This document shows positions 1 to 64,000 of a DNA stretch of 64,000 bases, piece after piece. This DNA comes from Narcine bancroftii (Eukaryota). Numbering within the stretch: the first letter of the stretch is position 1; every line of letters starts with the position of its first letter. Position numbers and translations under genes: made by a program. The stretch covers positions 226,982,001-227,046,000 of the forward strand of contig NC_091469.1 in assembly GCF_036971445.1 (NCBI RefSeq), written 5' to 3'. The notes under the pieces are model-generated. The model worked only from the letters and a program-made list of their open reading frames with translations. It did no database searches and was not told the DNA's origin.

Positions 1-164
1 AGAAGCAGCAGACAAAACATCAGGCTTCTTTGAACATAGAGGGTACAAATTCTACTGGAATTGCACTTACTTTCTTATCACAACTAAGAAGATAGTCTGG
101 TGAAAATCACCGTGATAATTTTTAGCTAATGGTGTCCTGCTTCGATTGGAATATTGATGGATTG

Positions 165-425
165 GTGGCACATTTGGCATAGAGGTTAGCACTACGCCTT
201 TACAGTGCCAGTGATCAGGACCGGACTGGGGTTTGAATCTTGCGCTGTCTGTATGGAGTTTGTACGTTCTCCCTGTGTCTGGGAGGGTTTTCCCCAGGGG
301 CTCTGGTTTCTTCCACCCTTCAAAAATGTATGGGGGGGGGGGGGGGGGAAAAGTAAATTGGGTGGCACGGATTCGTGGGCCGAAATGGCCTGTTACTGTG
401 CTGTATGTCCAGATAGATAGATAGA
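165..425 (+). mobile_element. tRNA-derived V-SINE (HE1-like)
   Basis: tRNA-like head (ggtttgaatc B-box-like), V-domain ggagtttgtacgttctccctgtgtctg, CR1-like tail gggccgaaatggcctgttactgtgctgtatgtc followed by (GATA)n. Confidence 0.8.
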
Positions 426-1029
426 ATTCACAGCCAATGGATCTTGTTCAACATACAATCTTTTTATTAAGCACATTCAAAGCAGAGAAGCCAGCTTAGT
501 TTTCAATTGTTCCCTTTGCAATTATCCATGACTTAATTGTCTTCATGCAAAATAGTATACTGGATCTTGGATATGAACTAGGTACATGAACTGAAGTGGA
601 GGGATGCCTTGTATCTCTTTGGGGAAGGACACATCAACGTATGAAATAGGAATAAGAGGAAACCAGATCAATTCCTCGACTACATTGTCATTTGGTAAGA
701 TTGTAGCTGAATTCTGCAAGTCTGCAAATTAGTGTAATAATTTACCCTTTGGTTATCAAGTCTATCCCTCTCCACATTAAAATATATTCAAAGAAACCGC
801 TTCCACTTCCCTTTAATGCCTTATCTCTGTCTTAACTGCTGCCTTATTTTTAAAGATTGACCCCCACAAGATTAATCTTGTGATTTTAAAATGATCTAAA
901 ATGCTGCCTTATAGTAGTGACTTCTTTGCGAGCAGCTCTGATGAGAATAATCAAATATTCCTACTCAGAACTTCTAAATATCAAACAAAAAAATGAGAAA
1001 CAAAATGAAACTTGCCTGACAACATAAGT

Positions 1030-3090
1030 GTCCTAAGATCGCTGGCCGACCTTGGAGCCGGCAGAATCTGCACTCTCCATCAGGCCGCGGGACCATTAAG
1101 CAGCTCACGCAAATATGAAAACACCAGCGATAGGGTCATTTAAACTTCGCGGGAGTCACAGACAGCTGAAGCCCAGCACATTTAAACATCACAGAGGAGT
1201 TAAAGGGACCATTCACAGACCATTTAAACACCACAGGAACTACCAGCAGAGGACACATGGACCAGGTAAAGAAGATCTGACCACGTGGACGCAAGGAGGT
1301 GCGGTGGGGGGGGGGGGGGGGGTTTACATATAAGGTTGAGATGCCGAGACCTGAGCTTTCCGCTCCCTACCATCCTCCTGGCCAACATATAGTCCTTAGA
1401 GAACAAACATGATGAAATCCAAGCCAGAGCTATGTGATATGCTTTATGGAAAGATGGCTAAACGCAGACATTCTGGACATGGTGCTGCAGCTCAATGGCT
1501 ACACCCTCCATTGCACTGACCGTAGACCGGTGTCTGGAAAATCCAGGGAGGCAGAGTTTGGGTCATCAATACATCATGGTGCACAGATGTGATGGTCATG
1601 TTCCAGTCCTGCTCCCCTGACCTGAAACATCTGGCGATCAAGTGTCGCCCATTCTACCTGCCAAAGGATTTCACCAGCATCATCCTGGTTGCAGAGTACA
1701 TTCCGCCCCAGGCTAATGTCAGGTCAGCACTGGAGGGACTGAGCACTGTGATTAACAGCCATGAAACAGCACATCCTGATGCCTTCCTGATCATTGTGGG
1801 GACTTCAACCAGGCCAACCTGAAGAAGACTCTGACAAACTATCACCAACACATCACACGTGTGACCAGGGGAGCCAACACACTCAACCACTGCTACACCA
1901 CCATGAAGAACACCTACCAAGCCATACCATAACCACACTTCAGCAAGTCTGATCACCTGCTGTACTTCTACTCCCGGAGTACAAGCAGAGACTGAGGACC
2001 ACAGCACCAGTGATGAAGACGGCAAAGGTGTGGTTGAGGGAGGTGGAGGAGCATCTGCAGGACTGCTCTGAATTGGAACATATTCAGGAACTCATCCTTA
2101 GACTTGAACGAATATGCAACAGGTGTCACCGACTTCATCAAGACCTGTGTGGATGACTGTGTGCCCACGTGCAAATACTGGGTGTTCTTAGCCACAAGCC
2201 CTGGATGAATTAGAGAATCTAAAACCTGCTGAGGGCAAGATCAAGGGCATTTAAGGCTGGGGATCGAGATGCTTACATGAAGTCCAGGTATAACCCATGG
2301 AAGGCCATCTCTGAAGCAAAGTGACAATTCTGATGAAAGCTAGAGACAGACACAGATACCTGTCAGCTATGGCAGTGACTGCAGGCCATTACAGCCTACA
2401 AAGTGAATCTGAAGACTAAATATCTGTGATGCTTTACTACTTGATGAGCTGAACACCTTCTACGCCCGTTTTGAGAAGAAGAACCGAACAGCGCCTACTG
2501 GAATCCCTGAAAAGGCTGAGGAGCCTGTAGTATCTGTCTCTGAGGGCGACATCAGAACATCATTCAAGAGGGGTGAACCCTCACAAAATGTCAGGCCCTG
2601 ACAGTGTACCTGGCAGGGTACTGAAAATCTGCACCAACCAACTAGCCAGAATGTTGAGGGACATTTTTAATCTCTCATTGCTGCGGTCAAAGGTTCACAC
2701 CTGCTTCAAAAGGGCATCAATCATCCCAGAAGAGTAGTGTGAGCTGCCTCAATGACCACCACCCAGTAGCATTAACTACTGTGATGAAATGTTTTGAGAG
2801 GTCGGTCATGGCCAGAATTAACATGTACCTAAGCCATGTCCTCTTCACTCTGCTACCATCGGGAAAAGGTACAGGTGCCTAAAATGGAGCACTCATCGGG
2901 ACAAGGACAGCTTCTTCCCCATCAGATTCCTGAATAATCAATGAACCAAAGACACTGCCTTACTTTTTGCGCTCTATTATTTTAATTTTTTTAATATAAT
3001 GTGATAAGATGGTTACAATATGAATGTTTTCCCTATGATACTGCTGCAAAACCCCGAATTTCATGACTTGTTCATGACAATAAATTCTAA
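1030..3090 (+). mobile_element. Rex1/Babar-like LINE, decayed; endonuclease present, RT core deleted
   Basis: APE motifs IKCRPFYLPKDFTSIILVAEYIPPQA, HPDAFLIIVG(DFN), SDH; RT N-terminal motifs up to ~2830, then a direct jump to C-terminal LFTLLPSGKR and a 3' tail ending caataaattctaatct. Many stops and frameshifts. Confidence 0.85.
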
Positions 3091-3240
3091 TCTGTCTTTC
3101 CATATTCATCATGTCAGGACACTTACAGATCTTGTATATTTCCACAAAATCGCCTCTTATCTTCTGAACTCTAGTGGATACAAACCGAGCTGAAACAACC
3201 TTCCTGCTTAACATAGCCCTCCCATTCCAAATAACAGTCC
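3090..3240 (-). mobile_element. CR1-like LINE 3' fragment
   Basis: Minus-strand translation RGDFVEIYKI matches the CR1 ORF2 C-terminal RGDLIEVYKI motif. Confidence 0.55.
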
Positions 3241-4857
3241 AGTACCAACAAACTCAACCTTTTTTGGCCGTGGACTCTACTCAAAGTTTACAGGCCCCCT
3301 TCCCTGTGTAGCAGTCACATTTAATATACTTCTCTCCTATCGACGACATAGAGTGGACAACTGCTGGCCATGAACTTGAGCCTCAGCGATGTCCTTTTCA
3401 TGTACTTTTATAGTATAATGATAAAGATTAACTGTGTATAATTTTCAGAATTGAGTAAAATGCAGACTTGTACATGTGATATGATTTAATGGTAGGGCTC
3501 TTAAAGTGAAAGTTAGTACTGGATCTGCTGCTAAATGTAGTGAGACTGAGATGAAGGAAGGAGCTCTACTTTTCTGACACTGAACTCGATGTTGTGGCAA
3601 CAGAAATGAACACTTCCAAAAGGAGATTGGAGACTTCCCACTAAAAGACAGAAATTCATGTAGCAAATGCTCAGAGATCGAACTCAGGATATGAGCTGAA
3701 TCTATGGTGATCTCCAATGAAATTGTGCATTCAGTGGTTTGGGTAATCTTCATCCTTAAACTGAGTACTTGAGCAGTTTGCTTTGTTGCATTTGAGTGAG
3801 CTTACCTAGTCAAGGTTGCCGAGCAGTATTGTAGTCACAATGCTCCATGTGGCTTTATCACTGCTTTCTGTCTACTGTCTTTGTGCTTCTGCACATTGTA
3901 TGCAGGGCGATGTATATTCAAATTTCCATTGCACTAAAGACATCGGGAAGTCATGTGATCAATTTTGCATTCAATTCAATTGCATGTTGTCTAAAGACGG
4001 TACAGAGTGTGATTGAATCTCATGGTCATTATCTGTGAATATGTCCCCTAATAATTCATTTTGCAACTGACAATGAATAGAACACATGATTTTACATAAC
4101 ACCTCTCAGAAAACATTCAAGGTACCCATCCAATCTGAATTGAATTCGTTTATCTATATTCTGTGCAATTTATATTGCTTGCACATATTTGCATAAAGGT
4201 GAAAAAAACTAAATACAAATTTTCTGCATAATTGTTGCTGTGAATATATTTAATTTTGTATGACCACTGAGATCCCAGAAAAGAAAAGAAATGCCTGTGG
4301 TGACCAAGCAGATTAGTGGCTGAGTAGTGTCATTTTAAAGCGTCAGGGAAAAAAAGAGAGGAAATTTGCTATGAATGCAATTCTGCCTTTGCCCTGTTAA
4401 AACAACTGTTGTCCTGAATTTATGTGCTTAATCTTTCTTAGCTGTGATAGTAATTTAAACACTTCTTGTATCCAAATGGACACTGAGGCTCTGCCAGTTC
4501 ATGCATATCACCAGTGAACTGTAGAATCAAGTCACAACAAAGGAAATTTCGACAGCAGAGCTTGTCCCTGTTCATCATTTTTCAAGTGCATGGGGCATCT
4601 TCAGCTGTGCCATCTATCACTGTCGGAAGGAAGGAAGGATATCATTCTTTCACGGTGTAATTCTGTGTGATGTCAGCCTGTGATATTCTTTGATACTCTA
4701 ACGTCGAATGTTGAACAGTGCAGCACGATATTAGCAGGCTAAATTTTTGACCCCTTGGCAATTCAGATTGTATTTCTAAAATATACACTGGCCATCAAGT
4801 GAAACAGTGTTGATCATAACACTAAAATATGGTGAAGGCCAGAACCAATTTGTCCAT

Positions 4858-5171
4858 TGAGGTGGTACACCAGTAGGCCTACTGCAGGGGGAAACCTCTG
4901 TACCTGCAGGAGAGTACCGCTGGCCTACTGCAGGGGGCAACCTCTGTACCTGCAGGAGCGTAAGGGGACAGGACAACACCTGGCCGGCTGTCAATCAGTC
5001 AGCCTGAAGGGATCAAGCCCCACCCGCTCGGCTGTCACCAGCCTCCCGAGGCCTCACTCAGAGTTGCTGCAGCCAAAGCCAGCCTGGCTCTGTGGAAGTC
5101 TTTGTGGATTAAAGCCTGTTGTACAGTCTTTATCTTTGTGTGTGTCTGATTCTGGCTAACAAGGCACCACA
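4858..5171 (+). mobile_element. Solo LTR (Gypsy/Mag-like) with 5-bp TSD
   Basis: TGAGGTG...CACCACA termini, TSD TCCAT at 4853-4857 and 5172-5176, ATTAAA signal near 5108, internal tandem duplication of ggcctactgcagggggraacctctgtacctgcaggag. Confidence 0.8.
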
Positions 5172-5864
5172 TCCATTGACCAATGTTATGAGCCTAGTAT
5201 TCTGATTGTTAAAATAAAGCTGTTTGGAAGACCAAGCAGCAGGGATTGCATTGGCTGATCAATATGCATTATCAGTGTTCTTGCATCGTCACCTGACAAA
5301 TAGGATTGGGTTTTATGTTCAAACATACTATAACTGATGCGAGCAATCTGCAGTGGTACAGGAGTGAGGAAACAGGATGAAGAAGTATTGAAGATCGGTG
5401 AGGAATGGGTATTAAACCCAGGCAGCCAGCAATATAAACAGATTGTTGCCAACTCTTTAACTGAACACGGGCTTGTTGGTGTTAAAATATTGAGTGGGGC
5501 TGAAAATTGAGCAATTCTCAGCAACCATTGGCACAATTTCAGTGGATGGCACTGATCTCATTTTCTGGCTGCTTGTAGATTGCTAACCATTTTGCTGTCT
5601 ATCAAACTGTCTCTGTCTATTCTTCCCATAATCACAACATGCTGCTGCTCTGGCCTTGAGAATGACTTCAGTCCCACTCTGTATGACTGACTTTAAACAA
5701 ATCAATCAAATGTAAAAATAGGCCTTTGTGAAGTTTGAGAAACAACTCAGAGCAACAGCTGACAGTTTATTTGTCTGTTTCAGTTCTATCCATGTTCCGA
5801 GAGCAATTTTTACTGACATCCATTAGTTTTCTTCATCTTCAATATCTTCAACCTGAGGAATTAT

Positions 5865-6060
5865 ACCACAACGCTGGAGAAACTCAACGGGTCAAACCGT
5901 GTACTTCATATAGCAAAGATAAAGATACATAACCAGTGTTTCAGGCTTGAGGCCTTCATCAAGCAATGAACAAAATGTGGGCAGGCATCCTAACAAAACT
6001 CTGCTGCTCTTTCCACAGATCCTGCCTCATCTATTAATGTTTCCAGCATTTTCTCAATTG
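5865..6060. mobile_element. Penelope-like terminal repeat fragments in opposite orientations
   Basis: acaacgctggagaaactcaacgggtcaaac...gtttcaggcttgaggccttcatcaag matches the terminus of the Penelope at 37893; an opposite-strand piece ends ttccagcattttct. Confidence 0.7.
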
Positions 6061-6289
6061 ACTTCAAATTACAAATATTTATCGTTCTTTGACATTCCAT
6101 TAATTTCTTTATTGTGAATCTGAAATTGTCTGTTTTCTGTTAAAATCTTCCAGTTCTTACTGTTATCCCACTGCTAATCTATTTTGTAATTCCACCACCA
6201 TCAAACCAAAAAAAGCATTGTCCAATTTATAAATTTAAATTTTATAAATTTTCAAGTTTAAAATATAGATAGGCAGCAGATTTTTGAAA

Positions 6290-7548
6290 ATAACATTAGT
6301 CATTTTATTTTAAAATGGAGTCCTCAATTGTTACAAAAATATAAATTACCTGTATTGCGGCATATAATGGATATTTGGTATAAGCGAGATCAACTTATAG
6401 GTTCTAAAGGAAAAAATTCCATAAAATCACCGATTTATCAAAACAAATTAATCCCTTTCTCTTTAAATAATCCTTCTTTGAAAAATTGGGAAATGAAAGG
6501 AATTAAGATGATACCAGATTGTTTTGAGGCAGGTAGATTTTCTACATTCAATAGATTACAAGAGAAATTTGGTATTTCATCAAATTCTTTTTTTGCTTAT
6601 TATCAAATTACGGATTAAAAAAAAATAAATGTGGGGATTTGGTTTTGCCAGGTCAAATGAAATTTGAGATGTTCATTGCAGATAAAGGAAATAAGGGGTT
6701 TATTTCAAATATGTATAGGTTGCTGCAGGAAAAAATGGATAAAGTTGACATATATAAAATAAAGGAGAAATGGGAGAAGGATTTAGATATTGTTTTGTCT
6801 TGGGAAGAATGGTCAAATATGTGTACTGATAGTGTTACAAAATTACTTAATGTGTGGCACAGTATGGTTAATTATAATTTTATACATCAATTGTATCTAA
6901 CTCCTGAGAAATTGAAGAAATATGGATTCAGTTAGTCAGATTTATGTTTTAGATGTCGGGAACAGACTTTTATGCATTCTGTTTGGTCATGTGGAAAAGT
7001 TAAACCTTTTTGGGAGAAAGTTATAAAGTTTTTGAGAGATTTGTTTAAAATTGATTTGCAATTGGATCCAATGATGTGTTTATTAGGTGATATGAATGTA
7101 TTAAATGCAAGGTTACAGATGGACAAATCACATTTGGCTTTTGTATGATTAGGGTTAGCAATAGCAAGAAAATGTATAACTGTTACATGGAAAAATTATG
7201 TAGAGTTGAATATACAAAGATCGCATAATGAATTACAATCATGTATATATTTGTAAAAAATAACATAATTTGCAAAATTATTTTTGTTAAAATGTGGAGT
7301 TTATATTTAGAATAAATGGCTATAGATTTTAAGTAGATGATTTGTACAGAGTTGTCATACCAAACAGTTAGTATTTAATACCCAGATTTTTTTTTGTGTG
7401 TTTAAGGCTCTGGTGGGGGGTGGGGGTGGGGTAGGGAGTGGATAGTTTAGATGAAGGGAGGGGGGAAAGGGGAGTTTTTTTGTGTATTTTATTTTACGTA
7501 TTTGTTATGCTTATAATTTTGTAAAAGTTTTAAATAAAATTTTCAAAA
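6290..7548 (+). mobile_element. L1-like LINE 3' fragment (AT-rich subfamily)
   Basis: ORF2 C-terminus KEKWEKDL, NFIHQLYLTPEKL, CFRC..H..WSC cysteine motif; G-rich 3' UTR and aataaaattttcaaaa end. Confidence 0.85.
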
Positions 7549-7770
7549 TACAGCACAGAAACAGGCCACTTCAGTCCATGAGCCTGTGCTATCCAATTGA
7601 CCTATGACCCCCAGTTCATTTCAATTGGTGGGAGGAATCCGGAGACCCCAGGGAAAACCCATGCAGGCACGGGGAGAACGTACACAATTCTTTCAGACAG
7701 CGAACCCTGGTCCTGATTACTGGGGCTGTAAAGACATTGCGCTAACAGCTGCACCCATCGTGCCATCCTT
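7549..7770 (-). mobile_element. V-SINE
   Basis: Reverse complement of the V-domain (acccatgcaggcacggggagaacgtac) and of the tail (cagcacagaaacaggcc). Confidence 0.8.
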
Positions 7771-8665
7771 TTAAAAAAAATCCTTTTCTCAAGTGTTAAC
7801 TCAGTGTATTGTTATTTCAAGCATACATGCAAATGTCAGAGACAATGCTTCCATTGGTGGTTATTTTTCATCACACTCAAACAGCATCAGTAGGAAATTA
7901 TCTCTGGTAATAAATATCCTGAATATAGCATAACATCTATACCATCAAGCAAAGAATGCAGCTCCTCAGTCCTGTTCTACTCAAACATAATTGATCAAAG
8001 ATTATTTGGTCTGAAATTATTTCATTTCAAAATAAACAAATCTTCAGGTAAGGTGCTTTAAAAACCATCCAGTTTTCAACATTGAGAATGCCAAAGTAGA
8101 GCTGTATATCTTTTTCCATGTACTTTAGGGCAATGTAAGCTTACATAACATGATGATGAGCATATTGCAACCCAAATCCTCATTTCATTTATGGTAAATA
8201 AATACATTTTATCTCTTCATTCTGATACCTGTACATTAAATAAGAGAAACAGAAATTTAAGACATTTTTAAATGTGTTTAACCTTGTTGGCCAGGCTCTT
8301 GAAGGCCAAATAATATTTGTGAAGGTACACAGCCATACTTATCCTGTCTGAACAACTCGTCACTAATATTGACACTTGAACATTCACTGTAGCAAAGATG
8401 CTTTTCCTTTCTTTAAATTGCTTTAAGTCCTGTCACCTCCTGAGACAGGAGGTTGAAAACTTTCCTTCCAAAGGTATTTAAAGCAGTTTGAAAAAAACAC
8501 ACAATTCGGATCCACAAGACTGTTTGCTTCATAAGACCAGATATAATCCAGATTAATACTTGGAGCAATGATCCACAATATTTAACTAATCCTCAAAAAC
8601 ATGTAGGACAAATCAGCTTATATTAAGAAAATTATGTATGTGGATTCAATCTATATATTTGATCT

Positions 8666-11600
8666 TGTAGCGTGGTCACTACAGTTATAGCTCGATGTAT
8701 AATGGGTTGTTGCTTGAGGTTGAAAGAAGACTCACACACCAAGGGAGTGTAATCAACACTGACTTTATTGGGCTGCAGCTTTGCCTTTTATAGGCAGCTG
8801 GCTGTGTCATGACTAGGGCACGGTTTGAGCGAGGCCAGCTGCTGATTGGCTGTCCTGGATGCGCAGTCCCAGATTGGAACCCCTGCAATCCGCTGCAGGT
8901 GACTGGTTGATTCGACTGTTATTTCTGCGGCCTATTCCTGTGTCTCATCCTGCATGCCATCTACCCAATCATCGTGATCGATGACTCTTTGCTGTGTCAG
9001 CCCGTGGAGTGGGCCACAGGCCACCACACCCCCTCCCCCCCCCCCCCAGAACTGGTGATTGTGACACTTTCTTTTGGTGCACGACCCCTGAGTCGTGGGG
9101 TTGGGTGAGTAACTGGGTGGTCAACATCCAAGTGAGCTTGGTATCAGCTGGATGAGTATGAAGGTCTCCTCCCTGCCACCAATGTCCAACACGCAGGTGG
9201 AGCTGTTGAGCCTGATGACATGGTATGGCGTTTTATAGGGCTGTTGAAGAGGTGGCTGGTGGGTCCCGTGTCAGACAAATATGTAGTGATAGCCTGCCAT
9301 GTTCTTTGGGACAAAGGAGCTGGCTTCCCCATGAGCTCTGGGCTTAATTGGGGTTAGTGAGCCCAGGCACTTGCGAAGTCGAGACAATGTGGTTGCCACA
9401 AGCTCCCTCAAGTTCTCAGAAGCCACCATGAATACACCTGTGATGAATAGGTACATAGACCAACTCAGCAGAGGATGCCTCAAGATCCTCTTTTGGGGCA
9501 GTGTGAATGTCTAGCAGGACCCAAGGGAATTCATCTGCCCAGTCGGGCCATCAGAGCTGTCCTCAGGTGCCTGTTGAACCTCTCCACCAGCCTGTTGGCC
9601 TGTGGGTGGTATGTTATGGTGAGGTGGAGTTGAGTCCCCAGAGCAATTGCTAAGGCAGTCCACATGCTAGAGGTGAATTGGGTCCCCTGTCAGATGTTAA
9701 GTGTTCAGGGATTCTGAATCGTGTTACCCAGGTGTTCAGTAATGCCTGTGCACATTGTCTCCTTGGAGATTTCAGGTAGCAGCACTGCCTTTGGCCATCT
9801 AGTCAACCAGTCAACCATGTTCAATAGATAACGTGCCCTTCTGAATACAGGAAGGGGCCCCACAATGTCTATGTGCACGTGGCTGAAACAGCAGCGTGCT
9901 CGTTTGTAGGGCTGTGGAGGGGCTTTAATGTGGGTCTGGACCTTGGATGCCTGGCACTGAGTACATTTTGGCCCATTGAATGACCTCCTTATGGAGGCCG
10001 TGCCAGACGTATCTGTTGGCCAACATTCTAACTGTAATCCTGAGCCAAATTGTGGACCAAATCAAAAACTTGCCTCCTCCATGTGACTGGAATGATGGGG
10101 CATAGTTTACCAGCTGAGGTGTTGCAGAACAGCGTATGGTTACCTGGAACGATCTAGATGTCCTCCAGTTGCAGGCCAGTAAGTGCAGTCCGTTACGCCG
10201 GTATGTCAGGGTCTGCTTACTGCACATCTGCCAGGGCCACATAGTAAATACCCAGGGTGGGGTTGTGCACTGCTAGGATAGCCGGATGGGATAGAGCATC
10301 AGTTACCACATTGGACTTGCAAGAAATATGTTCAATGCCTGTTGAAAATTCAGATATGTAGGATCAGTGCCATTGTTGCCTGGCTGACCATGAGTCTGTC
10401 ACCTTGCTGAAAGCAAAGGTAAGTAGTTTGTGGTCTGTGTAAATTTTGAACTTCCATGAAGTAATGGAAATGCCGAATTGCCAGGTATAACGCTAACAGC
10501 TCCCTATCAAAGGCACTGGACTTGAGTATCTGGTTAATGGACAGTGGCAGCTGCTGGCCTTTTTCAGTAAACATCTCAGGCCACCAGAGTGTAAGTACAT
10601 CCCCAACCACTGTGCTGGAGGCAGCTACCGTGAGGGTGGTCGGGTTGTCTGTCCTGGGAAGCACAATGAAGTTGGCTTTGGCTAGGGTGTCTTTGGTTGC
10701 TTGGAAAGCCTCGGTCACCCCTGTGTGTCCATTAAATGTCTTTACTGGGCCCTGCCATGAGGGGAAATAGTGGGCTCACAATGTGGAGCCACTGCAGGTA
10801 TGAAGCGATGATAAAAATTGACCATACCTACAAACTCTTGTAGTCTCTTCACAGTCGTTGGTCTGGGGAAGGAATGAATAGCATCCACTTTGGTGGGTAA
10901 CGGCCTGGCCCCATGTTGATCAATGCGATGGCCCAGGAAATCAATTGTCTCTCTGCCAAACTGGCACTTGGTTGGATTGATGGTTAAACTGAACTCACTT
11001 AGTCTGCAGAAAAATAGTTATAAGTGAGTGGCGTGCTCGGGGCGGGTGTGGCTAGATATTAAAATGTCATCAATGTAGATGAAGGCGAAGTGCAGATTCT
11101 GACACACTGCATTCATCAGCCTTTGGAAAGTTGTTCAGCCTGAATGGCGTGCGGAGGAATTCGAACAATCCAATGGGGTTATAATGGCAGTTTTGGGAAT
11201 GTAATGGGTTGAACTGGGATCTGATGATAACCCCTGATGAGGGCCACCTTAGAGAATATCCGTGCCCCTTGCAGAGTGGTGAAGTCCTGGATATGAGGCA
11301 TGGGATACCTGTCAGGTATGGTGTCCTCATTCAGGCAGCGGTAGTTTCCGCACAACTTCCCGTTGCCTTGGGTACCATATGGAAGTGGGGAGGCCAATGG
11401 GCTATTGGAGCGCTGTATAATGCCGAGTTCCTCCATCTTTCAAAACTTTTCTCTATCTGGGTTGAGTTTCTCGGGGGGAAACGCTGCGCACTGGCAGTGT
11501 AGTGACAGAGGGGAATTCTGCTAAGACTCGAGCGATTCATTGTCGGCAGTACTCACCGAGTGTAGCTGGGGGTTAGTAAGTTCGGTGCCCTTGAGTGAGA

Positions 11601-13006
11601 GTGTCTGAAGTGTCCAGGCATGTACCAGCTGATGCCCTTTAATGTCCATCAGTAGTGAGTTGGCTCTCAGGAAATCAGCACCCAGTAACAGTTGTTGTAC
11701 GGATGCCACCGTCAACCTCCAGGTTAATTTCTGTCCCCGAAGTGGAGGGGAATTGTATGGGTGTCAAATGTCCAAGTGTTGGAGACATTCGCTGCTTGAA
11801 GTTGTCGGTCCATCTTGCCACTGTGGCTTCTAGGTTGGATGGGGGTGGAGAACACTGTACTGTGTCCACCAACAAATGTCAGCAACAGGGGGTTTTGGAT
11901 GTGGAGGGAGCTATGCAGTTGGCTGGTCATCGCAGCCATCAACAACAGTTGGACTTGGTGTTTCCCTGGAATGCACAGGGGGAGCGGCATCGAAGGGCCC
12001 CAGTACCCTACTGTTGATGATAGAAACCATACTGCTCAACAGTGGGGTGCATTGATCAGGTGGTCGTTCGGTCAAGTGGTCAGTCGGCGGGCTTCCTGGC
12101 CGGGCGTTGCTGACGAGGTGCCGTCATCTGTACGAACGAAGCGAAGGCATCCCTCTAGGCCACCCATAGCATGTCTGCTTGGGCAGCCAGCCTCCTGTGG
12201 TCATCTAAGTTTTCCTCTGCGATAGGCAGCCGCTCCAGGAAGATCTGCTGGAACAGCGGGAACGAGGTATGGCCATCATTGAGAGCGAGCATGTCGTTCA
12301 TGAGGGCAGAAGGGGCCCTATCCCCAAACCATTGATGTGCAGCTGTCCAGCTGCATGCTTGCTTTTAGAGCACGGAAGTGTGGGTTAACAGCTCCTTGAT
12401 GCCCACATACATCCCTTGCTTTGGGGGCTGCTGGAGGAAGTCGATGATGCAGGCTGCAATGTCTTACTCAAGGGCGCTGACCACGTAGTAGCGTATGTCA
12501 TATGCGGAGATCTGTCAAATGGCAAACTGTCTCTCAGCCTGCTGGAACCACACCCATGGTTGCGACGTCCTGAAGCAGGACAGCTTCCACGCTATGGCAT
12601 TAATTGTAGGCTGTTTCTCTAGCATTGAGTCCAAAGTGCCATTTGGACAAGTAGGGGTCACCACTGTAGCAGGGCCACTATGGTTACAGCTCAAGTTATA
12701 GCTTGAGGTAGAAAGAAGACTCACACACCAAGGGAGTGTAATTGGCACTGCCTTTATTGGGCTGCAGCCCTGCCTTTTATAGGCAGCTAGCCATGTCACC
12801 ACCGAGGCTAGGCTTGAGAGAGGCCGACTGATGATTGGATGTCCCGGATTGAACCCCCTGCAATCTGCTGGCGAAGATTGGTCGATTCAACCACTATTCC
12901 TGCAGTCTATGAGAGTGGCATCTCATCCTGGGTGCTATCTACACGATTGTCATGTTCAATGGCTGTTTGCTGTGTTGGCCTGTGAAGCGGGCTGTGGGCT
13001 GCTGCA
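8666..13006 (-). mobile_element. Gypsy LTR retrotransposon, near full-length, decayed
   Basis: LTRs 8666-9028 and 12665-13006; PBS tggtgacccctact; G-rich PPT beside 9029; gag SQPWVWFQQAERQF, protease LLGADFL, RT IPDRYPMP and GYHQIP, RNase H YSAFDRELLA-like, integrase region; TSD ATCT/ATAT. Confidence 0.92.
12649..12663 (-). promoter_or_regulatory. Primer-binding site, tRNA-Trp type
   Basis: Minus strand TGGTGACCCCTACTT lies 1 nt from the 5' LTR and resembles the tRNA-Trp PBS TGGTGACCCCGACGT. Confidence 0.8.
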
Positions 13007-13179
13007 ATATATTGATTGCTTACTGTGCATTAGGCATATTTCATTGAGTTGCATGTGTACAATCAAATGATAATAAACTTCAACTTGAGATATAATGTTA
13101 AATAGACCTGGCCTAGTCCAAGCTTCCAATGGAGGCAGTATCTTTCACACTGCAGAAATTATATAAAAACGCTTGTAAA

Positions 13180-13260
13180 TGTGAAAGCTGGTAAATTGGG
13201 CAGCACGGACTCATGAGCTGAAAGGACCTGTTTCCATTCTCTTTGTCTAAATTTATATTT
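13180..13260 (+). mobile_element. V-SINE 3' fragment
   Basis: gtaaattggggcagcacggactcatgagctgaaaggacctgtt parallels the SINE tail at 350-410. Confidence 0.6.
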
Positions 13261-13299
13261 ATACTATATATAAATATTTGAGATGATTTCCATTTACAG

Positions 13300-14005
13300 G
13301 ATACTGTTCATCAGCCTCACAGCCTGTGGAAAGTAGCTATTCCCCAGCCTGGCAGTTCTAATTTTAATGCTCCTGTGCCACCTTGATGGAGGTGGGCTGA
13401 AGATACTTTGCCCTGGTTGGAAAAGGTCTTCTACAATTCCTTGAGTCTATTTAGACAGCACTCCTGGTCAAATCTCTCAGTAGAGGAAAGGGAATCCCAG
13501 TGATCCTCTCAGCTGTTTTAACAATCCTCTATAGATGCTTTGCAGCTACCATACCACATGATGATACATCCAGATAGGACACACTCAACTGTGCTCCTGT
13601 AAGACTGGGGGGTGGTGTGCTGGTAACCTTGCCCTCCTCAGACCCTTTAGGACCTTTGCATCTTCCTTACAAATGAGGAGGTGTTGTGAGTCCGGAATAG
13701 GACTCTCAACACCTTATATGGACACCAAGGAACTTGGTGCTTTCCACTCTCTCCACAATGGAACTGTTGATGGGTAGTGGAGAATGATGACCTTTTATTC
13801 TCCACAATTATCTCCTTTGTCTTGTCCGCTTTGAGACACAGGTTGTTGATCTTGCACAATTTTCCAAGCCTTTCCACTCTTCTCCGTAATGCGATTCATC
13901 ATTGTTGCCAATGAGGCTGACAAGTGTCATATCATCTGCAAATATGATGCATCTATTGGAAATGAATCTGGCAGAACAGTCGGGATTCATCAGTGTGAAC
14001 AGTGT
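13300..14005 (-). mobile_element. Rex1-like LINE RT/C-terminal fragment
   Basis: IIFADDMTLVSLIGNNDESHY and LCKINNLCLKADKTKEII are Rex1 RT motifs. Confidence 0.85.
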
Positions 14006-16571
14006 GACTGGTCAGGTGCAGAAAACCGTTAAGCAAATGGATAAGAAATTAGAAGTTATGGAAGAAAGAACAAAAGGAAATGAATTGAAAATACAGCAAT
14101 TAAAAGATCAGGTGGAAAATTTGCAAGCAGAATCAAAAATAATGAAGGAGCATTTCAGTCAGAATATGGACGCTTTGGAAAATTACAGTAGAAGAAATAA
14201 CATCAAGATTATGGGGCTAAGAGAAGGTGATGAAGGTCAGGACATGAAGACATTTTTACAAAGTTGGATACCACAAAGACAGTAAGGAGTGACAGTAAGG
14301 GATGAGGAGGTATACTGTTTGATTTGACAGTAAAACTGGAAGATTATTGACTTTCCTTTAAATTATAAGGTTAGGGAGTTAAGACAATATTAATAGGTAA
14401 TTAAATGACTGACAAGATATGTAGAGGCTAGTTAGTACAAGATTCAGGGGGAGGGGGCAAAGCAAATTTTTGCTGGCTGCCACTGAATCATGTGTGCAGG
14501 TGTAGGCTGGACTATCACTCCCTATACATAAAGGAGATAAAAAAGAGTATTTTTTTTGTCTGTGTCTTTTTTGGGGATTTCTAACATTTCTTGTTTCTTA
14601 ACTTTTCATTTTTCCACACATTTATTGGTATAATAGATCTGTTAAAGGGGGAATTGGAGGATGAAGGCTGGATGAGAAGGGGGTTAATTTGATTGAAAAT
14701 TATTAGGAAGATTAACTTTGAGTTTTAATGTTAATGTGATATAAAATCAAATGAAAATTTAAAAATGGTATTTAGGGGAAAAAAATCTATAGATATAGCT
14801 TTTTTTTTACAAGGAACACATTTAGTGGAGAAGGAATTAGATAAATTACAAAGCAATTAGGTGGGTAAAGTAGTGGCAGCCTCATTTAATTAAAAGGTTT
14901 GAGGAGTTGGAATATTGATAAATAAAAATCTAACAATAAAAATGTTAAATGTAGAAAAGGATGTGGCAGGAAGATATGTTATGGTAGAATGTCAGATATA
15001 CTCAAAAAATTGGACCTTGTTGAATTTATAAGCTCCTAATGTAGAAGATAGTAAATTTATGCAAGATATTTTTATGAAACTATCAAATGCCAATGGTAAA
15101 ATTTTGATGGGAGGAGGTTTTAATTTGACATTAGATTCAAAAATTGATAGATCAGGAAAACACATAGGAGATAGTAAAGTGTCTAAAGAAGTAAAAGAAT
15201 TAATGGTAGATATGGGATTGATAGATATTTGGAGGAAAATGCATATGAATGATAGAGATTATTCATTTTATTCTTACCGAACATAAGACATATTCACGAA
15301 TTGACATGTTTTTATTGGCAACTCAAGTTCAATCTGGAGAACAACAGCTGGCATATTTGGCACGTACTGTTTTGAACCATTCCCCGTTGTTATTGTCAAT
15401 AGTATCTGAGGAAGAAAGAAATTAATGGATATAGGTGGAGATTAAAGGTATTGTTGAAAAGAAAAGATTTTTGTGATTTTGTAAGAAAACAAATTAAGTT
15501 CTTCATGGAAAATAATAAAGATTTGGTAAAGAATAAATTTGTTAGATGGGATACTTTAAGGCATATTTAAGAGAACACATAATTAGCTATATAGTAAAGT
15601 TAAAAAAGGACTATTTAAAGGAAGTAGATCAATTAGAAAAGGAAATAACTTATTTAGAGTAAACAATACAAATTAGTCCAAATAAGGAAAAGACAAAATA
15701 AACGGAAACAAAAAAAGGTCAAGCTTAATACGATACAAACATTTAGAGTTGAAAGAAACATTTTGCAAACTAAACAAAGATATTATGAACTGGGGAAAGA
15801 GGTCATAAGGCAGTTAAAGAAAGAACAGGTATCTAGGACTATGGTAGTAATGAAAGACAAGAATGATCAGTTGGTTTATGTCGAAGGAAATAAATGAAAA
15901 TTTAGAGAGTTTTATGAGAAGATATACCAGTCTGAGTTAAAACAAGATGAAATTAAAATAGAGCAATACTTGCAACAAATTCAATTACCAAATTTGTGTG
16001 AAGAGGAGAGGAAGGAATTATCTAATTCCTTTGCGGAAGCTGAGATATGTGAACATTGCAAAATAATAAAGCTCCAGGTTTTACAGTAGAATTTTATAAG
16101 GAATTTAAGGGACTGATGGTGCTAATTCTTAAAGAGATATTAGATCAAATAAGAGAAGTAAATGATATACCAGAATCCTTTAAGATGGCATTGATAAAGG
16201 TAATACCAAAAAGGGGGAAAGATCCATTACAAACAGCTTCAAATAAGCCAATATCTTTGGTAAATGTAGATTATAAAATTGTATCCAAATTGTGGGCTAA
16301 TCATTTGGTTAAGATACTTCCAAAATTGATTTGTATGGACCAGATAGAGTTTATTTCAAAAAGAAAGGCAGCAGATAATATAGTGAGATTTTTAAGTTTG
16401 ATAAATGTAGCTCAAAAAAGGAAAGTTCCAGTGGTAGCAGTTTCTTTAGATGCAGAAAAGCATTTGATAGATTAGAATGGGTATCATTTAAGGTGTTATA
16501 CAAGTTTGGATTTCCTGAGACGTTTATAAATGGAATAAAAGCATTGTATAATGAACCAAAGGTGAAAGTAG

Positions 16572-17491
16572 GGTTAGGAGTCCAGAGGACCCCAAAACCC
16601 AGCAGCAATAGATATGCATCACGACAAAGGGTATCTTAATCAAAAGTTGCTTTTAATTTTCTTTGAATATGAAAATAGATTCAAACTTTAACTTTTCTCT
16701 ATTGATTGACTTAACCCCCTTCCAATTCTAAGCGCACATGTATGTAAGTTCAGCAAAGTTCTTTGGTTCACCATCCAATCTCATTGGTTGAAGGCAATGC
16801 TTATACTGTGCACAGAAGTTAACATTAATAAATTCACCAGGCTTTGGTGCTTAACAGGTAAATGGTTACCACTCAGGAAGGTTCTTGTTGGTTTTCAGTG
16901 AGAGAATTTTTCTTGTTCCAGGACATCCACAACTGATTCCTTTTTAATCAGCCATTCCAGTGTCTTGCAGATGAAACTTACCCCCTTCAAGGTTCTCCAG
17001 ATGATTACCTCTTTCTTTCATGTCACTACAGAGTTCCTTTCTGTTTCTCCTATTCCAAGGGAAACACCAGACAGCCAGTCCTCTCCTTTGACCAGGCCGT
17101 CTTCCAAAGTTTGCCAGCTTGTCCCTCTGGAANNNNNNNNNNNNNNNNNNNNNNNNNNNNNNNNNNNNNNNNNNNNNNNNNNNNNNNNNNNNNNNNNNNN
17201 NNNNNNNNNNNNNNNNNNNNNNNNNNNNNNNNNNNNNNNNNNNNNNNNNNNNNNNNNNNNNNNNNCTCTGAGCAAAGCCTATTTTTTTCTGCTCTCTGTC
17301 TGCAAAGATCACATGACCTTCCAGACAGTAAATGCTCTTTTCCAGACAAATCTGTTACTACCTGTTGATACATTTGTTGACTTTTGTAAAAGCTTATGCA
17401 AAAATTCTATGTTTAAAAGTGTTTGCGTGTGACCTGCTCTGACAAACCTTTCACAATTTATCTCCCAAACACCTCTATATACTCTGTCATA
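16572..17491 (-). mobile_element. Solo LTR (~0.9 kb) inserted in L1 RT; spans the assembly gap
   Basis: TSD (A)GTAG at 16567-16571 and 17491-17495; removing it restores L1 frame KVKVVIN; homologous to the element at 22449; minus-strand ATTAAA near 16655. Confidence 0.75.
17133..17265. other. Assembly gap (133 N)
   Basis: Run of N. Confidence 1.
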
Positions 17492-19844
17492 GTAGTAATA
17501 AATGTTCAAATGTTAGGTTTGATTAGATTAGGAAGGTTTTCCATGCAGGGTTGCCCACTTTCACCATTCTTATTTTCATTGGCAATGGAACTGTTCGCTG
17601 AAGTGAATCAAGGGGATGAAGAAATTGCAGGTTTTGAGATATGAGACAAAATTCATAAAATTAGTCTTTTTGCAGATGATATTATGGCATACAACTAAAC
17701 CCAAAAGTTCACTGAATAGACTAAATGAAAGATTAACAGAATATGGATTAGTTTCAGGATATGAATTTAATGTGGATAAAAGTGAAATGATGCCAATGGT
17801 TAATGCAGATTATACACAATGTTAAAACTTGGTATAATTGAAATGGCAAAGTGAGGGCATGAAATATTTGGGGATAATAGTAAGTAAGCAATTGAATAAT
17901 TTGTATAAACTGAATTATTTACCACTTTAAAAAAGATTGGAGGAAGTCTTAAAAAGATGAAAGGAATTACCTATATCATTAATAGGGCAGTTGAATTGTG
18001 TTAAAATTAATATTTTTCCTAGAATTTAATACTTATTTCAAACATTACCAATTCAGGTGCCTGAAATGTTTATTAGGTGATTAAATAAGATTATTAGGGA
18101 GTTTATATGACGAGAAAAATCAGCAAGGACAAGTATAGAAAAGTTGACATGGAAAAAAGATCAAGGAGAATTGAGATTACCAAATTTTAAAAATTACTAT
18201 AAGGCAGCTCAATTGAGTTTTTTGTCTTCTTGGTATCAAAGGGAAGAAAAAACATCTTGGATAGATATTGAGATGAATAATTTAGGTGAAGAAAATCCAG
18301 ACCAAATATTGTATAAATGGAACTATGAAATTTTTAAAGGTAGAAAATAAATATCAATTTTAAAGCATTTGCTTCGAATATGGAATGGGGATACATGTGG
18401 AAAGAGGTATAAGGAATTATCACTTGGCTCAAATGACTTTAGAACAAAATCAACTTTTTCTGTTTACGATGAATAATTATTTACTTGACAATTGGTATGA
18501 AAAATATATACAGAAAATACAAGATTGTTTTAGAGGTTCAATTTTTATGACATTTGATCAGTTAAAGGAGAAAAATGGGATGTTACAAAATACAATATTT
18601 ATATATTATCAATTATGATTGTATTTGAAGAAGAAAATAGGAATGGACTTGAGACTTTTTCAGCAAGATCAATTTGAATATATTATAACAGATACCTTAT
18701 TATTTGAAGATTTATAACTGCTATGTATAATAAATTACAAGAAATAAAGGAAAAGAAAGATTTGTACAAAACTAAATTGAAGTGGGAACAGGATTTAAAT
18801 ATACAAATTCAAGAAGAAATATGGATGAAACTGTATAGAGATAGTGTAACTAATACTATTAATACTAGATAACAAATGGTTCAATATAATTTTTTTTACA
18901 TCAAATGAATTACACACCCTACAAGTTGAATAAATTTGACCTAAGTTTTCCTACTCAATGTATTAGATGTAAAAAAGAGGTTGGTAATTTCTTGTATTCA
19001 GTATGATTGTGCGAAAAGGTAAAAGATTTCTGGAAAGAATTATTTGTTATGTTAGAGGAGATATTAAAAGTGAAGGTTCAATTAGATCCAAGAATATTTT
19101 GTTGGGTAATATATATGATGAAGAGATTAACTTGGAATTAGATAAATATAAAAAGGGATTTTTGAGTCTAGCAACAGCAATAATGAGAAAGTGTGTAGCT
19201 AAAACATGGAAATTGGAAAGAAATGCAAAAATAGAAGAATGGTTTTAATGAAATAAAATATTGTCTCCCATTAAAAAAAAACATAATATGAGAGATGATT
19301 ATGATAATTTTTGTCAAATCTGGGAGCTATATATGAGATTTATGAATATGGACTAATCCAGACTTTCTAATCCAATTCCGCCCTGAAAATATGGTACTTT
19401 TATCAAGAAATATTATGGTATTATTAATGTGGTTTAATTTTTATGATGATTGTGTTCTTCCTTTCTTTTTTCTATCTTTTTCATCTATCTGCAGGGGTTA
19501 GGGATGGTGGGGGGGGTAAAAATTGAAATTTATTTAGTATCTATTATATAATGATATTTCAAGTTAATTTGAAATGTATGAAAGATATTAATAAATAAAA
19601 TTTTCAAAAAAATATGTCCAGACTCCATTTACAGAGTGGAGTGTTGAGTCCCAGCATGGAGAGTTTATCCACCTGCCTCTAAGGCACAGTATATGTACTT
19701 GGGCATATATTATATTTTTGATATCCTTTCTTCACTGCTTCCAAAAAGTAAGTATTTAATAAGCTATCCATCAAGACTCTCATCGCCTTGCTTGAGCCTA
19801 TTATTACTTATTATATAATCCACATCCTCTACTGTAATTTTTAA

Positions 19845-20450
19845 ACTTTATTTAAAATGAAACGACTTAGCAAACATATTACAATATTTCAAACTTAATC
19901 CAAATACATGTGATATAAAAAGGAAAAAAAAGAGTAAATAAATACAAAAGAAAGGAATCCCTCATATTTATCCCCAAACCCCCCTACAAACTTTTTTTTA
20001 AAAATGAGACACTGAAATCACAACAGAAGCACTGAACTTTCTGATACTTTAAACATGTAAATATTTATAGAGACCTATAAGAAAAAGGGAATGTTCGAAA
20101 TTCATTTACATTTTAATACCAACACTGAGTAAATATGGGCTCCATATGTTTCCAAAATACATGATATTCATCTCTCTTTAGTTGTAAGTAATTTTCTCGT
20201 GGAATGCAACTCCACACTTCTGCACACCATCTGTCCATTCCCAAATCTGTATCCGACTTCCAAGTCATAGCAATACATTTTTTAGCTATTGCCAAAGCAA
20301 TTTGAAACAAATTTTACTTGATACATATTCAGTTTTAATTTAAGTTTAATCCCTCTAACATCTAATATTGGATCTTGAGGGAATCTTGCTCCAGCTATTC
20401 GTTCTAATAAATTACCCAAATCAAGCCAAAAAGATTTAATTGTGGAATCA
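19845..20450 (-). mobile_element. L1-like LINE 3' fragment
   Basis: IALAIAKKCIAMTWKS...W..E...CIP on the minus strand; T-rich tail near 19845. Confidence 0.8.
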
Positions 20451-21689
20451 ACCTTTTTCACTTCTCTGGATTGATGACTTCAGACCCTTTTGATTATGAA
20501 GTTCATCTCAGTACATGATCTCAAGCCAAATTTCTGGCTTTCTATTTCTCTCCATGGATGCTGCTGAGTCCTTTCACTTCTTGTTTGCTCCAGATTCCTC
20601 CGTCAGCAGCTGTTACTAAAATTAATTTTAGGTTTCATGCATACATTAGTGGCTGCTCTGTTTTTATAGATCTGATGAAATGGTTTGTACAGAGACTATA
20701 AATAGCATCCAAATTTCATTCCACTGAAACTGATTTTAAAAAGTAGCATGTTTTATAATGGGCAGACAAATCTTATCAACTGAGTAGCAAAGATAAAAAT
20801 GTACCTATTTTTACCTGCAAACTTAAATATCTTAGACAATATTCTATCCACTAAGTCTCTTTCTAACCATCGCAAGCAATCCTGTCAAATCCACAAATCC
20901 ATCAGTGAACACATTCTGAACCATTCTAATATATAGACTTCCTGAGATCTAGGACAATGTCCTTATGACTCCTCCTGATTCAATAGAAATCTATTCTATC
21001 CTTCATGATTCTTGATTAGAATTTAGAAAGTGAGATGGACATGTGCTTGAGAATGAAAGAAATTATGGCTTCAGTCCACAGCCATCTGTTATTGCATGTG
21101 TCAATTGCTCTTGATACTATAACCATGCAACTGATGGGCAAAGGATTCCCTCAGGCTTATCAATACTGAAAAGACCTGCTGATCCCGTGATTGCTTTGTA
21201 AAGATATGCCTCTTTGTATTTGTCTTAGTCCATACTTTTTGTTGAACTGTGGCATGGTACAACTGGAATGACAGCAATATTTCTATAATGGTTCCATGAG
21301 AAAGTCTTTAATTTAACAGAAGAAAATGAAATAAAAGGGATTAATGTATAATGGATGGATGATGGCAGTGTGGACCAAGTAGCAAATAGCCTTTTACAAG
21401 CTATGACTCTGGCTCTTTTAAAAACAAGTGCTTGCCATGAACCAGTGTTATGTTAACTAGGATCCCAAAGGTATCTGGTTCTTATCTGCACCTGACCATT
21501 ATCCAAATTCCAGCCCTGTCCACCTCAGCCATGATCTCAGTTTGTACGTCTTGTGCTCTGCCAGTTAATCAATCAATTGCCTCGTGATCTTGACCCAGAC
21601 AATATAGAAACAAACTTCTAAAATTAACACTCCTTGGGCTCAAAAATAGAAACTCACTTATCACAACCTCCAGTATTTAATGCATGTCT

Positions 21690-22030
21690 TAACTTCATCA
21701 AGGACATTTACAAGAGGGGGATGTCTTAAGAAAGCAGCCTCTATCCTCAAAGTCACCCACCCTCCCAGGCCATGTCCTCTTCATTGTGCTGCCATCAGGG
21801 GTGAAAAGGTACAGGAGCCTGAAGGTGAGCCCTCAACAGCACAAGGACGGCTTCTTCCCCTCTGCCTTCAGATTTCTCAATAATCAATGAACCACAGACA
21901 CTGCCTTACTTTGTCTTTTTCTTGCACAGTTTTTATTTAGTTTGTAATATGGTTTATATAAATGTTTGCACTGTGATGCCGCCACAAAAGTACAAATTTT
22001 GTGTCATTCTTACAATAAATTCTGATTCTT
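21690..22030 (+). mobile_element. Rex1-like 3' fragment
   Basis: CLKKAASILK..HP motif; 3' UTR homologous to 2835-3090, ending caataaattctgattct. Confidence 0.8.
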
Positions 22031-22448
22031 GATGTCCTCCAGCATTGCCCTCAGATCACTCCTGTTTTGTTTGCAGGAGTCCCCTCACATTTTGATCTTT
22101 GTGCTCTCTCTTTCTTAATGAAGTGAATTTGAGATTTTCTTTCTTTAAATTTGCATTTGTGGACTTGTCATTGTCATGTTAAGGCTCATCCACTTCTCCT
22201 TAAATCTACTACTGTACTAAGTATCCCATCCATGGATCTGCCTCAATGTCTATTTGGTGGTGTAGCTGTAGGGCAGAGAACCTGAAATAAAATTGCACAT
22301 GAACCATTTCCATGCTTCTTGCATTATCTCATTCAGACATCTTTTAAAGCAGAATTCCTACAAAATCAGATCTTTAGACAAAGTCGGATCTTAATGAAGG
22401 CTCGTAAGAAATCCTTATGCAGAATGTTGATGAGGCTTCTATTGCCTG

Positions 22449-23849
22449 TGTTAAGAGTTCAAGACCAGAGGACTTCAAAACCCAGCAGCAGTAGAAATTC
22501 ACCAAGACAAATGGCTACTTAAACAAAAGCTTCTTTTAATTTTCTTTAAACATAAAAACCAGGATCTATCTTTAATTTATTATTATTAACGTAACTTAAC
22601 CCCCTTCTAATTCTAAATGCATAAATATGTTCAGAAAAGTTATTTGATTCACAGTCCAATCTCACTTCTCACTCCTCCAAGTTCACCGGTATCAGGCAAT
22701 TCTTATACTGTGCACAGAATTTAACATTTATGAATCTTCACCAGGCTCTGGTCCTTAAAGGTAAATGGTTACTGCTCAGGAAGGTTCTAGTTGGTTTCAG
22801 AGATTTGCTGCTTGTTGGACACACGCAAACTGATGTCCTACGATCAGTACTTCAGTGTCTTGCCAAAGAAACTTGTCCCATCGTCGGTTTTCCAAACGAT
22901 AACCTCTTCTTCCAGGTCACCACAGAGTTCCTCTTGTTTCCTGTATTTCAGGAGAAACACATTAGCCAGCCATTTCCTCTTGTAAGGACTACAAGGGTTT
23001 TCAACAGACTGAACTCAGAACTCACAACCCATCTTTAAAATGGGGTCTTCAACAGGCTTGCCATATTTTCTCCCAAAGAGAAATCCCGTTTGGTCTTTTC
23101 CTCTCTCTCTCTCTGCTTGTAAAAACCAGAACCTCTTGCAGGGTGTTAGGTCTGCATTGTTCATGAATGAGTGAGACAAACACCAGACTGAGTCGAAATC
23201 AGGGTTCTTTGTTCTTTATTACCGGATTGTAACACTTGCGACTAACAAAGTTAGTCGGAGAATGCATTCTGCCGTTATCAGCAAAATGGTGATTTTTTAT
23301 ACCCTTGGATACATGCTTAGAACATCATCATATCATTACTTGTCCAATGACTAAAACTGTTGCTATCCTTTCCCTGCTAGCTTCCTGCCTCTCAATCCAT
23401 CAATGTCTCTCTTATCTTGTAAGTACAAGGATGCATTCTGTTACTCCTTAGTACTGGGTGACTCCTTCTCCGGTCCCATCTCATGATGTTTTACCTAACA
23501 GGAGTACAAGGACACCTCCCCTTCTTGTTACTGCCCTGTACAGGGTAACTCCCTACACATTCCCATCTCATGATGTTTTACCTTACAAGGGCCAACCCAA
23601 TCCTTGAAAGATCTTTATCAGCACTTTGAGCCTGGACTATTTATTTGTACCTGCTTTTTAAAATTATTTCAAAAACAGTCCCATTGTCTTTTCCAAAGCC
23701 ACTGGTGTCTGCATGACTGGCTTTAGACAAGCTCTTGCATTTTAAATGAAATGCGAAGTTTTACTTTGTTTGTGGTGACCTACACTAAACCCCCACAATC
23801 TATCTCTTTTAAAGACATAATAATATAAAATATAATATAACTCGTAACA
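22449..23849 (-). mobile_element. Solo LTR (relative of the 16572 element) carrying a nested solo LTR
   Basis: TGTTAAGA...TCGTAACA termini; shares long blocks with 16572-17491 (aaaacccagcagca, acttaacccccttc, ttatactgtgcacagaa, ggtaaatggttac). No clear TSD. Confidence 0.7.
23144..23587 (-). mobile_element. Nested solo LTR with 4-bp TSD
   Basis: TGTTAGG...CCTTACA, perfect TSD AGGG (23140-23143, 23588-23591), minus-strand AATAAA at ~23215 and TATAAA at ~23297. Confidence 0.85.
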
Positions 23850-25149
23850 CAGATAATTGTTTTAAGTTTGAAATTTCAACCACTAAGTGCATCGAGAAAT
23901 TTCACTTACTTTCTTACTCAGAGATAACAAACTCACATTGTTTGTATAAAACATACAAATATTGATCAATGTGAAATTGCAGTGTCTCTTGTAACTGCAT
24001 ATGATGCTGTCATTTCAGGGTAGATTTAATAGGAGCTAAGTGTTCTTGAGTGTCTCTGAGATTTGGGAAGAAAACAAAATTTGCACCAGGAATTTAAATT
24101 GAGCTAATGACAGTAATTCATGTCTTGTATTTTTCTATTCTTTTTAGTTATTTAAATTGTTTGCCTTTCTGCTTGAAAAGAGTCCCTGTGGAAACTAACT
24201 TGTCTTGGCTAATTGCATTTTATGGTTTTTTGAATTGCTATCTTACATAAATTGGCTTAAGTAGAATATGAAAAATGGAAATGAGTTTCTCACAATAATT
24301 AAAACTCAAGCATTGACTAAACAGAGGCAAAATTAATAATGCTGTGGAATTGCTATTGCTTCACAGTGCAACATGCTTAGAGTCCCATTGTGAATTGTGC
24401 TCTGTTCCACTTTAGTCCTACACTACACACAAGGACCTCAATAATGGGGATTATTTATTGGAGTGTTACAGGAATTATGGAATTATTAAAGGAGCATATA
24501 CAGAATGGGATAATATATTTAATAAAGAATGTTAAATAGTTAAATTCCACAGCTTAGAACTATCGGTTGAAAATAGACCAAACATAGAAATGTTATTTCT
24601 GATGGTCAACATGAAGTATCCAGTAAATTACTGGAAAAACATTTTTTTAAATTATTTGATGGAAATGGAATTGAGGATCATTCAGAAGGTAACTGAAATT
24701 CTCAAAAAGGGGAGGCAATGCCTGCCCCCCACCCACAAGCTATAAACAGCTGGCCATTTGGTTCACGTGTAGTTTCAGAAGCTCAAGCCACTGAGTTCAT
24801 GAGTCTCTTCAGCTCTGACTGGTTTTGGCAGAGGAAATCTCTGCTGTTTAATATACCCTGAAAATTTGTTGTGTTTATCTTAAAGAGAAATAGAAATTCT
24901 GAAGCAAATATTTCTTGCTGACTTCAGTGACATTAACTTGATAAATACAGTATATAATAGTCTTCAGCCAAAATTGGCCAATAGCTTTATGGACTGAGGT
25001 GAGTTTATGGTGAGTTCAATACTGTTCATATCAAATTGCAGAGTTGCATATTGGTAATTGAACATTTTTTGTATGTGCTAATTTAGAGAATCGTCCTTGT
25101 TGTAACATTGAAATGCTATTCATTTTGGTAATTTGATATGGTGTTTTAA

Positions 25150-25485
25150 TTTAAGTGGATGGGGTGGATGTGGAGAAGATGTATCCAGTTGTGGCGGAAC
25201 CTAGAACCAGAAGGCAAAGCCTCAGAATTAAAGATTGCCCTTTTGGGAAAGAGATGATGAGAAAATTCTTCAGCCAGAGAGACAGTGGAGGCCACCTCAT
25301 TGGGTAGATTTAAAGCTGGAGTTGATTTGTAAAGGCATTAAAGGTTATGGGGAAAAGGCAGGAAATTGCAGTTGAAAGGAAGAGCACATCAGCCATGAAT
25401 CGAATGGCAGAGCAGACTCGATGGGCCAATGGTCTAATTCTGAACCCCGCCGATGCTGTAATTGTTATATGGTTATGTGGTTCTT
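25150..25485 (+). mobile_element. CR1/HER1-like LINE 3' fragment
   Basis: gtggagaagatgt..ccag, ctagaaccaga, ttcttcagccagag and tail cagactcgatgggcc...tggtcta are typical CR1 3' end sequence. Confidence 0.75.
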
Positions 25486-26284
25486 ATGGTCATTCAATGT
25501 TACTTATAAAACACTTTGTGTCATTTGATGAATAGAAACTTTATGTGCTGGCAAAAATGGTGAAATTACTAGAAATCCAACAAAGTTTTTTTGAAAACTC
25601 CTATTCAGGTTTTGCATTAACTCTGCCAGAACCACCTTTGAGTACTGACCTTGAATTAGCAGTGTAACACTTTTAAGCTATTGTCTGCTATCACTCCATT
25701 ATCTGAAGGCTTTGTTCAATTCCCTTCAGGTTATGATAATGCCTAAAGGAAAAAGCAAACCTAGGACTTGCCAATGAAATTGAAGCTTTAGAAATTGGAT
25801 TGCACCTATTTTTGATGTACTAAAAGAAAATTGCAAAATGCTAAATTGAATCTGTGAAAAGCTAATGTTGAAATTGGCTGAAGTCCAGTGTGAAGCAGCA
25901 TTAGAGTGGTCTACATTCAGAAACAAGTGCTTAAACTGCACATGCTTCAGTTGGGCACAGCTCCCAAGACTTTTCTATGGAGCTGCCAGAGAAATCCCTG
26001 GAAGACACATCGCCCAAGGTGATGGTAGTGATGGCAGAGGGAGGGAAGAATGAAGGGATTCAATGCAGGGAAATGCATTTAATGCTGAGGACTGTCTATT
26101 AAGGGAGGGGTTATTCAATGGGAAATACATAGATGTATTAGCAGCCATTTATGAAATATGAATTGTTTGAGAGTTTATTAGCATTACATTAGTACAATAT
26201 ACAGATGCACCAACATTCATTCTTGCCACAGCCATTCAGACACATAAGAAACACCAATAATACAAATTGCAATTCCATAATGCA

Positions 26285-26812
26285 CCTTGAGTGGAGGTTT
26301 CATATGACACCAGAAACACTGGCCAATTTTTACTGATGTGTCCTGACCAGCTGCATCACAGTCTGTTATGGGGACACCAATACCTCTGAGCAGAAAGCCC
26401 TGCAAAAGTTAGTGGACACAGGCAAAACCCTCCCCACTATCAAGAACACCTAGAGTGAATGCTGGATCCACACCAGCGAGCCAGCACATGCTCAGTTCTC
26501 ACTGCTTCCCTCAGGAAAGAGGTATAGGTGCCCCAAGACTCAAGCCAACAGGTTCAGGAACAGCTGCTGCCCTCCCACCATCAGACTCCTCAATGACAGA
26601 CTCAATCAGAGACTCACTGAAGGATTCTTACTTGTGCACTTTATTGATTATTTTTAAATTCTCTCTGTATTGTACAGTCAGTTTATTTATGTTCGTTATC
26701 TGTTTACATGTTTGTGCTGTGTACAGTTTTTTTTGCACAACCAATACTGCTTGGCCCACAGGAAAAAGAATCTCAGGGTTATGTGATGTCATGTATGTAT
26801 CTGAAATCTAAG
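26285..26812 (+). mobile_element. Rex1-like 3' fragment
   Basis: Decayed C-terminus (LLPSGKRYR-like ctgcttccctcaggaaagaggtatagg) and tail ending atctgaaatct. Confidence 0.75.
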
Positions 26813-27555
26813 TGAATAGAAGAGATAAAAAATATAAAAGGATGATAATTTTTTAAAAATCAGCTGTCATTTATGTTAATGAAGCAGGAATTCTTGTTGG
26901 AATCATTGCGGGAAGGGGATAGGTAGGATTATTTGGATTTCCTGTTAATTATCGACCTGCTACGTTGGTGTAACAATTGGATTATGGAAGAGGTCATGTG
27001 ACTAACTTCAGAAACTGAATTACACAGATTTATGTTGGGCAAAAAGTGACTGGATCAATGGAGCCCCATCATGAAGTTCGTTGGGAGTCTGGACATGCCT
27101 CAAATCCATGCTAGCCAACTGGCCAGCCTTGACCCACTTCAATTTACCTACTGGCAGATGCTGTCTCCCCAGCTCTCCCCTTGGGTCAAGAACACCTATG
27201 TTAGACTACTGTTCAGAGATAAAAGCTCTGCCTTCAATGCTGTAGTCTCTAGAAAGCTTATTCCCAAACATCAAGATCTAGGCCTCAGTGCCCCCTCTGC
27301 AAGTGGATCCTTGGCTTCCTGTCCAACAGACTGCAATTAGTTCAGATGCTTAATGACATCTCGAGGATCACATTCAACATCTGTGTCAATCAAGGATGTG
27401 TACTCAGTCTTCTACTATACTCCATCAAAATCCACAACAAATCAGCTATATGCCATTCCACCTCCATCTTCAAATTTGCCAACAACACCACAGTAGTGGG
27501 CTAGATATCAAATAACAGAGATATGGTAAACAGGAAAGAGATTGAAAGTCTAGTG

Positions 27556-28112
27556 CAGGGGTGGGCAACCTTTTTTTTAAAAACTCTCATTCCACCTTAA
27601 ATATTCCCTATCCCAGGAGCTTATATAGCGAAGAGCACTGGTCTTGTAAACCAGGGGTCATGAGTACGTTTCTCGCTGGAGCCTCAATTCTGCAAGGGGT
27701 GTTGGACAAAGTGGCGACTCTCAGCCTTACGGGAGACAAAGTTAAAGAATTTCATATATATTACATTCTAAATGTAGTATTATATAACCATATTGGAGCC
27801 TTTACCTTTACAAGTGCTCTGTGACTAGTAAGGGATTGCTAAAGGTGGTATGTGGGCGGTAAGAAAAAGTTTGAAAACCACTGTTTTAATTGACGTGATG
27901 TGGACAGTTTCATAACTCCAAAGGAAATGGGCCAGTGGCAATTTTCTCAAGCAAATTATTTCAGTTACAATTGGGTCTAGAGCAGTGATTCTCAGCCTTC
28001 TCTTCCCACCCAGATACCACTCTAAGCAATCCCTCACTAATAACAGAGCATTTATGGGATGGGGAATACTTAAGGTGGAATGGGAGTTTTTAAAAAAGGT
28101 TGCCCACCACTG
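27556..28112. mobile_element. Composite hAT-type MITE, copy 1, with nested SINE
   Basis: TIRs CAGGGGTGGGCAACC / GGTTGCCCACCACTG, degenerate 8-bp TSD gtctagtg/gcttagtg, internal homology to 36683-37050. Confidence 0.8.
27617..27811 (+). mobile_element. tRNA-Thr(UGU)-derived SINE inside the MITE
   Basis: agagcactggtcttgtaaaccaggggtc...ctcgctggagcct matches the vertebrate tRNA-Thr(TGT) anticodon and T arms (TGT at 27645-27647); tail cctttacctttac; absent from the other MITE copies. Confidence 0.75.
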
Positions 28113-28715
28113 CTTAGTGGCATGGAGCCAAGAGCCAAGCCCCTCTCTCAACATCAATAAGATGAAGCAGATGATCATCGACCAGGAGAGGGGGAAGAGT
28201 CTACATGCTTGTCCACATTAATGGCGCTGAAGTCGAAAGGGTAGATAACTTCAAGTTATTATGAATAAGTAACTTCAATAATATGACCTGAGACAAGTAC
28301 AAAGTGCCCAAACATCTCAATTTTCAAAAAGACTAAGGAAGTTTGGCATGTCCCTCCTGTCCCTCAAAAATCTCTGCAGGTGCTCCATCAGAAACATACT
28401 TCCTCGATGCATCACAGAGTGATATGGGAGCTGCTCTTCTCAAGATCAGAAGAAAGTGAGAAGGGAACGGATGCAGCTCAGAACATAACAAAAACTTCCC
28501 TCCCATCAATGGATTCCCTCTAATCTTCCAATGACACCAGACAACGTCTCTTCTTCCTCCTCCCATTGCAGAAGATTTGAGTGTGAATGCATGTGCCAAC
28601 AGACTTATAGACAGTTTCTCCCCAGCAGTCATCAGGTTCTTGAATGAACCCCATAGCAGCATTCACATGTAGCCCTTGGTGTTAATTGATCTTTCTTTTC
28701 ATTGTAATCCTATAT

Positions 28716-31700
28716 TGTAGCAGACATGCTATGACAAGTGTGGAAGGAAGACACACACACAAGGAGCTGAAATAGAAGACTGCTTTATTGCACTGGTAGC
28801 TCTGCTTATATGGGCCCCAGCACTGATGTCAGGGGCCTGTGTCAACCTTGGGTTGGTCAGTGTTCCCACCAGAGTTCCTCACCTTCCCATCATGCGGAGG
28901 TCACCTGGGACGATGGCCGGTGTAACCTCCAGGTCTGCGCAGTCACCGCATTCGTCGGCCATTTAGCAGGCAGGTTCGCATCTCCGTGCATGGGGCACTA
29001 CACAATCAATCCCCCCTGGAACCAGTGACTAAGTCATTGTCCATAGCCTTATGTGGCCTGCCCCTGCGTCACAGTGGCAGAATGGAGACCAGCTCATTAC
29101 AGTCCAGATATGGCGGTTTCAGGCGGTCAACAGTAAAAATCTCCTCCTCACTGCTGATGTCGAGGATGAAGGTAGAACCATTGTCTCTAATGACCTTGTA
29201 GGGCCCCTCATAGGGTCGTTGTAATGGTGGTCTGTGTGCGCCCCTCCTCACAAGCATGTACTGGCAAGTCCTTAGGACATTTGGGACGTTATGTTTGGGC
29301 TGGCTGTGCTGTGGAGGTTGCCGTGGGACCAAGGACCCCAGCTTTCACTGTAGGCTCTTAAGGATTGCTGTGGGGTTTTCTGGATGTTTATCGGGGGCCA
29401 GGAATTTCCCGGGGATGATTAAAGGTGCACCATAGACCATCTCCACCCAAGACATTGAAGTTTTCCTTTGGTGCTGAGTGAATTCCCAGCCGGACCCAAA
29501 GCAGTTTGTCCATCCATGTGGGACCTTTGAGACGAGCCATCAAGGCTGCCTTGAGGTGCCTGTGGAAGCACTCTACCAACCTGTTGACCTGAGGATGATA
29601 TGCCATGGTGTGATGGAGCTGCATCCCCAGAAAGTTAGCTAGCGCTGCCCAGAGCCCAGAGGTGAATTGTGTCCCCCTGTTCAAGGTGCAGTGCTCTGGG
29701 GCCCCAAATCAATACACCCATGTGTCAACTAGTGCCCCGGCACAGGTTTCTGTGGTGGTATCAACTAGAGGGACCGCCTCTGGCCATCTTGTGGAGCAGT
29801 CTACCATGGTCAGGAGGTACCTCCCCCCATGGCAAACTGGTAACGGCTCCACTAAGTCAATGTGCATGTGGCTGAACCTGCATCGCATCAGCTCAAAAGT
29901 CTGTGTGGGTGCTCTTGTGAGAACCTGCACTTTGGAGGACTGACAGTTTGTGCAGGTCTTGGTCCACTGGCTGACCTGTTTACAGAGGCTATGCCAGACA
30001 AATCAGTTGGCCACCATTTTGACTGTGGCATGGATGGCAGGGTGTGCCAGGTGTGGACAGCCTCAAAAACCTGGTGTCTCCATGCAGTTGGGATGATGGG
30101 GTGGGTGCTGCCGTAGAAATATCACATAGCAGTGTCAGTTTACCTGGGCTGACTGAGGTATACTCTACCTTGAGTCTGGAGGCGCTGCCTGTAAATGGGA
30201 ATTTCAGGGTCTTGTTGCTGTGCTTTGGTGAAGACCATGTATTCGACCCCTTGGAGCAGGGCAAGTATTGGTTCAATCACGGGACGGGGCAGAGCGTCGG
30301 CTACCACATTGATTTTCCCCATGATATGTTGAATGACTGGTAAACCCAGACATGTAGGACAAGAGCCTCTGTTGTTGGGCCAGCAATAGGTCCAATACCT
30401 AATGGAGGGTGAAAGTCAGTGCTTGTGGTCAGTGAACACCCTGAATTGCTAGCCTTCCAAAAAGTAACAGAAATGTCTTACTGCCAGGTACAGCACTAAC
30501 AGCTCCCAGTTGAAGGCATTGTTTTTGAGTTTTGGGGTGGGGGCACGGAGATGCCTGCTGAAAAAGGCCAGGGGTTGCCATTGGCCCCCTACCACTGTAT
30601 TGGAGCCATCAACAGTTAGAGCGGTAGGCACCTCCAGTCTGAGGTGAACCAGCAGGGTGACATTGGCCAACACGTCTTTGGCATTCTAGAATGCCCTGGA
30701 GGACTCTTCATCCCAAGCAATGTCTTTTATCTTGCTGGTCATCAATGCAGGATGCCGCTGCCAGTACGAACCTGTGGTAAAAGTTTATCGTACCAGCGAA
30801 TTCCTACAGCCCTTTCACCGTGTGTGGCTTAGCCAAGTGCCAGACTGCCTCAACCTTCTCAGGGAGGGGTGTGGCCCTGTGTCTTTATCCTGTGCTCCAG
30901 GAAGTCAATAGTGTCCAGAGTGAACTGCCACTTAGTGTGGTTAATGGTCAGCCCGAACTCACTCAGACGAGTGCACAGCTGTCTCAGGTGGGTAGCGTGG
31001 TCTATGCAGCTGCGGCTGGCGATGAGGATATCGTCCCAATAGATGAATGCAAATGGGAGGTCCTGGCCCACTGCATCCATCAGCCGCTGTAAAGTTTGTG
31101 CTGCATTCTTTAAACTGAAGGGCATGCAAAGCCAAAGGGTGTTATGATGGCAGTCTTTCGACATCCTGGAGGTGAACTGGGATTTGGGGGTACCCCCGGA
31201 TGGGGGTTCCCGTAGGAAATGTATGACCCTTGTTTCTGTGTCCTGATTGAGGGTGCTCACAATGTTGAAGTAGCAGGTGTCGTTGGCGGTGATGTGATGA
31301 AGCTGGAACTGGGCCTCAGCCTGCTTGAAACACATGTGGCTGTGACTCCCAAAACATTGGGAGCCTGAGAGAGTCGGGGTGGATGGTTGATGGCTCTACT
31401 TGATCCCTCAGCTTCAGGTTCAACCTCCGGTTGGACCTGTCGGAGTCGCCAATGAAGCATATGCGCTGTGAGGAGTGTGGAAGGAAGACACACACACGAG
31501 GGGACAAAATCGAAGACTGCTTTATTTCACTGTCATCCCTGCTTATATTGGCCTCTGGCGCTGATATCAGGGCCCTGCATCCTCGGAGCACTGATCTCAG
31601 GTTGGCCAGCGCTCCTGCCGGTGGTTGTCACCTGGGACAATGGCCAGCATCACCCCCAGTCTACGTGGTTACTGCATTTGTCGGCCATTTGGTGGGCTGG

Positions 31701-31728
31701 TTCGCGTCTCTGTACGTGGGCTGTTACA
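28716..31728 (-). mobile_element. Gypsy LTR retrotransposon, internally deleted
   Basis: LTRs 28716-29002 and 31453-31728, perfect TSD ATAT, PBS tggcgactccgaca; gag FWESQPHV/FKQAEAQF fused to RT (MPFSLKNAAQT, IYWDDILI); RNase H VDGS, integrase HIDLV, RGTQFTS, YHPQ, YEGPYKV. Confidence 0.92.
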
Positions 31729-33040
31729 ATATTTTATAAAGTATACTTTTCCCATGGCTGTATTGAAATTAGAGATAACCTGTTAGTCTGCTCGTACAAG
31801 AACCCTTCTGAAATACGAGGTATTTTGTGGCAAATAAAAGTTTAAATGTACCTATCGAGGAGATTGTTGAAGGGTGTTGCTTCTCAAATAGGTAATGAAG
31901 CTGTTGATGCTATGCAGGAACATCTTCCTGATTTCTCCTGCCCCCCCCCCCCTCCCCACCCCTCGCTCCTCCTGCTGTTCAGGCTCTCTGCCTTACGGTC
32001 TACCGGCTGCAGGTCACCATGCTGTTCCTTTACTCATACTGGTTCCTGCCTTTGGTTCGCAAGGCTGAGCAGCGCACAGCACCGATGGCTCCACATCTGC
32101 TTGGTGTGTGTTGTCTTGCATTCAAATGAAGATGGTTTGAGTAGGAAGCATCTGGCTGAAACTCTCATGTCTGTCATCCCTAGGTGCTGAACTACAGAAA
32201 CCTAGAGCACAGAGATTACCCCTGATTATCTTCCTCTGAGCTGGAGAATTATTTTTTTAAATATGGAAGTGTGGAACACAAAGTTTCTGTAAATTGGAAA
32301 TGCTGTCAGCTGAGATTGCTGTTGGCTGAGATTGCAAATGTTACACTGGTTGATTAAATTCCTATGGATTAGTTCACATCTTTGTTAATTTAACTCTTAG
32401 ATCCTAATTTGAATTTGCTGATGTGTAGAGATCAGTACTCCAGATTTAAAACATGCCAGCCATAGAAGTCATCAGACATCAGAACGACGGACTTGAGAGT
32501 TTCAACCTCTTAAACAAATCATATTTTTCCACACAAATAGCCAAATTCCTGTTTAAGTTTGAACTGTGGATGTCTCTCTTGTTGCAGGGATTGTGAAAAA
32601 GTGAGCATCTGGTTCACAATGTTCACAGTTGTGCTCTCCACTGCACTGGATAGATGCTTCAGCAGACATTTCATTACAGCACAGCTTCATTGAATTTCCA
32701 GACCTAACAAGTCAACAGTCAAACCAACCAAGATCACTAGCTCTTGGTCACAGCAAAGTTGGAGAATGTTCCCACCTGTGTACTTGCTTAAAAGAGTAAA
32801 TAGGGCAAAGCCAGAAGCACAAAACATTGCAATATTTCATCATTAAATCTCACAGACACTGAGACCAATTGTAGAAAAACAAATCCCACCTTGATTAACT
32901 CAGTCAGGATTGGGAAATCTGATGCGTTCTGGTTGATTTGGAAGTATACTTTGTGTGTCATGCATGGCTCAGTTGGCAGCTCCATCTCAGGGACAGAAGG
33001 TTCGACTGGAGCAGAAAATTGGTCTTGGCACAACACTGTG

Positions 33041-33205
33041 AAAATAAAAACACAATGCTGGAGAAACTCAGTAGGTCAAGCAGCGTACTTTGTCTAGCAA
33101 AGATGAAGATACATAGCCAATGTTTCGGGCCTGAGCATCTTTATCTTTGCCAGGTAAAGTATGCTGTTTGACCTGCTGAGTTTCTCCAGCATTGTGTTTT
33201 TATTT
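33041..33205. repeat. Inverted-repeat hairpin of Penelope termini
   Basis: aaataaaaacacaatgctggagaaactcagtaggtcaa...ttgacctgctgagtttctccagcattgtgtttttattt. Confidence 0.8.
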
Positions 33206-33709
33206 CAATCATGGTGTCTGTAGACTTTCGTGCTTTACTCCATTGTAGAACTTCAGTACTTCATTACCTTGGGCACCTTCTTTCATTAGAGACATTAAAA
33301 TAAGGTTCTATCACCACAGTTAAATGTATGGCTGAGGGACTGGTGCAGGAAGAAAGACATGGATGCCAGGGTACTCAGGGAAAGTGAACCTGGTGCAGGA
33401 TGAATAATGCCGCACCGTGCATGCTTGGAGATTTTACATCTTGGCATGATGTTGCAAACATTGGTCATGATAGAGGTCATCTATATGGAGCATCAATCAT
33501 TGCATTAGATGGATTCCACCTTGAAACAGACATGTTACATCTGAGCCTTTTTCATTCTTTGGACCACTAACTTGTAACATTGTGGTCTCCTGCTCATTGT
33601 CAGTAGGGGACCATATACCAGAACAAGGATGTGGAGTAAGGAGACATGGAATTTGGAAATCTGCTCAAACAAATTCCATTTCTCACTCATTGCATGAAAG
33701 CTGGTTAGG

Positions 33710-33940
33710 GTAGAGGTTAGTGCAACACGTCACAGCGCCAGCGACACAGGTTTGAATCCAGTGCTGTCTATAAGGAGTTTGTTCATTCTCCCTGTGTCTG
33801 CGTGGGTTTCCTCTGGGTGATCCAGTATCCTCTCCATTTGAAAATGTACCAGGGGTTGTAGGTCATTAGGTGTAATTAGGTGGCAGGGGCTGCCTGCAGT
33901 GGGCTGAAATGACCTGTTGCTGTGCTGTATGTCTAATTGT
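33710..33940 (+). mobile_element. V-SINE
   Basis: ggtttgaatcc head, V-domain ggagtttgttcattctccctgtgtctgcgtgggtttcc, tail gggctgaaatgacctgttgctgtgctgtatgtc. Confidence 0.8.
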
Positions 33941-33959
33941 CAAGCATTAGGTCAGTATC

Positions 33960-35490
33960 AAATCTTCACTAGGACTCTCCTAAATAGAATAATACCTAGT
34001 GTCGCCGAGAATATTCTCCCAGAATCACAGTGCGGCTTTCGCGCAAACAGAGGAACTACTGACATGGTCTTTGCCCTCAGACAGCTCCAAGAAAAGTGCA
34101 GAGAACAAAACAAAGGACTCTACATCACCTTTGTTGACCTCACCAAAGCCTTCGACACCGTGAGCAGGAAAGGGCTTTGGCAAATACTAGAGCGCCTCGA
34201 ATGCCCCCCAAAGTTCCTCAACATGGTTATCCAACTGCACGAAAACCAACAAGGTCGGGTCAGATACAGCAATGAGCTCTCTGAACCCTTCTCCATTAAC
34301 AATGGCGTGAAGCAAGGCTGCGTTCTCGCACCAACCCTCTTTTCAATCTTCTTCAGCATGATGCTGAACCAAGCCATGAAAGACCTCAAAAATGAAGATG
34401 CTGTTTACATCCGGTACCGCACGGATGGCAGTCTCTTCAATCTGAGGCGCCTGCAAGCTCACACCAAGACACAAGAGAAACTTGTCCGTGAACTACTCTT
34501 TGCAGACGATGCCGCTTTAGTTGCCCATTCAGAGCCAGCTCTTCAGCGCTTGACGTCCTGTTTTGCGGAAACTGCCAAAATGTTTGGCCTGGAAGTCAGC
34601 CTGAAGAAAACTGAGGTCCTCCATCAGCCAGCTCCCCACCATGACTACCAGCCCCCCCACATCTCCATCGGGCACACAAAACTCAAAACGGTCAACCAGT
34701 TTACCTATCTCGCCTGCACCATTTCATCAGATGCAAGGATCGACAACGAGATAGACAACAGACTCGCCAAGGCAAATAGCGCCTTTGGAAGACTACACAA
34801 AAGAGTCTGGAAAAACAACCAACTGAAAAACCTCACAAAGATAAGCGTATACAGAGCCGTTGTCATACCCACACTTCTATTCGGCTCCGAATCATGGGTC
34901 CTCTACCGGCATCACCTACGGCTCCTAGAACGCTTCCACCAGCGTTGTCTCTGCTCCATCCTCAACATTCATTGGAGCGATTTCATCCCTAACGTAAAAG
35001 TACTCGAGATGGCAGAGGTCGACAGCATCGAGTCCACGCTGCTGAAGATCCAGCTGCGCTGGGTGGATCACGTCTCCAGAATGGAGGACCATCGCCTTCC
35101 CAAGATCATGTTATATGGCGAGCTCTCCACTGGCCACCGTGACAGAGGTGCACCAAAGAAAAGGTACAAGGATTGCCTAAAGAAATGTCTTGGTGCTTGC
35201 CACATTGACCACCGCCAGTGGGCTGATATCGCCTCAAACTGTGCATCTTGGCGCCTCACAGTTCGGCGGGCAGCAACCTCCTTTGAAGAAGACCGCAGAG
35301 CCCACCTCACTGACAAAAGGCAAAGGAGGAAAAACCCAACACCCAACCCCAACCCACCAATTTTCCCCTGCAACCGCTGCAATCGTGTCTGCCTGTCCCG
35401 CATCGGACTTGTCAGCCACAAATGAGCCTGCAGCTGACGTGGACATTTACCCCCTCCATAAATCTTCGTCCGCGAAGCCGAGCCAAAGAA
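33960..35490 (+). mobile_element. RTE-clade LINE, 5'-truncated, young
   Basis: Perfect 11-bp TSD AGGTCAGTATC (33949-33959, 35491-35501); short 3' UTR aatcttcgtccgcgaagccgagccaaagaa; CpG-rich. Confidence 0.95.
33962..35425 (+). pseudogene. RTE reverse transcriptase ORF, 5'-truncated but uninterrupted (~490 aa)
   Basis: LPESQCGFR, FVDLTKAFD, GVKQGCVLAP, LFADD, C-terminal CNRCNRVCLSRIGLVSH zinc-finger-like motif. The ORF-track start at 33917 lies in the upstream SINE and is spurious. Confidence 0.9.
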
Positions 35491-36259
35491 AGGTCAGTAT
35501 CTAACGTGTAACCTCAAGTCTTGTTGACCAAACCTCCCCTGCGAGTGATATGTCACTCATGGCCTCCAGAAACTGTTGCCAAGGTCATCCAAGAATTTGC
35601 ATTTACAGAGATTCATCAAGTAGAAAGACTTGGAAAAAGAGTAAAGGCTTGTGGTTGCATGAGGAAGTGCATATATTAGTTAGTCCTGGAACTTGAAATA
35701 TTATTTGATTTCACTATTATTTATTCTTAACCAATTTAGATTCTTGCCTTGGTTTCACTTGCAAACACCAGGAAGCATTAGCAACTCATGGACTTGCAAT
35801 CAAAGTTAAAAATCCCCATTAATAATGTTTGAAACAAGAAAATATCCCATGGAAATTGACATCCTTACTCTTCTAAGAGCTTTTGCATTATGACCTAATA
35901 TACTTGAGTTTATGTTGGCTTCCACCTTCCCCCTATCCCCTCGTCCCCAATCTGCTATCAGTCTCATTGTATTTAATTCCATGTTAATTCTCAAATTCAT
36001 GTATTTCTATTATTACAATTCGAGGGCCTTTCTTTATAGTTTGTTACCACATTCCAGTCAGCATCAACAAATGACAAAAATGGACAATAAGCACCAGCCT
36101 TTGCTTCACAACTCTAAACGTTATTCAGGAACTGAGATCTCTACCTTGGTCAGATCTAGAATACTCTACACAACAAGTAAGAAGCTACAATGGCATGGTG
36201 GCATACTGAAAATAGCTGATTTCAAACCTATCCCTGTAATTTCTACATGCCAATAGTCA

Positions 36260-36590
36260 ATGTCGAGAACATGAGGCATAGATAGCCACCACTTTTTTTT
36301 CTTGGTGGAACAATAGCAAGTACCAGCGGGCATCTTTTTAAGGTGAGTGCAGAAAAATTTAGGGGAGATGTTAGGGGTAACCATTTTGACACAGAATGGT
36401 GGTTTCCTGGAATGAATTGCCATGGGTGGTGCTAGAGGTTGGTATAATAGGGACATTAGAAAGAATCTCAGATAGGCACGTGTAATAAAATTAGAGTTAT
36501 GGTTGTGAGGTAGGGAAGGATTAGATTGTTGTGGAGTAGGTTTACATAGGTAAGGACAACATTATGTGTTGTAATGATCTATGTTCTAAG
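36260..36590 (+). mobile_element. CR1-like 3' fragment
   Basis: tttaaggtga, tttgacacagaatggtggtttcctggaatgaattgcc: CR1 C-terminal FTQRVV..WN.LP region. Confidence 0.7.
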
Positions 36591-36682
36591 GTGAAAGCTA
36601 TTTTTTATGGTTTTGTGGCAAAACCTATTTATGCAAAACAGTATAATTGTGATATACTTTTTCAGATTTAAATTATGTACTG

Positions 36683-37050
36683 CAGTGATTCTCAACCTTT
36701 ATCTTTCCCCTCACATACCATTTTAAGTATTCCCTGTGCCATAGGTGCTCTGTGATTAGAAAGGGATTGCTTAAGGTGGTAAGTGGGTGGAAAAAAAAAA
36801 TTTGAAAACCATGGTTTTAATTGTACCTAATCGACTCGTTATGTGCACGGTTTCATAATTCCAAAGGCCAATGACAATTTTTCTCAGGCAAAATATTTCA
36901 GTAACAATTGGGTCTAGAGCAGTGATTCTCAACCTTCCCTTCCCACTCACATACCATCTTAAGTAATCCCTTACTAATCACAGAGCACCGATGGCATAGG
37001 GATTACTTAAAGTGGTATGTGAATGGAAAGAAGAAGGTTGAGAACCACTG
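36683..37050. mobile_element. Composite hAT-type MITE, copy 2 (most intact)
   Basis: TIRs CAGTGATTCTCAACC / GGTTGAGAACCACTG; 8-bp TSD atgtactg/atgtaatg. Confidence 0.9.
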
Positions 37051-37892
37051 ATGTAATGGGTCCTTGCCCATACTTGCTTGGAGCTGGACAAAATAAGCTA
37101 AATTAAGCACTTTAATAAAAGTTAAATATCTCCTTTATTTTCTGCTGCATAAATGGAACAGTTTAGGATCCACAATGTTGATCATGCCTGTAAGAATTCA
37201 TAATTTCTGGAAAGTCTCTGAAGGGTTGTCACAACATAGGTAGAGAAAGGGATGAGGTCCTGTAGAGTGAATATATGGAGTTAGACAAAAGACTGAAAGT
37301 TAGGACCCAAAGGGTAGTAATCTTTGAATTACTCCTGGTGCCAAACCCTAGTGAGAGTAAGATAGAAGGATGGGGCAGATGAATGTATGCCTGAAGAGAT
37401 GGTGCAGTTGGGAGGGATTCATACTCCTCGACCCTTGGAATCTCTTCTGGGGCAAACAGGACCTGTACATAGAAAGCAGTTGCATCTGAACTGCAACAGG
37501 CCAAAATTTTGGTGAAGAGATTTGCTACTGACACTCAGGAAGGTTGAAATTAGCCTGGCAGAGGGGCTTTGCAGATGTAAAGATTGAGGCAGTACAGAAC
37601 CAGAGAATAGGCATGACAGTCAGGGAGAGAAGAAAGGGCCATACACTCAACTACATCTCTATGAATGCAAAGTGAAGGGGCAAATTAACTCAGGGCAATG
37701 GTAGGTACAAGGGACTAAGGCCGTTCTAATTATTACAGAAACATGGATGAGGGAGGGAGAGGTAACTCAATGCACTGAAATATACTTGCTGCCAGCTTGA
37801 TTGAAGTAGAGGTGAGCCAGGAGGAGAAGTTCAGTACTTGATTGGGGAATACATCACAGCAATACTTAGGGAGGATGTTCTTGCGGGATTGT

Positions 37893-39266
37893 GAAAACAA
37901 TGCTGGAGCAACTCAGCAGGTCAAACAGTGTCCTTTATATAGCAAAGATAAAAATACATAACTGATGTTTCGGACTTGAGTCCTTCATCAAGGTATGGAA
38001 ATGTTGGCAGGCATCTGAATAAAAATGTAAGAGGGATGGCATGGGGTGAGGAGCCTGGTTTCAAAGGCAGGAGGTAATAGGTGGAGTAGGAAAGGAGGGC
38101 ACAGCAGCAAGCAGGAGGAGGGGGATGGCTAGGGGAATAGGGGGAAAAGGGCTGGAGAGCTGAGAGAAAGAAGACAGAGGGAAGGGAAGAGAGAAAGAAT
38201 GGAGACCAGCTTAGCAGAAACAGAAGAAGTTGATGTTAATGCCATCTGGCTGGAAATGTTGTTCAGGTGTTGTTCCTCCAATTTTCTTGGGAGGATAGTA
38301 CATAAGGCCATGGACAGACATGTGGGTATGTGGCTGTGATGCAGAACTGAAATTGTTGGTCACTGAAAGGTCTCTGTCACTGGTGCAGACGGAGTGAAGG
38401 TGCTCAGGTGAAAGAATCTCCCTGTCTGCACCCAGTCTCTCTAATGTAGAGAAGGCAGAAAGGGAGCACCAGATGTATTAAATCAATTCCTCAGATACAA
38501 CTTGGGGTCCGGACTGTGGTGAGGGAGGAGGGTGGGCTTGAGTGTGGCAACTCCTGCAGCCACAAGGGAAGGTACCCAGGGTGGGGGGGAGGGGTGATTG
38601 GTAGAGAGGAAGCAGTCCCTATGTAAGGCAGAGAGGGGAAGATGTATTTGATAGTGGGATCCTGTTGTAAGTGCTGGAAATTCTGGAGGATAATTTGTTG
38701 GATGCAGAGGCGGTTGGGGTGGTAGGTGAGGACGAGGGGTATTCTGTGTTTTTTTCTGTCTATGCGCAGAAAGACTCATAGCAGATGAGTGGGAAATCGA
38801 GGAGATGCAGGTGAGGACTGAGTTGATAGTAGTGGATGATGTCACGTTTGTGGAAGAAGGCAAACATTTCAGATGATCTGGACCGGAAGGCCATGTCTTG
38901 GAAACAGATGCAGTGGAGACAGAGAAATTGAGAGAAGGGAACAGAATCCTTGCAGGGGTCAGGGTGTGAGGAAGTGTAGTTGAGGTAGTTGTGGAAGTTG
39001 GTGGATTTGGAATATGTGCAAAGCTTGTTTCCCGAGATGTAGTCAGAATGATCCAGAAAGGGGAGAGTGTTGTCGGAGATGGACCAGGTGAGTTTGAGGT
39101 CGGGGTGGAAATTGTCAGTGAAGTGAATGGTTGACGAGACAGCCCTGATGTAGTCATTGACATACTGGAGGAAGTGCTGAGGGGCCTTGCCTGTGTAGGC
39201 TTGCAGCATGGGTTGCTCCACAAAGCCCACAAACAGACAGGCGTAGCTGGGACCCAGATGGACAAC
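37893..39266 (-). mobile_element. Penelope-like element, 5'-truncated (RT 3' half plus GIY-YIG remnant)
   Basis: GPSYACLFVGFVEQ, LQYVNDYI (YIDD), LPFLD, YLNYTSSHP; LLYIRET (YIGET) near 38440; degenerate 13-bp TSD cttgcgggattgt/cttggaggattgt. Confidence 0.88.
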
Positions 39267-39339
39267 CTTGGAGGATTGTCCAACCAAGCCAAATGGGAGG
39301 AACTGAAGAAGAGAAAGGGGATAATCATGTTTACATTTT

Positions 39340-39505
39340 TAATCTTTTTTTTAACATTTAGACATACAGCATGGTAACAGGCCCTTCTGGTCAACAATCC
39401 AATGCCCCACAAATACACCAATTAGCATACATACAATGTACATTTTTGAAGGGTGGGTGAAAACCGAAGCACCTGGAGAAGTTGCGCTAAATGCTCTGTT
39501 AACCG
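39340..39505 (-). mobile_element. V-SINE, internally deleted
   Basis: tttagacatacagcatggtaacaggccc tail and gggtgaaaaccgaagcacc V-domain piece; sits inside the CR1 APE region. Confidence 0.7.
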
Positions 39506-40611
39506 TGTTGTTGGGATTTTACATTAGCCCACCAATAACCAGCGACGATATTGCATGTAGCTGCAAGCATAATAGGGTTGTAATAGTCAATTATTTTAAC
39601 TTTCCAAATACTCACTGGGGCTGCCATTGGGCTAAGGGCTTAGATAGGGTAGACTTTGTTCAACGTGATCAGGAAAGTTTCCTGTCGCAATATGTGGATA
39701 GTCTAATGAAAGGGGTAATATTCAACTATATCTTGGGGAAGCACTTAGGGGCTCAAAACCATAATCCCATTAGTTTTAAAATAACACTGGAAAAGCACAG
39801 GACTGGTCTGCTAGTTAGTTAGGCCATTTTTATGGTAATAGATGGGAACATTTAGAGGTTGACAGGGAGAGACTGTTTACAGGTAAAGGGATATCTAGCA
39901 AATAGGAGGCCCTTAAAAATGCGATAGTTGAAGCTCAAGAGTCGTATTTTCCTGTTACAGTGAAGGGCAAGGCTGACAGGGATAGGGAACCCTGGATGAC
40001 AAGGGATATTGAGCCTTTGATCAAGAAAAGGAAGGAGGCAGATGTGTATTTGCAGTGGGTTCAGGATGTAGAAATGCACTCGAGAGAGAAATCACGGGGG
40101 GGGTGGGGCATAGAGGGGACAAGATACAGCTTTGGCAGGTAAGGTCATAAAGAATCTGAAGTGTTCCCACAAGTATATTGATAGCATAAATGTGTAACTA
40201 GAAAGAGAAGAGGGTTTCTTTAGGATCAGAGTAATTTTCCAGATGTGGAAACACAAGAGATGGGTGATGTCCTAAACAAATATTTCTCATTCGTATTTAG
40301 AGTACCGTAGTGAAAGACATGGATGCTAGGGAACTTGGGAACATAAATAATGATGTCTTCAACAGTGTCCACATTACAGAAGAGGAGGTGCTGGAGGTCT
40401 TAAAATGCATAAAGGTAGATAAATCCCCAGGGCCAGACCAAGTATGTCCTAGCACATTGTGGGAATCCAGGACAGAAAAATGCAAAGATATTTGTCCCAT
40501 CATCAGCCACTGGTGTCGTGCTGGGAAGCTGGAACGTGGCTACTGTTGGGCCTTTATTTGAGGATTGCAAGGACAAGCCAGTGAACTAGAAGTCATTGAG
40601 CTTAACATCAG

Positions 40612-40943
40612 ATAGGGGACACATAAGAGACTGAGGATGCTGGAATTTGGAGTAGAAAAAAAACAATCTGCTGAAGGAATAAAGTGAGTTGAACAGCATC
40701 AGAGGGAGAAAAGGAATCCTCAATATTCCAGGAACTGAGAGCACAGAGGAGAGATAGACAGTCCCATGAGGACAGAGTGGGAGGGGTTGGACAGAGACAG
40801 AACCAGGGATGGGTGAAGAATGATGTACAGACGCAGTTGATTGCTAGGTGTCAGATACGAGAAGAGAGAGGCAAGACTGAAAGGGCTCGGTCGGAAGATG
40901 CCTCACACAGGGTTGGTGAGGGGTGAATGGTAAGTGGAGATGA
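40612..40943 (-). mobile_element. Short Penelope-like terminal insertion
   Basis: Perfect 13-bp TSD AGCTTAACATCAG (40599-40611, 40944-40956); gagactgaggatgctggaat terminus followed by a purine-rich tract. Confidence 0.75.
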
Positions 40944-41370
40944 AGCTTAACATCAGTCATGGGTAAGATATGCTGGAGATTTAGAGAGAGAGAATCGACA
41001 TGCATTTGGTAAGGCAAGAACTGATTAGGCACAGCAGACCTATCTATTTTGTGTCTCACAAATTTGACTGATAATTTGAAGAGGTGACCAAGAAGATGAT
41101 AAGGGCACAGCAATAATTTCCAGGATCTGTAGTCTCCTGTGTGTCTCAGATTTGAAGTGTACAGTCCTGGCTACCTTGCTGTGGGAAGGATGCCATTGAA
41201 CAGTAAAGGATCTAAAAAGGATTCACAGAGGTGTTACCTCGACTGGATGGCGTGTTCTAAAGAGAGAATGCATGGATTCTGACTTTTTGTTCCCTGCAGC
41301 ACAGCATGCCGAGGAGTGATCTTATAGCGGTATAAAAATCGAGAGGGCCACAGATGAGGTAAATAGCCAT

Positions 41371-41576
41371 CATCAAGGCGCAACGAAAGCATGCTGTGCG
41401 CAAGGCCCGAGCAGCATCCACTGCCCACGACAGCACCCACCCACTTGTGCCCCAGATGTGAGCGAGCTTTCAGGGCCTGTATTGGCCTCACCAGTCACCA
41501 CCAGACCCACAGCCACCAATCTCCAATTTAACTTTGAAGCCATGGTCATCTTCGACCACAAAGGACAAACAACAAC
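41371..41576 (+). mobile_element. RTE (BovB-like) 3' fragment
   Basis: TSD AAATAGCCAT (41361-41370, 41577-41586); CPRCERAFRACIGLTSH motif; tail ggtcatcttcgacc...(aac)n. Confidence 0.85.
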
Positions 41577-42829
41577 AAATAGCCATAGTCTTTTCCCTGG
41601 ATTAGGGCAGACTAAAACTAGAGGGCATATTTAGGGAAGTGGGAATAGATTTAAAAGGGGTCTGAGGGGCTATGTTTTCAGACAGATGGTGGTGTGCAAA
41701 TGAAACTAGCTACCAGTGAAATTGATAGTGACAGGTACAATTACGACATATAAAAGATATTTGGACAGGTAGATGGATAGGGAAAGTTCAGAGGGATATG
41801 GGCAGGCAAGGGGGTGTATTCAGAGAAGCAATTTGCATGGACAAGATGGGTCAAAGGGCCCACAACGCTATGAATTTATGACTGATGCATTCTCTCACTG
41901 TGTGCACCTCGAGCGAAAGTATGTTGAGTAAATATAGTGATTTACAGTTTTTAAGCCAATGAGTACTTCATGTGCTGGGCAAAGTAGTTCTATGGCAATG
42001 GTCCATGCACAGTGTTAAAGGGCCCATTGTATAATCACCAAAACATCATGCAACAACATTCATCAGGCAAGTCTTTTGGGTGCATTTTTTTGGAGGTTGC
42101 AGGGAGAGTAAAATATTTTTCCACATAAATAGAGGGTGTGAATTTGCTGCGAAATACGATCCTGGAGAAGTACTGAACAAAAAATTTGCCGCTGAATTGA
42201 ACTGAACAATTTTGGAATCAATTGTCACATGTTAAATTTCAGAATCGGTCTGGACCTGCCTTCGACATTAAATAGTATCATTCAATAATGGAGAAGATAG
42301 AAGGACTTTATTGGCACGCTACTATTTCTGAACTTGTGCATGTATTCACAGCTAAGACAGCAAGAACATGGGAACCACTGCTTGTGGCAAAACCTAGTGT
42401 TTTTTGTAGATTTGTTGTACCTCACATTCAGTGCAAAGCCATGAGAAATGTCCTATTTATCTGTTTTCCATTAGCAATGAGGTGTAAAGCATCATCTGTG
42501 CCATTTTTTTTTCTGACATTGCAATGGTGCTTCCTGTTTCCTAACACTCTCATCAAATGTCAGGCCCAGTTCCAAAAGCCGTGTGAACATCAGCTGCCCT
42601 AATAGAGATGAGGAATGGTGCAGTGGATGACTGTTAGAGCTGGAATAGTATTTGTGATATGACCGTAAGGAGGAATTGTGAGAATAAACTATTGCTTTGG
42701 AGTTTTGTTTCATTGCTTTTGTGAAAGAGGCATTCACATTTGGCTTTTTCATTTTCTGTTTGGGGGGAGGAAATAGAATTAACATTCAATTAATCTGACA
42801 TATATTTAAATCTTAATGGTGGAGTAATC

Positions 42830-43085
42830 TCAAGCCAAGTTTACTGTCACAAGTGCAACCTGACAAAACACCGTTCTCCAGTCCTCGGTGCAAAAACACT
42901 TGATATTACACACATTCAGACAAACAATACATATGCAGAGCAAGTATTCATCTCTACAAAAGCAAATAAATAGATAAATATAGTTTTGGATATTTTGTGT
43001 GGACATTCAGCATTCTCACTGCCCGTGGGAAGAAATTGTTCCTCTGCCTGGTGGTGCTGGCTCTGGTACTCCTGTATTCCTGCAA
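42830..43085 (-). mobile_element. Rex1-like 3' fragment
   Basis: Reverse complement of the Rex1 C-terminus and tail (gggaagaaattgttcctctgcctggtggtgctggc). Confidence 0.7.
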
Positions 43086-43604
43086 TCTGAAATGTATTTA
43101 AATCAGTTGTTTCAATAATCTGTTTCTTTTTCCTCTGAAACTTGCAGCACCCCAACTCTTGCCCACAACCATCAGAACCTTCTTATTCAACTACCATCTC
43201 TCTTTCACTATCCATCAACTTTTAGGATTGACTCATCCTGTAATTTCTCCTGTTCCTCCTTTCCAACAAGTTCCTCCTTGCTCTTGTTCCTTTCCCATTC
43301 TACCTTTCCTTTCCCTGTCTCTCTCTCTCTGACACTTTCTAACCTGGATCTTCCATAGGATTCTTTGAACTGTGGACAGTTTCAGATCATTTTCATTCTT
43401 ACTGCCACATTATTTTAATGATGCAAGCACCGGAATTTATTGGCTCTGAAGGCTTGAGTTCAAAATATGGGTAAATGGTGAGGGTAGGGGTATGGTAGGG
43501 GCCTATGGCAGGAACTTGGGATTAAAAATTCTTGCCTCATTTTTATACATTATAGATGGGACCTCTTGATGGAGGTTGAATCTTGGCATTCAAAAAGTGG
43601 TAAG

Positions 43605-44292
43605 GAAATTGCTTATTGCAATTAAAAGTGGTCCATAGAGGACATATGTCTAAAGCTTATTCCGATATAAACCTTCTATGTGACACATGTAAAATTGCTG
43701 AGGTTTCTTTGATTCACATGTTTTGGTCTTGCCCTAGCTTAGAAAAATTTTGGAAAGATATTTTTCAAACGTTATTGGCGATTCTTAAGGTTAAATTGGA
43801 AACTTGCCCTTTAATTGCTCTTTTCGGATCATTTCAAGATGATGACGTTTTATTGACTTCAACTAAAAACCAAATTTTATCTTTTACTTCATTGATGGCC
43901 AGATGTGCAATTTTGATTAAATGGAAAGATAATACTCCACCTACAGATACACAGTGATTAAATGATATTATCTCTTGTTTATATTTAGAAAAAGTTAGAT
44001 ATGCCATTAAAGATTCAAATACTAATTTCCTAAAGACATGGGTCCCTTTTATGGACCATTATCATAATCTAAAGTTTCAGGGTGTTATTTCCTTTGAAGC
44101 TGTGCTGTCTATTTCCAGGTTGTTGTCACTTGATAGCCACACGTCAGTTTTTTTCTCCAACCTTTTATAGTAGTAGGGGTTTTGATTTAATGGTTTTTTT
44201 TCTTTTTTTGTTATAATTTGTATTTCAATATATAATTGTACTGTTTAATTACTGTATTATTGCAAACCTCAGTAAAATATCTTTTCTAAAAA
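43605..44292 (+). mobile_element. L1-like 3' fragment
   Basis: QLKVVHR, CDTCK...HMFWSCP, ILIKWKD..PP..QWL. Confidence 0.85.
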
Positions 44293-44824
44293 GTGGTAAA
44301 GCGAAACACAACAGACGCTGGAAATCTTAAATAAACACAGATATTTCTCATACCACTCCACCGATCAAACGCCACTTCTTCCCATAGATGCTACCTGACT
44401 TGCTGAGTATCTGTTTTATGACCCTGGAGTTGGCCTCAGTATTTTAAGAAGAACTAATGGCAATTTCTCTATGGTTAAGAGTGGTTTGAGACCAGGCTGA
44501 TGTCCCTTGAACTTTCTCATTGTGAATGAGCATTGATGGGAATGAAGGACTTTTGAAAGTTCATTTGTTTTGGTTTTCACAAAATATGAACTTCCTTCCT
44601 CAACCTAATAATTGTTGCTCATCTCTCATGTATTACTGCAATTGAATATGGGTGCAGCATAGGTTGCGTCTTCATGCAAGGAAAACCAGATATAACCATA
44701 AAACAATTACAGCACACAAACAGGCCAACATGGCCCTTCGATAGAATGCTGAAATTTGTTCAAATTTGCTTTGTAAATCTGGCTGGGATGCAACTTATTA
44801 TTAGTGAACATCATTTTCTAAGTA

Positions 44825-45184
44825 CAGTGATTTCCCCCCCACCCCCCCCCCCCCCCGCCACACACACCTCCCCATCCATGGATTCACTTTCCACAGTTTG
44901 AGTTACCCGTAGTCCGAAAATACAGTTCCGATCATATTCAGATTGACTGTCCTGGTTATTGCAGTGCTTGTGTTTTTTTTTAAATTATTGTTATATTTGT
45001 TCTATTTTATTGTTAGTTGCCATTGTGAACCTCTTATTGTGTCGAATTTATAAATGAAACTTTATCATAGGCATGTTTGCATGTATAAGAAAAAAAGATA
45101 CTAGATACAAGGTTTGGTACTATTCGTGGTTTCAGGCATCCGCTTGGAACATATCGCCCATGGATAAAGGTGGGGGATCTACTT
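44825..45184. mobile_element. Tc1/mariner (Tigger-like) MITE
   Basis: TA-flanked; CAGTGATTTCCCCC...atccatgg and ccatggata...GGGGGATCTACT inverted ends. Confidence 0.6.
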
Positions 45185-46232
45185 TATATTCATGAAGTCA
45201 AGATATATAACTTACATGTTCACAAGTTGCCCATAAATATCCTTTAAGTGCTGCCAGAATATTTCAGTAACCTCCAAGGTACAAAACAGAAAGAGTGTAA
45301 AAGACTCTTTTTATGCACCAGAAAAATTGTAGCAGTACTCATCGAGAAGAAAAGAAGTCAATCCATTCAGATTAAACACTAATACGTTCCCCAATAATAA
45401 ACCAGTTTTTCCAATTATTCTCTGCTGGATGTGTCAGATTTTATAAAGTTTTGGTGAATACATAATTGTCACTTAGATGAAATGCTGTTCTGAGAATGTT
45501 TTGAGCATTGCTGTTCTTTTTAGAATTATTAATCACCCAAAAGGCCTGAAAATATCCGATGCATCATATTTATTGCAAATGTTTAATTATTAATAATTTA
45601 TATAATAATTATCTGCATCTGTTTGAGAATTTAAGTCAACGAGTAACATTATATTTATCATTTTGTCTGGATCACTATAAGATTGTTGTATGGTTTTGCA
45701 TTCCAAGTGTTAAAGGGTTGAAAATGGCTCCTGACTCTTTTCTCCCCTCCTCCCCTTTAACTCCTCAAACATTAGACTGAATAAATGTAGTGATTTTAGA
45801 AAAAATGTAATTATTGCTTCTGAAATGAATATGTTTTACTGCACATTTAATTTTGACATGCACTATAATCTATTGAAATATTGCAGAATCTTATTAGTTT
45901 GTTGAATATTTGAGCATGGCTTTAAGCTGTCTTGCCAGGTCGAGATATTAAACAAGAATAATTTTGAAATAAGAGTGGAAAGAATAATGATGATCTACGT
46001 TAAGGCACTGAATGAAGAACATTGAAAACGGATTGAATATTTGGAGTTCTATATTTGATCCAAGAAAAAGCCAAAATAATTTTAAAATTGTTTCCAATCT
46101 ACTTTTTGTTCAGACTTGAGCAGCAGGTGTTTTGAATTGATTAGAAGGAATTTTCTCTTAACAGTTTTGAATCGATTTAGTAAATACCTGCATTTGATGG
46201 AATTTAAGACCCACAGGCATATTAGAACCCCT

Positions 46233-48727
46233 TGTGGTCAATGTCTGCCAAGCTGCCTGTCTCCCCTCTGGCGAGACTTGCTGTACTAACATTGGCTGTG
46301 CATTATCTCTACTGTTAAGGACACTCCCCTTGGGTATAACTGTGTATGCACCTAATTTTTTATTGTACCATGAGTTTCTGATAAAAGCCATGATTATTGT
46401 TTGACCACATCATCTTTGTCTGCTTCATCAACTGGCACTTCAATTTTATTAGCAGAAATAGATGCAGCCCTCAAGCCAGAGCGGCTGATAATCGACCAGT
46501 CTGTCCCGAGGGTGAGAGAAAATTTCAGCCACTGGATTGCTTGTTTCAATTACTACATGGCTCGAAACAATGTGGTTGATGAGGCGATACAGTGGGGCCA
46601 CCTTAACTCTCTGTTGGGTGAGGTCCCTTTCGTCGTAACGCAAGGAGCTACCACTCTGGCTACAGCCCGGGAACATCTAACTGCTTACTATGCAGTGCCA
46701 CGGAATGTGGTGCTTGCTCGACACCAGTTGCTGACTAGACGCCAGAAACCCGGGGAAAGTGATGCTGCCTCTGCCCTGGCTCTCAACTCACTGGCAAATG
46801 AATGTGATGTCAGGGTAGTCAACGTGCAACAACACCACAATGCCTTGAAGCTGGACGCTTTTGTCAACGGTATTGACTCCAGTTACATCCGACAGAGGCT
46901 GCTGGAGATGGAGCCCTTAACCTACGACCAGGCATTCACTCTAGCCAAAACACTGAGAAGTGCCATGCGGTCCAGTGAAATGCTAGAAACCGAAAAGGAA
47001 ACATCCAGGAGTGTTGGAACCACAAAGGAAAGAAAAGGGTGAACTCCTGAAAAATGCTACTTATGTGATAAGAGCTGGCACCCCAGACAGAAGTGCCCGG
47101 CCCTATTTGCTACCTGCAGCTATTGTGGGAAACTCGGCCACTTTGCTAAAGCATGCAAGGCGAAAAGTGCTCCCACTGATAAGAAGAAGAGAAGCATGAA
47201 GAAAATGCGTCCTGGAGCTGCAGGAATGGAAGACAACTGTGAAAAGGGGGAATCTTCAGACGAGCAGGCTGAATCCACTTCAAGTGACGGTGAGGTGAGA
47301 TCCCCTGTGATAGCTCAATTGACTGTAAAGCTTGGGGGATGTTACGGACAGGAACAGTTGACTATGAAGGGGGGATGTTACGGACAGGAACAGTTGACTA
47401 TGAAGGGGGAGGTGAATGGTGAGACTCTTGATTGTCTAATAGACTCGGGGAGTACTGGCAGCTACATCCATGAGAGAGTTGCTAGAGCTTTATATTTGTG
47501 GAGATATCCAGCAAACCGAAAGGTATCGATGGCTTGTAGTGAACTTACAAAAACTGTACAGTCGAAGTGTAAAGTTACTTTAAATTTGCAGGGACATTGC
47601 CTTGCTGATGTGTGGCTCTTAATTATGCCAGAGCTCTGCACCCCCGTGTTACTGGGGTTAGATATTCAATCTCAGATGAACAGTGTAGTGTTAAATTTTG
47701 GTGGGCCACTACCCACACTTACCATCCCCACGCTAGTTACTGCAGTCTGTCTGCATTAAAGATCAAAGCTCCTTCCCCTTTCAGTGATTTATCCCGAGTG
47801 TCAGCAGATTACCACTAAGAGCCATTCTTACAGCAAAAAGGATCGTGAGTTTATCAAAGCAGAGACCCAGAGACTGCTTAAAGAGGGAGTAATTGAACCT
47901 AGTAAGAGTCCGTGGAGGGCCCAAGTGGTAGTCGTGAAAAATCACACTAAAATACGACTGGCTATTGACTCAGCCAGACAATCAACCATTACACGAACCT
48001 GAATGCCTACCCCCTGCCACGCTCATGTTAAATTCCCAGACGGGAGTACTGACACTGTACCCCTAAGAGATCTGGCCTCGCCTGGTTCGCCCCTTCCTCA
48101 CACCCCTACTCAGAGTGAGCCTGAGAGATTGGGCTCACCCTACCCCCCCCCCAACCTGTGACCCCTAGTAAGCTTTCAGATGGCCATGCTGAGGCTCCAC
48201 TGCCTCAAGCTGGTGATTCTGGAGCGGGTCCAGAAGTCAGTCCTTCCCACACTACAGACCCAGGAACTGTACCAGTTCCTAAGGTTGCAAAGGAGCCACC
48301 TGTTTTGAGATGAAGCACAGAATTTGTAAACAACCTGATAGGCTAACATATTCATAAAACATCTCATTATATTTCGATTGCTTGCTAGATACTGGCATAT
48401 TTTGGCTGTAAGAGTATTCTCAATGCCAAACATGGTATCCATGTATCGCTTGCTTCAGTCTTTCCTTGCAGCTGTCCTTTTGATTTTAACCCTTCTTCTG
48501 CTGGGGGGAGACTGTGGTGAATGTCTGCCAAGCTGCCTAACTCCCCACTCTGGTGAGCCTTGCTGTACTAACATTGGCTGTGCATTATATCTACCGTTAA
48601 GGACACTCTCCTTGGGTATAACTGTGTATGCATCTATTTTTTTATTGTACCATGAGTTTCTGCTAATAAAAGCCATGATTATTGTTTGACCACATCATCT
48701 TTGTCTACTTCATCAACTGGCACTTCA
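46233..48727 (+). mobile_element. Mag-like Gypsy provirus; gag-protease retained, RT-RNaseH-IN core deleted
   Basis: LTRs 46233-46442 and 48513-48727, perfect 5-bp TSD CCCCT, PPT ggggggagac; gag ALKPERL with two CX2CX4HX4C knuckles (47055-47156), protease LIDSGS, RT start SKSPWRAQVVVV/AYPLP joined to the integrase tail AHVKFPDG. Confidence 0.92.
46458..47759 (+). pseudogene. gag-protease polyprotein remnant
   Basis: Probable start ATG>ATA at 46458; one frameshift near 47030; knuckles in frame with the DSG protease; 36-bp tandem duplication (GGCYGQEQLT x2). Confidence 0.8.
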
Positions 48728-51700
48728 CCCCTTCCCTTCCATTTTAGCGGGAGACTTTAGGAAAAAATTGTTTTAGTGTATTTGGTGAGCGGGTTCCTCC
48801 TGTAAGGGCCCTTGTAGATAATGCATGTATGTGTGTCTTCACTCACTTCAGTGGAAACCATCCAGCCCTCCAAGGCTCAAGATGCTTCTTCCCAGCCTCC
48901 CGCCCCACTGTGCAAATGCTGATTGATGGCCTAGAAATTGGTAGCAATGAATTGCTGTTCCAAAACTTGCACCCAGGAGCGCTGCACAGATTGTTTCCTT
49001 GTGCCTCAGGGCAGGAGTGATGGCAGTCTGCTGATCACAATGGCAAAGACCAGCCAGTGGGATTGTGATTGTGGGAACATAGTTTAACGGGATGGTGTGG
49101 AATAGGGGGAATTAGGCTTAGGTTTGGAAGAGGTGGAGAGACTCTCAGCAATTTTATTTGGGATCAGCTGCAGTACTCCTTTTCAACCTTGTTATACATT
49201 CAGGAAAGTAAATACATATTTTACATCAATTTTCTGGCATGATCCATAAGTTCATTTGACGATAAGCCTCAAAGTAACTTTCCACTTGCAAGAGGCAGCT
49301 TTCAAAGGGGCCTGGATTTACATTGACTAACATCATTCAATCCCCTGAATAATAGAATGGTAGGTCAAACGCATGGATAGAAGTAACTTTCTTACTGGTA
49401 AATTCCTTACGAGTACTTTTTAACCCACTTGGACTGAATGGTTTAGCTAGTTTCTTACTGGCATGTAGTACCACCTTATTGCTACCTCTGGTCTAGCTGA
49501 GTTTATTAGTAAACAAAATAAACTCAAGATAGCCATTAGATTTGGAAATGTTCAACATTGTAGTTATAGAATCTTGTCTAAATCTTGGTTAAAGTCTATT
49601 GTTTAATGGGAAATAAATTAGCCCAAGAACCGTGGTGGTAGATCAAAAAACTATGGTTAGAAGCAGGTCTAAAATCCTCTATATAGGAGCAGAGTTCCTG
49701 CTTTCATCACCACAAAAATAACCTGCTTGATGAACTCGGTGAGATGGGCATCATCTGTGGAGGAAAAGGAATGGTTGATCCTTATCAGGATTCCTGCAGA
49801 TCCTGCTGGACCTGATGAATTTTTGCTCTATATTCCAGCATCTGTAGTCTTCTGAATTCATCCAATTTAAAATTCTGATAAGATTTAAGCTGAGCCAGAG
49901 GGAGAAGATCACTAGAAATAAAATGCAAAAACAGTTATGTGGTCCTATAAGTTGGACCTGCCCATCAGCGTCATGACTGGCAGGTGCCTCAACTCCACCC
50001 TATAGCCTGATTGCCATTTCCTTGGATTCTCAACATTTTCAAGCTCTGACCTCGTAAAATAGGCTGATGGAGAAAATCAGAGGAACTCAGTAGAACAAGC
50101 AGTCAGGGCAATAGCTCAGCCATTAACGAAGTTTGAAATGCTTTTATATTGCAAGTGCCAGATGGTTTAAGTGGCAAGAAGTTTTGTTTGTCTAAAGTCA
50201 CCTCATTTGTTTTCATTTGGGGATTTGCAATTGTCAGCCACACAATAACCTAAATTCTTCAGAAAAGGGCTAAAGATGCCCCCAACATTAACCCCAGTTG
50301 TTTAAAATGGCTTGCCAGCAGAATATGTGTCTCCACTGAAAAGCTTAATGCTAAGATTCTCAAGGAGGAAAGTAGAAACTTCAAAGGATGTCACTTAGCA
50401 TTCCATTCTGTTTGAGATTGCTGGAATATACACAAAGCATACTGCAGGACCTTGTCCATGCTTTTCCATACATTTATTTTAATGGGTGATAAATGAGCTG
50501 CAACTTCCCACAGAACATGGACATAATTCCCTGTTGGGAATTTAAGACCACGCATTTCCTATGCAGTGGACATGGGCTTGAACCCAATCTATATCACAGT
50601 AGTAAATGACAACTTTGTGCTCTTGGACAGCAGCTACAACCACTAGGAGTGAATGGGTAAAAATTTATCTGTGAGTTGCTGCTCATATTCTGACCATGTA
50701 CCAGAATCCTCTAGTGGGTAACGTGTATGATCACCCCATAAAATCACACATTGTGATTCAATTTTTTTTTTTGCTATTACATTGGGTTAAAATTGAAAAT
50801 GATGCTTCAACTTTCTAGTAATGGTGCCTGGTACAGAAAGTGCACACTTACTCCCTTCAGTCTTGCAACCTTCCATGCACATTCCAATAATGAGGTAGAA
50901 TTCAATAGAATTCAATCCCCTGGCTAGGCATACATCTTTACAGCTGTGTGTGAAAGTTGCGCTCCGCACATATTTTGTAACATGGGAATAGAAAGCAAGA
51001 CAGTTAAAAATACCAAAGGTTCCCAACTAAAACATTAGCCTTTTTTGCTCTCACTGACTGACCCACTGTGCAATTCAAAGATTTCTTTTTTTTTTAAAGT
51101 CCTATTGATTTACAATCATTTTATTTTTCTGTGAAAGGAAAGAACAGATTCTTGGTTAAACCTTAGAAATTAGCAAAGAATCTGTGTAACAAAAGCAAAT
51201 CTCAATGGATTTAAAGTGGCTGCTGGGAAAATTGAAGACTGAAAGAGTAATTGTGAGTGGACTCATGACATTTTAACCGATAAGATGGTTGTACACTTCT
51301 ACATTTCATATGTTGTTGAAGACATAAAAATGGGATGTTAGAAATTAAAGGATGAAAAAATGCATACAAGGGCAAGAGGGAAGATTTAGTGCCTCGATGG
51401 TAATATAATTGGCCAGGTTGAAGGCCAAGGTGATCCAACAACATTATGTTCACCTTAGTCTTGCATATTTTTAGAAGAAACACTTGAATTTATATTGTAC
51501 TTTTCATAATATTATTCCTAAAAAATCATACATTCAATAAAGTTCTTCTCAAGCATCGTCACTGATTAGAATTTAGAAACTTTGACAGGTCCACTTTCAG
51601 ACAGCCAGTTCCCCCAAACACCACTGTGATTTGACCAAGAATCTTTTTCTGAGGGTGGGAGCACATCAGAAATAAAACATCGGGCATGACATCAGGAGTA

Positions 51701-52076
51701 ATTCCCTTTCTTCAAAACGGTTCCAAGGATTTAGAAAAAAAAACAGGATCTTACTCTCGTGTAAGAACTGCCGCCTCTGACGGTGCAGCTCATCCTCGCC
51801 ACTGCACTGAACTGTCAGCTGAGATTTCTCTTCCCGAGTCTGAGGAGATGACTTGGAAACCAGCATCTTCCAAATGAGAGGTCAGAAAGCAACTAACCAG
51901 ACGAATATTCACACGGATGTAGCCACGGTGAGATTGGACTGGGATGAGGCATTCCGTGACCTGAAGTGCATTTACAGGCTGGATGATTTTTTTAAAAATT
52001 AATAAACAAACAGCAGACTTAAAGAAGGAGACTTAAAGAAGGAGGATTGATAATGACCTATGAAATGTCAGTGCTT

Positions 52077-52947
52077 TTTTAAATTTTTTTATTTTTCACA
52101 CCATAAACCACATTAACCATGATACATACTTTTTCCTTTTCAAATATATACAGTGCCATTTTCTCCCCCCCCCTCCTCCCATCCCACCCTCCCTACCTCC
52201 CCCCTCCCATCCATTTAAAGTACAAAATCTAGGATACATTAAACCAGTCAAACAATGTCAATAAAAATAAACAAGAAATTCCACTGAGTCAATTCTTTTC
52301 ATTTCCTTCTCCTTTCGTTAATTTAGGTAGTGAATGTCCCCGGTAGGTTTTCGCTACTGTGTTTCATGTAAGGCTCCTATATTTGTTCAAATATTTCAAT
52401 ATTATTTCTTAAACTATATGTTATTTTTTTCTAATGGAATACATTTATTCATTTCTATATACCATTGTTGTATTTTCAAATTATCTTCCGATTTCCAGGT
52501 TGACATAATACATTTTTTGCTACGGCTGGAGCTATCTTAACAAATCTTTTTTGTACATCATCCAAATCAATTCCAAATTCTTTGTTTTTTATGTTACTTA
52601 GGAGGAAGATCTCTGGATTCTTTGGTATATTGTTTTCTGTAATTTTATTTAACATTTGGTTTAGATCTTCCCAAAATTTTTCTACTTTCTCACATGTCCA
52701 GATTGCATGAATTGTTGTTCCCATTTCTTTTTTACATCGAAAACATCTATCAGATACTGTTGGGTCCCATTTATTTAACTTTTGAGGTGTAATGTATAGC
52801 CTGTGTATCCAGTTATATTGTATCATACGTAACCTCGTATTTATTGTATTTCTCATCGTTCCAGAACATAACTTCTCCCATGTTTCCTTTTTTATCTTTA
52901 TATTTAAATCTTGTTCCCATTTTTGTTTAGTTTTACCATTTGTTTCC
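52077..52947 (-). mobile_element. L1-like 3' fragment, young
   Basis: Long open frame KQKWEQDL...HRLYITPQKL...CFRCKKEMGTTIHAIWTC; TSD TCAGTGCTT (52068-52076, 52948-52956); poly-T tail. Confidence 0.9.
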
Positions 52948-53539
52948 TCAGTGCTTGACGCACTACTATTCAAATGGTACAGGATCATAACTAACAGATT
53001 TCTTCTCATATGGATCCTCTATCAAATTAGCCCTGGTATATTACTTTGGGTGTAATACCTAACCCAAAACTGCACGCATACATGACAACTTAGCACATTT
53101 GTGAGGGGCCATTGGATACTTCCCATGACAAGTATAAAAATAACATATAGATAACAGTATAACTGTCAAACTACAAATGCTCAATATCTGACAAGGAAGC
53201 AAAAAGCTGGAAAATTACAGCACATAATGCACCCATAAAGAGAATAGGGAAGTCATGGAATTGAGGGGGTGTAACTGATTTATAGGTAGAAGACATGTTT
53301 ATGATTGAAAAGTCATAGCCAAACATGGCTCTCTATAAATGCTGATCGTAATGTCTCTTTTGCCACATTTCCTGCTTTTATATTTGATTCAGGAAGGTGG
53401 CTTCCAAGATTAGAACCTATACATGTCACAAAGGAGTTTCCTGTGATGAGGTGAGCAGAAATAAGGATGATTCTGTTATAAAAGTCCATGTGGATCCCAA
53501 TCTAATAGAAAATAATAGAAGCAATATCTTTTAAAAAAG

Positions 53540-53790
53540 GATAATAGAAGATATGAATTAAGTTGCGGCAGTAGGAAAAGATCAGGGTAAGATTTAGCAG
53601 AGAGTGGTAGGTGTCTCGAATGGGCTGCAGGCATAGTGGTGGAAGCAGATCTGATAGCTGCATTCAAGAGGCTTTTAGGTAGCCATGAATCGAGGGATGT
53701 GAATCATGTGCAAGCTGCAGAGATTTAGTTCAGTTTGGTATTGTGTTCAGCATTGAAGGGGCCTGTTCCTGTGCTACACTTGCCCATGTT
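53540..53790 (+). mobile_element. CR1-like 3' fragment
   Basis: cagagagtggtaggtg...gtggtggaagcaga...gaaggggcctgttcctgtgct. Confidence 0.7.
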
Positions 53791-54434
53791 CTTTCGCTGG
53801 AAATGCAGGTCAGGCAGCCTCTGTTTCAGGTCAGAGCAAGAAAAATAGCTCAGTCAAGTTTGCAGACCTGCAATGGAACCAGCATCGACTTCAGCATTAA
53901 TTGAAAATTTTCCAAAAAAAACTGCAATTGCTGGCAAAATCAGAACAATAATGGAAACACTCAACAAGTTTGGCAACAGCTGCGCAAAGAGAAGGGGAAT
54001 GAATGTTTCCGATCTGAGATCCGTCGTCATGATTCAGGTGTCCCTTCTGATAAAAGGTCTTCCACCTGAAGCAGCCGTTTCACAAATGCTTCCCAATCTG
54101 TTGAGTGTTCCCAGCATCTGCAGGTTTTGATTCCCATCAACTCTACAGGTACACTTTACTTTGAGTAATAAATCACATTAAAATGAGAATGCTGGTGCTA
54201 TCTGCTGTTCAGATTGCCACACTGTCTTTCATATTTTGAATCTAGGTTTGAATTCAGTTCAATCTATCTGGAAGGGAGGCTCCCTGATGACCAGAGTTGA
54301 TTGAATTGTTATTGGCTGAATAAACTGACTACTTGCACTTATTGAAATTATATATAAAATTAACTTTTGCAGTGACTAAAAATATAATTGGAAACACAAG
54401 AGAGACAACAGATGCTGGAATCGGGAGCAAAACA

Positions 54435-54625
54435 AAAACTGCAAGAACTCGGCAAGCCATAAAGATGTTACATATGGATTAAAAAAAAACAGTTAGGCAA
54501 GTGTATAGATGTTACGTATGGATAAAAAAAAACCAGGCAAGTGTAATCCAAGTAAAAACTGCAAGAACTCAGCAAGCCATAAAGATGTTAGGTATGGATT
54601 AAAAAAAACAGTTAGCCGAGAGTAA
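54435..54625. repeat. Local tandem duplication (~120-bp period) at a Penelope terminal stub
   Basis: aaaaactgcaagaactcrgcaagccataaagatgtta...tatggattaaaaaaaa..cagttag occurs twice, with a partial third unit between. Confidence 0.75.
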
Positions 54626-54961
54626 TTCTGAGATTAGATAAATATTATTCATTCTGGGAAGCTTTTCCCGTTTTGTGCCCACTAATAACTTTCACAGGAG
54701 AGCCTGATACTGAAGCATCTTTATCCTTATCTGCATGAATTTATTAAGTAACGAAGAATTGAAAGTAACGAGAAGTGACGCAAAAAATGTAATTTTGTTC
54801 ACTGGACCATCAAAAATCATCCCCTGTTCAATGGCCCTGTTCAAGTGAAGAGGAAATTCAACCAAATTATTCTAACATCCAGAATTTTCTATTATTTATT
54901 GTCATGAGCATTTTATAAATGGCATTACAAAATATCCCCACTTGAGACAGAAATATCCCTT

Positions 54962-57900
54962 TTTGAATATTTTATTTATGATTTTCTAGTCTTGAACTTC
55001 AAGTTATCAATATTTATCAGCATCAATCTTGATATGGTCAGCATTAACAACAATTTACAATTTTCCATATTATACAGTTTCCATAGAGTTCAAGTTCTTT
55101 TTATCTCCCTTCAGCCCTGTAGCGCTTCGAATGACTCAAAGACTTGTTGACTCAAACCAAGGCTTTTATTAACATAGTACATCGAGGTCGACCAGTCCAG
55201 TCCAGTAGGCGTGGCTACAGCTCTCAGCCAATCACTACTACTATATGTAAATATATACAAATATAGACATTGGTGATAGTATCCTGTACTATCACAAGCC
55301 CCAACCCCCATATTCAACACTGGACGTTTAAGTAACCACAAATACACAGGACACTAAAGACATTCACAACAAAGGGACAAAAAATATGTCAGCATTTTGT
55401 GGGTTTGTCATGGCACAGCAGTCAGAGCGCAGGCTATTTTCATTTTCCTGACTTTACATGGTTGGGACGAGTTGGACCCCCCATGCCCCCCCATGCCCCC
55501 CCCCCCCAAGCAGTGGAGGGGTGGGCAGGCAAGGCAGAATGGAATGGCAAGACCTAATGGTCTACGTATAGTCGTGCTCCCACAAAATATAAATATGGTT
55601 GGCAAATTTTTTTGAAAGTGTCGTATTTTTTCCTTAAGCTATAAGTGATTTTCTCCAGGGGAACATAGCTTTGCATTTCCATGTTCCAGCGCGTAATGCT
55701 CAGGTAGGAGTTGGATTTCCAGGGAAATGCAATCATCACAAATTGGATTTGGAATTTGGACAGCTTCATTGTAAGTCTTATGTCCATCATATTTCCCAAC
55801 AGGAACAACTCAGGGTCCTGCGGGAATTCTTTACCTATGATTTTCCTTAGGGCTTGGCCTAGCTCTACCTAAAAGGGCCTCACCTTGCTACATGTCCAGG
55901 TTGTGTGCACAAAGGTTTCTGTCTTGATGCCGCATCTAAAACATTGATCTGATCATTCTGATTTTGATTTGTTCAATTTTTGCAGCGCCAGGTACAGCAA
56001 CTACCTGGTTGTAGTCATGCTGGTCTGGCACAGGTCGGACCAGCACTGCTCATTAATCATTATTCCTAAGTCTGACTCCCATCTCTGTCTCAATTTATGA
56101 AGGCCTGGCTCGGGTCCTTCTGCCTGGAACAAGAAATGCATTGCCAAGATGAACTTCTGAGCATTTCCCCTTCGAATCATGGCCTCTATGCCATTGCAGT
56201 TTGGTGGGGCCATGGTTGGACCTAATTTGTCCTATAAGAAAGATCTTATCTGAAGGTAACAGTGGAATGTCTTGTTTGATTAAACCATACTTACGTCTGA
56301 GTTGTTTGAATGACGTAAGTTACCCCTGCTCGCAACAGTCCTCTATGCACCAAATGCCATTCCGACACCAGGAGTCCTGGATCTTATTATCTACTGTTAA
56401 TGGTATTAATCTGTTCAGAGTCAGGGGTGTTTTTGGGGACAGCCCCACTTTGATACCTTAATATTGGTTAATTTTATTTTAAATGGTAATAACTTGTTTT
56501 AAAATAGGGCTGCCTGCTTTTCCAGTTAACAATTTAGTATTCCATTTATAAATAAAGTCCTCTGCCACCTTCTCTCCAACCATGTGCAAGCCAATTTATG
56601 CCCAGGATGGTACATCTCCTGTCTTGAAAAGTGAGGTGATGTATCTTGACTGGGCTGTCCAATAATATTTTTTGGTCTGGCATTTGTAATCCGTCCAGAC
56701 TATTATTCCATATGGATCCTGGCCAGCTTTTCATTGCATAGGAACATTCTTGCCTGTGAGAACAAATTTTGTAAGAATTCCTGGGGCAAGATTCTGGGAG
56801 GATATGGGTCTCCATTGCCTGATTCACTACCTCCATATAGAGGAGTATCAGTAAATCTTTAAATTCCTTATAGAACTCAGGAGGAAACCCATCCTCCCCT
56901 GGAGACTTGTTAGTCTGCAGTGAGTTTAATGCTTTCCCTATTTCTTCCTCTGTGAAAGGAAGATCTAGGCTACCCTGTTCTTCTGGATCCAAATTTGGAA
57001 GCTCTATTTTGGACAGGAACACATTAATTTTATCATTCCCCACCCCCCCCATTAATTATGATTTGTATAAACACTCATAATATTCCCTGAAGGTCTCATT
57101 AATCTCCTTTAATTTAAATGTGGTCATGCCATTCCCAGTTTGTGTTGCATTGATCGCCCTTGAGGCCTGTTCTGTCCTCAACTGCCAAGAGAGGATTTTA
57201 TGGGCTCTCTCCCCCAATTAATAGTATTTCTATTTTGACCTTTTCCATATTATAAGTTTGAAGCGTATTGTATTTCATCTTCTTGTTTGCTAGAGCCCTG
57301 TAGTGGTCCTCTGAGCCTTATTTCTGATACTCCTTTTCTAAGTGGGTAATTTCTTGCTCCAATTCACCCACCTCCTTCATATATTCTTTCTTCACTGTCT
57401 TGGTGTATCCAATTATATGGCCTCTCAAGTATGTTTTGAGGGTATCCCATAGGAGGAATTTATCTGGAGAAGAGGAACAGTTGGCCTCACTGAATATGTC
57501 TATCTGTGTTCTTATAATGCAACAAAATTCCAACTTCTTTAACAGCAACATATTAAGACACCATCTGTATGTCATATCCTGCTTATCTGGCATTTCTATT
57601 GTGAGTGTCAGGGGTGAATGATCTGAGAGAAGTCTCACTGTGTATTCAACTTCCATGATCCTACCCTCAATATGGCCTGAAGCCAGAAAAAAGTCAATTC
57701 TAGAATAGGAGTCATGCTGTTTCGAGTAGAAGGAATAATCCCTCTCCATTGGATATCTCTGCCTCCACACATCTATCAAATTCAGCTCCTTCATATAGCC
57801 AATGGTAGCTTTCACCCATTTTGTTTTAGTTATTTTTCTTGTTGACCTATCTTGGACGGGGTCCAGAAAAAAATAAAATCTCCCCCAATCAGAATGTTCT

Positions 57901-60182
57901 CCTTTCCTTCTGCCAATCTTAGGAAAGTGCTCTGTGTGAACTTTACATCATCAAAATTAGGGGTGTATACATTTAATAGGGTCCAGGATTTGAATATATC
58001 TGACGAATGTTCCCGTTTTGTCTGTGGTCATATTCTGCACTCTCACTGGAACACTCTTCCTTATCAATATTGCCACAACCCCCCCCCCCCCCCCCCTTGC
58101 ATGTGAACTGAATGAAGCTTTTGCTTTTAGCTTTTGGTGTTCCTGCTCTATTAAATATGTTTCCTGGAGGAAGGCCAGATCTATTCACTTTTTTTTAATA
58201 TGTGCTAAGACTCGTTTCCTCTTTATTTTTGTGTTCAAACCATTAATGTTAAAACTAACATATTTTATGTTCTTGATCATTGCCCCAGAGACCTTCAAAT
58301 CCATGTTCTCTCCATGTCTCCATCCTCACCCAACCTTATTCATCCAATCGTCAACTCCAGCCAGCCGGGCCCACAACAAACCCTGAGAAGATAAAACAGA
58401 GACCAGGGCCATATGTCCCAGAAGGGTAAGTAAAAAAAAAAGGAAGGTTTGACAAAAGGAAAGAAAAGAAAAAACAAACAAAGACCACATAAAATATGAC
58501 ATCAAACTTTAACCCCTTACCTATATACTTTCCTCCTCCACTTCTAATTCCCTTTAACCCTTCCTCCTCCAACCTCTGGTGACTCTACCCCAAATATCAT
58601 CACCATCTCCCTTATTTCTAAAGGTTGTGTGTTTTGGTCCTCTCTATCTCCTACTGCTCTCCACCCCTACCCCCCTCTCAGACCATTTCCTTTTCAAAAA
58701 TTCTTTCTATACCATATTTACAACTCTGACTGTTAATTCTACTGTTACTCTCTTAATATATAGTTATTTTCAACAATATATTCTTGTGAACATGAAAAAT
58801 CCTAACACTGATCGATGGCGCCACCGCCATATATATAATTTCTGACAGACCAGCAGCCGCTTCACGAATTTCCGGGCTTCTTTGGCCTCCAACAAACATT
58901 TTCTATCATTTCCTGGAATTATGAATTTTCGGGTTGATGGGTACCTGAGGACACATTTGTGCCCTTTCTATTTCACCATCATTTTTATTGGTTCAAATTA
59001 TTTTCTCTGCTTGAGGAGGGTCGTGCTTTTATCTGAGTAGAATAGAATCTTTTTCTGCTCCAACTCCATTGCTTTTGCCCTGACTGCCGCTGTCCTTAAA
59101 ATCTTCTCACGATCCTGCTGATGCAGGAACTTCACCAAGACCAAGCGTGGTCTCTGACCGGTGTCCAGGCATGGGAAGGGGGTCTGATGGGCTCTACCAG
59201 GTCCCCCAGGACCTCTGGGAGCCAATGCTGGAAAAAAACCCATAGGATCACTCCCATCCCAATCTTCTGGCAGCCACACAATTTTGTTAGGATCCCTCCA
59301 GCTGTGATTTTCCAGGGTGTCAATCCTCTGTCAGAGGCGTCCCCTCTCTGTCTCTCATGTGGCAAACTTGGTCTCTAATTTATTAATTCTGTCCTCATTA
59401 TGGCCAGTTCTATCCTCCAGTTCAGAAACCCTTCCTGATAATCCAGTTAGGGCATTCTCCCATTTATCCATATTGTTCTGGAGTCTTTTCTTTTAAATCC
59501 TTGGCCAGCCTTTTTCCCATTCCCAAAATAGCCTGCAGGATGTCTTGCAGTGAGGTCTCCGTCGACACTGCTGCAGTGAGTCCCAGGTCCTCCCTGGGTT
59601 TCTCCTTCCAGGCTGTTATCTGCCTCTTGCTCACTGCCAGATTAGAGCCATCCCCTGATGCAGGACAGAGGTCTCCCACGTCCCCAGGTAAGTCTTTCTT
59701 GCCGCCCATTGTATTGAGCTCCCGGGCGCACTTCCTCCATTGCCTTCAGGGGGGAGGGATGCGAGATGCGCTGTGCTCCAGAGCTCAGTTTTCACCGTGG
59801 GCCCATCATCTCCTGATGCTCAGATAGGGTCCATACCGTCTGTCGCCCTGGGGTCGGACTCGCCTCCCACTGGCGAATTGGGCGAGCCTCTCTTGTCCTT
59901 GACGGGTCGAGCCTCCATCGTCAGGGCTTCCCAAGCGTCGGGCCTGGAGCTGTGAATATCATCTTGGTTTCCATGAGGCTGGCTCATTTGGGTGGCGAAT
60001 GTTCCTCCCCCCTTGGTGACTATCTTTCCTTGATTGAAGCTCTTCTTTCCCATTGCAACAAGGTAGGGACTTTTATTTAAACGTTTTTGTCATTTTGTTA
60101 AAATTTCTTTGACTTTTCCGCTCTGGTCGGAGAGCTCAGGGGGTCGGCAACCTACTACTGGCTCCTCGACACGTGACCTCTC
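54962..60182 (-). mobile_element. End-to-end L1-like LINE (5' UTR, ORF1, ORF2 with RT core deleted, 3' UTR)
   Basis: TSD cagaaatat(c/t)cctt at 54948-54961 and 60186-60199; 5' end gagaggtcacgtg; ORF1 RPRLVLVKFLHQQDREKIL; APE LIDVWR, YSRIDFF, LSDHSP; KSPGEDGFPPEFYK then a jump to post-RT sequence at ~56790. Confidence 0.9.
55118..55296 (-). mobile_element. Short solo LTR with 5-bp TSD in the L1 3' UTR
   Basis: TGTAGCG...TATCACA, perfect TSD AGCCC (55113-55117, 55297-55301), minus-strand TAATAAAAGCC. Confidence 0.85.
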
Positions 60183-61221
60183 AGGCAGAAATATTCCTTG
60201 CCCTTAAAAATCTAACTCCACATTTAAATTTGGGTTCTTGGATAGGGCATTAAATATATGGACCCAGTAATCAATGCTTAGGAGATTTTTTGGTTAACAA
60301 TTTAAGTCAAGTTTACGGTGGATGAGATTACACTGGAGTTCAGAAGAATTTAGCTTCAGCATGGGACTCAGATACTGGAGGATGATAGGGAAGTCTGCCC
60401 TCGGAGGAGAGATAAGATTCACAGGAGGCCTGGTGGATTCACATCGGTTTCAGAGGAGCAACGGCTGTTCCTCCAGGCCTGCAAGAAGCTTCACACAAGT
60501 TTTAAATAATGTCAATCGCCTGGCCGCTTTGTTAGCAAGATTCCCAGTGTTTCTATACAAAGAAACACTGCTTATCTTTATTCATTGTTTCTTTGAGTAC
60601 CTGCAGCAGTCTGCGTCGGAAGAGAGCCAGACATTCAGGGTTATCGGCTCATGATCAGGTTTTACTGATCCCCAACAGTGGATCTCTGAACATGCAAACG
60701 AAAAGAGAAATCATCTCCTCCATTGGTTACTCCAGAGATTTAACAAATGTGGTGTCTTGGTTTTTATGGATCTATACTGCTGACAGCATTTCATTTTTCC
60801 ATTTGATACTCTCTGAAATTAAAACTGAATCTATGTTACAGATATTCTTCATCTGGCATTCCTTTATGATTCTTTTGTGTGAACAATGAGGCCCATGTGC
60901 TTTTACATTCAACATAAAATGGCTAATCATTTTATTTTGAGGTTTTTTATAATTTTGGAACAGCTATTGGTATTGGTTTTACCTATTGCACTTTCTCCAT
61001 CTATCTTCTAAAGGATGCACTTTGCTACAAAATGGGGCAGAATTACTACACCATGGCATTTATCAATGTCTACTGTTAGTTTACATCAGCATGTTTCAGT
61101 TCAAAAGTAAGCCGCTGCTCACAAACTTGCTGGAGGGACTGTTGCATTGAGGGAATCAGTTTATTTGGAAACTGAATTTGATAAGTGGAGGACAACCCCT
61201 TCACCAATATTTAAGGATTAA

Positions 61222-61385
61222 TATAACCATATAACAATTACAGCATGGAAACAGGCCATCTCGACCCTTCTAGTCCACACCAAACCAAGTACTCTCCTTT
61301 AGTCCCACCTACCTGCACCCTGCCCATAACCCTCCATTCCCCACCCATCCATATACCTATCCAATTTTTCTGTAAATGACAAAAT
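61222..61385 (-). mobile_element. CR1-like 3' tail
   Basis: ataaccatataacaattacagcatggaaacaggccatc...ccataaccctccattcccc. Confidence 0.7.
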
Positions 61386-61636
61386 GGACTGTTGGACTTC
61401 TCAAAGTATGTTACAATGTCAAATTAAGTACTGGAAGAAAAATTAAAGGCAAAGAAAGACTGAACTGTAGGGAATGATAATAAAAATGAAAGTTAAGTTT
61501 AAAGAATCTAACTATTGCTATTTTAAAATGATCTTTAAACAAAGTGCATTTTCAAGAAATATGACCTCATTTATCTCTTTTGCAGTGCTCAAGTGTTTGA
61601 TTGGATTTTTTAAAAATCCTATTACACTGTTTCTAT

Positions 61637-61947
61637 CAGTGGTTCTCAATCTTTTTCTTTCCAATCACTCTGTGATTTGTAAGGATTTGCTTAAGGTGGT
61701 GTGTGAATGCGAAGGGAATTATTACTTAAATATTTTGCTTGAGAAAAATTGTCATTGGCCCATTTCCTTTGGAGTTAGGAAACTGTGCACAAAACGAGTC
61801 ATTTAGGTACGATTAAAACAGTGGTTTTCAAACTTCTTCTCCCCACCCACATACCACCTAAACTAATCATTTACTAATCACAGAGCACCTATAACATAGG
61901 GAATACTTAAAGTATGTGAGTGGAAAGAAAAAGGTTGAAAACCACTG
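61637..61947. mobile_element. Composite hAT-type MITE, copy 3 (opposite orientation, small deletions)
   Basis: CAGTGGTTCTCAA...GGTTGAAAACCACTG; TSD gtttctat/gtttatat; spacer is the reverse complement of 36815-36900. Confidence 0.85.
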
Positions 61948-62199
61948 GTTTATATGCTTCTTATGTTTGTAATTATTAGTTGTGCATTTAGCTTAACTAC
62001 CTTTGAAATGGATGAACCACAACATTAAAAGCTTAAATGATGCAGACACCAATGTATAATTTTCAGTGCAAAAGAAACTTAAACAGCATCTGCTGAATAT
62101 CAACATGGATCTGTGCATCTGCTCCTCACCATTTATGCTCAAGTAACTATGCCATTGTTGCCAACATGTGTTGCCCAAGGTACAGCACTTTAAAATGTT

Positions 62200-62420
62200 T
62201 ATTTTGTTAATTTAGACATACATCACAGACAGGCCGTTTCGGCCCACAAGCCCGTGCCTCCCAATGAACCTACACCCCTGCTATATTTCAACTGGAGCCC
62301 CAGGGTAAAACCCATGCAGACACAGGGAGAATGTACAAACGTCTTACAGAGATGGCAGGATTTGAACCCCGGTCCCGATCGCTGGTTTCGTAACAGCTAC
62401 ACTAACTGTACCACCCTGAC
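62200..62420 (-). mobile_element. V-SINE
   Basis: aaacccatgcagacacagggagaatgtacaaac and ggatttgaaccc. Confidence 0.8.
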
Positions 62421-62839
62421 AGCCAGTCATGATGAAGGCTTGGGTATTATGGTCCTTAATCTTTTTTGGTGGAAGATGATTTTAAGTGAAAATGTTAGCT
62501 TGGGTGGGGGGGGGGGGGGGGGGTGGGGGGGGTGGGGGGGGTGGGGCCCGATCATGGTAGTGAAACTGAAAGACTCTCAGAACAAGGCACAGGGGAAATT
62601 GCAAATTTTGGACCAAGTAAATGAATTAGAACAAATATGAGAGAAACTCAGCAGAAGTAAGTGGGATTGTGCTACACAGATCTAGAAAGATTGCAAAAGT
62701 TGGAGGGAATAAATGTTGCACATTTTCCTCCACGTGGCATAGCCCCACTCCAACGTACCAGCAATGTCATCATCGAGCAATGGGCCAACCGTTACGTTTT
62801 ACAACCCCGCACTACAAGGTCAGTGAAACTTTCTTTTCA

Positions 62840-63170
62840 GCAGACAAAGAACTGGAGGCACTCAACAGATCAGGCAGCATCCATGGGTAGAAAGGGTCAG
62901 TCAGTATTTCAGGTTTGGACCCTTTGTCAAAACTGAAAGGAAGGGTGTGATATTGCGTATATGAAGAAGCTGGAGGAGGGGACCCCTCAAGTGATAGGGC
63001 AAAAGGAGTAGGAGGTGAAGAGAGGAAGAAACCATTTGGAAGAAAGGATAGAGAGAGAAGGAAGGAGTAAAACAAAGAAGGAAATAGTGGAACCAGATAG
63101 AGATGAGGGTTACCTAAAATTAGAAAAATCTATGCTCATACTCTTATTCATCCTGGTCATCCCTTTGGGG
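62840..63170 (-). mobile_element. Penelope-like terminal fragment
   Basis: ctggaggcactcaacagatcaggcagcatc, purine-rich tract, ttacctaaaattagaaaaatc. Confidence 0.65.
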
Positions 63171-63179
63171 TTTTTCATT

Positions 63180-63236
63180 ATTGCGTGCTGAATAACGAGA
63201 CGTCGACAGATAAGGTGAACCAAACAAATTTACTGT

Positions 63237-63275
<39 letters not shown>

Positions 63276-64000
63276 GAGCCCGTAGCAAGGCTTCTGCTCC
63301 CTGCTAGTACTCAATTCAACTACTGCGCCCTCGTGGAGCTCGTGCATGCACACTGTGCTGTTGTGAGTACGGTGGCTGGAATATGATTGCAGTGGGGGCA
63401 CAGCAGCTGATGGCAGCAGCTGTCTACTTGCCCTTTCTTAAGCAACCCCCCACCTGCCACCACCACACATACCACAGTATGGGCCAATTTTAACATTTTA
63501 AACATTAACATTCCAATATCATACATCCAAGCCCGTTCAGTCCTGGTATTTTGGGATGGGTTTACAGATGCTACCAGTGCATGTCCTGCAACAGCCCTCT
63601 GTGGATGTGGAGGCTTGGGGTGCCTCATCCTGAGGGTCCATTGTCTCAGGGGTACTCTCCATTGTTACATTAGTGGTTGCCGGTGGATCCCTGCCGATCT
63701 CAGGGTTCCAAGTCTAGGAACACAGTCTCATAATGGGTTGGTTTGAGATAAGGGTGATGCCGTACCCGTGACAATGTGATGTCTGTTTCTTCTGTACACC
63801 CTCCCTTCTGAATGCACCAGGTATGACCTGGGTTCCTGGCAGCTCCTTTTGACTATGCCCTGTGGAGTCTCCATTCGTATGACCTGCTCTTCTGCTAATG
63901 GCTCAAGCAGTCGGCTTGTTCTGTCATAACATTTCTTTTGTGCCAGCTGGGTTTTGACTTCTTGCATGTTCCAGAAGCCTCCTTGCCACTGGTAGAGTCA
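63180..64000 (-). mobile_element. Mag-like Gypsy 3' end (integrase tail, PPT, 3' LTR); runs off the window
   Basis: QKKCYDR...PL...V...PRSYLVHSEGRVYRRNRHH integrase C-terminus; G-run PPT at 63446-63451; LTR-like ~63180-63443 with (GA)n and minus-strand AGTAAA. LTR limits approximate. Confidence 0.75.

Follow-up and report, generated by a model that had tools for sequence, protein, structure and literature searches.

A self-complementary primer-binding site in a clade of animal Ty3/Gypsy retrotransposons points to probable priming by the element's own RNA

The window analysed here, a stretch of 64,000 nt of the Narcine bancroftii genome (contig NC_091469.1, positions 226,982,001–227,046,000), contains at positions 46233–48727 a dead, internally deleted copy of a high-copy Ty3/Gypsy family (Table 1). 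The family shows the features of this superfamily, namely TG..CA long terminal repeats (LTRs) with a target-site duplication (TSD), a polypurine tract (PPT) and the order gag-PR-RT-RH-IN, and the best relative of solved structure is the reverse transcriptase (RT) of Ty3 (E 1e-30). Both LTRs, which begin with TG and end with CA, differ by 11 substitutions over 210 aligned nt (K2P distance 0.054). About 2 kb of pol is missing relative to a 4.47-kb family copy (blastn), and the window copy is thus not a full element. An exact 36-nt tandem duplication is located at 47334–47405, just 5' of the protease. Elsewhere in the window, a decayed RT fragment of an unrelated Gypsy element lies on the minus strand (10772–11143); judged by its motifs, it is presumably CsRn1-like.

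Table 1. Features of the Ty3/Gypsy copy, numbered from the first nucleotide of the window.
Feature	Position	Strand	Basis or remark
TSD, left copy, CCCCT, 5 bp	46228..46232	+	sequence
5' LTR, 210 nt, TG..CA	46233..46442	+	LTR comparison
TATAA, likely core promoter (predicted function)	46335..46339	+	sequence; ATTGG (CCAAT-type) ~43 nt upstream
Self-primer segment (candidate), damaged 5'-LTR copy, 3 nt missing	46375..46386	+	duplex not predicted in window copy
RCC motif just 3' of paired segment: predicted cut-site context, 5' arm of short second helix	46387..46390	+	RCC in 23/25 families
TGGC, short second helix, 3' arm	46433..46436	+	
Single unpaired A separating LTR end from PBS	46443	+	CAA in 25/25 families
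Self-complementary primer-binding site (candidate), 15 nt	46444..46458	+	
gag remnant; start codon mutated (46458–46460), in-frame stop 47040–47042, twin zinc knuckle 47055–47156	46458..47402	+	
Aspartyl protease	47403..47666	+	PF13975, E 7e-10
N-terminal RT remnant	47760..48022	+	blastn vs 4.47-kb family copy; ~165 nt deletion near 47969, ~1.8 kb pol absent near 48022
Integrase C-terminal remnant, no chromodomain hit	48022..48345	+	
PPT, 1 nt 5' of 3' LTR	48503..48511	+	
3' LTR, 215 nt	48513..48727	+	
Intact LTR copy of PBS-complementary segment	48657..48671	+	contains AATAAA 48665–48670
TSD, right copy, CCCCT, 5 bp	48728..48732	+	

The first-pass annotation had noted that the 5' LTR is followed by no TGG-type tRNA primer-binding site (PBS) but by a 15-mer complementary to a segment of the 3' LTR. 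Both statements hold: no TGG was found, and after a lone A (46443) past the terminal CA, nucleotides 46444–46458 are the 100% reverse complement of 48657–48671 over all 15 nt. As also described there, the partner begins 40 nt past the first T of TATAA (48617) and overlaps AATAAA. The 3-nt loss noticed in the 5' LTR copy of the segment is real. None of the 19 other top-ranked family copies shares it, and with the damaged 5' LTR of the window copy no duplex is predicted. The suspected overlap of the gag start with the end of the PBS is seen in other copies, whose start codon begins with the final A of the 15-mer; in the window copy this codon carries a mutation.

A DNA search of the 3.3-Gb host genome returned 2241 first-look candidates, 40 of which were scored. 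A protein that NCBI assigns to Narcine bancroftii agrees with this genome at 100% over its first 110 residues, as expected of an electric ray or close kin. An exact complement of at least 10 nt lies inside the copy's own 5' LTR in 16 of the 20 best family copies, ranked by likeness to a query that itself includes the PBS. Where both LTRs and a TSD are present, the complementary segment follows the 5' LTR only, which is the position of a PBS. Loci L121–L145 and related ones of the host genome belong to a young sister family in which the two LTRs hardly differ and long open frames are numerous; its gag gives more than 18,000 first-look candidates there.

Using the natural RT frame of a family copy as a query, 852 relatives were found, the named ones in sharks, rays, a sea anemone, corals and nematodes. 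Gag sequences were collected from 80 metagenome loci (gag alignment), 55 loci of the host genome (two gag queries) and 20 family loci, and were grouped at 80% gag identity into 33 clusters. The best copy carries an exact 10–19 nt complement to its own LTR, starting 1 nt after the CA, in 25 of these 33 clusters, which are related and not independent; 5 of the 25 come from the host genome and 20 from metagenome contigs, and two print as offset 3 owing to a CA-CA run. The PBS is preceded by CAA in all 25 families. Directly after the LTR partner come GCC (19), ACC (4), and GTC or ACT in the rest, which makes RCC in 23 of 25. When the upstream sequence was shuffled, an anchored match of at least 10 nt appeared in 6 of 5000 trials, with a maximum of 10 nt. 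Of the eight clusters without an exact match, three are imperfect in the same register, three have only 36–118 nt of upstream contig, and two have no partner. The latter (L074 and L102/L107) offer enough upstream DNA, and no partner for the post-LTR segment was detected within 450 nt; decay or a different priming mode would account for L102, L107 and L074. Locus L206:1–3259 holds pieces of two different families of the clade together, probably a nested insertion.

The register is held by different letters. There are 23 distinct 12-nt PBS sequences among the 25 families, and the PBS pairs with its own LTR at a mean of 11.96 of 12 positions, versus 7.5 across families, where 5 of 600 pairs are perfect; the representatives are the best-pairing copies, and the per-pair table is thus selected for pairing. 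A chance inversion was rejected as the origin of the complementarity, since the 25 families keep one register with different letters. Because of the way the representatives were chosen, 28 copies from four families of the host genome (8/14, 7/17, 11/11 and 2/2 distinct copies) were also aligned with plain MAFFT, using no structure information. In this alignment 96.2% of cells are paired and two-sided changes occur at 5 of 14 pairs (19 cells). None of 500 shuffles reached either the paired share or the two-sided cell count, in a control that ignores relatedness, while kinship inflates two-sided counts; registers slid along the alignment are at most 61% paired. The sister family has the same duplex with a two-sided change relative to the window family, and one duplex pair occurs as A-T, G-C and C-G inside a single cluster; pairs 1–6 are rich in A/T, and the poly(A) signal partly dictates them. 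The covariation between the post-LTR 15-mer and the LTR segment that the first-pass annotation had proposed to look for is thus present, both among aligned families of the host genome and across clusters: letters change and pairing holds, at a constant position 1 nt past the LTR end. Together with this fixed register, the two-sided changes strongly support the reading of the segment as a self-complementary PBS, from which we infer priming.

In folding predictions, the in-register duplex has a probability above 0.5 for 23 of the 25 families (median 0.97). In addition, 18 of the 25 families show a short second helix beginning at RCC, compared with a mean of 5.9 and a maximum of 12 in shuffled sequences. 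A second U5 helix in Tf1 is reportedly the subject of one paper. G-T accounts for 14 of the 67 non-Watson-Crick positions of the duplex, by our estimate no more than decay would give, while the second helix is closed by G-T in 9 of 18 families. Such a distribution fits templated copying of the PBS.

The RT tree (78 rows, unrooted, with stops in decayed rows read as X) excludes L104, L085 and L117, which have no full RT, and includes four rows (L078, L080, L083 and L102) with no confirmed duplex. Its references are fish chromoviruses (14 rows) and a K02A2.6-like set (14 rows, only 2 of which carry the K02A2.6 label), and Tf1, fungal, named Mag A/B/C, Cigr-1 and MolGy elements are absent from it. 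We take the K02A2.6-like label to mark Mag. The window family, on its own long stem, falls within a 44-row clade (100/100), and both the chromovirus rows (100/100) and the K02A2.6-like rows (100/99) lie apart from it. Regarding the proposed choice between Mag and sushi, the RT is thus outside the sampled fish chromoviruses, with a chromovirus sister to the 44-row clade not rejected (AU p 0.249). The clade is not nested in the K02A2.6-like set and appears weakly as its sister (94/82, 88% of bootstrap trees, long branches meeting).

Among the matches listed, neither the chromodomain PF00385 nor PF24626 (SH3_Tf2-1) occurs in any of 120 relatives, whereas PF00385 is present in 12 of the 14 chromovirus rows. 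The twin gag knuckle is found in 70 of 72 long clade proteins, 25 of 25 K02A2.6-like proteins and 0 of 10 chromoviral ones. An exact 5-bp TSD flanks the window copy and 11 of 24 other loci tried, the rest being decayed, mis-trimmed or without an LTR pair. The label 'Mag-like' given in the first-pass annotation fits the knuckles and the TSD but not the RT, which forms a separate long-branch clade; as far as sequence features go, the element is Mag-like in gag and TSD and is not a sampled sushi element. Rfam models matched none of five loci at E 1 or better, giving no known self-cleaving ribozyme there, three pattern matches in viral contigs included no relative, and a protein atlas search returned generic gag names only. 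Two other Gypsy lineages were encountered in the host genome: a decayed sushi-type chromovirus (L196:4097–4312, minus strand) whose relatives carry PF00385 and whose LTRs were not found, and an abundant decayed family (L188–L195, L199) that gives an SH3_Tf2-1 hit, has LTRs containing CT microsatellites and is placed apart from the chromoviruses in the tree.

These features are compatible with priming of minus-strand DNA synthesis by a piece of the element's own RNA instead of a tRNA, with a Tf1-like logic and a cut in cis, which we regard as likely for the clade; self-priming in the broader sense, counting the cis form together with a variant acting in trans, is very probable clade-wide. Transcription would start about 15–40 nt upstream of the paired segment, which would then fold onto the PBS and close a loop of 24–72 nt that opens with RCC and usually contains the short second helix. 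A cut just before RCC, most likely made by the element's RNase H as in Tf1, would leave a 3'-OH facing U5. In most families the primer would end in a poly(A) hexamer, so that the 5' poly(A) signal would be masked by the duplex as well. Given the upstream start, the primer would have 15–40 unpaired nt at its 5' end; this would differ from Tf1, and the extension would have to be stopped or trimmed during plus-strand synthesis. When the primer is copied into plus-strand DNA, the sequence of the LTR segment would be written back into the PBS, and this would account for the joint change of the two.

The start-site estimate comes from promoter motifs. ATTGG together with TATAA or TTAAA occurs in three families of the host genome, the window family and two sisters, and points to a start about 15–38 nt upstream of the paired segment (about 15 nt in the window family and about 38 nt in a sister family). 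Only 3 of the 25 families have a TATA-like motif in the 90 nt that precede the segment, and for this reason the estimate rests on the families of the host genome. The proposed Tf1-like pairing of the transcript 5' end with the PBS is thus supported in that the PBS pairs with the element's own LTR RNA, but is probably not exact, as the motifs put the start upstream. In a sequencing-run search, none of the runs listed as holding the element is recorded as RNA. Contigs from four runs cover the LTR of a sister family and carry no start, end or strand information; one A-rich loose end 11 nt past the paired segment, seen in 2 contigs, carries too little weight to be used. If polyadenylation took place 15–25 nt past AATAAA, only that short stretch would be left for strand transfer.

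The hairpin could instead serve only to hide the poly(A) signal of the 5' LTR, with priming performed by something else, a role that the first-pass annotation had offered as a second function of the duplex. In 18 of 25 families, the end of a hexamer A[AT]TAAA (AATAAA in 10, ATTAAA in 8) lies no more than 1 nt from that of the duplex, and the segment is predicted to be paired in the presence of the leader and far less so without it, the asymmetry needed for differential use of the 5' and 3' LTRs. Hiding the signal is nevertheless not the whole story, because A[AT]TAAA is absent from the duplex in 7 of 25 families, three of them without any near variant. The clearest such duplexes are those of L081, L104 and L105, where the paired segment ends in AGA, not AAA, and the PBS is changed to match. 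Occlusion, moreover, requires neither a fixed 1-nt distance to the LTR end, observed in 25 of 25 families, nor a conserved RCC, and with the duplex in the place of the PBS, another primer would have nowhere to bind. Masking as the sole function is therefore improbable; as a second role, plausible for the 18 families and not general, it can accompany priming, and it leaves the fixed distance to the LTR end unexplained.

It is similarly improbable that the primer is a short RNA of the element's own sequence made separately, such as a transcript terminated near the promoter or a fragment of a second genome, and that it anneals in trans without cis cleavage by RNase H. This would require the same complementarity and the same register, and trans priming has been reported for Tf1, according to the title of a paper. 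The strongly predicted cis fold argues against it, as do the conserved RCC and the second helix, which is more frequent than in shuffled sequences; these suggest that a folded substrate is recognised and cut.

Priming by a tRNA half or another small host RNA, with the LTR match as a by-product, is much less probable still. Half-tRNA priming is described for some copia lineages (PMC6317226), and the PBS of mosquito Mag elements is of the tRNA-Leu, -Ser or -Arg type (PMC3286476). The host tRNA set, 28 distinct nuclear tRNAs with 14 anticodons, was compared with the PBS as the first-pass annotation had suggested: the best match to a tRNA 3' end is 1 nt, and with no TGG either, a Mag-type site was not recognised against this set. 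The best internal match is 8 nt, between the anticodon loop of tRNA-Ser(GCT) and the segment of the window family, but it stops 5 nt short of the LTR edge, and the other families of the host genome reach only 6–7 nt. The 8-nt overlap (L220–L249) is probably due to chance. The 23 different PBS sequences, moreover, track their own LTRs. A search of the host genome with a Mag-type PBS motif gave 33 hits versus 34 for the reversed control and no recognisable Mag element. In another Gypsy family of this genome, examined as a positive control for a tRNA PBS, the LTR ends were decayed or buried in microsatellites. Just as improbable is a duplex that buries the gag start codon to control translation or packaging: the codon overlaps or abuts the duplex in the window family and others with leaders of 15–19 nt, but leaders range over 15–45 nt, the codon lies well outside the duplex in most families, and it is the LTR-side register that is constant.

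Self-priming by own RNA, the reading preferred here, has known counterparts. Tf1 and Tf2 of Schizosaccharomyces pombe, Tj1 of S. japonicus and the Tf1/sushi group of self-primed chromoviruses have no tRNA PBS and carry a PBS complementary to their own LTR-derived RNA (PMC7175516, PMC4600332); in Tf1 the PBS is paired with the first 11 bases, and the RNase H cut falls between bases 11 and 12 (PMC7175516). The clade resembles them in a PBS complementary to its own LTR RNA in the right polarity and in having no tRNA site among the 28 host tRNAs. It differs in that none of the 120 listed relatives has a chromodomain or SH3_Tf2-1, in its twin-knuckle gag and RT placement, and in a duplex of 10–19 bp, 1 nt past the CA, usually ending in a poly(A) signal and followed by RCC. 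The promoter motifs further suggest that the paired segment lies well after the cap, in contrast to base 1 in Tf1. With the Mag lineage (A, B, C/SURL) the clade shares the twin zinc knuckle, the 5-bp TSD, LTRs of ~200 nt, a single gag-pol frame and a length of 4–4.9 kb (PMC11117352, PMC3286476); the tRNA sites of mosquito Mag and the RT position of the clade outside the K02A2.6-like set separate the two. Cigr-1, Saci-2 and MolGy1/MolGy2 are named animal Gypsy clades outside Mag and the chromoviruses (PMC6238403, PMC2582038), and the clade may be one of them. Saci-2 is described with a CCCH gag motif (PMC2582038), in contrast to CCHC here, and the word PBS is absent from the main text of PMC6238403.

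Beyond yeast, self-priming has been predicted from self-complementarity for the plant TAR/Houba copia and Tcn1 elements (PMC6317226), which implies that the mechanism is not confined to one lineage; these belong to a different superfamily or chromovirus lineage and to plant hosts. In the parts of the literature covered, self-priming was found for Tf1/sushi, Tcn1 and plant TAR and not for this clade; Repbase and GyDB were outside that scope, and a prior mention is possible. The feature is real and clade-wide and most likely reflects self-priming, a known mechanism that would occur here in a new form. We propose tentatively, at slightly less than even confidence, that self-priming arose separately from Tf1/sushi in a large animal Gypsy clade spanning corals, nematodes, sharks and rays, with a primer cut inside R at a conserved A-R-A^RCC junction and usually ending in the poly(A) signal, which would couple 5' masking to priming, and with the PBS rewritten from the primer in each cycle of reverse transcription.

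With the register fixed, the predicted cut site is precise enough to test, and members of the clade can be annotated by a simple sequence rule; LTR finders requiring a tRNA site would miss them. If self-primed, the clade would probably escape silencing by tRNA fragments that target the PBS. In the literature covered, Tf1 of fission yeast is the only element for which self-priming has been demonstrated experimentally; for its chromovirus relatives and a handful of plant lineages it is a prediction. If the reading is true, an abundant animal clade of different architecture would be a second case and would mean that LTR elements abandon their dependence on tRNA more often than has been assumed.
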